Positions 1 to 64,000 of a stretch of DNA of 64,000 nucleotides are shown here, piece after piece. Source of the stretch: Klebsormidium nitens. Taxonomy: Eukaryota > Plantae > Klebsormidiophyceae. The DNA is taken from the NCBI GenBank assembly GCA_000708835.1, contig DF236977.1:248001-312000 (forward strand). Reading direction: 5' to 3'. The notes beneath the pieces were generated by a model. The model did no database searches and was not told the DNA's origin. It worked only from the letters and a program-made list of their open reading frames with translations. Numbering within the stretch: the first letter of the stretch is position 1; each line of letters starts with the position of its first letter. Both the position numbers and the translations under genes were made by a program.

Positions 1-3000
1 TTAACGAGCGCATCCTGGGGCTCGAAATGGCCGGCGCTTTTCAGGCCGGTCCATCCAGGCGTCTGGTCGCCGGCGGTCGCTCTCAGCACTTCCACCGCGA
101 GGGCGTCCAGCGTGAGGAATCCCTGGTCGAATCCCAGGTCTCCAAGGTCCAACCGCGGCCCCAGATCCGTCTCGATCCTCCCCACCAGCTCCGCTACCGC
201 CAGCGAGTCCATTCCGGCTTCCGCCAGCGGGCTGCTCCCGTCGAATGGAACGCCGGACTCTTCCAAAGGGGTCATTCGGTACAGCTGGCGGGAGATATTC
301 TGGAGGCGTTCCGCGGCTCCGGGCGACGGAAGATTTGCACCCACTGCGCTTGCCGCGGTCTTGACCGAGGATCCCTCCCGGGTGGTGGTGGTGAGCTCAA
401 TGCCTTGCGGACCTTCTGCAGCGTTCCCTTGGACTGGTTCCGGCGCGGTCGTACATTTTGCCTGTACAAAACGCACATCTGTTGGTCAAAAGCGTTGTGA
501 TCCTGAAAGCTCATACACGTTATCCTCTCGAACCAAAACTTGGATCCATCAGCGGCTTTATGGGTTTCAGCGTTTGCTGGCTCAGAAGTTAAGTAGCCGC
601 AACAGGTCCTGACTTTTGGCCAGTGAGAAGAACAAGAGAGAAAGTTGGTGGATAGGAATGAAAACTGTCGATCGCGGACGGACTTACAGATGAAAATTCT
701 GTTCCAAGATCAGTTGTTCGCAGCTTGAGCTGAATGAAACTCGAAGTCTTCCAGTAAAGGCTGGTATCCTATAACATGTCAATCCCAGCCGTTCCTCGAG
801 CACACGGATCTTGAAACAGCGAGGGTGTGACAACAGTTTTTTCAAGTCGCGTGCCACGAATCGACCGTCCCAGGGAACTGCTTTTCCCCCACATGATTTT
901 GAATCTGCATTTATTTCTAGCAGCACTTGAGGTTTGTTCCTCTGTTTCCAAAGCTTCGCTTTCGCAGAAGACTAAAGCCCGGATCTCACCTTGGCCAGCG
1001 TGTCTAGCTCGCCCGACGCCCATCGCTGCAGCATGTCGTTTCGGCGGACCTTTCCGCTGGTGGTCTTGGAGAGGGTCTTGGGCGGAAGGATGTATACCCC
1101 GGCCACGGCCACTCCGGCCGTTCCGGCCACGGCGGCGCGGATCCGCCCGGGCAGCTCCGCGGGGCACCGCGCGGGGTCACGCGCCTCCGCAATCAGCAGC
1201 ACGCCCTCGGGCTGGCCCGGCTCACTGGGCGCCTGGGACAGAACGGACAAGGATTGAAGAAGTATCGACTCAATGAAAGGACTGGTCTTAGAGAAGATAG
1301 AAGGGGCCGTTCTGCCTGAGTGCGCCATACGCCAGAAGCTTTCCTGGTAGCTTTACCAGGAAAGGTTAAAAGGAGGATTGAATTCAAGTCATCAGCAAAT
1401 TCAAGTCATCAGCAGATCCTTCTGTGGCAGAAGCTAATGATCTTGTGATTTGCTTGTCAAATCAAAGCTCTGTGACTTCCTGCAAACTCCGAAGTCTTAT
1501 GTGGATGTCAAACCATCCTCGCAAATTTGAAGCGACCATCAAGACATGAAGATGCAAAACTTGACGACATCAAAGCTGTTGAAGAATACCTTTCATTCAG
1601 TAGATCGAGCTTTCAGGTAGAAAGAAGGAAGTCGGAGTTGTTTATTAGGCGCCAACGTGCAAAAACAGGTGTGCAGACTGTGCGACAAAAAGTTTTGCAG
1701 CGCAATCTCATTGTTGTAGACCTCGACCAAGTTCTGCCATTCGGCATCTCACCTGGACCGCAACGATGCCCCCCGGGCGGAGGAAAGTTTCTTCGGCGTC
1801 TTGGACGGCGCGCTCAATGTCTTGTGGGTACACGTTATGTCCTCGCACCACGAGCATGTCCTTGAGGCGTCCCGTCACGAACAATTGGCCTTCCACGATC
1901 TTGCCCAGGTCACCTATGCAAAGAAGAAAGCAAGTTAATGTGGCCCTTTAGGATCCCTCAAACGAGCGCTGTAGACACAAGTCACGAGTCTCCGCCGAAT
2001 AATTCTGAATATGAAGTCAGATCTTGAGTCCTCAAAGCTCCGACCCTGTTGTGAGGGGGCTTGGGGTTCATCAAGGCACTGCAGAGTGAGAATCTTTCAG
2101 TTTTATAGGGGCCTCCAACAGTCTCCCACCGAGAGATATTTTTCTATCTCCAAGCTCTCTCAAAGTATTAAAATCATCTGTAAAGTTTTCTTCTCTGATT
2201 ATTTCAAGTTCTCACCAAAAGCGTAGATATCAGCAGCATGGTGATAGAATGTGTAAAGATCTCCTTCGAAACTCAATCAAGAGCCGGCCCTTCTACGGGG
2301 AGGACAGGGACTGGTCTTTGTCGCGCGTCGAAGTGGAGAATCGTTTATGCGTCGGTTGCACGATACTTCAGCGTTCAAAAAAGACTCACCCGTTCTGAGG
2401 AAATTTCCTTCGAATGGATCTTCCTCCAGGCGCCCCCCGAACACCCTCTGCGTCTCTTCCGGCCGGTTCCAGTACCCCAGGCAGACACTCGGACTTCGCA
2501 GCCAAATCTCGCCTTCAGCGCCTTCCGCCGCCTCGAGGCACGTGGCAGGTTCCACAATTCTGACTTCAATGTCGTGTTCCGGCGGCTGCACGCGCCCGCA
2601 GCTCACCCGCCCGCTCTCGATGCGGCACGTGGCCCCCCACTGGGACGAAATGTACACCACGTGCTCTGCCATCCCGTAAGCGCACATGATCGCTGATGCT
2701 TTCAGGCCCGCGGGCGCGAACGTCGCCGCGAACCTCTGCAGAGTCTGGGGCCAGATGGGTTCCGCTCCGCAATCTACCAGCCGAAGCGCGGAGAGGTCCA
2801 GCCTCGGGCCGCTGCTGTTGTGTTTGCGGGCCGCGAGGTCGAGCGCGAACGCCGGGGCGTGCGTGGCGGTCCCCCGAAACTTGGAGCAGGCTTGCATCCA
2901 GAGAGGGGGGTTCTGGATGAAGGCCAGCGGGGAGATGAGGAACACCGCCGCGCCTGAGACGGCGGGGCAGAGGGCGGACGCGATGAGGCCCATGTCGTGC

Positions 3001-6000
3001 CAGAGGGGCAGCCACGAGACGCAGCGCGTGGCGTCGGACCAGACCGTGGTCATGACGCCCAGGTTGTGCATCAGGTTGGCGTGCCCCACCATGACCCCCT
3101 TCGGGTCGCCCGTGCTGCCCGAGGTGTACATCAGGAAGCACACGCCCCGCGCGGCGTCGCCGGACGGCTTGCCATAACCGGGGGCCTCCTTGCTTCCCAA
3201 CCCTTCCACCACACTGGACCCGTTTGCTTGGGGCTTCCCCTCGGGTTCTGGGAACGGGGAGAAGCTCGAAGTGGCTGAGGACTGTCCCCGCGGAACGGGG
3301 ATTGTGCCACTTGAAAGCTCCCGCGCTTGAATTGTCGCATCGAGCGACCGGCCGTCTCCTTTCCAAGCCGGGACAGGCGCCCACTTGTCCGTTGCCACCC
3401 ACTCTAGTTGCACCCCCGACTCCTCCCGCTTCTTCCACAGCCGCCCTACCGCTTGCGCCCGCTTTGCGAGGAGCACCTTGGCCGTCGTTAGCAGCAGCCC
3501 CGCACCACAGTCCCGGGCAATCAGCTCCAGCTTGGTCTGCCCTTCCTCGACCCGCTTCCGGCTCCCCCCGAGATCTACCGGCGCCAACGGCACCGGAATG
3601 AACCCCCCGCGGATGCACCCGAAGAAGGCCTGGAGGAATTTCAAGGGCTGGTCGGGGGGGAACATCAGCAGGACCCGGTCGCCTCTGGTGGCGCCCTTAG
3701 TAGCGAGACGCCCCGCAACCTGGTCCGCAGCGCGATCCAGCTGGCCAAAGGTCAAGGCGGCTGCCACGTGGCACTTCGGGTCTACGTGGAGGTAGGCGAC
3801 CTTGTCGGCGCGCACCCCCGCCTGGTGGCGCAGGTGGTGGTCCACGCTCGGCAGCAGCGGCGGCCGCCGCGCCTTCACTTGCGCGCGGAGCTCCAGCTCC
3901 GCTTCCTCGACCGGCGGAAACAGCGGCACCGGCTTCTGAAGGTCCATAGCGCTCAGCCCGGGAGAGCGTTCCCGCTTCGCCAGACTTGGGCTCCTCTTGA
4001 CGTTGGGCAGGGTTCCGGTTGCTGACGAAGAGACATCCACGGGGAGCGCAAAGTGGCTGGCCACGAGCTCCTCTGCTGCCGCGGCGGTGCACTCCGTGGA
4101 CTCAAACGAGATGGCGCCCCCAATGTAGAAGACGGAACCCTTGCCCTGGATGTCGTTGTCGAAGCGGCGGACCCAGTCGCCGGCAGCAATCTCTGGAGAA
4201 AAGCGGATCCAATGATCAGATGCGAAGGAAGGGGAGAGCTCTGTCAGGATCCTTGATATCGCAAGCGACAGAAAATCTCTACAAGGTCTGCAGAAAATGT
4301 GATGAAGTAAAAGGCGCAACAAGGAAGACAATAAGACAAAAATCATCAAGGAGAGTCTCGTGAGACCTGTTCTTGGTCTCCGTGATAGCCACACAAGGCA
4401 GCGTCACCTACTGGAAAAGGAGCAAAAACAGCGGAGATAAACGATGGCTTTACCGTGACGACATCAACATAGATGAACCGTAGTAAAAGCACGAAGTTCA
4501 GAATAAGACCAAGCGGTCGCACCTTCGGCCGGCAGCTGGTAGCAGTACCTCCACACTCGCTGCACGTGCACCTCGCCGATGGAGCCCTGCATTGCCGCCA
4601 CGTCAGCACGTAGCAGTCTAATGACGTCATCCGCAGGTGCGTCAGCAGCTCCGTAGGACCAGAAAAGAAAGACGTCGCTCTGCGCGTGGTAGCGCTGGAA
4701 AGCGACGCAGTGGCCGATGGTGGCCGGGTCGGTGCAGTGATGCTCGATGAAGTAGGAGCCCTGGAAAAAGCGGTGCTCCCAGCCAGTCACGGTGGCGAGG
4801 GTGGTGTAGAACAGCCGGAACTGGGGCACCGCCAGCAAGGCTGCCTCGGCCGGATCCCAGGAAATGCAGCCTGAGATCAGATCAAACTGACATCAGCAAG
4901 ACATAACTAAGATGGAAATGATATACAACCATCTAGGGAATGCGCTCGAACAGGCAACTACCGAATTTGAGGGATGGGAACCTTGGAGAGTTACACGGCG
5001 GAAAAAAGACGAAGCTATTGAAGCTTCATGGATCTCCGGATCAAGCTATACGGACATGTATGTCGCCTTTGGCCATGTTTCAGAATCAAAAACTTTCAAG
5101 AATCTTAGAAGAAAGTTTAATATTTATGGGAGGCCTACGCATTCTCTTGCCAGAATCCTAACCAGAAGATTGATCAGATCCGATCAGTTGCTGAACGCTT
5201 TCGAAGTTTCGAAGGAATCAATTAACTACGCTTTAAAAGGTTTTTGTGGGTTATCAGAGCTGCTCAAATCCAACTACCGGAATGAAACTTTAAGAAACGA
5301 CTATGACATAGAGGAACGACACAAACCTTCCGGCGGTGCGGCACCCATCCACGCGCTCCCAGTCACGATCGCCTTGTCAAACGTCCTCTGCTCGCCTCCC
5401 TCGAACACGACCTTGACGCCCTCGCCCTCGCTCCGCACCACCTCTCGAACTCCCTTGTGGCAGGTAACGCTCCCCACGCTGGCGGCCATGCGCTCGAGCA
5501 GGTCCTGGTAGCCCGCCTTGAGGCGTTGCAGCGGCCCAATGGAGAACTGGACGAAGCGGTAGAAGTACGGCGCGGGGGCCTCCACCGGGTAACCGTATCC
5601 GGAGGCCGTGAACCCGAGAAGCGCCTGCTCGAGCTCCCCGGGGGAGACGCCCTTGGAGGCCAGCAGCTGCGTGATGCTCTGGGAGGCGGCCGGAGCGCCC
5701 TTGAGTGGGGCGAGCCAGGAAGAGGAGTCGGCCGCTCCTTCTGTAGCCTGGAGGGGATCGAGGGAAGCATTCATTGAGGTCGTGCCAAATCTCGTAACGT
5801 TAGCTAGCATAGGTCTTCTGAAAGTTCTGGGCTCCGAAGTAAGAGGTTCCATGATCTTTTCATACCGGTAGCTGATCTTGAACTGGAGAGCACGAATTTT
5901 AAAGCAGCTTTGCTTCCTATCCTCGTCCGTTTCATTTTCGTCAAGACTTTTCACGTTTCGTTTTCGTTCATCCTTCAGCAGACAATTCTCCAAGCACCAA

Positions 6001-9000
6001 GCGAGATTTCCATTACTAACGGACCGCCTCAAAATTCCTGGAAGTCAAAAGCGAAGTAATACTTAAACCCACCTCTTTCAAACCTTGGACCACTTTTCGT
6101 GCTTTCGTGGCTTGCCGCAGTAAGTCCTTGAAAGGCCGTACCGTACCGCCACCCTCGAGAGCAACGGCACCGCGGATTCCGTCCCCGAGCGGCTGCCACT
6201 CGGCTCCAATCTCCGCAGCCAGCCGGAAGACAGTCGGGCTAACGCCCCGGGCCAGGAACTGGCCACCCAGGTCGAACCAGAGTCCTCCCACTTCCATGCC
6301 CTGGCACTTGCCCCCCACTATCGCGTCTTTCTCGAAGACCGCCACGTTGGTGTAGCCCAGTGCTTTGAGCCGCAGCGCTGCCGTCAGGCCGCCGATCCCG
6401 GCCCCAATGACGGCGATTGAGGTGTTTGCAGCCCACCGGCGACGCAGCGCTGTATCTTTCCCATTTCTTCGCTCACTTGGATTGGCGGCGAGGGGTTTCT
6501 GCAGACTACCTTTGGTAGCAGGGTTCCCGCGACCGTCTGCCGAAGGTGGAGCAGCCCTTATGGTAGCGGGCGACGCTCGCGACTGTAGGCGCTGCTGAGC
6601 GGGGCCGTGCTTGGCCATCAGCTCCTGGAGGGCGGCGGGCAGCGGCTTCCCGGTCTGCACGCAGTGGAAGTGCTCGTACACGACCGAGCGCATGTGCGCC
6701 AGGGACGCGGACTGCTTCCCGCTCGTTGCCAGGGGCATGCCCAAGCCCGGCGGCGCCAGCCAGGGGTTGAACCCCATCTCCGAGCCGAAGCGCGCGCGCG
6801 CTCTGGGGTCGGGGTCCGTGAGGGCGGCATAGAGGCGCAGAAGCGCAAACGAAAGCCAGGGGCTAGAGGTCTCGTCCCAGACGCGCGTCGCGTCCAGGAG
6901 GCGGTCTCTCTCGGCAGACGAGGGAGGAGTAGGAGCCAGTTGGATCTACGCAGCAAACATGGGAAGAATTAAGAAGCAGTTCGCTGTCAGGCTGAACGAG
7001 CAGAACTTTCGGGAGAGGAGTTTCTTGTGATGAATTTCAAGAAGATCTTTGGATTAGAGAACGCTAAAAAGATCCTTACAGAGCCGGGGCTGAGGGCCAA
7101 GCAGAGCAAAGGTTACGAAAGATGAACCAGATATCCTAGAATAATGCACTGTATCTTCTGATCAGGGGAAGAACGTCTAGCAAGCTTTTCGCTTGAAAGC
7201 CTGCCAAACAGTCTTCCTGGAGCGGGCACTCTGAGAACGTCATAGACACAGAAGTTTTTGACACACAGGTCCAGTATCCGGAAGAGATCAATCTAGATCT
7301 GGGGTTTCATGTAATCCGCAAAAGGATGCAAACGGACAGAAGTTTGTTCGAGTGTATACAGTTCTGATTTCTGTTAAGTTTGCATCAAAGCAAAATAGCC
7401 CCTTCAAAGCTTTCCTTGTTGACGAGATGCGAGGCAATTCTCGAAGTAGAAATCATTTAGCAGTTGGGATGCGGCACTTGAGCCGACTTTCTGCGGCTAA
7501 CCTGCAGGAGGTACGTGTGGCCCCCGCCCAGCACTCTCTCCTGCAGTTCCTCGCCAAGGTAGTCTGGCGGGCGAGTGTCACCAGCCGCCCTGGGAAACGT
7601 CTCGGGAAAGCCCACACAGCTCCTTGGCTCTGCCGCATACTCGTCCAAAGCCCCCTTCTCCAGCACGGCCTCCGTCACCAGGCGATACCGTGCGTAGAAG
7701 GCACCAGCGGGCAAGACATCACGCGCGCTCGATGCTGCTTCCAACGGCGAGCCGCCGTTGCTCTGCGCTCCTCCTCCTCGAGACGCCTTCAAGGCGTCTT
7801 TGTGAAGTGCTGAGGAGGAAGAGAGCGCGGAGGAGGCGGGTTGAAAGTCGAAGGCCACGCCCGTGGAGTAGCAGAGGTCTGTGTAGGAGCGGGGGGCGGA
7901 GTTGATCGAGCCCCAGACTGCTCGACGAAGGTGCGGTTCGGCCACGAGAAGAGCTTCCGCTTTGGGTGGAGACGACGTCACAATGTGCACAAAGGCCTGG
8001 GCAGCAACAAAACACTTCAGTTTGCAAGCAGTTAGAGAAGGGCAGTTGAACGATCCATTATCAGCCTCTTTACACGTGCTAGCAACTGCATCCTCCCAGA
8101 TTCATCTCTCTCAGTTGATGCTTTCATGACGAAAGCTTAATCCCAGGTCCTGAGACCGCCACGTATCAATCAGCCTTGCTCTTCTTCCTTGAAATTTGTC
8201 TTCCAGATACAATATCCAAAGATCTTAGATCTTGCTTCAAGAAATGTCGAGGAAAGCAACGGTGATTTCTCTCCTATCTCTGCGAGATACGAAGCAATAC
8301 ACACAAAAGCTCTCAGTCTCCTGAGCGCTTACAATCGACAATACTTATAAGCTTATCGAAAATTTTACATGTTACAGACCAAAGATGATACGGAATACAG
8401 AACGTTGTGCCATTTCAGGAGGCAACAAAATAATCAATTGCTTAGTCTCAAGATACCTTTAACCTTATCCGTTTCGCGAAGCTTCTCTCCTGAGTCAAAA
8501 TCAGCATGGGATTTCGGTTTCACATGAGCCGTAAGAGCTGAGGACGCAAGCTTTGATTCCGATTCAGTCACCTCCGCAGAGCCACCGAAGGGAAACCCAG
8601 CTGACCCAGTCGAAAGTACCAGGTCCCAGATTGGTGCCATGTCGTGGAGAGCTTCTTGGAGTTCCTGGCACGTGGCGAAAACCTTTCGCGCCGGCCTTCC
8701 TTCGTTAGGAGGGTTTGAAGGCCCCTCAGCAGCTTCTCCCGCTTGTGGACTTCCAACATCCTTCTGGTCATCCGAGTTACCCTTGTGAATCCAGGGACAG
8801 GATCCTTTAGCTGGCTTGAAGAGACGCAGAACCGCTCGACGGGTGTCCGACGCTGCTTCGTCTTCGCTCTTGGAACCGCTGTGGTAAAGAAGAGCGGGAA
8901 GTCTGGCCCCAGAGGGAAGGGACAGGTGAGTAGGGATTGCAGGGTCTGGTGAAACCGTCAATTCTCCCAACACAAAGTGCTTCGATACAGAAGAGCTCTT

Positions 9001-9108
9001 ACTAGAGCGAATGAAGGATAGCATGGAGCAGGAATGGGCCATCAGCTTCGCAAAACCAGGCTCGATGCCAGCGAGCCGGGGATCTTGCTCCATTGTTGCT
9101 GCCGCCAC
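1..9108 (-). CDS. Multidomain fatty-acid-processing enzyme: catalase-like (allene oxide synthase-type) domain + FAD-dependent oxidoreductase + fatty acyl-AMP ligase + acyl carrier protein; 3' end lies beyond the window start (>1816 aa)
   Basis: Exons (minus strand, all GT-AG, phases consistent): 9108-8464, 7996-7502, 6945-6073, 5747-5327, 4870-4523, 4192-2390, 1913-1753, 1232-990, 461-<1. Catalase-like motifs: LPALLYHSG..DTRRAVLRLF, WDLVLSTG, YARYRLV, DTRPPDYLGEEL..YLLQIQL, WDETSSPW, FNPW..SLAHMRSVVY. FAD motif IAVIGAGIGG..EKDAIVGGKC (6388-6405). Adenylation motifs YTSGSTGDPKG (~3096-3128), LPLWHDMGLI, YGMAE, RTGD, GRLKD, KTTSGK. ACP motif GMDSL, with the Ser codon at 204-206. Confidence 0.9.
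90..290 (-). other. Acyl carrier protein (phosphopantetheine-attachment) domain within the last visible exon of the multidomain enzyme
   Basis: Translation of the minus-strand frame starting at 461 gives ...PFDGSSPLAEAGMDSLAVAELVGRIETDLG...FLTLDALAVEV. The frame has no stop before the window edge, so it is absent from the ORF track. Confidence 0.88.
1381..1414. repeat. 17-bp tandem duplication inside an intron of the multidomain enzyme gene
   Basis: aattcaagtcatcagca at 1381-1397 and 1398-1414. Confidence 0.85.
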
Positions 9109-11392
9109 AGCCGTTTGCGGCCTGCATGAAGGAAGCTCGCGGTGAAGTTGCTGGACAGGGATTGCAGCAGACGAGTAGAGACGAAGTTGATCAAAAGTGA
9201 GGCGCTCCGGATTGAGGAAGCAAGATGGACTAAGTTGGGAGGTGCCTTCAGACGCCGATTCACAGCATCACCGTCAGGCTTGCTGGTCTTTCGAAGTAGA
9301 AAGTGGTTTGAGAGCCTTTTCGAGCTTTCAAGCTTTTGAGGAGCTCGTACTGGCCATGTCAGCCAGAGCACCCTATGAGATTAAATCCGAGAGGTCCTTA
9401 GGGTCATGCCTTTGACAATATGAGACTCGAGGGTTATGTCACCTGGCCTTCACGAAAATCCTTGAAAGATCCCAAATGATCTGAAGCCCCAGATTCAAGC
9501 GATGAAGGATCGATGGATCAACGGGCCACTTAGACTTTGCTTAATTGCTGCTTTCCTGAATTAGGTTGTCCGAGGGAATGCATAGGTATCCCGTAAAGCT
9601 CTGCAGGACTCAGCTGACACGTTCATACTCTGAGATAGGAGCCAGCGCTGTGGCAACAAGTGGCTATGGAATGATGGAATATTAGATCCTCCCATGTCGG
9701 TAAGTGCGAAGGTTCAAAAGGCAATAGTAAAAGTCTCTGTGTCTTCAAAATGCTTAATGTGCTTACTGGTAGCTAAAGGTGCTGAATTCATCTCCCTTGA
9801 AACCGTAGGACAGGTTGTTCAAAACTCCAATTCGTCTCCTCGAATGAAACTGTAGTATCTCATCTGGGAGCAAACCTCAATCCGTACTTGCATTTTCGTT
9901 GAAAGATGGCAATCCGACTCCAGCATCTTTCAATAACGTTGTGATTCTGAAACAATACACGCAGGTGCTCAGTAACAGCTTCGCGATCTCACATGACCTT
10001 GGATCTACGGGACGCTGTGGAGATAAGCCTCCTGCAGGATAGATAAGCATCCCTGCTTTCGCTCTATCGATGTAGATATACAAAATGCTATAGAGATGAG
10101 ACTTCCTTCATAAGGAAAGAATGCCTTATTGCATTGGAAATTGGTTTCCCGGCTGATGGATATTCAATTCAATTACCGCATTCCATTCGACTTGACGGAT
10201 GTTCATATCCCAGCAACTTTGTCCCTTTCCTGGTTCCCTGCATGGCGGCCCGCCTGAGTGGTCAAATATTGTAATGCAGGTCCATGATCACCTGCACTTA
10301 GAGTCCTCCTCTCGCAACGAGCATGGGCCTCTATAGTAGCAAGCTGCAAGACCGAAAAGTCGCCCGGCTGATGAAAGACATCTAGAGCAAAGTCACTGGA
10401 AGCGCTGGGGTTCTGATCGAGTTCGGCCGTCCACAGAAAAACTGTTATGACGTCCCCGATAGCGTACGTACCTTTCAAGTACAATCGCAACGTCGAGCCA
10501 GACGCTGCATGAAGTTCCAACATTGTACGAAGGATTCAAGTGTCCAAGTGTATTATGATGCTCAATAACGGATACCTCGTCCTTGCTCCTGTGACTCACT
10601 TGAGCTTCGAGCTCCCAGGGGGTTTTTGCGGTCGCAACTTTTGAACCCTCGTCAAGCCCAATCTTGATTCCTTTCAGCCCCTGCAACAACTTATGTACGG
10701 AACAGCTTGGTGGTTCTCTCCAAGCTCCAGCTGACTACTTACTCGACTCATTGTTGTCGACTAGTCGATGAACTAAGTCGAGGTGCCAATAGAGTTTGAG
10801 TAGCAGAAAGGGGGACCATCATAAGAGTCATTGAGTCAGTACCGCATGATTCCCTTCCTATATTCAATTGTGTGATCCAGCAGCCACTAAGGGACGAACA
10901 TAGGTACGTATTTGCCAGTGTTATCATACGCAAGGAACTCCTGGCCGAGTCGCTAGGCCAGTGCCCGAGCGCCTTGCTTCTCTCGCAAAATACTCAAGTT
11001 GCCCGTGCATAGTCCATCCGGGGTCCATCCTTAAGGACCGAAGCCAACACCTTGGACGGTTCCGACATATCCGGTCTTATGCTCAAAGTAATTAATGATC
11101 GCCTTTGCACAACAATGGGCAGCAGTGGCATCTGAAAACCAAGCGGACGAATTTCCATTCATGCAAAGTCTTTGTCGAGAAAGCATCCAATCTCGCTAGA
11201 AGGACATACCGCGCGCGCACCTGCACCTACGACTCTGACAACGTGCAGGCTCCTAGCACGAATTATCAGACCGTCTAGAATCTCTACTTCCTTGTGGCAG
11301 CAACTCTCCAAACTAGTAGTCAAAGGCGCTAGGTATTCATGGCGGAAATCTAATGGCGCGTGTGACGACCATGATAAAGCCGCTGATTGTTG

Positions 11393-14300
11393 TTACTCGC
11401 AAGCCAGCTTATTGTCCAGACTGGTCAAAGAGATTGCAAAAGCCTGCAAGAGAAAGGAAGACACTGTCCACAAAGAAGCGGGGCACTTGGATGGGGAATC
11501 TCGTTCCATACAGTTTTTATATCGACATCTTTCCCCTATGATTCTGACAGGAAGTGGACCCATGCATGTGCGAAAGCGATCCATTGACACTCTCAAAGCG
11601 CCTCTTATCTGGATCTTCATGGAACCGGAGGGTCCTTCTCGGCAGCAGTCGAGAGCGCGAGCAGGAAGACTACCAACAGACTTCGTGTGGGCTTACCTGC
11701 AATGCTGACATCGGGTACTGATAATCCATTGTGAAAAAGTCGTTGCCCGCCTGCAAGATCAACGGGACGTGGGCTGTTGGTGGTTTTGGTATAACCCGTC
11801 ATGGCTCGTGTCGACGAGCCGACCTTGATTTTCATTTGCTTGCAGTGCTTAGCCTTGGACGCTGACTATTGCCAGATTTCCCTGGCAAAAGAGCGGCATC
11901 TACGCAGCCTAGATCGTCGAAACCGTAACACCGCTGAATAGTCTGAAACTCGCGGTATGTTTCCTAACAGGCCCCACTTCGGACAAAAAGCAGAGAGGTA
12001 ACAATTTGCCGTTTTTATTTCTTACTTCATTTTGAAACACACTGGAACTTGGGCGTGCGTCCAGCTTACCTTCCCAAACTGCAGGATGATGGTCTCCTTG
12101 TCCGAATCAGTGACGAGCTGGAAATTCTTGACGGACGCATGGGTGACTCGCCCGTTGAAGTTGAGACAATATGCGCCCAACTGGCAAAGGACATTAAGGA
12201 TCGGAGTTATGATGCGGCTCTGCTGCTCGATATAGGGTCCGCCTCGTGAAGTATGTTGATGATTCATCGTTCTTAAGGACCAGAAGACACCGGAGGGGGT
12301 AGCTTGAAAGGAGTGGGCGACTCTGATTCAAAAAATAGTCGCTGAAGAACGAACACGACAAGAAGAAAGTTGTGCAAGAACGCAAGAAGCACTGATCTGG
12401 CAACAAAGCTAAGGAAGACTGCGGTGGGCGCGCAATCCAGTGCGGAGGCGCGACCTGCGGTGCGCACATCTCGCTTGTACGACTAGGCCTGCTCACCTGC
12501 TCGTTCCACTTGGGCGGCTTGTTCCGCATGATGACCATCTTCTCCGACTCTTCCTTTTTGCGGAACTTCTCCAGAATTGCCTGCAAAACATCATGCTATG
12601 AGCGATACCGCCTTTATGCGCACTCGTTTGAGACTTGCCGTATCATCTTGGGGGAGCTTGAAAGTGGACCGAAGCGGTCGACAAAGTACGTTAAGCTGTT
12701 CGCTTTTCACGCTGCCTTCGAATTACATTCGAGCAGGGGCAGATGGAGAGGGTCCGGTCAACGTTTACCTGGTCTTTTCGCTTTCCGTTGGCGTCGAAGG
12801 TACACCTGTGTTCGTTGGCGTCCAGCTTCGGGATGACCCCCGTCATCTTGCGCGGCCCGCGTGTCCCCATCACGTTGTACTGATACGTCACGCACCCCAA
12901 CATCTCGCGCTCCGCTTGGCTGCTCGGAACGCTGCAACAGTCACAATTTGGAAGGAGCTTAACGGCATGCTTTAGTGTGGCAAAGCGCCCTAAAAGACCG
13001 TGAGTCAGACGGTCTCCGCGGGTGCCACAACGATTTCTCTCCGCTCTGCTCCGAAGTTTTCAAGCCCACCTGATGCTCGAGGGGTTCTGAGAGTAGCAGT
13101 CCGCGCCTTTGTCGTAGAACCAAAACTCCGTCCCCATGAAGTTGGCCCGAAGCTGCAGATAGGGAGGGCGGCATGAGAACCCCGCGGCAGGACAGCAGCC
13201 CTAGGCGAAAGAGCAGCCCACGTCGTCCATTCAACGGTCCGAAATAAGCACCTTGCCAAAATTCTTCGTGGGCAAGTTGAAAGCGCCAGGAGCTGACCGG
13301 ACGAGCCCGCTAAGAGGAGAACGCCTGCTTCGCGGTAGCACCTGTCCCAACGTCGGGGCATTGCTCCGTTCTCACCTTTCCGAAGTAGTTTGCGCTGCTT
13401 TGGTTGAAGTCATCCCGGTCAAGAGAGATGACGTAGTTGCTGCAAGGAAGGAACTCGATCTCTTTCAGAAACCTTTTCGCCAACAGCGTCCGTCTCAGCT
13501 AGAGTCTGGGCTTTTGATTGCCAACAGATGCTCCTATACAAAAAGCGTTTTCAGAGAATCAGAAAACACACAACGATGCGGACTCGTTCTTCGCAGACTT
13601 TTGCAATGACCGGCCTGACGCGCTCACCTTGTTTTTGCTTTCGGCTCATTCTTTGCGCAAAGGAGAAACCGATCGCCCTCCGTGAGACACAACACAAAGA
13701 CTGGATGTCCACTTTTCTTCCCTTTCTCCCTCCGAATATGGCACTGTACGGGTTTGTCACGTGGCCCAGGCTGCAGTCCATGATAGTAGGGATGAATATT
13801 TTTGGATTTGATTATTGCTTCCGACGTCTCCATACACGCTAGAGTCGAGTGCTGACCGTTTATTAAAAGCTGTGGAGAATATCTAGTGGGCTTCTTTCGC
13901 GTAAAACCGGATTCCCCCTGTCCTGTGCATTTGATCTGCTCATCGTCATCTGAAAACTCAAGTAGCACATCCTGCTTGGCCTGAAAATACCCACGAAGTC
14001 TTTCTGCTCTGTTTCAAAGCGGCTCTCAGACTTGGTAACCACAAATGGAAACGGTCCTCACCTGCATGAGGAAGGCCCGCACGTCGCTCAGGTCCACTGC
14101 TCCCGAGGGAGTTGAGGCGATCCCAACCGTTGGGCTGATCGGCTCGTACACCTGCACCCAAAGCAGGGTAAGAAGTTCCCGTGCTAGTTTGTAAATTGCT
14201 TGAGTTCGGAGATGGAGTCATTGTTTGGCCAAGATCCTCCTGATCCAGGCCTCGAGATGGACAGTAACAACCAGCCTTGTGAAGGTTTTTGACCTAGGAC

Positions 14301-16181
14301 CCTCGTCAAGCGCTTGCCAAAGCCGTTTCAATTCATTGACGATCTTGCTGATGTGCAACAGCTTACCGACTCGATCCCGTAGTCGTTGAGCTCTTTCTCA
14401 ACCTCTTGCGCAGCGGGGCTCAGGGAATCTGAGCGCTGCTTTTTGGGAGACGCGCGGGGGCCGGGGTCTAGCTGCCGCAGGTTGGGCACGTAAGGCTCGT
14501 CGCCTTCCTCGCTGGGAACACTGCAAGGAGCCCGCTGAAGGTGACTCACAACCTTATTCTAGACCCAAAATTCACCCTCCATCATTACGCACGTATCAGT
14601 ATATTACGAAGTAAGAGTTGGCAAGAGTGAAGTCTTTTCAGTGTTTCCTGCAGTTGGGTCCAAGTAAGAAGTCTTTGTTGAACAGAAGGGGACGCATCTC
14701 GAAAGCACTGCTATAGTCGGTTATAAGCAGGAAGTGTTGCTTACTTACTGGTCCATCTGCGGAGTTAGAAAATCTCTGCATCTTTAGGTGCACCATTGAA
14801 CAGAGTACACAAGTATTCCAGCACCCGTCATCATCTGGTGAAGCGGGGCCTGCAAGAGTACTCACCTTGGTGGGGGCGAATCCCGTCTCTCTGCAAAGCT
14901 GCTCAGTGCAGGTTCCCCGATTGGTGATCGAGGGGAGAGCGGCCGAGATCCTGCCGCACTACCTGGCCGCATGGTGCGGGAAAGGCTGTCGTTGGCTACA
15001 GCCAGCCCTGTACGTGGAACAACCTCTGTCATCAAGAGACCTTCCGGTACCGTGGAGGCCCACATTTGAGGATTGACCCTCACAAGAGTAGAAAGCAGGA
15101 GTTTGCACTATAAAGTTCGGACCGCACAGGTAAATTTTGCACGACTCAGTTCCATATGAGAAGGACTTATCTACTCAAGGGAAACCTTCCACCGAGGGTC
15201 TACATTTTGGCACTGGCAAGATAGCTGTAAACTTACCACCACTCAGACTCCTCTCTTTCCGTTTGAGGGCAGCAACGGACTGCTGCAATGATGCAGTCTG
15301 CATTTGAACATTTGACGGCAGTGAGACCCCACAAAACTTGCTGTTGATGCAATCAGTTTTATCTGCAGCTAGGATGACCATCAGTAAGCGTCCAGTGGAT
15401 GGGTTCAATGGGATGCTAGCACTGTAACTCACGGAACTGTTGCAAGTAGCCTTCCTGATCTTCGGGTCAGGTTGCTTCTTGCAGATGTGCACCTGTATTT
15501 GCCCGCTTACCGGAGGCCTCAGGACGTAACCGCTGCTTGGCGTCCTGGCGGGGCTGTCGTCCCCCTCTGAGTCATCAAACAGGTGATTGTTGTACTGGGT
15601 CACTGCACAAATAGCGGTCAGTCAGGGCCAGCTTGCTCCCTTGTAAAGCAACACAAGCTTCCCGGAAGCCTGTGGCAATGACGACACTGTTGAGCTCAGG
15701 GTCATTTGTTCCAGATCTGACCATTTGCTCAAGCACAAGCCAGAAGTATTGAGCTGAAGTTGACATCCAGTTGCCTTATGTCGACAAAGTCTTTGATTAT
15801 CATATAGCTGCCAGATACGAGCCCCGCTCTTGGGGGCCCATATGACGTCACTTTGACACAGCAAAGATCCTTTACCCAGGATTACCAGAATCAAGGGGCG
15901 GGCGTATAAGAGAATGGTCATAAGAGCGCACCGCTGCCTGTCAGGAAGTCAACGCCCTTGTTCGGTGCCATTTGCCCAAAGCCCCCGCCCAGCTTGCTGC
16001 CTCTGGCTGGGCTACCCCTCTCAGCAGCAGCTGCATTCTCATAGGAGCGGGCAGATACGGGCCGGACAGGGGCAGCTTTGCGGGACCCCTTCTGAGAACC
16101 CAGGCCGGCCCCCCAGTGGTCGCCCCGGATGTCCAGCTCATCTGCCTCTGAGCCGCCACTCCTAAACGATGCTTGCTCCAT
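11393..16181 (-). CDS. Tubby-like protein (C-terminal Tub domain, long disordered N-terminus, no F-box), ~614 aa
   Basis: Tub motifs split across exons: [23 protein letters not shown]|[30 protein letters not shown]|[42 protein letters not shown]|[16 protein letters not shown]. Exons: 16181-15932, 15602-15493, 15297-15237, 15025-14866, 14520-14367, 14239-14062, 13949-13628, 13439-13376, 13152-13070, 12931-12769, 12580-12497, 12180-12070, 11750-11697, 11443-11393 (sum 1845 nt, in frame). The five 5'-most exons and the start codon are less certain. Confidence 0.88.
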
Positions 16182-17991
16182 TGTGCTGTCTGTCAAGCAA
16201 ATGGCCCGTTCAGGCGTAGTCCACGCACCTTCGCAAACTGTCTTGGTCCAACGACTCAAATCGATCACTATCTGTGGGGCCCATCAGCTTCCTCTTGCAG
16301 AGGTTGTAGCAGGTCACTTCCTCTGGATCCTAAGCTGCAAGTGAGCTCAACCTGAGCATTCGATGTCTTGACTTCAATTGGTTGAGCCGAGCTGCTATGT
16401 ACTGTAATTGCTACTTGCTACTTGCAACTAGTAAGTACAGCATTTTACTGCTGTAGCTTTGATGAGCTGCAGGCTGTCCCGTATGAAAGGTTTCTTTTGC
16501 TTTCAAAGCCTGCCTGTTCCCCCAACTGTTACGAGCTTTGAATGCTGCGCACGTCAGTCACTCTACAATCTAGCTGTACTTCAGGTTCTTGGCAGGCTGC
16601 CAGTGCTGGCACCGAATGCGGCTGCTGTATCACGAAGTGTCATCAAGCAGATTGCCAGAATTTGCCTACAAAGCTTGGTTTACCTATATGGCCGCCTGGC
16701 CGCCAGAAACCGACCTGCGCGCGCGTTCTTGCAGTAGGTATCGATCACGGCCGCTGGATAAAACTTAAAGTTAAAGGCAATCCTCTGCAGCGTCCGCTTC
16801 CTCTGCAGCGTTTGCTTGCTTGGGTCGGCCGAAGAGGATGTCTTTGGCCGGGCAGGTTGGAACAATCGCCGCCGGCAGAAGGCTTTCGTTCAATTGGTTT
16901 ACCAATCAGCAGCATCACCGGGCACTTTCTGCCGGTGCTCGTAGAGGACCCGAAGCTTGAGGGCGGCACAAAACGGTCATGATGGACCTTCAAAGTCTGA
17001 GAAGCCAAGGTCTGCAAAGAAGCGTCTTGACATCCTCATGCAGACAGAGAGATACCTCATGCAGACAGAGTGAGATACCTCCACTGCAGTCTGCTGGCAC
17101 CAGGGTTCAGCTGTGAAAATTAGACAATGTGAAAAGCAAAGACGTGACTAGGAACTTGAGTCCTAGTCACTGGCCCGTCATGGCATTCTGCTTGGGAAAT
17201 GTCCGGCCAACTAAGAATTCGTCCTTCTGCCACAATCAGGCTGTGCTTGCTCTCTCCAAAATTAAACATTTGATTTGAACGTTGCTGCCTTCCTGCAGCA
17301 TACCATGTACGACAGGTCCATCTTTGCTACTGATTTTTGAATGCTGCTAAGCACTAATAGCTTTGAGCCGTTCTCAATCTAGGCGACAGCACAGTCTGTG
17401 AGAAGCCTGCACGTAATCTGAGCAGCCCAACTCAGGACAAGAGGATTTAATTCTCCACAGGATCGGAAGCAGGGTCTGCCATTTGCTACTTACGCATTTG
17501 GAGCTTGGTGAGCCCTTACCTGTCTGTAAAATGTTTTGCCAGTCACTGACATGTCTTGTCCATGACACCCGTCCTTCCTCATGATAGGCGACAAGAAACC
17601 CTTGGGGCTGTTCCAATCAAGACAGTCAAAACCCAGTTTTCAGCTTTAAGATCCGGAAAGCTTGAAGACTGTTATTGTAGATGGAGATCTGTCCCTCAGT
17701 GTCCATGCTTCTGATAAGGCCCACAAAAAGCACCACTGGGGGCAAAATTCATGCAATTCACCAGCAGGAAATCACTACTCCCACATCTGGAAGCAAGCGC
17801 AAGCATGCATTGCCCCATGAACAATGAGGCTTTCTGAAAAAAATTCTCAGACAGGAAAAGCTGAGGCTCAAGACGGCTTGGAAAAAACCTGTGTCACCAG
17901 AATCTTCCTGCAAAGGCATTCTGCAGTTCATTGATCTTCCTTCCTGTGTCTATTTCGATCTGCCTGTGCAGTCAAAGCTGCGCGACCAGCA

Positions 17992-20900
17992 ATGACATCA
18001 TGCACGGCGGTGGATGGTGCTGTTGATCCAGAAAGTGGATACCCTCGCAAGTTTGAGCGCATCTGCAAAGGGGCGCTGCGGAGCCGCTACATTCGGTATC
18101 CTTGCGGGCCCCCGACAGCCTTTGTTTCTGACATTGTCACAGTCAATGAGGTAAGCCCAATTGGAGTGAGCGCTCTACCTCTGCCATAATGCGACTAGGT
18201 CACTGATACTATTGTCTTTGATGAGCTTGAGCAGAACTCGAGAAATTCTAATTGTGGAGCTCCCTCCTTAGGTTGGGTTACTTCGCGTTCTATCTTTGTG
18301 GCTCCACTAAAAGCTATGGCCCCTTGCACCTCTCACATGCTCTATGCAATACAGGAGGTTGATGTCATTGCGCTGGAAGCGCAGTTCCCTGTCATTCCAG
18401 AGAGTGACAGAGCAAGCACCAGCACCGAGCGCTTTCGACAAGCCCTGTGGAATCAGCTGGACTCCTTAAGGTGCCAACCTCACCTTTTTGAAGGCTTTTG
18501 TGTTGGAAACGCCATAAGAGATGCACTTCACTTGGAGCAGTTTATGATTGAAGTAATGAAGGCTCACGATGATAGTACATCCCTCTCCTGAAAGTGGCCT
18601 GGGCAACAGCATGTCAGTTGGTGAAACCAGAACAGGACAGGTCAACCCGCCTGTCGTCTTTTCAAACCTCGCAACATCCTGGATGCAAAGATACGATCAT
18701 ATTTGTCAATCCGCTTGCAGGGGCTTTGACGACAGCTTGATCCGTGTAGACAAGTATGGCAACGTGCTGTACCGTTTGGCAGAGCCGGGCTCTCCACTCT
18801 ACGGCCAGATTGACCACTGGTTCCCTGTTGCAAGTGAGCCATTCACACAGATTCCTCTGCGTTACTTCCACGGCAGCTCCTACTTGCGTGACACGTCTGA
18901 CTACTGACGCTGATATGTGCAGCAATATTCTTTTCGAGAAATGGTTGTGCAGCGGCTAAGCTTTTCGAGAGCACAACAGTCGGGTGCTTCGACGAATATC
19001 ACATCCTTGCCCGAGGCACGTTGCGCATCAACTCCACTCCACGATGAGGCTTCAATGTTGCTTTTGCCCTATTGGTATTGGTTTTTCGCCTTCGGTTTGA
19101 GCTGAAGCTGGTACTGCACTCCCACAACAGGCAGCCTGCCTGTGCCGCGCTGCCTGCTCCGTTCTCTTTTACAATCCCCCTTTGAGTATGCTCCGTGTGT
19201 GTTCAGGGGGCGGCCTGTCGGTGCTCCCCAACCTGGCCAGCATCTACTGGGAGGCCAACAAGCACAAGGGCGACCAGCTCGAGTTCCTGGTGCCCTGGTA
19301 TGATCTCCAGTGCGGCGTCCACTTCACGCGCTTCATCAGCACCTTCGCCTCCACCGACCTCGTACTCAGGTCGCCAGCCTGCCTCATAGTCTACCGCAAT
19401 TGCTCATTAATCCTGGCGTCCTTGGTTCTCTTCAGCAACTCTCACAACGTACAAAGCTGGCAGAGGCGGAAGCGTTTCAGACGTTGCTGTTCTTCATTCT
19501 ATAGCTCATTCGACAAATCCGTGAATCTGTGGATTTTATAACAGCTGAACAGCTCTGCTTCCAAATGCAACCCCTGAGTGGAGGTTGGAGAGGAGTTCGC
19601 TGCAACAACACCGTGACAGGATCCTCACTGACTATGTTGGCCCCTCTCTGCAGGCAGCGCATGTTCGCTCTCTTCTTTGGTAGCGACGGCGAGGCGCACC
19701 ACGTGGTCGCGGACTGGGCTGCTCCCAGCTTGAGCCGGACGGCCTACATCGCGTCAGCAGTGGTCAGCATGGACGCGCAAGCAAGCAGCAAGGGCCCGGG
19801 AGCAGTCAGACAGATCAAGAAAGGTGGGGCGCCGACTGGAGTGCTGGATGTCGGAGCCAGCGCCTCGTATCTTGCCGCCTTCTTGGGTCAAGAAAGCTTC
19901 GGCTGCAAGCATTTGTAAACTCAAGGCCGAAGCAACATCAATAGTCTTTGAAAGTTGAACTTACTTTTCAGCGTTCTTTCCGCTTTCGAACTCACTCCCC
20001 GTATTAGCTGGACTGGCGTGCAGCTGGACGGCCTTACTTATACCAGGCAGCTCACAGCGGAACCTGATGCGTTTTGGTCTTAACTTAGGCATGCCTTTCG
20101 CATGATTGAAGCGGCCGGCTCGAAGAAGTCGCACGACCGCCGTCTTATTTGTGTTGATGATGTTGCAAAGCCCGAGCAACCCTGCAAACAAGAGGGCACC
20201 AGCTCCCACATCCAAATTACATACCCACTGCTCGCAGCTGGCTCCTTTTGCCGGAACGACTTGTTCATCCCTCTGTCCGGTTTTCGCGCAGGAGAGCAGC
20301 GGCGGTCGACTAAGCCGTGGACGGCGGAGGAGACGGCCGCGCTGCAGGCGGCGGTGGCCAAGCACAGCGAGCCGGGCCAGCGGTCGCTGCCGCTGCACAA
20401 GTGCCGCGAGATCCTGGCGGGCTACCGCATCTTCCGGGACGCGCAGCGCGAACCAAAGGACCTCTACGACAAGGTGAGCGGCCGCGCTGGAACCGGGAGC
20501 AAAGCTGTCTCTTGGTCGGAAGAGGGGATTTTGCGGGGCCGCGGACTGAAGTTGTGGAGCCGCACTCATCCATCATGAAGCAATTTCTAGAGTTCCTGGG
20601 CGAAGGGTGAGCAATTGCTAGGGTCTCTCCAGTTGCAGTCTTACATACTTTGCAACTTTCATCTAGTTGGCAGCATGTCACTTTGCCACCACCATTTGCA
20701 ATCTCAAGACTTTGGCGGACAGAACTTCTGCTTCGCAGAATGATGGCCTCGTTTCGCATCAGAGCGGGCAGCGTCGTGAAATTGCGCTCAACTCTTTCGC
20801 AGTGGAGGAACCTGCAAAACCAGCAGTCCAAGGGCGGCACCCCCCGCCGGTCCAGCGCCAATGCCTCCTCCCCCTGCCCCGCCGCCACCAGCCCCGCCCC

Positions 20901-23900
20901 ATTCCGGCGCATCTCCTATTCCAACGAGAACCGCGCCGAAACCCACTCCCAAGCGCGGAGACTCTCGTGGAGCCAGCCGCCGGAACACAGGCCGATCGTC
21001 AAAGGGGCTGCCGCCACGTGTCACTCCCGGAATGCGCCATCTGGCTCCCCCAGCCTGCCCCGGCCACCTCTGGGCCAGCGGGACCTGAACAGCTGGAGGC
21101 TGGAGGCGGACTTTGCGCGCGCGTGCAATCTGAGCGACGGCTCATCGGACAGCGGAGACGAGTTGCAAACACTGAGTTGGAGGCGGGGCAGAGACACAGT
21201 GACCCGCACTCTTGGTGCGACAGTTCGGGCACCGTTTGAGGAACGGTCGACAGTTGCACGGCCCCAGGCGATTGGCGCCCGTCGGGAAAGCCTCAGCGTC
21301 AACCAACTTTCGGAGAGGAACGCCGCGATAACGGTTGTGGATCAGAACGCCGGGCTGGCCGCACGATTGCACGAGCTTGAGGGGCAGAAGGAATGCTTAC
21401 TGCGGGAAGGAGACGCGGCCGCGCAGCGGCGGGAGGACCTGCTGTGCGAGGTGGCCCTCGTCGAGCAGGAGGTGCGCGAGCACGCGCGCACGCTGGAGGC
21501 GAAGCGCGCGGAGAACGAGGCTCTGGCTGACAGCTTGAAGGCGGCGGAGAGGAAGCGGGACGAATTGGTTGGGGAGTGGGGCCAGACAGCGCAAAGGCAG
21601 CGGGAGCTGGCTGGCAACATTCGCGAGGCGCAAGCGGAGACTGCGAGGAAGGAGGAGGAGGAGGAGCGGCTGCGGGAGGAGATTCAGAAAGTGCGGGAGG
21701 GGCTGGCGCTGCAGCTGACGCAAGCAGAAGAGGCGCTGGAGGAGGCGGAGCGCGGGCTGCGGGGGCTGCGGCAGGAGCGGGCGGAACTCAAGTAAGGGAG
21801 CACGCTTTGGATGTCAGAGCCATGTGATGTTTGTCGAGGATGAGCAATGGTTCAGCCAGCTCCTCTTTGGAACGAAAGCGGCTTTGTTGGAAGAAACGAA
21901 CCTGAGCGCGAGAAAATACGCTTTCAGCGGTGGGCGGAATCCTCGGTTGCTCACAATCAAAAAGCAAGGACAAGACGAAGAGACAATTCACGCAAGCGGC
22001 AGACTGATTCGTCAGTGAAGTAGAAGGCCTGTATGGATAGGTTCATGCTGGATCTTTTGCAGAACATCGATCCGTCGTGGCAAGGGCCGCGAGCGCGTTG
22101 CTAACGGCACCTCTGCATGAGCTACGTCGATCTACTGCTGACAGCCCGGTCTTCGCGCGCAGGGTGGAACGCGATACGCTGAGGAAGAAGAGCGCGGCGT
22201 GCGAGGAGGAGAAGCGAATACTCGAGACAAGCATCAAGAAGCTCAAAGAAGAGTAAGGCTCGAATCATAATCCGACGCTGACCAGCAATCTCCGGTCGAA
22301 GCTGGTCCTGAGGGGAATCCGGGGCCCGGGCCAAGACGTGATGCCCTCCGTCTACGTGTACGTCTTCGACACACTCTACAGCTTCTAAAGATTGGCGAAG
22401 CACTGGCTAATTGCTTTGTGCTCCAAGGCTGCATATAAGCAGCCCAGAGTCCGCTTTGCCAATGGGTCGTCCTGTCCGATGCCTGAACCAGAATTCGTCG
22501 GTCCAGGCGCCTTGTTGAAATTCACAGCTTTCTTTGGTACTCATTTTGTTCCTTTAAGAGTCGGCCCCTTCGTTAAAACCTCCCTCAATCAGCATATAAC
22601 ATGTTGCTCATTGAGCTATTGAGTCAGCGAAGTTCCGTGCCAGTTAGGTCTTTGGGTTACACGGTAAAACCAGTTTGTCAGGGCAAAACTTGTTCATACC
22701 TCCTCTTGAAAACCATTTCGGAGGACGCAGGTTTCATATTCCTGGTAAGTTTCGTCCGCTGCTGCACCTATTTTTGAGGTTTTCAACTTTCTGGATTGAT
22801 GGGGTGGTGTGAACGCTCTATCGTCGAGCTTTTACTACGCTGTGTTCGGTTCTATTGGACCGCTCGAAGGCCGTCCGTTGAATGTTTCCTCCCAAGGTCG
22901 GGGCTCTCGTTCCATCGCCTTTCTTAATCAGATCTGACGGTTCCTTTATGGCCTTGGGTGCAGGTGCGAGGACTTGGCCATGCAACTGGACCTGGACATG
23001 CCGGCGCTGCGCCAGTGGCAGATCCGCGCAGCGGAGGCGGAGCAGCAGAGCAGTCTCGCGGAGCAGCGGGAGGCCGCCTTCCAGCACGACCTGCAAGTCT
23101 GCACGGAGCGAGTTGAGAAGCTGGAAGCCGAGCTTGAGTCCGCGCGGGAAGCAGCGGAAAAGGCGGAGCGGAGCGCGGAAACGGAACGGGAAGTGGTGGC
23201 GCGGCTGCAGGGGCGGCTGAAGGAGGTGCGCAGTGAGAGGAAGCGCGCGCGCGAGGAGTGCGAGGAGCTACAGCTGAAGAGGGGCGTGCTGGAGGACAGG
23301 CTGCGGGAGGAGGAACTAGACTGGCGGGAGGAGGAAGAGGGAAAAGAGAACGAGCGAGCGGCGGTGGAGAAAGTGGCAGAGGGGCTGGAGAAGATGAGGC
23401 TGGCAAAAGGAGGCGGAGAGGTAGAGAGATCTGCGCAAGATGCTCTGGGAAACGCGGAATGGCCGGAAGACGAGGGCGAAACAAGCGACGCCGAGACCGA
23501 TGTGCTGGAGGAGGCGGGAGATAGGGATACAGAAGCGGAAAGTCCTCCGCTGGGACTCAAAGAGGTTGACGGGACGGAGGAAGATAAAGGCGCTGAAGTC
23601 GGCGACAAGTCCGAAGAGCGGGACAATACAGAGAGCGGATCGGGCGACGGGGCGGAGACCGGCGAAGGGCCCTTGGAAGAGGATGGGGTGCGGGGCGTAG
23701 AGTCGGGATGGATGGATACCGCTTGGGGGAGTGAAAAAGGTGGGGTAAACGCGAGGGTGGAGCTGGATGCAGAATCGGAGGACGAGGAAGAAGTGATACC
23801 AGAAGTGATGGGGGATGTTTTCGCGGAGGACGGGCCTGAGCAGGACCCAATGTCCGGTAAGCGCGAAGCAGGGGAGACTGACGGAACCAAGCTCAATCCC

Positions 23901-24386
23901 CTGGATTTGCCCAACGACCTCCAGGCCAGCGCCAGTGTGACGACACGCGCGCCCCCGTCGCCTGGCACTGCCGTGGGGCAGATTGCGACAGGTCTGGGGA
24001 GGTCAGAGGGACAGCCCGTGGTGAGCTGCTCCTTCGAGAAGGCGACGGTGGACCTTACTTCAGAGTCTTCGGTTGGTGCTTACACGTCAGCCGATGGGGG
24101 CAGTGAAGAGGCTACCGCGAGCGAGTTGGACATGCACAGTGAGTCTTCTGTGCCCTCTTTGGCTTGTACGGGATGCGTCAGTTCTGTAGGAGCGGTTGAA
24201 ACGGCGCTGTCGGTCCCGGTGCTGGACGAGCGGTCAGCAGTGGAGTGCAGGGTGCGGGGCTGGCTGGAGGCACTGGAAACAGAGTCAGAGGGATGGGACG
24301 GAGAGTTGATAGGAATTGCACCCTTAACAACGGATCAAGACACACTGTCCCGCCAGAGTCAAGTGGAAGGGGCGCCAAGGAGTTGA
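17992..24386 (+). CDS. HNH-endonuclease-domain protein with a telobox-type Myb domain, long coiled coil and acidic C-terminal tail, ~1134 aa
   Basis: Exons: 17992-18150, 18355-18470, 18721-18833, 19207-19369, 19654-19823, 20292-20473, 20803-21791, 22163-22252, 22964-24386 (sum 3405 nt, in frame). HNH motif spans an intron: DKYGNVLY..QIDHWFPVA|RGGLSVLPNL..EANKHKGDQLEFLVPWYDLQ. Myb: KPWTAEETAALQAAVAKH...KDLYDK|WRNL. E/R/A/L-rich heptad segments lie at 21350-21790 and 22964-23420. Confidence 0.82.
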
Positions 24387-25548
24387 TAGGACTTCTGCTC
24401 GATCTTAAGCTGATTGCCTGTACATTGATACGGGTCACAGGCCAGGATGCAAAGGCTGTTATTTGGAACTACACGCTGTTTGTGAATCTCAACTTCCGGA
24501 GAAGTGAACGCGCCTTTGTACATCAATGTTCCGCAACCGAATGCACGATCCTGCACATAATAGACCACTTGCTGGATGATCCAACTCCTCTATATTCAGA
24601 TGCTTTGAAAGGACAATCCACAGAGTGCCTCCTCAAGACTTTGACAAATGTCCACAGACTTTGGGAGATTGCAAAGTTTGCATGGTGCATAGCACCGTTG
24701 TTTGTGATCGCCTAGCATACACTATTTAAGTGGCACGGGAGGCCCGCATGCCCATCTTTCAAATATATTCAATCTGAAATTTAAGGTCGTACGCGTACAT
24801 GCATACCCAGCATGCAACGTGAGCTCGTGGCTGCCCCGGATACACATGTGTTCATGTTCATCTATGTCGCGCAAGATACGAAGATGCTTCAGCTCAGCAC
24901 GTTAAGAATGTACTACTGATTGGAACGGTGTACGAGTGCCTACCTTATCGATGGTAATTCGACAGCTTGATATCTGCACCAGCCGGCGTGCGCGGCATGC
25001 ACAGTCATGGAAGTTGCGCACTCACATGGTTGCATCATGGTCGTGCTGACAACTGTTGGATAGTTCATTTTCCATGTGTAGGATGCCACTTTGCAGTGCG
25101 CGGCCCCAACGCGGCAGGCTCACAGCTCGATTTATGCGCCTCCAATGCTGTGGCATTGCAATGATGCATAGGAAACTCTTTTGATTCAACATGGAACTGG
25201 AACATTGCTCTCGACCCAAACGCACTCCATGCAACAAGTAAAGCTGTCAGATTGGTACTTATTTCTCAGTTCTAGTTAGAATACATGAAGTTCAGGGATA
25301 GCCTACTAGTCAACTCGAGGTTTGTGCTCCGAGGCTGTGTATGATCAGCTAAATGCAACTCTTCGAGTCACATGTCTGCCGCTCAATCACGAAAGCACGA
25401 CTCCCTGAAGGTACTACTGAACGACTCAACTCTGAACCTTGTGTCATCACTTCATTGCAACAAATCTGCTGCACGTTTGAGAGATCAAAAACTTTCCTGA
25501 CTGCGAGCTCACTGGGGTAGACCGGACCCCAGACTGGAAGTGAACTGT

Positions 25549-28124
25549 CTACCTGATCACGGGGCCCCTATGCAATTCAAACATCCGCTCTAACGCAGCC
25601 ATGTTCTCCAAGGTCTCTTCTACGGTGCGATCGCTCCCTGCGTCGCATCTTAGGGACGTCATGGGCCCGTGCAGGAGCTTGTTGCAGATGCCCCGCGACA
25701 TGTCCTCCAGCGCCTTCTTTTGCTTCTTGGTCATCCCCTCCCCACCCATCGCCTTGACGCACTTTTCCAACTCGCCCATCCGCACATCCTCCACCTTTTG
25801 CCGCAACGCCTTGATCACCGGCACTGTCTCCAGGCTGTCCCGCCACGAGTCAAACATGTCCAAGTGCTCGTCGATGATTGGCAGCGCCTCTAGAGCTTTC
25901 CGTCTCCGGTCCTCCTTGTTGGCAGCCACAACCTCCGTCAAGTCATCGACGTTGAAGACCCGAGAGATGGCTGACTCGTTCACACACGACCCCACATTTC
26001 TAGGCACACTGATGTCAATGAACAAACGCTTCCCCCCCGCCGCCTCTGACACTGGAGGCAGCGCGTCTGCATCCTCTCTCAGGAACAGCGGGTCCACTGA
26101 GGACGTGCTCGTGAACACAATCTGCGCCTCCCCCGCGCACCGCATCATCTCCGTCAGCGGCTGGTACTCAATCTGCGCCTCAGGAAAATCTGCCGCAAGC
26201 TCGTCTGCGCGCTCCCGTGAACGATTGAGCAGGACCATCTTCTGGCAGCCCTTGGAGAGCAGGTGCTTGACCAGCAGCTTGGACATCTTGCCCGCCCCCA
26301 CGATGCACACCGCCGCCTCGCCCAGCGCCAGCGGCAGCTTCATCTGCGCCAGCTCCACCGCCGCCGAACTGACCGACACCGCCCCAGACGAGATGCTGAT
26401 ATCCGTCCGCACTTTCTTCCCGGCCGTAATTGCATACTTAAAGAGACTGTTGAGGTTGCGCGCAAAGCCGGTGACTGGCTGACCCGCCTCATACACCTTC
26501 TTGACCTGGGCCAGAATCTGGCCTTCTCCCAAAACAAGGGAGTCCAGGCCAGAGGCAACCCTAAAGAGGTGGCTGGTGGCGTCGCGGTTGCGCAGGATGA
26601 ACAGGTGCGGCGTGAGGTCCTCAATGGGGACACCGCTATTCTGCAGATCAAAGCAAAATGAAAACGGTGTCAGCCTCTACCTTGATGGCACACTGCTGGT
26701 CCAACATGCAGACAGCATATGAAAGCACCAAAACCGGGCAAGCTAGCACCTTTGCAAGCCCCTTGTCTTGTCCAACTGCACAAGATGACAACCCCTAACT
26801 AACTGTTTATCACGTTCCACAGCATTGCCCCGCCACCTCCAGAAGATGCACCTGGCACAATAGCAGTGGCGGACCTCCGCTCAAGACAGCCACCAACCCA
26901 CTGGCAAAGAACTTGTGGCAAGCCAGAAACCTGCAATTCCTCACAGGTTCTAGCTACTACAGGGACTGGGCCTATACAACTGTTTTCTCTGGTGTGTCCC
27001 AGAAGTTTCTTGGCTCACCTTCGACATCCAGGTGGTCACCTCCTTGATCCCCCTGTGCCACGACAGGGCCACCACATAGATCTCCATGCGGTTGCATGTG
27101 CTTAAAACTCCCGCCTCCTCAATATGAGGATTACTGCACAGCTCGTCGATAGCGCGCGGCCACTCCGCCTCCGGCACAGCAAGCTTCTCGCGGATCTCGA
27201 CAGGAGCAGTGTGCACGCTCAAGCCAATGACCAGAATGCTGCTCTTCTCACTTGTGTACCCTACAAAACAAAGTGCCGGGCTGATTAATCTTTGTAGAGT
27301 TGGAGTGATAAACATCGGCGCCAGGGTATAACTAAAGGTGACTGGTCCACAAGAGCGTTGAAAAGCGTCGAAGTTCGCGCCTCTAACCAATTAAGGGTTA
27401 GAAACTCTCCCGATGAAATTCCATAGAGTGGTTCGATTTACATCCAAAAGTACCTGTGAGTTGCCTCCGGAGCAGACATAAGGCTTTAAATGCGGACCTG
27501 AATCTCTGACATCTTTTTGCCAGCAATGGCGAAACAGTGCTTACTTGACTGGCACCTATCGACCAAAATGTATGAATCTATGCAGACTTGGAAGCAACAA
27601 TTACGTCCTGCTCTTGATGGTTACTGTGCTTTAAGCGGGGTAGCACTGCTTACAGGATTCCACAAGCAGAACCTACGCCTGAACATTTGCTTTTATACCC
27701 AACCAGGGTTTTGGATAATATCCACCAGAGTAAACTAACATCTCGGTGGAAGTTTCCAGTATGTTCTTTTAACCTGGGAGAAAACCTACTGTTTTGATAC
27801 GATAAAAATTGAGCCTAGCTTCAAAAGACTCCTTTGCGACTCACGATTTGCCACTCCAGCCATCCTCAACTGCTGCAACGCCGCGCTGCTCGCTGCCTTT
27901 CCCGTCAGCTTGTGGCTGTTAGGCACCTTGCGAGGGTCCCGCAGGTTCACCTCGCCCTGGGCTTTCACTCCTGTCCGCTGCACTCCCTGAGAGCATGACC
28001 TGCTGAGCACAGGCTTTGGCAGTGCCGTCCCCATGAACGCACTGGATGCATCTGACCTGCTCCTGGCCAGTCCCAAAGACTGGCTGAGCTGCCCAGAGCA
28101 GGCAACAGCGGCAGTAGCGGCCAT
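25549..28124 (-). CDS. HEMA: Glutamyl-tRNA reductase, plastid precursor, ~537 aa
   Basis: Exons 28124-27845, 27260-27019, 26640-25549 (1614 nt, in frame). Ser/Ala-rich transit peptide; [27 protein letters not shown]; catalytic [10 protein letters not shown]; [16 protein letters not shown]; NADPH-binding IVGAGKM; DISVPRNV; NKLLHGP. Confidence 0.97.
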
Positions 28125-29491
28125 GATGTGTGGAGATTTTAAAGTCCAGGAGGAAAGCTCAGCAACTCTTCTTCCTACCAACCAGCCTTTCCAGCATGGG
28201 ACCCGAATAATGTGGAGAAAAGAAAAGGTGACTGGAAGCCGCTGGCGTAAGACAATTTGCAATCTTTCACTTAAACCCAGCGTCAGCTGCAAAACAATCT
28301 AGAGAGGCCAACAGCACCACAAAGACCACGTAGAGCCGTTAAACGCAAGGGGGAAGGTCCAAGGAGGAACTGGACGCAGGTCTGAAGGTGGCAGTCTAGC
28401 TAGAGCTCAAGACCACCATTCCCAACATGTTGGGAGTCGCAAAGAACGGTGGCCTCAACCTAGCTTGTGTGCCTCCAACATTTCTGACAGTCATGAACTT
28501 TCAAATGGTCCGTTACGTAGCCATCTTTCGACGAGAACCTCAAAGATAGGGCCTGCAAAGTAGAGTTTACCGATCCTCGTCGAAAACAGAACACGACGCA
28601 CCCGGCGATGTGGCAACGCTGCTCTTTTTATCCGATTGGTGGCGACGTGGAGGAATCGATCTTCGGAATCTCCTTCTCTGCCAATCAGACTTGCACAAAA
28701 GATTGCGGACACGAGTTCGGCACATCCGAGGCCTTAATACTCATATATTGAGACAATATTCTGCTCATACGCACATGCATAAGTGTTTGGTAGAAACCTC
28801 ACATTGAGGTTCACAGACTGAATTGCAGATTATCGCAGAATCAGGGTAGCGGTATAAGCGTTGGTCGGCTCCAATGGGGCGTTATACTAGTTGCGACCTC
28901 ACATGCGGCTATCCCTTCTTCTAACCTTCAAAATATGCCTCTCTTGAGGGTCCCGATTCAAATCTATAACGAGTCCAAGGATCCCGTCAATAATGTAGAA
29001 ATACGGGGGCTTATGAATCAGATGCTGGTCTTCTATCCCGGTATATTAATAGTATTAACAATCAAAGAATACAAAGCTACAATGTGGGTTCCAACTTCCA
29101 CGTGCATCACTGCCTTCATGGTAATGGTATCATCATTACCATCTTGCGCGGCGCGGCCGCGCCAGGTGTAGTAGTACTACCGTGACAGCCTATGGCCGGG
29201 CGCGGCGGCGGCGACGGTCGAGTCTGGTCACACTCGTGAGTCGTGACTCGTACCTACCTACTACTATAGTACTAGGCTAGGAGTAGGATCGAGGAGTAGG
29301 TACATGTGTGCGTATTATTCGCATGGCGCTAGCTAGACCTTAGAGGATCTAGCATCAGCTCCCTCCGTTGCTACATCGGTAGCTGTGCGGTGAAGCAATT
29401 ATTGAACAGCTTTGTGATTTCGATATCAGCACTTCGCAAACCACTTCCAAGTTGCATGAGGCTTGGACTGGATTAATCTGTGATCTCCCCG

Positions 29492-32400
29492 ATGGCGCTC
29501 CTGGCTCAAAGAAAGCTGGCTGGTCTGCATCTGTTTGCGAAGCGGGAAGCCAAAAAAGTGGCATTCTGTTCAGAGCTGCCGACCCTTAGTGTGCAGACAT
29601 ATCTCCTCTCTCGCCTGTTGTCTCACATCCAGACTCCACCGCCAGGCATTGCTTTGTCAACACCACAGACAGCGATTCATGTGCAGTCAGTAAACGCCGT
29701 TGCTCTTAGTATGACAAATGGTTCGGAACAAGCCCGTGAGAGACAAGACTCCCATTCTCAGGCTACCAGCTCACACTTCCACGCAGCGCCTTCACCTCCG
29801 GAGACCAAATGCTGGCCAAATGGCGGAGGCATGGTCCATCAAGAAGCAGATGTGCATTTCAGTGCTTTCATAGAACACGGTGCTGTGGTCCAAAGGGGGG
29901 CGGTGGTTGAGAAGGATGTGCGGATTGGTGCCTGCTCTGTTGTAGGACCCGATGTGAGAATTGGTGAAAGGACAGTTCTCTGGTGAGGGCGCATCTTTGT
30001 CTCAGGAGAAGTTTGTGGTCCTGATCTCCACCCCTTCTGTGAGGGTTAATTATACACGCAAATTCACAATTTCCTACCGCAAGCAATCCACCGGCCATGC
30101 TTTTGGATGTCGCGCCCACCACTTGATGGCATGGACTGGCTTGTACTTTTTCAAGTTCTGTCTCAGCATGTAGATTTGTCTGCCCCTTTTCACATATAGC
30201 TATCCTTGGGCATCTCCCCAGTTGAAGAGGCACAGCAACAAGCAAAAGAGGACCAACGCACGGGCCGCTTTGCCCACCGCATCAGCGCTTGGTGGCTGAC
30301 ATCATCACGTTTGTTCGCTTCTCTCAATTTGTTGTAGGCACAATGTGTCATTACTGCACTGCACCATTGGACGCGATTGCATACTGCACAACGGTGTCTC
30401 CGTAGGTCAAGACGGTGAGAAACCGCTCTCAACCTCTCAAGCCTGCCAACAAGGATCCAGCATGAAGGAATCTGATGTCGTCGCTTCCAAATTAGTGTAG
30501 AGCAATGGGCACCAGGTCCTCTTCGAGTTTGACTCTATACAGTGTCCGTGCAACTCATCATCGAAAGGAGAGGACAAGACGGATGTCCAAAAACATCTGG
30601 CTGTCTCTACAATAGTTAGTGCAACGGCCTCTGCAAACATGTTTTTGCTCTGCCGCAGGCTTTGGATTCTTTGTCAACGAGAAGGGGGAGATGATAAAGA
30701 AGCCTCAGGTATGTGGGGCATACGTCCTTCATGATTGCGGATCTGAAGGCTCCGCAAGGCTTTCTTGCTGTCTTTCTATCACTGTATAACCAAAGTAGGG
30801 AGCTCGTTTTTCCCCTCCGGGTATTGCCTCCATCATCCAGCCATGTTCATGTTTGCCCATCCATAGCGAAGGCAGAGGCCAGATTGTAGTTTTAATTAAC
30901 TTGCTTATACACAATCGCATCCAAGTTCGTTTATCAAGGAAGTCAAGATGTTAGTTTGTTGGAACGAAAGGCAGCAGTGCCATTTCTCTGAGGACTGCTG
31001 GTGATCTCGAGCTTTTCAAATCTGATGAAAGTTGGAGTAATTGCAGGAACTCAACGTAATCATTGGAAACAACGTGGAAATCGGGGCCAATAGCTGCGTT
31101 GACCGCGGAAGGTGAAGTCCCCTGCGCAGCCCATGCCATGGCCCTTAGCTCGATCATCTGCAAATTGATTCTTTCAATTCGGCTGAAATCTACCATCTAC
31201 CCTTTCTGATGCCGAAGCTGATGAGAAGTCCAGCGTTCGATTTCTTCAAATGTGGACGCGCCAATTTCGATGCTGTTCTGGCCGTCATACACACTTTTCA
31301 TCGGGCATCTCGCACAGAGAGTTTTTCTTACGAGGTCTCATCATGCAGCTGAAAGAGAATAATTCTTTTTACTGAAGACTTGTTACACATGACGAATTGG
31401 CGGTGATGTATGGATGCGGTCTCAACATGGAAGCACAGGTAGAGGATTGTAAGCAGCCAAACCTCGTCTGGTATGGTCATGAGCCATGATGCGCTCCAGA
31501 AATTAGGAATATTGAGGAAAAGGAGCTTTTTGATTGCCGTGTTGCAGCTGGCGGGATACAGAGATTGGGGACCACACGAAGATTGACAATTTGGTGCAGG
31601 TGAGGAGCCATCACAAGTGAAAAGATCCGGGTTCTTATCTTATGTTCCTCCATGTCCACCCGTTGGCTTCTTTCGAGGATCGTGCACGGTGGTGGGATGC
31701 AGCAGCTGTTCTAGAATGCCGAGCCAAGCTGTTACGGTTTCGGGACAGCATGAGATTTTTTTTTGCACACGAATGATAGCGGGCTTCTGATCGTCAGTCG
31801 AGTTACTTGAGGGTTATTGTCCTGCTCTCGCATATGATTCCACCTTCTGACCAGCACTTCAGCCACGCAGGTTGGCCACAACGTCAAGATCGGGCGCTGC
31901 TGTATCCTCTGTGGGCATGCGGCCATCGGGGGGTCGGCCGAGTGAGTCCAACGCGTCCGCAGGCTGCACGACAGGCACTGCTCAATCACGGTTGTTGTTC
32001 GTTGATTGTAGCTTCCCGCGAAAGCTGCGTCCATGTTGACAGAGAGTATTTCTTATCAACCTGGATGGAGCCCGACTCTTGCCTCCAGAGTATGCTTTTA
32101 TGGTTCTTCGCGCAAGGGAACGGCAGGCCACAGTTGGACGTCGGGAGAAGAAGCACCTGACAGCCCGCAACCCGATTGCAGGCTCGGCGACTATGTGGTG
32201 ATGGGCGGGAAGGCGGGGATAGCCGACCACGTCAAAGTGCATCCGCAGGTGGGCTGCGTGGCGTCGTAGTTCGCAAGTTCCCTGTACGCCTACCTCCTCC
32301 AAAGTCTTGAGTGTCCATCTGCAGACAATGCACGAAGGTGTTGTCAAGCAACGCTGTCTGTGTGCTTGCTCCGTTGCTGAACACGAGGAGCGTCCTTGAC

Positions 32401-32846
32401 CGACTTCAGCGCGTGTTGGTTCGCAGGTACGACTAGCTGCGAAGACGGGGGTAATGTCCGACATCAAAGAGAAAGGCGATTATGCCGGCTTTCCAGCGGT
32501 AAGTATGCTCGCTGTTCTCCAGGTCGCCATCTGCACCCTCCTTCAAGTGTCTGGCGAATCAATACTAAAAAGTGTCGTCGGTCGGATTTCAGTCAGGAGA
32601 TATTTACAGGGTTTGAGATATTGTTGGTTGGCTACTAAGTACCGGCGCCGGTTCTGAGGTTCTGGCGGACACAGCTTAGGGTATTGAAAGCTCTGTCAAA
32701 GAGAGCATCGACAGTTTTCTATGTCGCTCCACAATGCACTTGCATTCACTTTCCAGGTACCGGCTCGAGAGTGGAGACGTTCAGCAATTGCGGTCCGGAA
32801 ATTGGGGCGAGACGCCAAAAAAAGGACCAAGGAAGCGCCAGCCTGA
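29492..32846 (+). CDS. lpxD: UDP-3-O-acylglucosamine N-acyltransferase (LpxD), organelle-targeted precursor, ~344 aa
   Basis: Exons: 29492-29982, 30338-30414, 30659-30708, 31047-31111, 31548-31599, 31871-31941, 32182-32248, 32427-32498, 32757-32846 (1035 nt, in frame). Hexapeptide repeats plus LpxD signatures GQDG|FGF, IGNNVEIGANSCVDRGS, TKIDNLVQ|VGHNVKIG, GGKAGIADH, YAGFPA|VPAREWRR. Confidence 0.94.
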
Positions 32847-34134
32847 CGTCTGGAAGCCGCATGGTGATTAGTCGTCTTCATGGCTCAAGCTCGTACTCAG
32901 CCCCGGAGGTTCGATTCTGTGGGTTGGGTTTCGAAATGTTCCATTCCATCCTCTTCAGTGATTGCGGAGATGTGCCGCAGTTTGCACGCATGTGCAGGAC
33001 GTGTACTACGCACTAAGCCATGTTGCAGATCTATTCCAGTCGGAAGCGTGCGACAAATTCGACTAGGCCCGAGGATGGAATCGCACTGAGTTACACGCAA
33101 AGCAATATGGACGTCTCACCAAGGACATTCGGAGATGGTCACCAGTTCTGCACTTTGCATGCTACTAGTCACGTCTAAGTAAATTTTCATGTTGTCAGGG
33201 CGGAACTTCCATAAGCAGCATTCGGCGCCTCCATTGCTAATCTGTGAAAAGGCACACATGTACCGTGTTTCCAAGATATGAAGTACTGAATGCAGCAGGT
33301 CGCATTAAACATTCGAAATATATGCGGATAAAGCAGGCTTCTCTCTCAGGTGCACCGCATCTTCTTTGCTGAGCGATGTGCAGCTATCGCTTCATGATAC
33401 TAAATGCAGTGGATGTATTAATCGCAACTAGTATATCAAATCAAGGCGATCAAGCGTCACTGCAACCAACCTCCGATTGCAACTTCGATCAATCAAGTAA
33501 TTGACTCATGCAGAAAAGCAGCGCGTCTGGCACACCGTATGAAATGCATGACGCGGCTCGTGACCTTCCTACGTGATCAACTGCACCACATGGGCCATTG
33601 ACATGTGCTGAAGCTAAATGCAGGCCGGGACAAAAATTGAGCAATCACTTTCTTTGGAGCCCTAACTTCCTATACCATGATGTGAGGCTGCACATGATAT
33701 GATTGATTTACGTGTTTGCACACCCTTAATTAAAAGCATGTCGGCATGCGCCCGTCAGTGCAAAACCGGGTCCGGCCGGTTAGGTATATGCCTAGGTCGA
33801 CTTCTTGCCTACAGAAGCTGTATATGACATGAGCGATCGGCCGACGGTCCACATTGAGCGTGGTCTCAGTGCAACAATCATGTTTAATAATGGTGGTCGC
33901 GCAGCTGCATCCACATGATGCACCGCGGCCTCGGATGGTCAAAACTGCAATTTAATCCGACAACGATTGCAGAACAGTAAGCGATTCAATGACAATCATG
34001 CTCTGATCTGCAAACGAATCCTTATAACACCAATATGGTACGTCCGATTCTTCCGTCTGTTGGAGTCTCCGTGATCTGATCTCAAATTTCAGGCGGAGAT
34101 GCACTTTTCGATGCATCGATGTGATTCGCCGAAT

Positions 34135-34257
34135 CAGCGCTTCAAAGCTTTGCTACTACCTGATGATCACTAAAGCAGCACTTCAAAGCTCTGCTACCAC
34201 CTAATGCTCTCTAAAGTAGCACTTCAAGCTTTGCTACTGCCTGATGATCAATCTAAG
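34135..34257. repeat. Three imperfect tandem copies of a ~41-bp unit
   Basis: Units cagcgcttcaaagctttgctactacctgatgatcactaaag (34135-34175), cagcacttcaaagctctgctaccacctaatgctctctaaag (34176-34216) and tagcacttcaagctttgctactgcctgatgatcaatctaag (34217-34257). Confidence 0.85.
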
Positions 34258-34528
34258 AATGCCAAAATTCCGTTCCTATCCCTGTGATAGGCCGGTGCAA
34301 TTGCGTGCAGTTGTTCTGCTTCCTAGACATTAGCCTCTTCTGCGCCGCCGCAAAATGCTCCTTGCAGTCGCAGCGTCTGCCGATACCGTGCACCTGTTCC
34401 TAGACACAGAGCTCCACTGTGCAAGTTCAAAATAATGCGTCCCGAAACCTTGCAAGCTAATTCTACCGACCATTTGTGCCACCTCGCAGTCCTCGCTCTG
34501 ACTGCGTCTCAAGCTGACCGGTTGCTGC

Positions 34529-37500
34529 TCAGGCAGGACCCCGAGAGCCGTACCCCGGAGCCCAGCCCTGGGCCCCGGTTGTTGCCAAGTTCGCCAGGCC
34601 CCCACCTGCCCTGCTTTCGTCAACCTGCTGCCCGCGCAGTTGGTCCAGGATGCCTGTCTGCTCCACTGCCGACAGGGGCTCGTACAGAGAGAACAGCGCG
34701 GCCGCGCCTGCGTCGGGGAGAGCCGGCTGGACGGCGGCGGTCGTGGGCCGCTCGGCATACCCAACCAGGGCCTCCAGAATCTGCTCGGCGACTAATTTTG
34801 GGCTCCCCCCGATGCTGACCGGGGGAATCCGCTCCGGGTGCTCTATGTCTACGGGCTCGAGCTCGAACCACCCCCCCGGGGCCGCCCCCTGGCCGGGCAG
34901 GTAGATGATGGGGGACGCGGGAGAGGGGACGCGGGACGGCAACAGAGCATCCGCCCCGGAGGGTCGTACCGGGCTGTTACCGGGCCCTGTGATGGGGCTG
35001 CCATGCTGGAAGTTGCGTGCAGTAGGTCTGATCTCCGTCTGGTTCACGAGGCCCGGCGGGCGCTCCCTTTCCGGTCTACCGAGCGCTGTGCTGGGATCAC
35101 CCGCTTGGGCGAGCCCCAATGCGACGTCGTGATTATGCGGAGGGTTCATGTAGCCTAATGCTGATCCTAGGGACAGAGTTGGAGCGTCGAGAGCCTGCAA
35201 TGCGGCTGCCATTGCGTCTGCTTGAATCTGGAAGCCCCCGCTTGACCGGGCTCCCGAAGGGAAGCTGTGAAACTGCGATGGCGGCGGCCGGGGCAGCTGG
35301 AACTGGTCGAGGGAGGGTTGCGGAGGCAGGGCGCCGTTATATCTGAGAGAGTGTCGACAGCACAACTCAGCCGATGTCGAGGTCAACAGTCCGACCGAGT
35401 CTAGAATAAGCGACGGGCGCTCTGAAGCAGAAAAAGTTGACTGCTGCCAAGAACGGATGGGGGCAAAACCTTGATCCCGAAGCAGGCTTGGCAACCTAGA
35501 CCGTAAGGGAAAGTCCAACAATTGTTTAAGCCCGATTTTGCACACCGAAGAACGCCGGTAGCTGACACTGGTATCAACACGTCAACGCCCCGAAACACTC
35601 CGCATGCTCTTTCACCACCTTTAGAGGTTCCGAGGAACCAGTCCCCCAGCTCTGTTGGCGCAAACTTATCACTTCCATCAGAGTCGCAAAGGCTTCGGCT
35701 CACTTGTGCGACCGCATGTGGCCCCCCAGCGCCTGCGAGTATGCGAAGACCTCCCCACACAGCTTGCACTGGTACGGCCCCCGCCCCGCCTGCCCCGGGC
35801 CGTCCTGCGGGTCCTGCCCCTGCGGGGCCCTGTCGACGGACTGTTCCGAAGCCCCGATCAAATGGTCGAGCAGCGAGAGGTCTGCGGAAGAGAGTGCGGA
35901 AATCAGGTCGGGTCACGAAATGTCAGATCGGACCGTTTCAGAAGAAGCCTAGGACAGACTTGGCAGCATGTGGACCCGCAGATCACGATAGGGTTGGAAC
36001 TTCGTCCGAGTTTTCGTCCTGATGCTATTGACAGTAACCTATGGCGTGTACAGAACGCAAACGCCAAACCATTCAATTTCATACCGGGTCCTGCTCGATG
36101 CAAGCAGGTGAGAGCGCTGATCGCGGGAGCGCGATCCAGACGCACCTGAGCGCGCGCTCGCCATCAGACCTCCCTCTTGCAAGGCCCGCCGCCTGATCTT
36201 GTATACCTGCACTTACAAAAGACCTAGGTAAACAAACTGAAGGCGCAACCTCAGACAACGCACCATCTGAGCGCTTCTAATCCAAAGTCGGCAGGCATAC
36301 GAAAATGAAGTTCAACCTCTCTAACCCTGTGGTCCGACCTCTGAAACCGTTGTCGACGAAAATTCAGACACGGGATAAATGAGCTACGTGGTCCTCAATG
36401 GAGCCAAATCGTGCGGAACGAGACACGTCTGGGGCGCCCGTTTTGAGACCACATAAAGAAGCAGAAGCAATTCAATTGACCCAACCCCGGACATCACGAT
36501 GGCAGTCCAGCTCATCCCTGATATTGATCTGAAAGGTAACGTTTGACGCAACAGTTCCAAGGACTAGTTCAAAGAATTCAGGATGCAATTGAGGGGGCCA
36601 CAAGCAAGGACAAGCAGTGTACACAGCAACAACTATGTCACAGAGCGGCGCATGACACTTCTAAAAGCTCTGGAGCAGGGAGTTTGCAACGCTCTAAAGA
36701 GGTAGCCAGCTCACATCCTGATGCGCAAACCCAAAATCCCTCGCTTTCCGCTTGGGCGGATCCTCCGAGGACACCCGCTCCCTCCCCCCAAACCGCCCTG
36801 GCTCCTGCCAGTGCTTATTGCCCAGTCTCTCATGTTTCCACTCCATCGGCCCTGCTCCCATCACTGGCCCCTCGGCCCGTGTGCCTCCCCGCAGGCGGTC
36901 CCCTTTCTTGTCCCCCACCCGCTCAGCGCCGCCCTGCTGCCCTGCAGCATCACTGTTCTCCCATCTATCCCCCTTTTCTTTTTCTACAGCCTCCTCCTGA
37001 CTCTCTCCTCTGCTTCTCGGTGCGCTCGGAGACTCCGCAGTGGCTCCTTCCTTCGGGGCATGCTCGTCCGCCTCCCCTCCCGACTCCTTTCTTCTTCCCT
37101 CGAAAACCTCATCTATATCTTCCTGAGCCTGCCTTGGCCCCTCAGTGGGGTCTGGCGCACCGCCACTCCCAGGAATGCTCTGGCCATCCTCATGGCCCCC
37201 TCCCTCCACTGCCTCCTCCCCACCCCCTTCTGGATCCGCTTCCTGCTCACTACTTGGACTGACCCCTTCCCTGTTCTCCCTGCCCCGCTCGCCGGCCCCC
37301 TCCTTGCCAGAGGGCGCCTCTGCTGAGGCTGTCACTTCAAGTGGCTTTCCCAACGCACGTTCCTCCTTCTCATCAGAACGACCCTGGCGTGTGTAATCGC
37401 TGTCAGCAGCGTTTTCGGCCCTCCCCCCCCCAGCAGCGTCTTCCGCCTCCCCCCTAGGAGCAATCCTCATCTTGTCTACGTTGTCCTCCGCCTCAGGCAG

Positions 37501-38454
37501 TTTCTCTAGGTCAATCCCGAAGAATGGCCTAAGCCTCCTGGTTTGCAAGCCCCCAGACGGAGCCACCTCTACTCTCTCCTCCACTAATCTGGCAATTCCT
37601 GCTTGCGGAACCAATACCACACTTGGCAGTTCCGGCTCCCCCTGCTGTGCCCCTTGGGGGCACCTGAGCCGCTCATTCGACCATTCTGGGTGGGCTCTAC
37701 TCTTCCTACCAGCGCCTGGCGCACCCGGGCGACGGGCACCACCCTGTGGCGGAAGTGCCCTGAGGAGGTGCGCTGCGGCACCGCCAGGCTCTGCTGCCGC
37801 AAGTAGCACAAGAAGAGCGGGGTCCGGCCAAGACCCAGGGGGCGTGCTCTGTAGCAGCTGGCAGGCAATCTGCCACCCTGGGTGATTGACCACCGCGTCA
37901 GGGACCTGGGAAGGGGCCCTTGCAGGGGGGAAGAGTGCGGCGGTCTGAGGTGGGGGCTGGTCCTGGGGGGCTGGAGCTAGGGGGCCCTGACTGGCAGCCT
38001 GGTGCAGTGTAAAGCCAAGCGATTCAGGGTGTGGTGGTGGTGCGCTTGGTCTTGCCTGGCCTGCACTTCTGGGAGCCCCCAAGTGCAGGCCCTGCACCTG
38101 GTTCGCCAGGTGCTGCTCTGTGTAAGCGGCGTGTGCCCTGACAACACCTTCTGGCGTCTGGAGGCTTTCCACATGCCCTTGTCTTGAAGGCTGCCCCTCC
38201 GCTGCTTGCTCAGTGGAGGGGCCCCTAGGGCCGCTCTCCTCCGTGTTGGACCCAGTAGGTGAACTGGGGGCCTGGTCTTTGCCCAGCTCGGAGTCTGGGC
38301 TCTTGCGCCTTCCTGCGGCCTTCTCCGCTTCGCTTTCCAGAGATTCCTTAACGTCATCTTCCTGCAAATCCTGGGAGCCACGGTCGCATTGCGGCACGCC
38401 ATGGTCTCCATGAACCGCCGCCGCGGTTTGCCCAGAGCCAGCTTGCGGCTTCAT
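34529..38454 (-). CDS. Large low-complexity protein with one plant-type (QALGGH) C2H2 zinc finger, ~930 aa; putative transcription factor
   Basis: The finger YQCKLCGEVFAYSQALGGHMRSHK lies in exon 35881-35704 (not in the ORF track frame). Phase-consistent model: 38454-36715 (donor GTGAGC), 36206-36146, 35881-35704, 35342-34529; an alternative donor at 34625 could add a last exon near 34400. The finger is certain; joining it to the 586-aa ORF is inference, and a short gene starting at ATG 36164 is the alternative. Confidence 0.7.
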
Positions 38455-40058
38455 GCAGGCTGCTTACTTGACGTCCGAGTTGCAGCATGTTTCTATGTCA
38501 AGGGTAAGCAAAGTAGTGACGTTGAACGAGCTTTCGTCGAGCCGAGAAAAGCCTGGCCCCTCCGCTTCTTCCTCCTGCCTGCGCAGGGCTACAAAAGCCT
38601 GAACCAGTTGTGTGGGAGAGAACTTCTTTGACAATTCTGTTGAGTGGAAGTCTTGTTCTCGAGCATCCAAACGTGGCGCAAAGGTGCGAAGCGACGACAG
38701 TCCTGACAGGCTCACTGCCAAGCTAGGGGCAAGCCGCAAGCTGCAAGACAGAATCAGAAGATCGGATACTCCACCCCCACATGTGAGCCGGAGCTGGCCG
38801 CCTTGCTACCGTCATGAGTGCATGCACTCATTCTGTCTGTTTTCAGTCGCGTGCTCCGTTTGCGAACGGTCCTGAATATCGTCAGTGGGCGGTGCTGAGC
38901 TGGCTGAGTTGCATGGCAACTTCCGCTCTCTTTTGCGACATTGGACGGTGGACGTCTTTGCCATGTGGCGTATTGCATGTGGCCGCGTCATATGTCAACT
39001 CGAGAACTGCTTCTTGAAAGCTCTAAAGACTTCACGTGATAACTTCAAGACCGTTCGCTCATGATTGGAGATCATTAATATCGTTCGAACAGCACTGGAA
39101 ATGACGCCACGCATGATTGAGCGGGCTTGCCCGAGCTCCACGTAGCAAGTTATAGGTTTGTACTCGATCGACTTTCAAGACCGCGAATCGATTTTGATCG
39201 ATCTGAGCGCCGATCGGCATTCGACTTGGGCAGGCCCGAGCTGACAGCTAGACTCGCAGCCTGAGGGCCTAGCTGAGCAGCATGAGCCGCCCCTAAGACA
39301 CCTATGGCTTCAGCAGGGCTCGTCAATGGCGGCCGTCGGGTAGGGGTCAACGGGTATCTTGTGACTCTGGTCCGATGCACCAACTACCTACCAGCTGCTC
39401 GTGGTAGTAGGCGTGTGTAGAAGCGACATGAGCATCAAACCGATTAAGTATGAAAAGCATAAGAACGTAGCATGTGACATGCGAAGGTTGAAGAGAATTA
39501 CCATCATTGAGTAGCATTATAGATCGCTTTGAATCAATTCAAGTGTCAACAAGAGAGCAAGAGGGGCGGCACATAATCTGAGAGCTCAACCAGAGGAAAC
39601 GAGTTGTAGATTGTTAGCCTTAAATTAGCTCGCAATGCCAAGAAGAGCTCCACCAGTGACGAGGGGGCCCGAGCAGGGTGTTACTTCGAATCAGAAATTT
39701 GCTCACTAGTTTACAATATATCACCCCTTTTGCCGGTGCATCAGATCTTGAAGGTGGGCTCAGATGTATTACTTGATTGACAAATCAGAGATGCATACGT
39801 GAACCCAGTTCTGTTAATTGGAACTATAGTATGCGTTCTTTTGCAGTGTAAAAGAACGCAAGGTTTTCGTTCGTGCGTTGATGCACATCCCATATGCATT
39901 AAGCCGGTATTAACACAAGAAGTGCGGGTACAAAAAATGGACAACAACGCCATGTACGGAGCGAAGTGGTGCAGCATCCAACGCGTTCTTTGGGATCGAA
40001 CCGCAAAAGAAAAGTTGCAATAAGCAAAAGTTTGACGCAAAACATCTGGATTTCGGCG

Positions 40059-42977
40059 TCACGCCGAAACACGAAGTTTATGCAGAAGTTGTTGCAGATG
40101 CTCGTCCTCCGGGTTGACAAGGAGCAAAGCAGCATAATCCGCAGCTGCTGCTTCCGGCTTTCCAATGAGCACCAAGCTGTCTGCTCTTTGGCGGCAAGCT
40201 TTTGTGCACGAAGAATCAAGCTCGAGCGCCATGGTGCACGCCTGGACAGCTGGTTCATGCCTGCAAGCCGGATAGGAAAGTTAGGGGGAGGGAGTTCACG
40301 GACGAGTTTTTAACCGATACGCGCAGGACCTCAGGTTCCAACATGAAACCCATGAATGCACAAGGTTGCAAAATGTGTTGGTTGCTGCTTCTTCGGGTAC
40401 ATTCGCTAGATAAGATTGAAAAGATTGTATCCAATAGAGGCAGTCAATTTCTAAGATCCTAAGTGGCCTCGAAGAGCAAAAGAGTCTCTTGTAACATTGC
40501 ATGCGAGACTGCGGCTGCACAGTCCTTTTAATATCGATGCACAATCCTTTTAACATCGACAGGCTGTGGTAGCGGCCCACCTTCCGAGTGCTGCAAGCGC
40601 CATGCCCTTGTTGCAGTGCAGAGTCGCACACTCGTTAAGCACTCTGAGCCCGCTCTCATACGCTCGCAACGCCCCAGCAAAGTTGCGCTTCCGGTACAGC
40701 TCGTTTCCCCGCGCGCGGTGGCGGGCCCCCAGCTTCAGCCGCGCTAGCTCCTCGACAATGCCATCCACCTCTGGCAGCTCGGTACGCCCCGCATCCCCAG
40801 CGGCTTGGCCTGTTCCCACACACTCTGCGGCCTGCTCGAGGCTCACCTCTGCCGCGTCGAGCTCACCCAAGACCACCTGGGCGCGGGCCTGCAGCAAGCA
40901 GACAAAGAGAGGACCAGCTCACAATCCGTCGGGCAACTTCTCCAAAGGTTGTCGTATAGAAACCAAGTAGAGTGCAAGGTCTGGCAGATAAGTAGGACCA
41001 GAATTCGACGACTGCAACTGCCCGAACTTTGAGAAAATGACAACCGAGTTCAACGTGCTCAATATCCTGTCAATGGAAGTCTGATCGTTTTCGTCTTGTT
41101 GTTCTCAGGATTTGGCTACTGGAGTGTGTTTCACACTCGTCCATGGAAGCATCCCTAGTAGCTGCCAGGCCTGTAGTGACATACAAAGGCTTTTAGGTCA
41201 ACAAAAAGCTCCTCCATATGCAAAGTGGCAGCTCCAGGAAGAAATTCGGAAAACCGACAGTTTGCTAACTCTTCTCACTCTTCGAAGCAACGCGTCAGCC
41301 TGGCAAGAGCCCGACCGACTCAGTAGCTCGACTGGTGGCCCCGCGCCTCCGGGCCCCCGTTCCACTTGCTGTACCGACTCCCGCTCACCGCTAGAGGCCC
41401 TCCCTGGCTGTGGTAGTCTGCCGTTTGTTGATGACTCTGCCTGCTCGGCCCGAGTTGTGCTCGTTGATCGGACGTCCTCCTGATCAGACTGAACTTGAGC
41501 GCTCCCAAGTCCCTCCCGCTGCTGAGCCTCTACAGGCTCTGCCGTACTGTCACCTCTTTGATCTACCTCTGGCTCTTCCCCTCTCCCTTCCGTTGATCCC
41601 GGGCCTGTTGCTACAGTCACACCCTTGTGCTGACCGGCCTTCTGCCTCTTCTGCGCCTCTGCAGCCAACGTCAACAGATCCGGGAAAAGGTTGCGCAGCA
41701 CGGGCCGTTCCTGGATGTACTGCAGAGACGAGGCAGCGATCTGGTGCTTTTCGACCTCCTGCACAATAAAACACGCATAACCAAGCTGGTCAGGTAATCA
41801 AGGGTGAGGCTTCAGAGCATTTGTGAACATGTGGGGAATCCCATCGACCAGACTAAGGACTGTGGTGCGAGAAAGCACCATAACATCGCAACATCGTGTT
41901 TGCCCTGCTGTGCTCACAGTGATATTACACTTTTGCTTCTTGTTGCTTGGAGGGCGAGTCTTACTGAGGTCTCAATGGAGCCCGTCGTCGCAGTGTCCTC
42001 CAACATAAAAGACAGCAGCCCGGTGCAAACTGTGCTCACGGACCACATTGGGTTCCACAGCTCTGCACAAAGACATGGGGGTTTGGCACCTTGCGCATGG
42101 ACGAAGCGTAGGATGTGTTGGGGACGATGTGGGGCAAAGCAAAGAGAGCAAGTACCAGTGGATTTTGACTTTCAAAAGCAGCTCTTCTTGGAAGAGTAGG
42201 TTTGAAAGTGAGTAGGCATAAGGCCCCCGAATTTCGATAGCAAGACTTTTCAGTCCAAGTGCCTTAATAGCATGACGGCAGTGGGGCTGCAAATCACCTG
42301 GGTGGAAGTCAGACATGGAGAGGCAGAGACGTGTGCTGGTCTTGAACCTGCCCGTGGGGGTCACCACCGAGATGGCAGGTGGGGCAAACGGGTAGTCAGG
42401 CTCAAAGCGTAACTTTCCAATGTACCTGTGCAGACAAGCATGGAAAAGTTCCGACACTGTTTTTGGATGCTGAAGCCACCTTAGACTGCAATCAGGATTT
42501 GAAGGGGGCGCAGCTCCTGATGTTGATTCTGGACTCTGATTTGCTTGAGCAGCCCCCAATGGCCTCTGAGAGAGGAGATGAGATTGAGGTATGTGCTTCT
42601 TACCAGCCTCCGTCGTATGGGGTTTGCGGTGGCCCTTCGACAAGGAAGTGCCATGTCAGCATGTCGCTCTCATTTACCGCAATCTGAAGAATCAAGAGAG
42701 CACAAAAGAAGTAAGAACACAGGCCCTGATCACAAACACACAACAAAGCAGAAGCTGATGGCTTGCCACAATCAAACTTCATTTCATTGTTGCTCTGATC
42801 TTGCTGAGATCAGCTCGACCTACCAAACTCCATCAGAAAGTGCAGTACAGATTCGATGAGTCAAATCAGCAATCAAAAAGAGGACTGCACCCGCACCGCT
42901 GGAATGTATGGCGGCGGCTCCTTCATAAATGCAGTCATCTCCTTCTTCAGGCGCACTAAACAGCCCTTTCTGGCCAT
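40059..42977 (-). CDS. Ubc6/UBE2J-type ubiquitin-conjugating enzyme E2 fused to C-terminal TPR repeats, ~458 aa
   Basis: Exons: 42977-42897, 42683-42604, 42425-42298, 42062-41965, 41758-41279, 40888-40581, 40260-40059 (1377 nt, in frame). E2 motifs MARKGCLVRLKKE, WHFLVEGPPQTPYDGGWY, DYPFAPPAI..TPTGRF..RLCLSMSDFHP (catalytic Cys), WNPMWSVST..GLLSFM. TPR motifs ADALLRR|ARAQVVLGELDAAE, RARGNELYRKRNFAGALRAY, LHCNKGMALAALGR|HEPAVQAC..ALELD, KACRQRADSL. Confidence 0.87.
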
Positions 42978-44032
42978 TTTGAACTGTTGTTTTAGAACGC
43001 TAGCTTCGAGTCAGATCAGTGATGCCAATCTGGGGGTCTGGCTCCGCTTTCTGCCCCTTCAATCGAGCCTTTACTGTCAGTTTGCTGGAAGTGGAACTTG
43101 GAAGATTGAAAGACGTTCTTTGTCTGAACATCTTCTCGGTAACCCGAACGACTTTATGTAACCCAAAGTCGCCCGGAGGCTGACTGAGAACTAGGGACAA
43201 CAAACCGGTTGAAAAATTCGTCGAACAGGGTTCCAGCCATTTGGGCTGCACCAGCATTCGGTACTAAATGCTTGGCGCGGTCACCCCGAAGCTGTCTTTT
43301 GTCATCACCCGCAGTGAGGCTAGCAGTAAAGGCGCCGGCATCGGCCGGTGTCGCGCGAATTTAATTCAAGATCGAATGTCGCGCGCGGCCGCGTCGGCGG
43401 CGAACAACTAGCCGTGCGAGGAAAAAACAGAAGGCAGCTGGGGGCCTGACGAACGACCGTAACGCTAGTGCAGGCCCAAGAAGAGCTGGATGGAGGGCTA
43501 CGACGCGAGTCCGATAGAGCAGGGAGTATGGGAAGCCGAAGGCGACTGGGCTGAGGCGAGCAGGTAAGTTGAAAGAATTTTGAAGTATACAAGGGTGGGC
43601 CAGGGTGGGAAGCGCAAAATTCTTCCTAAGCGGGCGCCATGGCGCCCTTCGAAAGCTCTTCCGAAAATGCACAGGACCACTGCGGGGTCTCATGCATTTT
43701 TGTGCCGAAAGTTCGGTAGTTCGCAACCGTCCGATTCGAGGTATCGTAATCGGACCAATCAAAAAGTTGTCCACTATCTCGGTGACTGAGGCCTGCGAAG
43801 ACCTGCTCAAGAGTCTGCTGTTCTCAGAGGACCTCGACCTACGGCTAACCCAAATCCTTCCAGCACTTGTTCCTGTTCCCCTCTCACAAGCCAGGTTGAA
43901 AATGCCCATCGACGGCATTGCATCGCCATTGGCCCACTGGCATTGAGGGCATCAATTGGCATTCGACCATTGTGAGTGCTCCAATTTCAAAGGAAGCAAC
44001 CATGCTTCGTTATTGCATCGACTCTTTGTGAG

Positions 44033-46323
44033 ATGTCGGTCTCCGCAACGGCAGTGCGCCCATTCTTGTCCAGCACCCCCGATTGTCAAGTCAGCGCCTG
44101 CCGTCGCTGGGGATCCTTCATCGGCACCGTAATCTGTAAAACCCGCTGGAATCCACCACTTCCTTTACTGACTAGCTACATTCAATCGGGGCTGAACTTT
44201 CGGAGTGCTGCACCGCGAGCTGGTCCATTGACACAGCATCATCCGTGGGCCTGCAAAGTCCCATGCCAGCAGAGCAGGTTTATATGCAGCATGGCCCTTG
44301 GAGAAAAGTCTGATGGAAGTGGTGGTGCAGACGTCAGCACGAGCGCCCCCCATGGGGACACATTCTTTCTGGACGACTTTGCCCAGAGGCAATGGGATGA
44401 TCCAGATTACAGTGGCACACGCATGAGGTAAGGCCCAGACACCGACTAGGTCAAATTTTGGTGGTGGTACACAGTGCGCGCAAGCCCGCGCAAGCGAGCA
44501 GAACATGCAATGGTATGGCTGAAAATCAATCTGCAGCAAAGACATAGCTAAAAGTCCTTGACTTCCTTCTGTCAACTTTATTGCTGATGTCTACTGGAAA
44601 CAATGCCTTGAGTGCGTTAGTTCAATGCTCCATGTGCTACGTCCATCCTTTCTCTTGCGATTCTGACGCCCTCATTGCATACTTATCTGAGCAGATGCTG
44701 TGAAGATCTAAACGCCATTGGCTGGCTCATTGCAGTTCCAACAAAGCGGACTTTGTGCGCACGGTTGAAGAAGTATACGAGGACGGGGCCAAGCTGGTTG
44801 ATGGCTATGCAGGTGAGCCCAGCAGGCACAGCAGGGGAGAGTCTGCACAACCAGCACTCATGTGGTCAGGAAATGCCATTTGGCCCTCCGAGAGAACTCT
44901 GGGTTAAGCGCACTGACAGTCTCTTTGATCGGCAGAACTGCTGATTTTGCGCCCTCAGGCTTCTCAAACACATACCTCTCGTTCCAGATTTCTGCAAGCA
45001 CCTCTTCATTCCAAATTTTGTTGGGGCACATGCCGGGCACCTCCACATTGACAGGACCAACGAAGGCCTGCTTAGGTCGGGCTACAAAGCCCGGTCAGCC
45101 TCTGAGTTGCCTGTGAGTCTACCCAGATTCGCAGCACCATGCGAAATTTTTATGTCATCTTCTTCCTCACTTTCATTCCTCGGTAGGTCTCTGTGCCCAT
45201 TTGAAAGATTTTTACTCACCATCCGATTCCGGAAATGCACAGTTGCAGTGACAGGGTGATCAGCCCCTCGTTCCTTTGACCTACTGTTCTGCCTTGTGTC
45301 CATGACCAGGTCCTCTCCAGATGGTTCCCATCTGACCAGGTGAAAGGGCATGAGACAAAGGTGAGCCCAGACCCCTTCATGTACTATCGGACCACATATC
45401 CCAGAGGTCCAAGCAACCTGCTTCTGGGGCGCTTTGTTTAGAACAGTATCTGCAACAGATTCTCGAACGGTTTCCTGTTTCCAGCAACCACAGCTTTGCC
45501 CTACTGCACTTGACTTTTTTTTTCCCTTTGTTCCTTCAGATGCTCGACATTATTCTCTACTCGCGCAGCCAGCTGCTGCTCGAGCAGAAGGCCACCGCCG
45601 CTAGGAAGGGCCTCAAAGAGAAGGACCTGCCCCCGCTGCCAGATGCTCCCTGGGGAATCATCTCCATCAAGGTCAGCCACCCATGCGACTGAATGAAAGC
45701 GGGGACAGTACGAAAACTGTAGCCATACGCTAAATTGCGTGACTTGCATCCGTGTACCTTCACAGTCATCTCCTCCTTCTAAGTGAAGGCTCCGCAGTGG
45801 GTCCCACTATTATCAATCAGCAGGTTTCCGTTTCGATCTTAGACATGCTTGGCTTTTGCTCTTAGGCTTCGATTGGCTGAAGGGCAACTTACGAGGCAAC
45901 TTACGAGCAATTACAATACTTGTTCCGCACACTCTCAGTTTGTCAACCCTAGTAGGATTTAATTGGCTCCGATAGGGGCCTGGGAAGCACACTTATAAGG
46001 TCGGTATCGATCATCAATGTGGCGCCTTGGTTGACTCAGTCTAAGGAGATCTCTCAATGCACATGACTTGCAGTAAGACGCTTACTCCATACACTGCATA
46101 ACTTTGGGCACTGAACCTAATATGTGAGAAAGGTTGTGTTGATCGAACATGTCCGGCTCTCTACACGCAGGCTCAGGACGAAGACTTCGAGCTGCCCATG
46201 TCGCCCATCACAATCATGCGCAACGCGCTGGGGGCTGAAGAGGGGGGCAGCGGCGTACCGTTGGATCGTGAGGCTTACCTTGCATCGGTCAAGTACTGGG
46301 ATCAGCATGCGATGATTCAATAA
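44033..46323 (+). CDS. DUF3228-like conserved protein with an N-terminal organelle transit-peptide-like extension, ~310 aa
   Basis: Exons: 44033-44427, 44736-44812, 44988-45112, 45310-45360, 45540-45671, 46171-46323 (933 nt, in frame). Motifs recognised as DUF3228: LVDGYA|DFCKHLFIPNF, LLRSGYKAR..ELP|VLSRWF, LDIILYSR, WGIISIK|AQ, PITIMRNALG.EEGGSGVPLDREAY. Confidence 0.85.
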
Positions 46324-47083
46324 TGGTATGCAAAGACGACAGATCCGACATGATCTACATCTGACATTTTAGACTGGATTTGACGCTTCAAGACTTAACT
46401 GCACCGGGTGGATGTGTGAATCACGGAAAGCATCCACATCAAGCCTAGAGTAATTTGCATGTGTTCCAATTACGAGCAGACGGATTGATGGACCATTGTC
46501 ATTCCGGGGGCCATTGTGGGTTGAGAATCAAGTGCATAGTTTGCAATTTGCAACGCTCTGGCCCAGTCATCAATCATGATTGACCTAGCTCGTGACATGG
46601 GTCGGATTATCTGAGGCCGAGTGTTATATCAAAGAAATAAGCATATGTACGATAAGAGTCAGTGCATGTATGTACACCGTGTACGTACCCTACAACATGC
46701 CGCCGCGTGGGTGTGCACGTAATCTAAGCCTGCTTGCAAACGATCAGGCTGTAAAACGGACTGCACATGCATGACACCTCGAGATTTTGGATGGCGCCTG
46801 CCCATACAATGGTATACTGCCGCAAATGTAACAATTAGGCGCGACTGCATCAGGGTGCCATGGCAGGTATAGCATGATGCTTTAATTTGGCGCAGTGCGA
46901 GGGTCTGCATGTATCTAGGTCCAGGCCACCAGCAGGTGCAGCCCATCATCATACGACAAAAGCGTGCCATTTATGAAAGCGCCACATGCTTGTATGTAGA
47001 ACTTGCCCTGATGAAAACCACCCTGCATGCTCAGCCAAACAGCAGAACTGCATAGATCGCTTTGCAGCACGTTTTTGGTCGTG

Positions 47084-49159
47084 TTAAAGCAGATCCTCTA
47101 AAGCAACGGAGCCCCCTTTTCCGCGCTTCAACCCCGATTGTTTACTCTCTGTTTCTAAGCCCTCTTCTTTGCGGGGTCTTACCTCGGTCGCTTGTACCGC
47201 TTGCACTGCATCCCCCGCTGGACCATCGAAGCTGGTCCCCAAGTATGACGAAGCAATCTTCTGGGCTTGTGCAAGATCTTTTGCAGGCACTGACTCAACC
47301 AACTTGCTGAGATCGCTTCGAAAGTCTGCTACACTTCGCTCAAGTGCAACTTTGTCTACTTTCTCCGCTGACGTCCTGCTCGCATCCAAGAGTCGTGCAT
47401 CTAGGTTCTCAAGAGACATTAGACTGCTGTCTGCAACGATGCCCACGTTTGCTCCCCAGCCATCTTCAGAAGAATATTGTGTGATCTGGGAGGAACGTTT
47501 TACAAAGAGCGAGGTGTCAGAAGGCTGCACTAGAGGTAAACAGAAAAGTCTATGAAAGTCACGCGCACCCTAAGTTGCCACACAGCGAGCTTTGGGAGGG
47601 TTCCAGTGGACTCATAAAGACATACGACGAGAATCACAATGTGTTAAGCGAGAATTCAATGGGCGACTTCAAGTCGCACCACTCTGGTTGTTGGCGGACA
47701 GCCATCATGAGCATGTTACGCTTCCCGATTGCAAGCAGGTTCAAGGACGGGCCACATATTCCAGCAAAGTCTGAATTGGGCAGTGCTACGTATATGGAGT
47801 TGTGGGTTGTAGACGATTCTACGAGCAGCGGCCTTTTCTGACATTTGGATCGCAGGTGGGCCTCACCGCTCGCAGGTCTGTCCTGAAAGATGCAAATGCT
47901 CCTGACCGCAACCGCTGCCGCAATGCAGGATAGTCTGGCGCATCACCAGCAATAGAGTCTCCTGCAAGGATCTGGTGAATTTGGCATCCGATGGGATGAG
48001 AAGAGTAGCCCCCAAGATTTTGGGGGAAAGACTCACCATGTAACACACATGCATAAGCAGACCTATCAGCAGCCTCCAACAGTCTGAGATACATACAATG
48101 GTGGCTTGATCGACCTAATCCGCATATTCTTGTTTCCCAAAAACTTAGGTCGCTGCCAGCACGGGCATATTGTTGCTGCAACGAAAAAAATCTCATTGCA
48201 TTGGAGCCCAGCTGATTGTCTCCTTGCCCACAGCCCAGCTGATTGTCTCCTTGCCCACAGCTCTGATGGTGAAAGAGAGGTGCAGCTTACCCAGCTTTTG
48301 TAGTTGTGCATCCGACAGCAGGATCTGTGACAGGTATGAATCCAGCGGCTCCAGCTTTTTTCTCTTGATGTAGCGACTCAATGCTCCGTTTAAAAGCCCG
48401 TTCTGATCCCCTTTACCCTTTTGCACCTCAAGCCCTGCAAAGATAAGTTGTAGACATCCGAGTTACATGGCATTGTCTTTCAAGCAGCACCTAGTCTTCC
48501 TCTCATCCTTGCTCACAATTCCAGCCTACAGTTCCAGCTCTGGAAGCACCGGCGCCAGCAATGATGCACGGGCAGCCAAGCACGAGGACGTTGGTGTCAC
48601 CCTCACCATGAGCTGGCAGCACTGGCAGTGCTAGGAATGGAAACGCCGCAATTAGCATTGCCTCCCTCCTTGTCCTTGCCGCACTTGACTTCCCCCGATT
48701 CTGACTGTCCATGCATTCTCCCTCCTCCGTACAGACGGACCTAACATGGATTTTTCTTTGGAGGCCACAGACCCTGATCGGCGGCACTCTTAGCCAGCAT
48801 TCGCAGCAGTGGCTTCTCTGCCCCATGGCGGGAAGCACACCCAACAACGGGCTCCCAAGCCAGCTCTGCACCGGAGCACCTATTGCAGCCTTCCGAACCG
48901 CAGCAACCCCAGTGGTGGCATTCCTGGTCACGGCATTCGCAATGGCCGGGCACATTGTGTACGCAGACGCCGCAACCACCATGTTCATCAAAGATCTTGT
49001 GGATAACCTCTTCTGAAGCCAGCTCAACGGCGCTTCTTTGCTAGTCGCCTTCTCGTACTTTTGATCCGAGTCAAAGTGCCCTTTGTCCTGGCACCGCCTG
49101 CGGTCCCACCTGCGCTCTTGGCCAGGCTTGCAAGCTTGCCGCTGCAGGCTGAACCTCAT
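47084..49159 (-). CDS. Conserved plant plastid-targeted protein of unknown function
   Basis: Exons 49159-48601, 48434-48291, 47961-47867, 47485-47084 (or donor at 47183); phases consistent. The N-terminus ends in a thylakoid-signal-like segment (RTRREAMLIAAFPFLALPVLPAHG). The core RYIKRKKLEPLDSYL, LRQRLRSGAFASFRTDLRA|ITQYSS, LENLDARLLDASR resembles a land-plant chloroplast protein family as I recall it. The 5' and 3' ends are uncertain. Confidence 0.68.
48207..48260. repeat. Perfect intronic tandem duplication, 2 x 27 bp
   Basis: cccagctgattgtctccttgcccacag at 48207-48233 and 48234-48260. Confidence 0.9.
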
Positions 49160-51333
49160 GCCAACAATGGCATGATGGGGTCGAGTCCAAGCAAGTCCAA
49201 GGTGGAAAATTAGGGTTCTGCTCACTCATGAGTCTACCGTATGCCAGCGTGCATCATTGAATCGACCGCAATTTCCGGAGCGCGCCTACTGGCGACAATG
49301 GCTGCCAAAATCGCTCTTTTCAGCTGCCAAGCGCTCCCGCCACAGTGCATCACTTTCATAGCTTCAAAACGCCCTGAAGAGCCCTGCTCAAGGGCTTCAG
49401 AGTCACACTAGGTGCAAAAAGCCTAGCTCGCCCCTCGAGCATTACCCATTAGCAAAATGCTTTAATTTGACACAAAGAGCTCTGGTCGCTGACGGCATGG
49501 GCATAGCCAGCGGTCTGCGTTGCAGCACCGGCCAGACCAGCCGCATTGAAGGTGCCAGCTCAGCACATGCACCAATAAGGATTAAATTGCACGCTTACCC
49601 GCTGCAAGACGCTGAGCTAAGTTCCTTGCGTTATTTCTTGAGTCTGGATGATATTGCTCTTTGTTTTAGATCTCCAGTTCTTGTTTGCTTGTTTGCTCTG
49701 CATCCCCTGCTTCCAAATCGGTGCTACTACTTAATTCCCAGTGTCAGGGGACACGTTGGGTCTTTCCCCGGTGGGGATTCTGCAGGTTTCAGTGTTCGCT
49801 CCTAGACAGCCAGACTTGTGTGTATGCTTGCATAGGTTGAGGTTGTCACTCAGCCAGCTTCCTGTGAGACCAGCTGATTACGCGTAGGCTGTTGAGATGG
49901 TGTACACATTGCGTGGGAGCTTATTGAGAGAGCTAGCACACTTGCGGTCGTCCAGACAGTTGCACATTTGAGAGATCTCTTGGTGGTGTTGGCTTCTGTT
50001 GGTATTCCATGGCTACTTTGTTTAGCATAGAGATCAGGAGTGTTTGCTGTTCGGAGGACATCGTACAGTACAGGCGCTGTGTGGGAGATTTTCTGCCACC
50101 CTTGTCTCTGTCTGACTAGTGTCCTTGTTGCTGGTGCTGCTTGTGACCCTTTGAGTTGCGTCCAAGCTCACAAAGTCTCAAGCCTCCAACTTACAAGCAA
50201 AACTTGCCTTACACCAACTTACAACTTATTGGCGTACACCAAGCTTGCCTTGTCACAACTACTTATCAAGCCTGCCTATTGCATTGCACCCAATCTTGGC
50301 ACTTTGGAAGTAAACGCCAGTTTGTCTAGCGTGTCTCACGGGATTGGTGTCCTACATGAGGATTAGAGCTGATCGTTAGATTGCATTGTTTGTGACGTAT
50401 TGGTAGCTTTGAGTGTGACTAGCAGCTTTGATACTGCCGAGGGGAGGCACAGTCTAGAGATTGTGTCCAGAGTATATGCACAAAATTGATACCGCATCGC
50501 AACAAATACTAATACTTATTAAGCTTTCCAACTTATCAGCTCTACAAGCCTACATGTCAGCTTACCAACGTACCGGAATGTGCTGCCAACTTGCTTGCAA
50601 CGACAGGCTTCATCAATCTGGATTTCAACTATTATTGTACTTCAATCACTCAATTTCTACTTGGTACAACTTCAACTTGGCAGCATGGCTCAAAAAGCGT
50701 GCGTATGATGCATCAAAAACCAGCAACAAGTTATACCACGTTCTTCAACCAAGAAAAGATCCATGATATCAACAAGCCGCCTGACATTGTTTATCAGGAC
50801 ACAACTTAATTGGCCACAACTTTACAAATCTAACACAATTGAAGATTGCCAGCATGTTTCTGGCATGACGAATCCCAGTTATGATCGAACTAAGACATGC
50901 TACGATGAGGTTGACTTGTTGCAATGATCTATCTACAGCCGCATGGTTTTCCAATATCCCGAAGCGAGAGGCTAGCGCTTCTGCTGTCGGATCGATGCTG
51001 CTCAGGTCAACTTTTGCGTAGATCATCATTCAAGTGCAAACCCTTTGGAGTTGTCCACAACTACTTAGGCCCCTTCTGTGCGAGGTGCCATCTTTTGATG
51101 CCACTGCTAGGGGTACTAGCAAGGACGTGTGACCGAGTGACGACGCTTCTTCGACAACCGGCCAGACCCGACGTCCGAGGACTCTCGCAGAAGCACAGCT
51201 TTCGATAGGTCCACATGTGAATTAGCTCTTGTCTTATAGATAACATATAAGATAAGAATAATGTTCATCGTTGGGCCTTCATGAGCTTTGCGGTAGATTA
51301 CCGTAGTGCAAATGCAGCCGACGTTGCTAGGGT

Positions 51334-51499
51334 NNNNNNNNNNNNNNNNNNNNNNNNNNNNNNNNNNNNNNNNNNNNNNNNNNNNNNNNNNNNNNNNNNN
51401 NNNNNNNNNNNNNNNNNNNNNNNNNNNNNNNNNNNNNNNNNNNNNNNNNNNNNNNNNNNNNNNNNNNNNNNNNNNNNNNNNNNNNNNNNNNNNNNNNNN
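51334..51499. other. Assembly gap (166 N) flanked by an identical 42-bp direct repeat
   Basis: ggtagattaccgtagtgcaaatgcagccgacgttgctagggt at 51292-51333 and again at 51500-51541. Confidence 0.97.
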
Positions 51500-52179
51500 G
51501 GTAGATTACCGTAGTGCAAATGCAGCCGACGTTGCTAGGGTTTACGGATGTCAGAAGTTTCGAACTTGGACTACGCCATGCCCTTGTACCCGCACACCGC
51601 CCCATGCCTTTGATACGCACGGGCTTTAAGAGAAGTATCCATAAAACTTGGTACCCCTGTTGTCCCTTCTACCGGTCATAGGCTCAGTGCTACTTTCAGT
51701 GCGCAGCGCTTTGGTTGGAGTTGCAGAGAAGAGGGCGGTTGTCAGCTACCGGTAACAGAAACGGTAGGTACTTACACGTTGGGATGTTCGAACGGGCACT
51801 TCAGATCGTACGTCCTGCAAGAGGCTATAGGTAGGACGCGATGATACATTGATAGACCTGAACATTCTGCTGCGCTTGCCTTCAACATTTCAAATGCGAA
51901 TGCCAATGCCAATGGCATTGGGTTTGGCAGCTTTGTTGCATGTTCCTTGTTCCTCCCACCCTTCTTTTGTAGCTTCACATTTCTCAGGTTTTCTCTGCTC
52001 CTGAGCCTCTTCTTATGTCTTCCTCTTGATTTCAGCGCTCTCGCACCCTGCGCGAGTGCCCGCAGGATTGGTAACCCATAAGTTGCGCTCTGCCCCATCT
52101 CAAACAAGGGGCATGTCAGCTGCATACCTGGAGCACTGACATTATCTGCCAGAACCAGTCCCAGGCACGCGTAATCCTC

Positions 52180-55100
52180 ATGGCTGCGGCTGCGCAGCTG
52201 CCGCAGTTGCGCTTGTATTCTGTAGGCAACGTGCAAAGGAGCAGAAGCAAGGTGCACGCCCAAGCAGAGCTGACACCGCGACCCTGCAAGCAATGCTGTT
52301 GGGCAAGCAGACAGTCTTTGTTCCTAAGTGGTGCCACCGGCGGGCTGAGACTGACCCCCGCGCCGATACAGACCCCGAAGCCTGCCACTAACAAGGGGCA
52401 ATGCAGAGCGCTTGCAGACACAAATGCAGTTGCGGGGGCGCTTGCTGGGTGGGTGCAGGCTCCTTTGTACAAAATTGCTCTCTGCTGATTTTACATGTGC
52501 AAAACTTAAGTGGAACTGCAAGACAATAGCTGCGCATTCACAGCATTGCAGTCGAGGCCGGTGCCCTTTCTGGAACCTGCACACTGCTATCATCTTCATG
52601 CCCAGTCCGATCATGAAGATCAAAAAACACAGGGCGTTGCTTTTCAGTCCCCCTCCCCCCTTGCAATGTTGCGCAGTTTATCCTCCATGGCCCCCTTGGC
52701 ATTCATTGAAGGCGAGCACTTGGCGCGGGGGGCAGTGGCTGCCAGCGTGAGTGCCTGGTACCTGACCGCCAAGCCGGGGGCCCTGCAGGGACTGCTGGAC
52801 ATTGTGGCAGCACCAGCCTCAGAGCGGCTCTTCAAGTAAGGCACCCGCCACAGAGATCTCATCATCTCCAGAAACGGTGCACCAAGCTTCATACATCTCT
52901 TAATATGTACTCCTAGAAGGGGCTACCAGCCTAGTTGACCTTTTCACCATACTCAAGAATGCTGCATCGCCGCATTACCCCCTTCTTCTGTCCTCTTGTT
53001 TGTCTGCATCATGTTTTGGCTGGTGTATTGGCTCACGGCAGCGCTGCCGTGTGCTGCAGGTCATTTGAGCCCACTGCCGTGCGAGTGGGCAAGCAGCTGG
53101 GGGAGGGCAGCTTTGGCGTGGTCTACAAGGGGTGAGCCACACAAGCATGCCAACGGCAGGCGTCCCGCTGTGCAATGGCAGTCACTCGCTTGGATAATGC
53201 CCCATCTCCTCTCAGACTGTTCCGCAGTTTACCAGAATGACCTGTCCAGTACTGCAGTTGGAATAAGAGCACATTAGCCCCGACCCCCATTGAGTACGGT
53301 CCTGTTCCAGAAGTGCAAGCCTGCTTTTGGTAAGCCTCAACAGGTTCCAGTAGATAGTTCCTCAGCATTGCCCAGCTGTACGAAAGCGACAGCAGCTTCT
53401 GAACCAAAGTGGCTATTCTTGGTCCGAGCGGGCGAAGCCCATGTGTCTAGACCCCCCTCAGTGTCTGTGTCACACTGACTATCCTGGACATTGGCGGCTG
53501 GTCTATGATGACCTGTAATATCCACGGGAGAACCTGAATCGTCAGGCTTTGTGGCCACTAATACAACCAGTGATAGTGTTGCCCTGGTGCATGAAGGTAT
53601 GTCCCACAGGGGGTCTTAGATCCCCATTGACTGACATGCTTCACATGGTTGGAGACAAGGTCCTGTATTTGAGGATCTTGTTTGGCCCCGTTCAGGTTCA
53701 TCAAGGACCCGACCATCCGAGGTGACGGCCCAGGTGTGCCGGTGGTGCTGAAGAAGGTGAAGGCCAAGGTCTCGGGCGCAGAAGAAATGCGCGCATCAGA
53801 GCTCTACTTCAACCAGCGCCTGCAGCGCACCGCCCCCGGCAGCTGCGCTGAGTTCCTAGGGACCATCAACGTGGAGAAGAGCACACAGAAGAGGCGCCTC
53901 AGCTCCAAGCTCAGCGAGGTCAGCACCCAGGGACAGGCTGACTACGAATCCCCGAAACAGGCTGATTTCTCTGGTCCCTACAGCAGTGTACGACTCCACT
54001 TCGGTTCCCTGGGAAAGTCTGTTCTGAGCAACTGCGTGCGTGCGTCAGCCTGAGCCACTATTTCTCCTGACTTCCCCAGGGCCTGTGGCTGGTGTGGCGG
54101 TATCAAGGGGCGTCCTCGCTAGAGTGGTTCTTGCGGCGGCGTGACGCATTGCCACTGCTGGCGGGGGCTGTGTTGGGTGACAGTGCGATGCAGGTGCGGA
54201 ACAGCCCCGAGGACCTGCTGCAGCGCGACTGCGCCGTGGTGCAGGCCGTGATGCGCAACCTGCTGGACAGCCTGCAAGCCATTCATGCCACAGGTGGGGC
54301 CCAACTATCCCTTTCACAAGAAATGCAGTGGGCAGACACGGCTCCGAGGAGGCTGCAGTGGTGTGCTTGAGAATGCTCTAACTTAGATCAGCATCAGTAT
54401 GGTGGGCCTGGTTCGAAAGATAAGGGCGACAGAAATTGGTTCCATCAAGTGCTGACAAAAGTGTGTCATCAGATTGTGCACACTTTGCGGCTTGGTTGCA
54501 GTCTTAATCGCAGGAATCACGCATTTGGGCATGAGGATGTCACACGAGGCGTTTGGGATTCAATAACGTTTCTCGTCTCCAATCTGATTCGGATTGTTGA
54601 CTGCGTTTAGGCGTGGTGCACCGCGACGTGAAGCCCCTGAACCTGGTGCTGGACGAGGAGATGCGCAGCTTCAAGCTCATCGACCTGGGCGCCTGCGTGG
54701 ACCTGCGCTCGGGATACAACTTCGTAAGTTCCGCCCCGACACTGTCCCTTTTCGTTTCCACAAGATGGTGGATATCAAAGCGTTCAACCATATGTCTACT
54801 TTGTCCCAGTTCTAAGTTGTGCTTTCACTCCGGCTCCATCCAGCGGTGTTACTCTGCACCTTGTGAATGCACAGCTGGAAAAGCTATCGTAAGTAGCTGA
54901 CGTGACTTCTCTCCGGTAACTGCGTGCAGGTTCCGGACGAGACGATCATGGACCCGGTGTACTGCGCCCCCGAGCAGTACGTGTTGCCCATCAGCATGCC
55001 GGACGCGCCGCCCGGCCCGCTCATGTCGCTGCTGGCCCCGCTGCTGTTCCTGGCACACGCCCCCGACAAGTTCGACCTCTTCTCAGCGGGGCTCGTGCTC

Positions 55101-58100
55101 GTGCAGCTGGCGGTGCCCTCCCTCCGCTCCGACAGGAACCTGGTGAGCCACCCCGGCCGGCCGCTGTGGACAAGCTGGGGCATTGCTTCCGTACAGAGGT
55201 TGACTCTGGGATTGGCAGACCCTGGAGCTCGGCCGCTTTTGTCCCCCCTTCGCCTTCGGATGCCGGCCTGGTCGTCATGCCTTCTCGTGATCGCTCAGTG
55301 GTGTGTCATTCCTGTGCTGCGGCAGCTGTGTGGCGGCAAAGGGCGGCTCTGGGTTTTCCACGGGGCCTGCCCGTCGGCTGAGCTGGCTGCTTTGCTTTGC
55401 GTGCAGGCCCTGTTCAATGAGCAGCTGGCCGACACCGGGTTCGACCTGGACCTCTGGCGCGCTTCCAGCCTCACCTTCCCCGAGGCAGAGCTCCAGATCC
55501 TTGATGCCAACGGTGAGCACAACACGCTGCTCGCAGCATGTGCAGATATCCATCGAGCTCTGCACCAGACCCTAAGATGCAACCGCAAAGGGTTTCCGTT
55601 TTTCAAGAGTCAGAGTGGTGAAGTATGGAAAGTAGACTTACTCGGATGCGTCTGGTACCGCAAGTACAACAGAGAACTTCGTTGCTGGGCTTCGGAACTT
55701 ATGAGTCCCTTCAGGAAAGCCTCGATCCATCTCAAAGCGCAGCCTGAGTTTGAGTCTCTCTTTTCGGTCTTATTTCCGAAGGGAGACGCCCTGGGGAAGA
55801 ACACCGAGTGTTTGGCGTAAGTGCAGTAGTCGCCGCGCGTTAATGCCGGGCTGAAAAGCCCCGTGGGCCGGTTCTTGAGGATCTCTTTCTGAAAACACCG
55901 CCACCTTCACCCCTCGCCGCCTCCTTTCTCCAGACGGCGCGGCGTGGGACCTGGCTCGCCTGCTGCTGCAGCCGCGCGAGGGCCTGCGGTGCCGGCGGCC
56001 CACAGCAGAGGCGGCGCTGGGCCACCGCTTCCTGACTGCGTCCCTGCAGTGGCAGACGGAGAAGCGGTCCGGCTCCGCCAAGGGCCGCAGCAAGAGCATG
56101 CGCAGGGCGGGCAAGAGCAACACGCGGGAGCTCGAGCCGGCATTCGCGCCCACAGGGGCCTTCCGCTTTGCGCTGCCGTTTGGGATCGGGAGCGACGCGG
56201 AAGAAGAGTCCGAGCCTGAGGAGGAGGAGGCCCCCAGGCGGCGCCGGCCGCTCATCCCGTTCTTTGGCCGGCTGCGGAACGACGCGGGTGACGAGGCGCA
56301 GGAGGTGGAGAACGGCGGGGCCAGCTTCGACCGCAAGGTCAAGCTCAAGGCGGCGCCGCAGGGGGCGCAGTCCGCAGTCACGTGGAGCGCCCTCCTGCCG
56401 CTGGGCCGTCGCTTGGGCGCATCCGCGGAGCCGCAGCCGGCAACCGCTGCAGCCGAGACCGGCTCGGACCGTCTCCTGGGGCTCCGGCGCCTCGTGGGGC
56501 TGGACTCGCCGTCAACAGGGGTTCCGGTCGTGCAGATCCAGAAGAACGAGGGCGAGGAGTTCCCGCACGTGGCCGCACTGGCCGCGCTGCTGGGGCAGAC
56601 GGCCCTGGCCGGGCCCGCGGCAGCAGCAGGGGAAGGGCTCGCACCGTGGCGGGACACGCAGGAGCTGGTGGACCTGGGGCGCGCGTCCGCACAGGGACTG
56701 GCCAGCAACGCGGGGCCAATGGCAGCCGCCGGGGGCGTTCTTGCGGGCGTGGGCTGGCTGGTGAGTGGGAAGAGCCCTGCGCGAACGTCTGGCCTCATGG
56801 ACCGGCGGCATTTTGTGAACTGCATGTCTGTGGTTGACTCAGACTGGGCTTCGAGCTCCGCCTTCTCCCCGGCTGCTGACCGCGCTGCCCGGCCGCCCGT
56901 GCTCGTGCAGGGGCTGACGTTCGTGAACAGCAGCGTGGAGAGCGGCATCTGGAGCGTCTCGGACCTGGCCGACGCGCTAGGCGCGGCCGGCCTGCTGGGG
57001 GTCGTCTACCGCTATGTCCTCAAGTGAGACCCCCGAGCCGACGGCCCTGGCAGCAAACCAAGATCTCCGTTTTTGTGCTAGTGAAGTTTTTAAGGAGGAT
57101 CTTGATTCGGGCTTTCTATCTTACGGGCGACTTCGGACTGGCGTATCCCTGTCTTAGCTGGCGCCTAGCGATGGTACCCTCGAGTAGCGCGTTCTGCTTC
57201 CATTCAAAAGATTTACGATCAACCTGGCGGCCGCTAGTTCTGCATCTTCTCCAGAAGCAGACGCAGGATCTCTTCTGTCTCGGATCACAGCAGCCCGTGC
57301 AACGACCTCTACATGGCTATCTTCCCTGCAACTCAGGTTCGTTTTTGGCCGTATCACCCCTGTGGATGCGTCCATGCTTATACTCCCTGACTCGCTCTCA
57401 CCCCCTGCCCCTGTCGCTCTCCCGCAGGCCGGGCCTGACCGCCTCCCCCGTGGCCCTTCGGCCGGCCGTTCCTGCGGCTCCTCCCTCTCCCGCGCAGCCG
57501 TCGCTGCCGCTGTACGCGCGCATGCAGAAGAAGGTGGGCAGCATCCTGGAGCGGGCGGGGCTGAACCGCGCGGGCGGCATGACGCTGAGCTACACCAAGT
57601 GGCTCGTCAAGCAGGCCAAGCAGGGCGGCGGCAACAAGAAGGGCGGCCAGAGCTCGCGAGGTACGGGAGCACACATTAAAGGGTTGCGGGCGAAATCCCT
57701 GCTAAGTTGCGACACGGTTGAGCGCCTCTACATCTTGCAGCTCTCGGTGCTGTCGAACAGCGTCCTGTGCTGGGGTCGAAATTCCACATTTCTGCCCCGT
57801 CTTGGCTTGCCCCCGCCCGTTGCTTAGTCTCTGGTGCTGACAACCGTCGGGGCACTGCAATCCCCACTGGTGTTGCTTTCAAGAATGCACCGGCTCTAGG
57901 GCGGGCTCGCTTCTCCTTCAGTCTGTTATCGGCAACTTTGCTGTGCGCAGGGTTGGTGCGGTCGTTGCGGGAGATGGAGCAGCAGCTGGCCAACCTGGAG
58001 GCGGCAGCACGCGACGGGCAGGAGTTCGACCCGCGGCAGAAGGAGCTGCTCGCGCGTGTGGAGGCGCTGCTGCAGGAGACGGCCGGGCAGGGCAGGCAGG

Positions 58101-58111
58101 GCGGCCGGTGA
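52180..58111 (+). CDS. STN7/STN8-family plastid Ser/Thr protein kinase with a long C-terminal extension, ~900 aa
   Basis: Exons: 52180-52448, 52677-52835, 53060-53131, 53696-53918, 54080-54293, 54611-54723, 54930-55142, 55407-55512, 55934-56760, 56911-57023, 57428-57660, 57951-58111 (2703 nt, in frame). Transit peptide; hydrophobic AWYLTAKPGALQGLLD; VGKQLGEGSFGVVYKG; VVLKK; LWLVWRYQG; HRDVKPLN; KLIDLGACVDLRSGYNF; YCAPEQY; PDKFDLFSAG; AWDLARLLL. Confidence 0.88.
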
Positions 58112-59475
58112 CACGCGGGGCGAGCGGGGGACCGTGTACAGCCGGAAGAAACACGGGGAGGGACGGCCAGCACCAAGGCCACCACCCTAGCAGGAAATGA
58201 TTTGGAAACATGGTTCGTAGCTGCGCAGCAATGGTAGGTGTACATGTGCAGAAGTTAGCAGAGCATTAGGGTAGCGCACTAGGGATAGGGCTTGCTTTTG
58301 TCAGCTATCAGCGTAAAGGACTGCGTGTTGCTGGACTGCGTGCCTAAAAATAGGCAATGTGCTGCTGGGGGCTCGAGTGCCGATGCATGAAGACGAGCTC
58401 TCCTAGAGTCGCTGAATAAATCTCACCGACTAGCTGGTGGGACAATCGTCAAGCAAAGATTAGAGAGAGGTAAGAGGAAGGCGAATGGTAGACCTTCGTA
58501 TTGGTGCACATTGGAGTCTAGGTCGTACGAAGTGATGCAGATACATCTGTTCATATAGTTTCGGTTTAAGTCGAATTGTGAATGTACGCTTTCAGAAGGA
58601 GGTAGACTCGATCAGTGGCCGGCCATTCGCGTGAACAAGATATGCGGCCGACTGGCAGGGCCGCGCTGCATGGCACAGCCGATCCTCCTAAATCAGACCG
58701 GCTCTTCACGAAAGTGGATGTACGTCAGGAAAATTTCACAAAACGTGCAAAATGTGCAATTTACCATACAGTACGAACTTACAAGGACATTGAACTACTG
58801 GTTGGAGTACATCATCCTGCAGGATGATGCATACTGACGTTGATGTGTTAACGTGTGTTGTTGATGTGTGCTGACGTTCATGTGTGACGATCCCATGCCC
58901 CGCCGCCAATTTCGCTCCAGGACTTTTCATGTTTTCGCGATCATGCATGCATAGACGATTGAGAGTACGAGCCATGGGCCAGCTATAGGCTTTCTCTACA
59001 TGAGTGTAGGTCAAGCTGCCGAGCGTCATATGGTGCGTACCATGCAGTGCTTTATGATTCTATGTGTGTGTGTATGCATTACGATCTGGCAGCTGACGAC
59101 TATTACGGAATAGGTTTGCGCATTGCAATCTGCCAAACTTTGCGGTCGCTTGGATTGCACGCGCACTGATTCCGAGAGGCATACGAGGCCGGCTGCGCTG
59201 GTCAGCCGGCTTTGCAACAGAAAGATCGTCTCGAGATTGCATGCTTGTTAGTGGTGAGTGACCAAGCTGCATCACAATGCATGCAGGCTAGTTTCACGTA
59301 TAATTGTCTTTATTTTATTGCACCACAACGCTATCTCGTCAGTCCACGTGAGCTGTGCACCTGATCGCGAGGTTTGCCAGGCTTTACAACCTAAACTCTC
59401 TAAGTATTTTTGTCGCGCGCGCTTCCTCAATCGCCCCAAAAATTCCATGGCCGCGGCTGTCGCCCCCGCGAATGA

Positions 59476-62400
59476 TCACCGCGCGGCGGTGAGGTACGCC
59501 CCGTCCACGGTGTACTCGGCGCCCATGACGAAGGCGGCGTCGTCGCTGGCCAGGAAGGCGATGACGTTGGCCACCTCCTCGGGGCGGCCCAGGCGGCCCG
59601 TCGGCTGCTTCTCGATGATGCTGGCGAGCACCTCCTCCGGGTTGGGCCGCTGGTGCACCGCGTCGTCCAGGCCCGCCGTGTGGATCACCCCGGGCACCAC
59701 CGCGTTCACCCGGATGTTGTCCTTCAGCAAACTCACCGACGCGCCGCGCGTCAGCGACGACACGCCGCCCTTGGCCGCGTGGTAGGCGGCGAAGCCGGCG
59801 GAGCCGACGTGAGCGTACGCGGAGCTGCGACGAGAAGAACGAATCTGTCAGCGACTACGAAGGACAGAAAGGGATCCGTTCTCGACTTGGACACAGCGAT
59901 TGCCAGAAAGCTGGGTCCCCATATGCTTAAGTGGCCACATGAAAGGGCATTTGTCTACACGATTCTTCGTCTAACTTGACATTTCGTCACAGTCGATTCA
60001 GAAGGGCAACGTAAGTGTGAGAGTCCGTTCCACTGTTGCAAGCTTGGCCAAGAAGCGGCAAAAGGCCGACCACGGGAAGTATGATGAAAGCAGTACGGGT
60101 TTCCTCCCGTTCTCACCTGGTGTTGACGATGGCGCCGCCCCCCCGCTTCTTCATGTACGGCACCGCCAGCTTGATCCCCCGGAAGACGGACACCAGGTTG
60201 ATGTCCAGCATCTTCCAAAACTCCTCCTCCGACGTGTCGACCACCGACTTTATACTCTGCGGGACGAAGCAAGACCGGGTAAGAGGTGGTGGATAGAAGA
60301 GCCTCGAAAGGGAGGCAAACGACTCAGCCTGAGCTAGGACTCTTCGTGGGCAACGGTGGCGCATTGTCGTCCCGAAATACTATTCTTTGCAACGAGTCCT
60401 GGCTGGACGGGCTTTCCAGATCGGTGCACGAAGCTCCGCCCCTTTTGAAGCTCTCAAACTGAACGCAGCTTTTAGCAGCGGGGACGTCCCTGCACAAGTG
60501 CCGCCAGCGTTCGGCCGTCGACCTTGTTTCGCAGGCACCAACCTTTGTAAGAGCTTCCATTGTACACGCAAGCGGTACCATATGTAAATGTAGGTTTCGT
60601 ACTTGCAGCCATCTTGCAATCCTTGCAGATTTCCTGAAGCGCCGCGATCTTGGCCGAAGGCATTGTTTCAAGGCCATTTGGACGCCTCGGTCACAATCGG
60701 GCTTCCACCTTATCATAAAGACGAGGCGTCTATACAAACATAATCATCTTGCGGGAGCCTGGGACAACCAGTGGCGGAGCACTCACCCTCATGCCCGCAT
60801 TGTTGCACATGATGTCCACGCCCCCAAAGGTCTTCTCTGCTGCTGCCAAAGCCGCTTCAATGTCGTCCATCTTGGAGACATCACACCTGCCGAAGGAACA
60901 GAATGAGAGAGATATCGGGCTTGCTCAAGTGATTCTACAAATCTTCGCTGGCCGTCTGACAATGTCAAGGGCATACCGTTTCCAAGGGAGTTCAATTACA
61001 CAACCTTCCGATGGGTAGCCGAGTGGGGCCAAACTTTGACCTTGACTTTCCAACTCTTCAATCAATCGGCGGAGTTGCGCCTGCAAGGTCAAAGCCGTTA
61101 TGGATGATAGGATCTGCGGTCTTTTGAGTGTTCAAGTACGGGTGCGTGGCTTACACAAGGACAGCCACTCGAAGTCCCAACAACGACTGGACATTTGGTT
61201 AGTGCTCATCTCAAAGAGAAGTTGCAGAACAAGACTGCAATTGTCGTCCAGGTTGATATTGAGAGTCATCGATGAGCTCGGACAAGTGCACGTGACTAAA
61301 TGTGTTTTGGATGCCAGTTCCCGGCGATTCTACAACCGTCATAAACGTGCAAGAAGAGCGGGCCCAGCACATTCCGTTTGCAGCAAAACCAGCTGGTTTC
61401 TGCCCAGCTACAATGACTGCACTTGCTTCCCGTCCCTTCGATCACACGCCCCACTGGGCATCTGAGCCTGGACTGACCTGACGGCCAGTGCCACTTGGCT
61501 GCCCCCTGCGTTGAGCTCGTCGGCCAGCTTCTCAGCTGCAGACAGGTCGATATCCGCGATAACGACACTGGCCCCCTCCGCCACAAACTTGCGGCACGTC
61601 ATCTCACCGATGCCGCTTGCAGCTCCTGCACAACCGAGCAGATGTCATGAGCACGTCGCGAACAAGAGTAGATGCCCTGTGATAAGGAAGTCAGCTTGGT
61701 CGAGGTGGAGCCAAAATCTCTGTGGTGTGCATTCTGGCCATCAGAAACTACAGGATTGCATGGCAAGCAGATACCAGAACCCGTATCTCGGTGAGGGATT
61801 GTCTAAGGAGATCTTGCCAGCGGGAAACGGAGGGGCTGTTGGACGAAGTGTCCAAAGACCGAACCCGCTGCCGCTGGGGTCAGATGATGCGTGTCTCCTT
61901 GGACTCCATGGCATGGCACGCCCTTGACTGGCACAACAACTGACCTCCCACACTTGAAAACTCAGATGGTTGGGACTGTGCCTCGGAAGCTAGCCAAGAA
62001 CGATGTAAACCTTTGGGATAGAGAACTTCAGGAAAAGCTGGCAACATGCGTGTTTGGCAATACACATTGGCTGGTTCCACCCACTTCTCATCGCACTTCA
62101 CTGATATGGGAAGATCTGCTACAGTTGCTGGCGGTAAACACACCAGCTGATCTCCTATCCAATGATGAGCACTGGCGCCGACAGAAAGGTCCTATCATGA
62201 TCCAAGTTCACTGGGGGCTGCCAGTTGTGTGTCTGAGTCAAGCGGTGCTGAGTGTTGTTTGTTGCTAGATAGAGCGACAACGTTAAGATTCTGCAAGTAC
62301 ACCGTCCACAGTGTGGATCATGGTTCTCCGCTCGAAGCGCCACCAGCTAACCGCATTCTGTGCTAATGACCAGGACGTGGTTGAAGCAAACATGCTGAAC

Positions 62401-62760
62401 AGTCCACAAGCCCTCCACATCAATGAAGATTTGGGACAACAGGGCTGGATCTAAACAAGCTGGCCGCCTTTGCCTGTGGCAGCATTGCAATGCTTACAGC
62501 AGACGAACAGGGAGACTCGAGTGGCCCAGCCAGTAATCTCGGTAAGGACAGAGGTGAATATGCACACCGTGCTGCTCACGTATAGTGGTGTGTCAGCTTG
62601 TTTGCATGCTTCTTTACCCTGCCACTGCTGCTGTCAGAAAGAAGATGCAAGCATTGAGGGTCGGTTGGATCCGCTGCGTACAGCTGCTCCCTCGCTCACC
62701 TGTGACCACCCCAACTTTCCCTGCCAGCTTCCCTGGACGCTGAAAGTCAGACGCCGCCAT
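59476..62760 (-). CDS. Classical short-chain dehydrogenase/reductase, ~265 aa
   Basis: Exons 62760-62700, 61625-61478, 60886-60787, 60256-60117, 59824-59476 (798 nt, in frame). Motifs VVTG|AASGIG, IADID, CDVS, NNAG, INL, VNTSS, YHAAK, RVNAVVPG, GRLGRPEEVA, VDG. Confidence 0.94.
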
Positions 62761-64000
62761 TTTGGAGAGTCCCAAGTGCAATGCTGAGCCAATTCGACCG
62801 CAACACAATCTGGAGCGAGTGTGGTGGATGAGTTGACGGTGCGCACTGTAAAATGTTGGACGAGGTTGCAGGAGTACTGTATCCTAGTGCGCGACCTCAA
62901 TTACGAGCTGTGCCACCGAGAATCGAGGTGAACGAAGAACGGAATCGCCCCAACTGGAGGAACGGTACCAAGCTGCGCTTGTCACATTGTGCATTGTGGA
63001 TTGTGTACGTGGTGCCTGGGACAGTACCCAATACTGGTCGGTAGAATGTCTATGTGGCAAGGATGTGACTGGATTCTGGAATCTGGACGACCGGTAGTCC
63101 ATTGACTGGATTTGCCGACAAGAAGCGACAGGAAGCAGTTATGACTGCTGCGCATGCAAGCAGTCTACGTAGGCTTGGGATCCTTAATCGACGGTCATGC
63201 GATCTCCAATGCGGTCACAGAGCTTTCGCATCCCGCCACGTTTCACAGCGTTGTGCAGCTAATGCCAGTGCAAGACGTACCGGGCCTAGGTACCTACCTA
63301 TCATCTCCCTTCTATTCCTAGGTACTCAGGTACCGGTAGCCTGGTATGATTCGGCCTGCCTTCAAAGTTCAGAGTCACGAATCAGCAACCGGTCATCATG
63401 CAGTGGATCAGATCCTTCTTCCTCCTCGATCTTGCAACCATCTTTTCTTACCGAATCTGTACATGAATTGTGACAGCAACTGAAAGGGGGCGCTGTGGCC
63501 CTGGGTCAGCAAAGGGGGCACCGAAGTTGCTCATCGCCATTTCCTCCCAAAACTTAGAAGGGAACCAGTCTGACCGGTCTTGGCTTTCATGGTTGTAGTA
63601 ACAATATACCGGTAGATGTGCTCTTTGAGTAGCTTGAGCTGAGGTCCTGCCAGTAGGGGGCTAGTAGGACTTCGGTACTCGGCTAACATGGCCTGGCATT
63701 GGCAGTGTCGCTAGCGCTGTGAATTTTATAAGTTAGTGCTAGTGCTAGTGCACCTGTGAGTATTGCGAGCAGGGTCGCGTATTCCGCTTGAGTAATAGTG
63801 AAAGCAATCTTCAGATGGGGCAGCGCTGCTTACCTTGGGGTTTTGACTTGACGCGACGATCGCTAATCCTTGTAAACCTTGCTTCTATCGTGGAAAAAGC
63901 AGATGAAGTCCTTCTGCCAGCAGGTATGGCTCCTCTGTCAAGCCTTGATTTCAAGTGAAATGCAAGAAAAAGTAATGTCAACCTTTTAGCTTCCTACTTC

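What the first reader, a model, noticed from the sequence alone, without database searches (positions are those of the whole stretch)
1..9108. Single-gene fatty-acid-tailoring 'assembly line': catalase-like AOS + FAD oxidoreductase + FAAL + ACP
Seen in sequence: nine phase-consistent exons join four recognisable domains in one reading frame, including splice junctions that fall inside conserved motifs (YLLQ|IQL, RTG|DLG). Established: FAALs activate fatty acids and load them on an ACP independently of CoA; catalase-related AOS enzymes act on fatty-acid hydroperoxides; PAI-type flavoproteins act on polyunsaturated fatty acids. Inference: this is an NRPS/PKS-like lipid-modifying enzyme that makes an oxylipin-like or surface-lipid metabolite. 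I recall similar multidomain proteins predicted in land plants but know of no assigned product or reaction. It is the strongest candidate here for an undescribed biosynthetic system.
Basis: partly seen in the sequence, partly recalled or inferred. Interest (0 to 1): 0.88.

Follow-up and report, generated by a model that had tools for sequence, protein, structure and literature searches.

The report
Permuted algal fatty-acid tailoring megaenzyme gene
This alga has one nine-exon gene that joins a coral-type catalase-like domain, a fatty-acid-isomerase-like flavoprotein, a fatty-acid activating enzyme and a carrier domain; it is a re-ordered relative of a large, widespread plant protein whose job nobody knows.

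Summary
On the minus strand, nine GT-AG exons (9093 down to 1) give an open frame of 1775 codons that runs off the window start. Two domain junctions each lie inside a single exon. The first five introns sit at the same places in two related contigs.

Profiles identify the domains: coral allene-oxide-synthase type (1u5u, 1.3e-62), Propionibacterium acnes fatty-acid isomerase type (2b9w, 5e-73), FAAL type, and an ACP with a DSL serine.

The gene is not unique. Over 360 land-plant proteins of about 2310 aa carry the same domains, and a 2021 paper noted them as function unknown. Myxobacteria and cyanobacteria have related fusions.

Two things are new here:
- **Circular permutation.** The catalase-like domain comes first, directly before the flavoprotein as in bacteria. 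In land plants it comes last.
- **A strongly derived catalase-like domain.** The proximal Arg and Tyr are kept. Two arginines invariant in all 185 other members are replaced, and the distal His region is rearranged. The domain is still under purifying selection (dN/dS about 0.2).

No RNA evidence was obtainable, and the product is unknown. The scan had already noted the gene's 3' continuation (ACP, Pls-like part) in the neighbouring window.

The parts
8572..9093 (-). Exon 1. Start codon at 9093-9091. N-terminal part of the cAOS-like domain (aa 1-174), including a lineage-specific insert at aa 98-152.
   Evidence: DNA and protein similarity to L001 and L002 starts at this ATG.
7502..7996 (-). 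Exon 2. Middle of the cAOS-like domain (aa 175-339), with a second insert at aa 230-272. It ends at YLLQ.
   Evidence: The acceptor and donor are conserved in L001 and L002.
6073..6945 (-). Exon 3 (aa 340-630). One exon holds the C-terminal part of the cAOS-like domain (to about 6628, with R425 and Y429), a 65-aa linker, and the FAD Rossmann start (from about 6432, GAGIGG).
   Evidence: The same uninterrupted exon is present in L001 and L002.
5327..5747 (-). Exon 4. PAI-like FAD domain (aa 631-770).
4523..4870 (-). Exon 5. PAI-like FAD domain (aa 771-886).
2390..4192 (-). Exon 6 (aa 887-1487). One exon holds the C-terminal end of the FAD domain (to about 4047), a linker, and the FAAL N-terminal domain (from about 3851) with the YTSGSTGDPKG and YGMAE motifs.
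1753..1913 (-). Exon 7. FAAL hinge and A8 region (DLGKIVEGQLFVTGRLKD...).
990..1232 (-). Exon 8. FAAL C-terminal subdomain with the A10 lysine (SGKVRR, K1602).
1..461 (-). Exon 9 (open at the window start). Linker and ACP. The phosphopantetheine serine is S1708 in GMDSL (codon 206-204). The gene continues off the window.

Best explanation
**Shown.** One minus-strand gene encodes at least 1775 aa in a single reading frame. The order is cAOS-like catalase-related domain (aa 1-445), PAI-like FAD domain (aa 511-935), FAAL-type adenylating domain (aa 1001-1622), then ACP (Ser1708), and the gene continues off the window.

It is the algal sister of the land-plant family ordered 'flavoprotein-FAAL-ACP-Pls/PosA-like-catalase'. 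Its order is circularly permuted: the catalase-like domain comes first and abuts the flavoprotein, as in the myxobacterial and cyanobacterial relatives (FAAL-cat-FAD-ACP-TE/R).

**Inferred mechanism.**
- The FAAL-type domain adenylates a long-chain, probably polyunsaturated, fatty acid and loads it on the fused ACP without CoA.
- The cat-FAD pair is kept adjacent in bacteria and in this alga, so it probably acts as one tailoring unit on the unsaturated part of the chain. The flavoprotein would perform PAI-like hydride chemistry at a bis-allylic carbon. The catalase-like domain would handle a peroxide or epoxide-type intermediate.
- A downstream module releases the product. It is Pls-like according to the neighbouring window's note and the plant homologues.

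In this alga the catalase-like domain keeps the proximal Arg and Tyr but has lost arginines that are invariant elsewhere. Its chemistry is therefore probably altered, and it may no longer be a heme enzyme of the cAOS kind.
For: **Gene model.** Nine GT-AG exons with no stop. Each of the cat/FAD and FAD/FAAL junctions lies inside one exon.

**Conservation.** The five intron positions and the MEQD(P/A)RL start are conserved in L001 and L002. No Pls-like coding lies upstream of the cat exons in any of the three. dN/dS is about 0.19-0.27 in the cat core and FAD domain and 0.27-0.43 in FAAL, against about 0.5-0.6 in the linkers.

**Domain identity.**
- A profile of the cat domains hits 1u5u at 1.3e-62. 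The mycobacterial catalase-related protein scores 1e-15 and true catalases about 1e-12.
- A profile of the FAD domains hits 2b9w/2bab over its full length at 5e-73. The next hit scores 1.6e-22. 2BAB is the P. acnes isomerase (PMC6162330).
- The top NCBIfam families and all 15 best solved structures for the ligase are FAALs.
- PP-binding with DSL.

**Family.** More than 360 land-plant proteins carry the same domains. Eucalyptus transcript contigs carry the whole ORF, while the genomic copy has introns.

**Trees.** The FAD tree puts the window clade sister to land plants (SH-aLRT 98). The cat data do not reject a single clade with land plants (p-AU 0.79).

**Bacterial context.** One operon reads FAAL | cat-FAD-ACP | SnoaL-like.
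Against: - No RNA evidence exists for this gene. No listed run held it, and the only laid piece was a 33-base partial match.
- No member of the family has a known product (PMC8460268; PMC11837247).
- Cat-like domain: the residues matching cAOS R102 and R360 are Arg in all 131 land-plant and 54 other members, but Y70 and Q436 here. The Arg three residues before the distal His is missing. The His sits four residues out of register. The cAOS Thr-His pair is not present.
- FAD domain: 5 of 24 family-invariant positions differ, including the 'PH' pair, which is YQ here.
- FAAL: the stretch where solved FAALs and bacterial relatives carry the FAAL-specific insertion is about 20 residues shorter.
- No lipoxygenase partner was seen that could supply a hydroperoxide.
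Confidence: 0.6

Rival explanations
1. The fusion is real, but in this algal lineage the catalase-like domain is no longer a heme enzyme. It survives as a structural, lipid-binding or regulatory module, or binds another cofactor. Chain tailoring is then done by the flavoprotein alone.
For: - Two arginines invariant in 185 other members are replaced in all three algal sequences: Y at the cAOS R102 position and Q or K at R360.
- The Arg three residues before the distal His is also replaced.
- From my own knowledge, the equivalents in human catalase (R72, R112, R365) hold the heme propionates.
- A four-residue deletion follows the candidate distal His.
- There are two long low-complexity inserts.
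- The cat-tree branch is very long, at 1.29.
Against: - The proximal Arg425 and Tyr429 are kept in all three species.
- The replacement motifs KH(F/M)VLGE and LYHSG are themselves conserved across about 50% sequence divergence.
- dN/dS of the core is about 0.2, the same as for the FAD and FAAL domains.
Confidence: 0.35
2. The flavoprotein works as an O2-dependent oxidase on the tethered chain, and the catalase-like domain simply consumes or uses the H2O2 it releases, acting as a built-in scavenger or peroxygenase. No allene-oxide-type chemistry is involved.
For: - The FAD domain belongs to the amine-oxidase superfamily, in which most members release H2O2.
- The cat and FAD domains are adjacent in bacteria and in this alga.
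- Most family members have Phe-His, not the Thr-His pair of hydroperoxide-converting relatives.
Against: - The closest solved relative by 50 orders of magnitude is the redox-neutral isomerase PAI, not an oxidase.
- The cat profile matches cAOS far better than true catalases.
- Thirteen of 54 non-plant members do carry Thr-His. The cyanobacterial 'STHTVG' is almost the coral 'ATHTVG'.
- In land plants the two domains lie about 1700 residues apart.
Confidence: 0.15
3. These are two or more separate genes or transcripts, for example cat-FAD and FAAL-ACP, that merely lie in line, much as RefSeq splits the Selaginella locus.
For: - No cDNA evidence was obtained here.
- Selaginella RefSeq models give a 456-465 aa FAD-only protein and separate 1049 and 1832 aa proteins.
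- In one bacterial operon FAAL is a separate gene.
Against: - Exon 6 carries the last 50 residues of the FAD fold and the FAAL domain in one ORF. Exon 3 does the same for cat and FAD.
- The joined FAD domain aligns end to end with contiguous homologues.
- Frames and splice sites are conserved in three species.
- Eucalyptus transcripts carry the full fused ORF.
Confidence: 0.06
4. It is a pseudogene or an assembly artefact.
For: Active-site residues are derived. No expression was seen.
Against: - There is no stop or frameshift in 5.3 kb of coding sequence.
- Purifying selection acts on all domains.
- The same structure appears in two independent assemblies.
Confidence: 0.02

Closest known systems
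Land-plant 'Carrier domain-containing protein' of about 2310 aa. Examples are Eucalyptus XP_039159797 and tomato K4ASN0. Patil et al. [quoted passage not shown]
   Same: It has the same domain types (PAI-like FAD, FAAL, ACP, catalase-like). The FAD tree places it as sister (SH-aLRT 98). At least one intron position appears shared (alga aa 886, Eucalyptus aa about 403-404). The function is unknown in both.
   Different: The order is circularly permuted. The residues matching plant positions about 1850-2060 lie directly upstream of those matching positions 21-100, on the same exon. Identity is only 30-35%. Arginines of the catalase-like domain that are invariant in plants are lost. The Pls/PosA-like part could not be checked because it lies off the window.
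Myxobacterial and cyanobacterial FAAL-cat-FAD-ACP-TE/R proteins. Examples are Archangium WP_407755965 and Coleofasciculus WP_190428476, annotated 'FAD-dependent oxidoreductase'.
   Same: The cat-then-FAD adjacency, the FAAL, and an ACP after the tailoring or activating domains.
   Different: In bacteria FAAL comes first and release is by a thioesterase or reductase. They have no introns. Their catalase-like domains keep all invariant residues, and some have Thr-His.
Coral allene oxide synthase-lipoxygenase (Plexaura homomalla cAOS, PDB 1u5u and 3dy5).
   Same: It is the best solved relative of the family's catalase-like domain (1.3e-62). In both, the catalase-like domain is N-terminal and fused to a fatty-acid-oxidising partner. 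The proximal Arg and Tyr are shared.
   Different: The partner is a PAI-like flavoprotein, not a lipoxygenase. There is no Thr66-His67 pair, S161 stands at the Asn137 position, and R102 and R360 are replaced.
[quoted passage not shown]
   Same: Full-length profile match at 5e-73 and the GxGxxG FAD motif.
   Different: PAI is a free-standing soluble enzyme acting on free linoleic acid. Here the domain is embedded in a carrier-protein megaenzyme, and 5 of 24 family-invariant residues differ.
Bacterial FAAL loading domains (PDB 7r7f, 3lnv, FadD23, FadD28 and FadD32).
   Same: They are the closest solved structures (1e-61 to 1e-34). The core ANL motifs are shared, and an ACP follows.
   Different: The stretch after the YGMAE motif is about 20 residues shorter, at the place where FAALs carry their specific insertion.

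Membership tests
Catalase-related allene oxide synthase (cAOS) type hemoprotein | Sequence or fold similarity to cAOS that exceeds the similarity to true catalases. | tested here: met
   The family profile A1 hits 1u5u at 1.3e-62, against catalases at about 1e-12. Window exon 1 alone hits 1u5u at 0.006. The window domain aligns to family members in three blocks.
Catalase-related allene oxide synthase (cAOS) type hemoprotein | Proximal Tyr heme ligand with its Arg partner (cAOS R349 and Y353). | tested here: met
   R425 and Y429 in ASLAHMRSVVY. They are conserved in the window, L001 and L002.
Catalase-related allene oxide synthase (cAOS) type hemoprotein | Distal Thr-His pair (cAOS T66-H67). 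| tested here: not met
   The window has S-K-H39-F-V-L-G. The residue before the His is Lys, and the His lies four residues nearer the conserved Gly than in 180 of the 185 other members. MAFFT and hmmalign place it differently. His67 is catalytic in cAOS (PMC5617202).
Catalase-related allene oxide synthase (cAOS) type hemoprotein | Conserved arginines around the heme (cAOS R64, R102 and R360). | tested here: not met
   R102 is Y70 and R360 is Q436 (Y, Y, Y and Q, Q, K in the three algal sequences), against Arg in 185 of 185 others. There is no Arg three residues before the His.
Catalase-related allene oxide synthase (cAOS) type hemoprotein | Heme binding and conversion of a fatty-acid hydroperoxide. 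| not testable with these tools
   This needs expressed protein.
PAI-type polyunsaturated fatty acid isomerase flavoprotein | Full-length similarity to PAI that exceeds the similarity to other amine-oxidase-fold enzymes. | tested here: met
   Profile A2 hits 2b9w at 5e-73 over positions 8-420 of 430. The next hit scores 1.6e-22. The joined window domain aligns end to end with family members.
PAI-type polyunsaturated fatty acid isomerase flavoprotein | FAD dinucleotide-binding motif and the family-invariant residues. | tested here: inconclusive
   GAGIGG and 19 of 24 invariant columns are kept. Y291F, G365Q, P381Y, H382Q and T405V differ.
Fatty acyl-AMP ligase (FAAL) | ANL core motifs, with the closest relatives being FAALs rather than CoA ligases. 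| tested here: met
   YTSGSTGDPKG, YGMAE, RTGDLG and SGKVRR are present. The top NCBIfam hits are FAAL families. The 15 best PDB hits are FAALs.
Fatty acyl-AMP ligase (FAAL) | FAAL-specific insertion of about 20 residues in the N-terminal domain. | tested here: not met
   After YGMAE the window is about 20 residues shorter than 7r7f and the bacterial relatives, and about 9 shorter than land plants. Patil et al. rate the helix and the blocked CoA pocket as more decisive.
Fatty acyl-AMP ligase (FAAL) | FAAL-specific helix and blocked CoA pocket. | not tested
   The segment PLAFIQNPPLW aligns with PVAFLQRPFRW of 7r7f. No structure-based check was made.
Acyl carrier protein domain | PP-binding profile and the DSL serine. 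| tested here: met
   PF00550 at 1.4e-6. GMDS1708L.
Plant flavoprotein-FAAL-ACP-Pls-catalase family | Common descent with the land-plant proteins. | tested here: met
   The FAD tree gives window clade plus land plants at SH-aLRT 98. The cat data allow one clade (p-AU 0.79).
Plant flavoprotein-FAAL-ACP-Pls-catalase family | Domain order with the flavoprotein first and the catalase last. | tested here: not met
   The catalase-like domain is N-terminal and shares an exon with the flavoprotein start in three species.
Plant flavoprotein-FAAL-ACP-Pls-catalase family | Pls/PosA-type terminal domain (TIGR02353). | not testable with these tools
It lies beyond the window start.

The most novel reading that the evidence does not exclude
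The cat-FAD pair is a lipoxygenase-free route to oxidised or rearranged polyunsaturated acyl chains, working on a carrier-tethered substrate.

In this reading the PAI-like flavoprotein activates the bis-allylic carbon. The catalase-like domain turns the resulting peroxide-type intermediate into an epoxide or allene-oxide-type product. The Pls-like membrane module then couples or polymerises it.

The family, conserved from algae to crops, would then make an undescribed lipid signal or surface polymer. The algal permutation would show which two domains must sit together.
Probability: 0.15. Interest if true: 0.9.

Novelty: new variant of a known kind. Interest (0 to 1): 0.6.

Why it matters
A protein of about 2300 aa with these five domain types is present in hundreds of land plants, including major crops. 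It has been noted in print but has no known reaction, product or phenotype.

The algal version adds three usable facts:
- The family predates land plants.
- Its domain order was circularly permuted during evolution. The catalase-flavoprotein adjacency is shared with bacteria, which marks that pair as the likely functional unit to express and assay.
- In the algal branch the catalase-like domain has exchanged residues that are invariant everywhere else, yet stays under selection. That offers a natural comparison for what those residues do.

It is also a compact target for finding a CoA-independent fatty-acid pathway in the plant lineage.

Tried and rejected
- **RNA evidence.** The look-up of sequencing runs listed no holder. 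Laying four runs gave only one 33-base partial match at 5528-5560. Splicing therefore rests on comparison, not on cDNA.
- **Single-sequence PDB searches.** Exon 2 and the cat part of exon 3 found nothing. Only profiles of homologues gave the cAOS match.
- **ESM Atlas look-up.** Exon 3 gave only generic Rossmann flavoproteins.
- **Rfam.** Nothing was found over the whole window.
- **Upstream exons or a tandem upstream copy.** Rejected. There are no homologue hits beyond 9135 in the window or upstream in L001 and L002, and no long ORFs in 9.1-18 kb.
- **Independent bacterial acquisition separate from land plants.** The FAD tree rejects it. The cat tree alone is unresolved, but the AU test allows one clade.
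- **Structure prediction of the spliced protein.** Not done. The joined sequence has no reference, long sequences may not be typed in, and single exons do not cover a fold.
- **PAI structure paper (PMC1413795).** It is not held, so PAI catalytic residues were not checked.
Full report
**Observation.** The window's first 9.1 kb carries GC-rich coding blocks on the minus strand, separated by blocks of lower GC. Pfam finds the following on the long open stretches:
- Amino_oxidase/NAD_binding_8 on 6016-6777 and 5301-6032.
- AMP-binding (5.8e-58) on 2277-4394.
- PP-binding on 3-485.

The first block (8437-9108) matches only coral allene oxide synthase 1u5u (E=0.006).

**Gene model.** I aligned the window with an orthologous metagenome contig (L001, ENA ERZ26165376, about 70% aa identity). 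I also aligned it with a second, more distant contig (L002, Logan SRR23617307, 50-58% identity). Similarity is confined to discrete blocks.

At the five junctions those contigs cover, a canonical GT donor and AG acceptor stand at the same codon position and phase in the window and in L001. The intron sequence is not conserved. The exon boundaries fall at the same protein positions in L002.

The remaining three junctions are canonical GT-AG sites and fit the homologue alignments.

The resulting model is 9093-8572, 7996-7502, 6945-6073, 5747-5327, 4870-4523, 4192-2390, 1913-1753, 1232-990 and 461-1. It has 1775 codons and no stop, and it is still open at base 1.

DNA and protein similarity to both contigs starts exactly at the ATG at 9093 (MEQDPRL...). 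There is nothing homologous upstream in any of the three. The catalase-like domain is therefore the true N-terminus.

**Is it one protein?** Two domain junctions need no splicing at all:
- Exon 3 holds the last 106 residues of the catalase-like domain, a 65-residue linker and the FAD Rossmann start in one ORF.
- Exon 6 holds the last 50 residues of the FAD fold, a linker and the FAAL N-domain.

Both features recur in L001 and L002.

The FAD domain, joined from four exons, aligns end to end (query positions 12-440) with uninterrupted FAD domains of homologues.

dN/dS against L001 is 0.22 for the catalase core, 0.24 for FAD and 0.27 for FAAL, against 0.57-0.62 in the two linkers.

No RNA evidence could be had. 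No listed run holds the stretch, and the only laid piece is a 33-base partial match.

**What the domains are.** A representative search with exon 3 found 1069 relatives. Many are 1100-2500 aa long and match both halves of the query.

- *Catalase-like domain.* A profile of 18 catalase-like domains (A1) hits coral cAOS 1u5u at 1.3e-62. It hits the mycobacterial catalase-related protein 3e4w at 1e-15 and true catalases at about 1e-12.
- *FAD domain.* A profile of 17 FAD domains (A2) hits 2b9w/2bab over its whole length at 5e-73. The next hit is 1.6e-22. 2BAB is the P. acnes polyunsaturated fatty acid isomerase (PMC6162330).
- *Ligase.* The best NCBIfam families and all 15 best solved structures are FAALs, and the core motifs are present.
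- *ACP.* It has GMDS1708L.

**The family.** Land plants hold more than 360 proteins of about 2310 aa. Examples come from Eucalyptus, tomato, soybean, cotton, apple, Magnolia, a fern and Selaginella. Their order is FAD-FAAL-ACP(x1-2)-Pls/PosA-type domain (TIGR02353)-catalase.

In Eucalyptus, two 7.2-kb contigs from independent runs carry the entire 6942-nt ORF, while the genomic copy has introns. The fused mRNA is therefore real there.

Patil et al. [quoted passage not shown] A 2025 FAAL review adds nothing on them. Further literature searches found no characterisation.

Myxobacteria and cyanobacteria have FAAL-cat-FAD-ACP-TE or -R. In one operon FAAL is a separate gene, followed by cat-FAD-ACP and a SnoaL-like protein.

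**Relationship.** The FAD-domain tree places the window, L001 and L002 together (SH-aLRT 100) as sister to the land-plant clade (SH-aLRT 98). The pair is nested among bacterial cat-FAD proteins.

The catalase-domain tree leaves the window clade on a long branch in a polytomy. The tree with window clade and land plants held together is slightly better than the free search, with p-AU 0.79.

An intron after alga aa 886 maps to Eucalyptus aa about 403, where Eucalyptus also has an intron.

Other agents' notes call the genome an alga. My tree is consistent with a plant-lineage alga, but I did not identify the species.

**Permutation.** In all three algal sequences, the residues homologous to plant positions about 1850-2060 (catalase) lie directly upstream of those homologous to plant positions 21-100 (FAD), on one exon. 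The two orders are circular permutations of one another.

Bacteria also have cat immediately before FAD. The algal adjacency is therefore most simply ancestral and the land-plant order derived. This is inference.

**Derived active sites.** I compared 131 land-plant and 54 other complete catalase-like domains.

| cAOS position | Land plants and others | Window / L001 / L002 |
|---|---|---|
| R102 | Arg in 185 of 185 | Y / Y / Y |
| R360 | Arg in 185 of 185 | Q / Q / K |
| Arg three before distal His | Arg in 180 of 185 | absent |
| Distal His | His in 180 of 185 | rearranged (see below) |
| Proximal R349, Y353 | kept throughout | kept (R425, Y429) |

- Around the distal His, the algal sequences have a conserved KH(F/M)VLGE. 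Their His is four residues closer to the conserved Gly, and the alignment is ambiguous there.
- From my own knowledge, the equivalent arginines of human catalase bind the heme propionates. Canonical heme binding is therefore doubtful in this lineage.
- Land plants have Phe-His. Thirteen of the 54 others have the Thr-His of hydroperoxide-converting enzymes.
- In the FAD domain, 19 of 24 invariant columns are kept. An invariant Pro-His is Tyr-Gln in the window and L001, and His-Gln in L002.
- In the FAAL, the stretch after YGMAE is about 20 residues shorter than in the solved FAAL 7r7f and in bacterial relatives. That is where the FAAL-specific insertion lies. Patil et al. consider other elements more decisive for CoA rejection.

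**Mechanism (inferred).** Activation and CoA-independent loading of a long-chain fatty acid on the fused ACP follow from the FAAL-ACP pairing. The persistent cat-FAD adjacency and the identities of their closest solved relatives point to tailoring of a polyunsaturated chain. None of this is shown.

**Verdict.** The architecture is a permuted, strongly derived algal member of a known but uncharacterised family.

Noticed in passing
window about 2560-2680 (-): Directly after the YGMAE motif, the FAAL domain is about 20 residues shorter than the solved FAAL 7r7f and the bacterial relatives, and about 9 shorter than land plants. This is where the FAAL-specific insertion sits.
   Followed up: partly
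L006:986-5935: A bacterial operon reads FAAL (582 aa), then 4 bp later cat-FAD-ACP (868 aa), then a SnoaL/NTF2-like protein (196 aa). The last could be a cyclase or epoxide hydrolase acting on the product.
   Followed up: no
L003:8576-16030 and L004, same coordinates: The cyanobacterial FAAL-cat-FAD-ACP-TE gene is preceded by two short ketoacyl-synthase-like ORFs and a 109-aa ORF. Its catalase-like domain has 'RRSTHTVG', almost identical to coral cAOS 'RRATHTVG'.
   Followed up: no
Selaginella proteins P0005, P0164, P0162, P0163, P0165 and P0166: Older models fuse FAD-FAAL-ACP-Pls-cat (2385-2439 aa). RefSeq splits the same loci into FAD-only proteins (456-465 aa) and proteins of 1049 or 1832 aa. 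The gene structure there is unsettled.
   Followed up: no
L007 (Eucalyptus grandis CM028317.1) and the cluster of P0004: Eucalyptus has several paralogues on one chromosome (LOC104421554, LOC104423492, EUGRSUZ_J00810, J00812 and J00816). One intron position (aa about 403-404) seems shared with the alga's intron after aa 886.
   Followed up: partly
L001:about 1600-1700 and about 4100-4520: The orthologous contig, labelled 3x coverage, has one in-frame stop in exon 2 and a one-base frame problem at the exon 4/5 junction. These are probably assembly errors rather than a broken gene.
   Followed up: partly
window 5528-5560: A 33-base stretch of exon 4 matches, with 3 mismatches, the middle of an abundant 1107-base contig present in all four laid runs of 'organism A'. 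Its origin is unknown. It may be another flavoprotein transcript or chance.
   Followed up: no
window 9100-18000: There are no long ORFs, no homologue hits and no Rfam match. It appears to be a 9-kb gap between this gene and the next noted gene at about 17992.
   Followed up: partly
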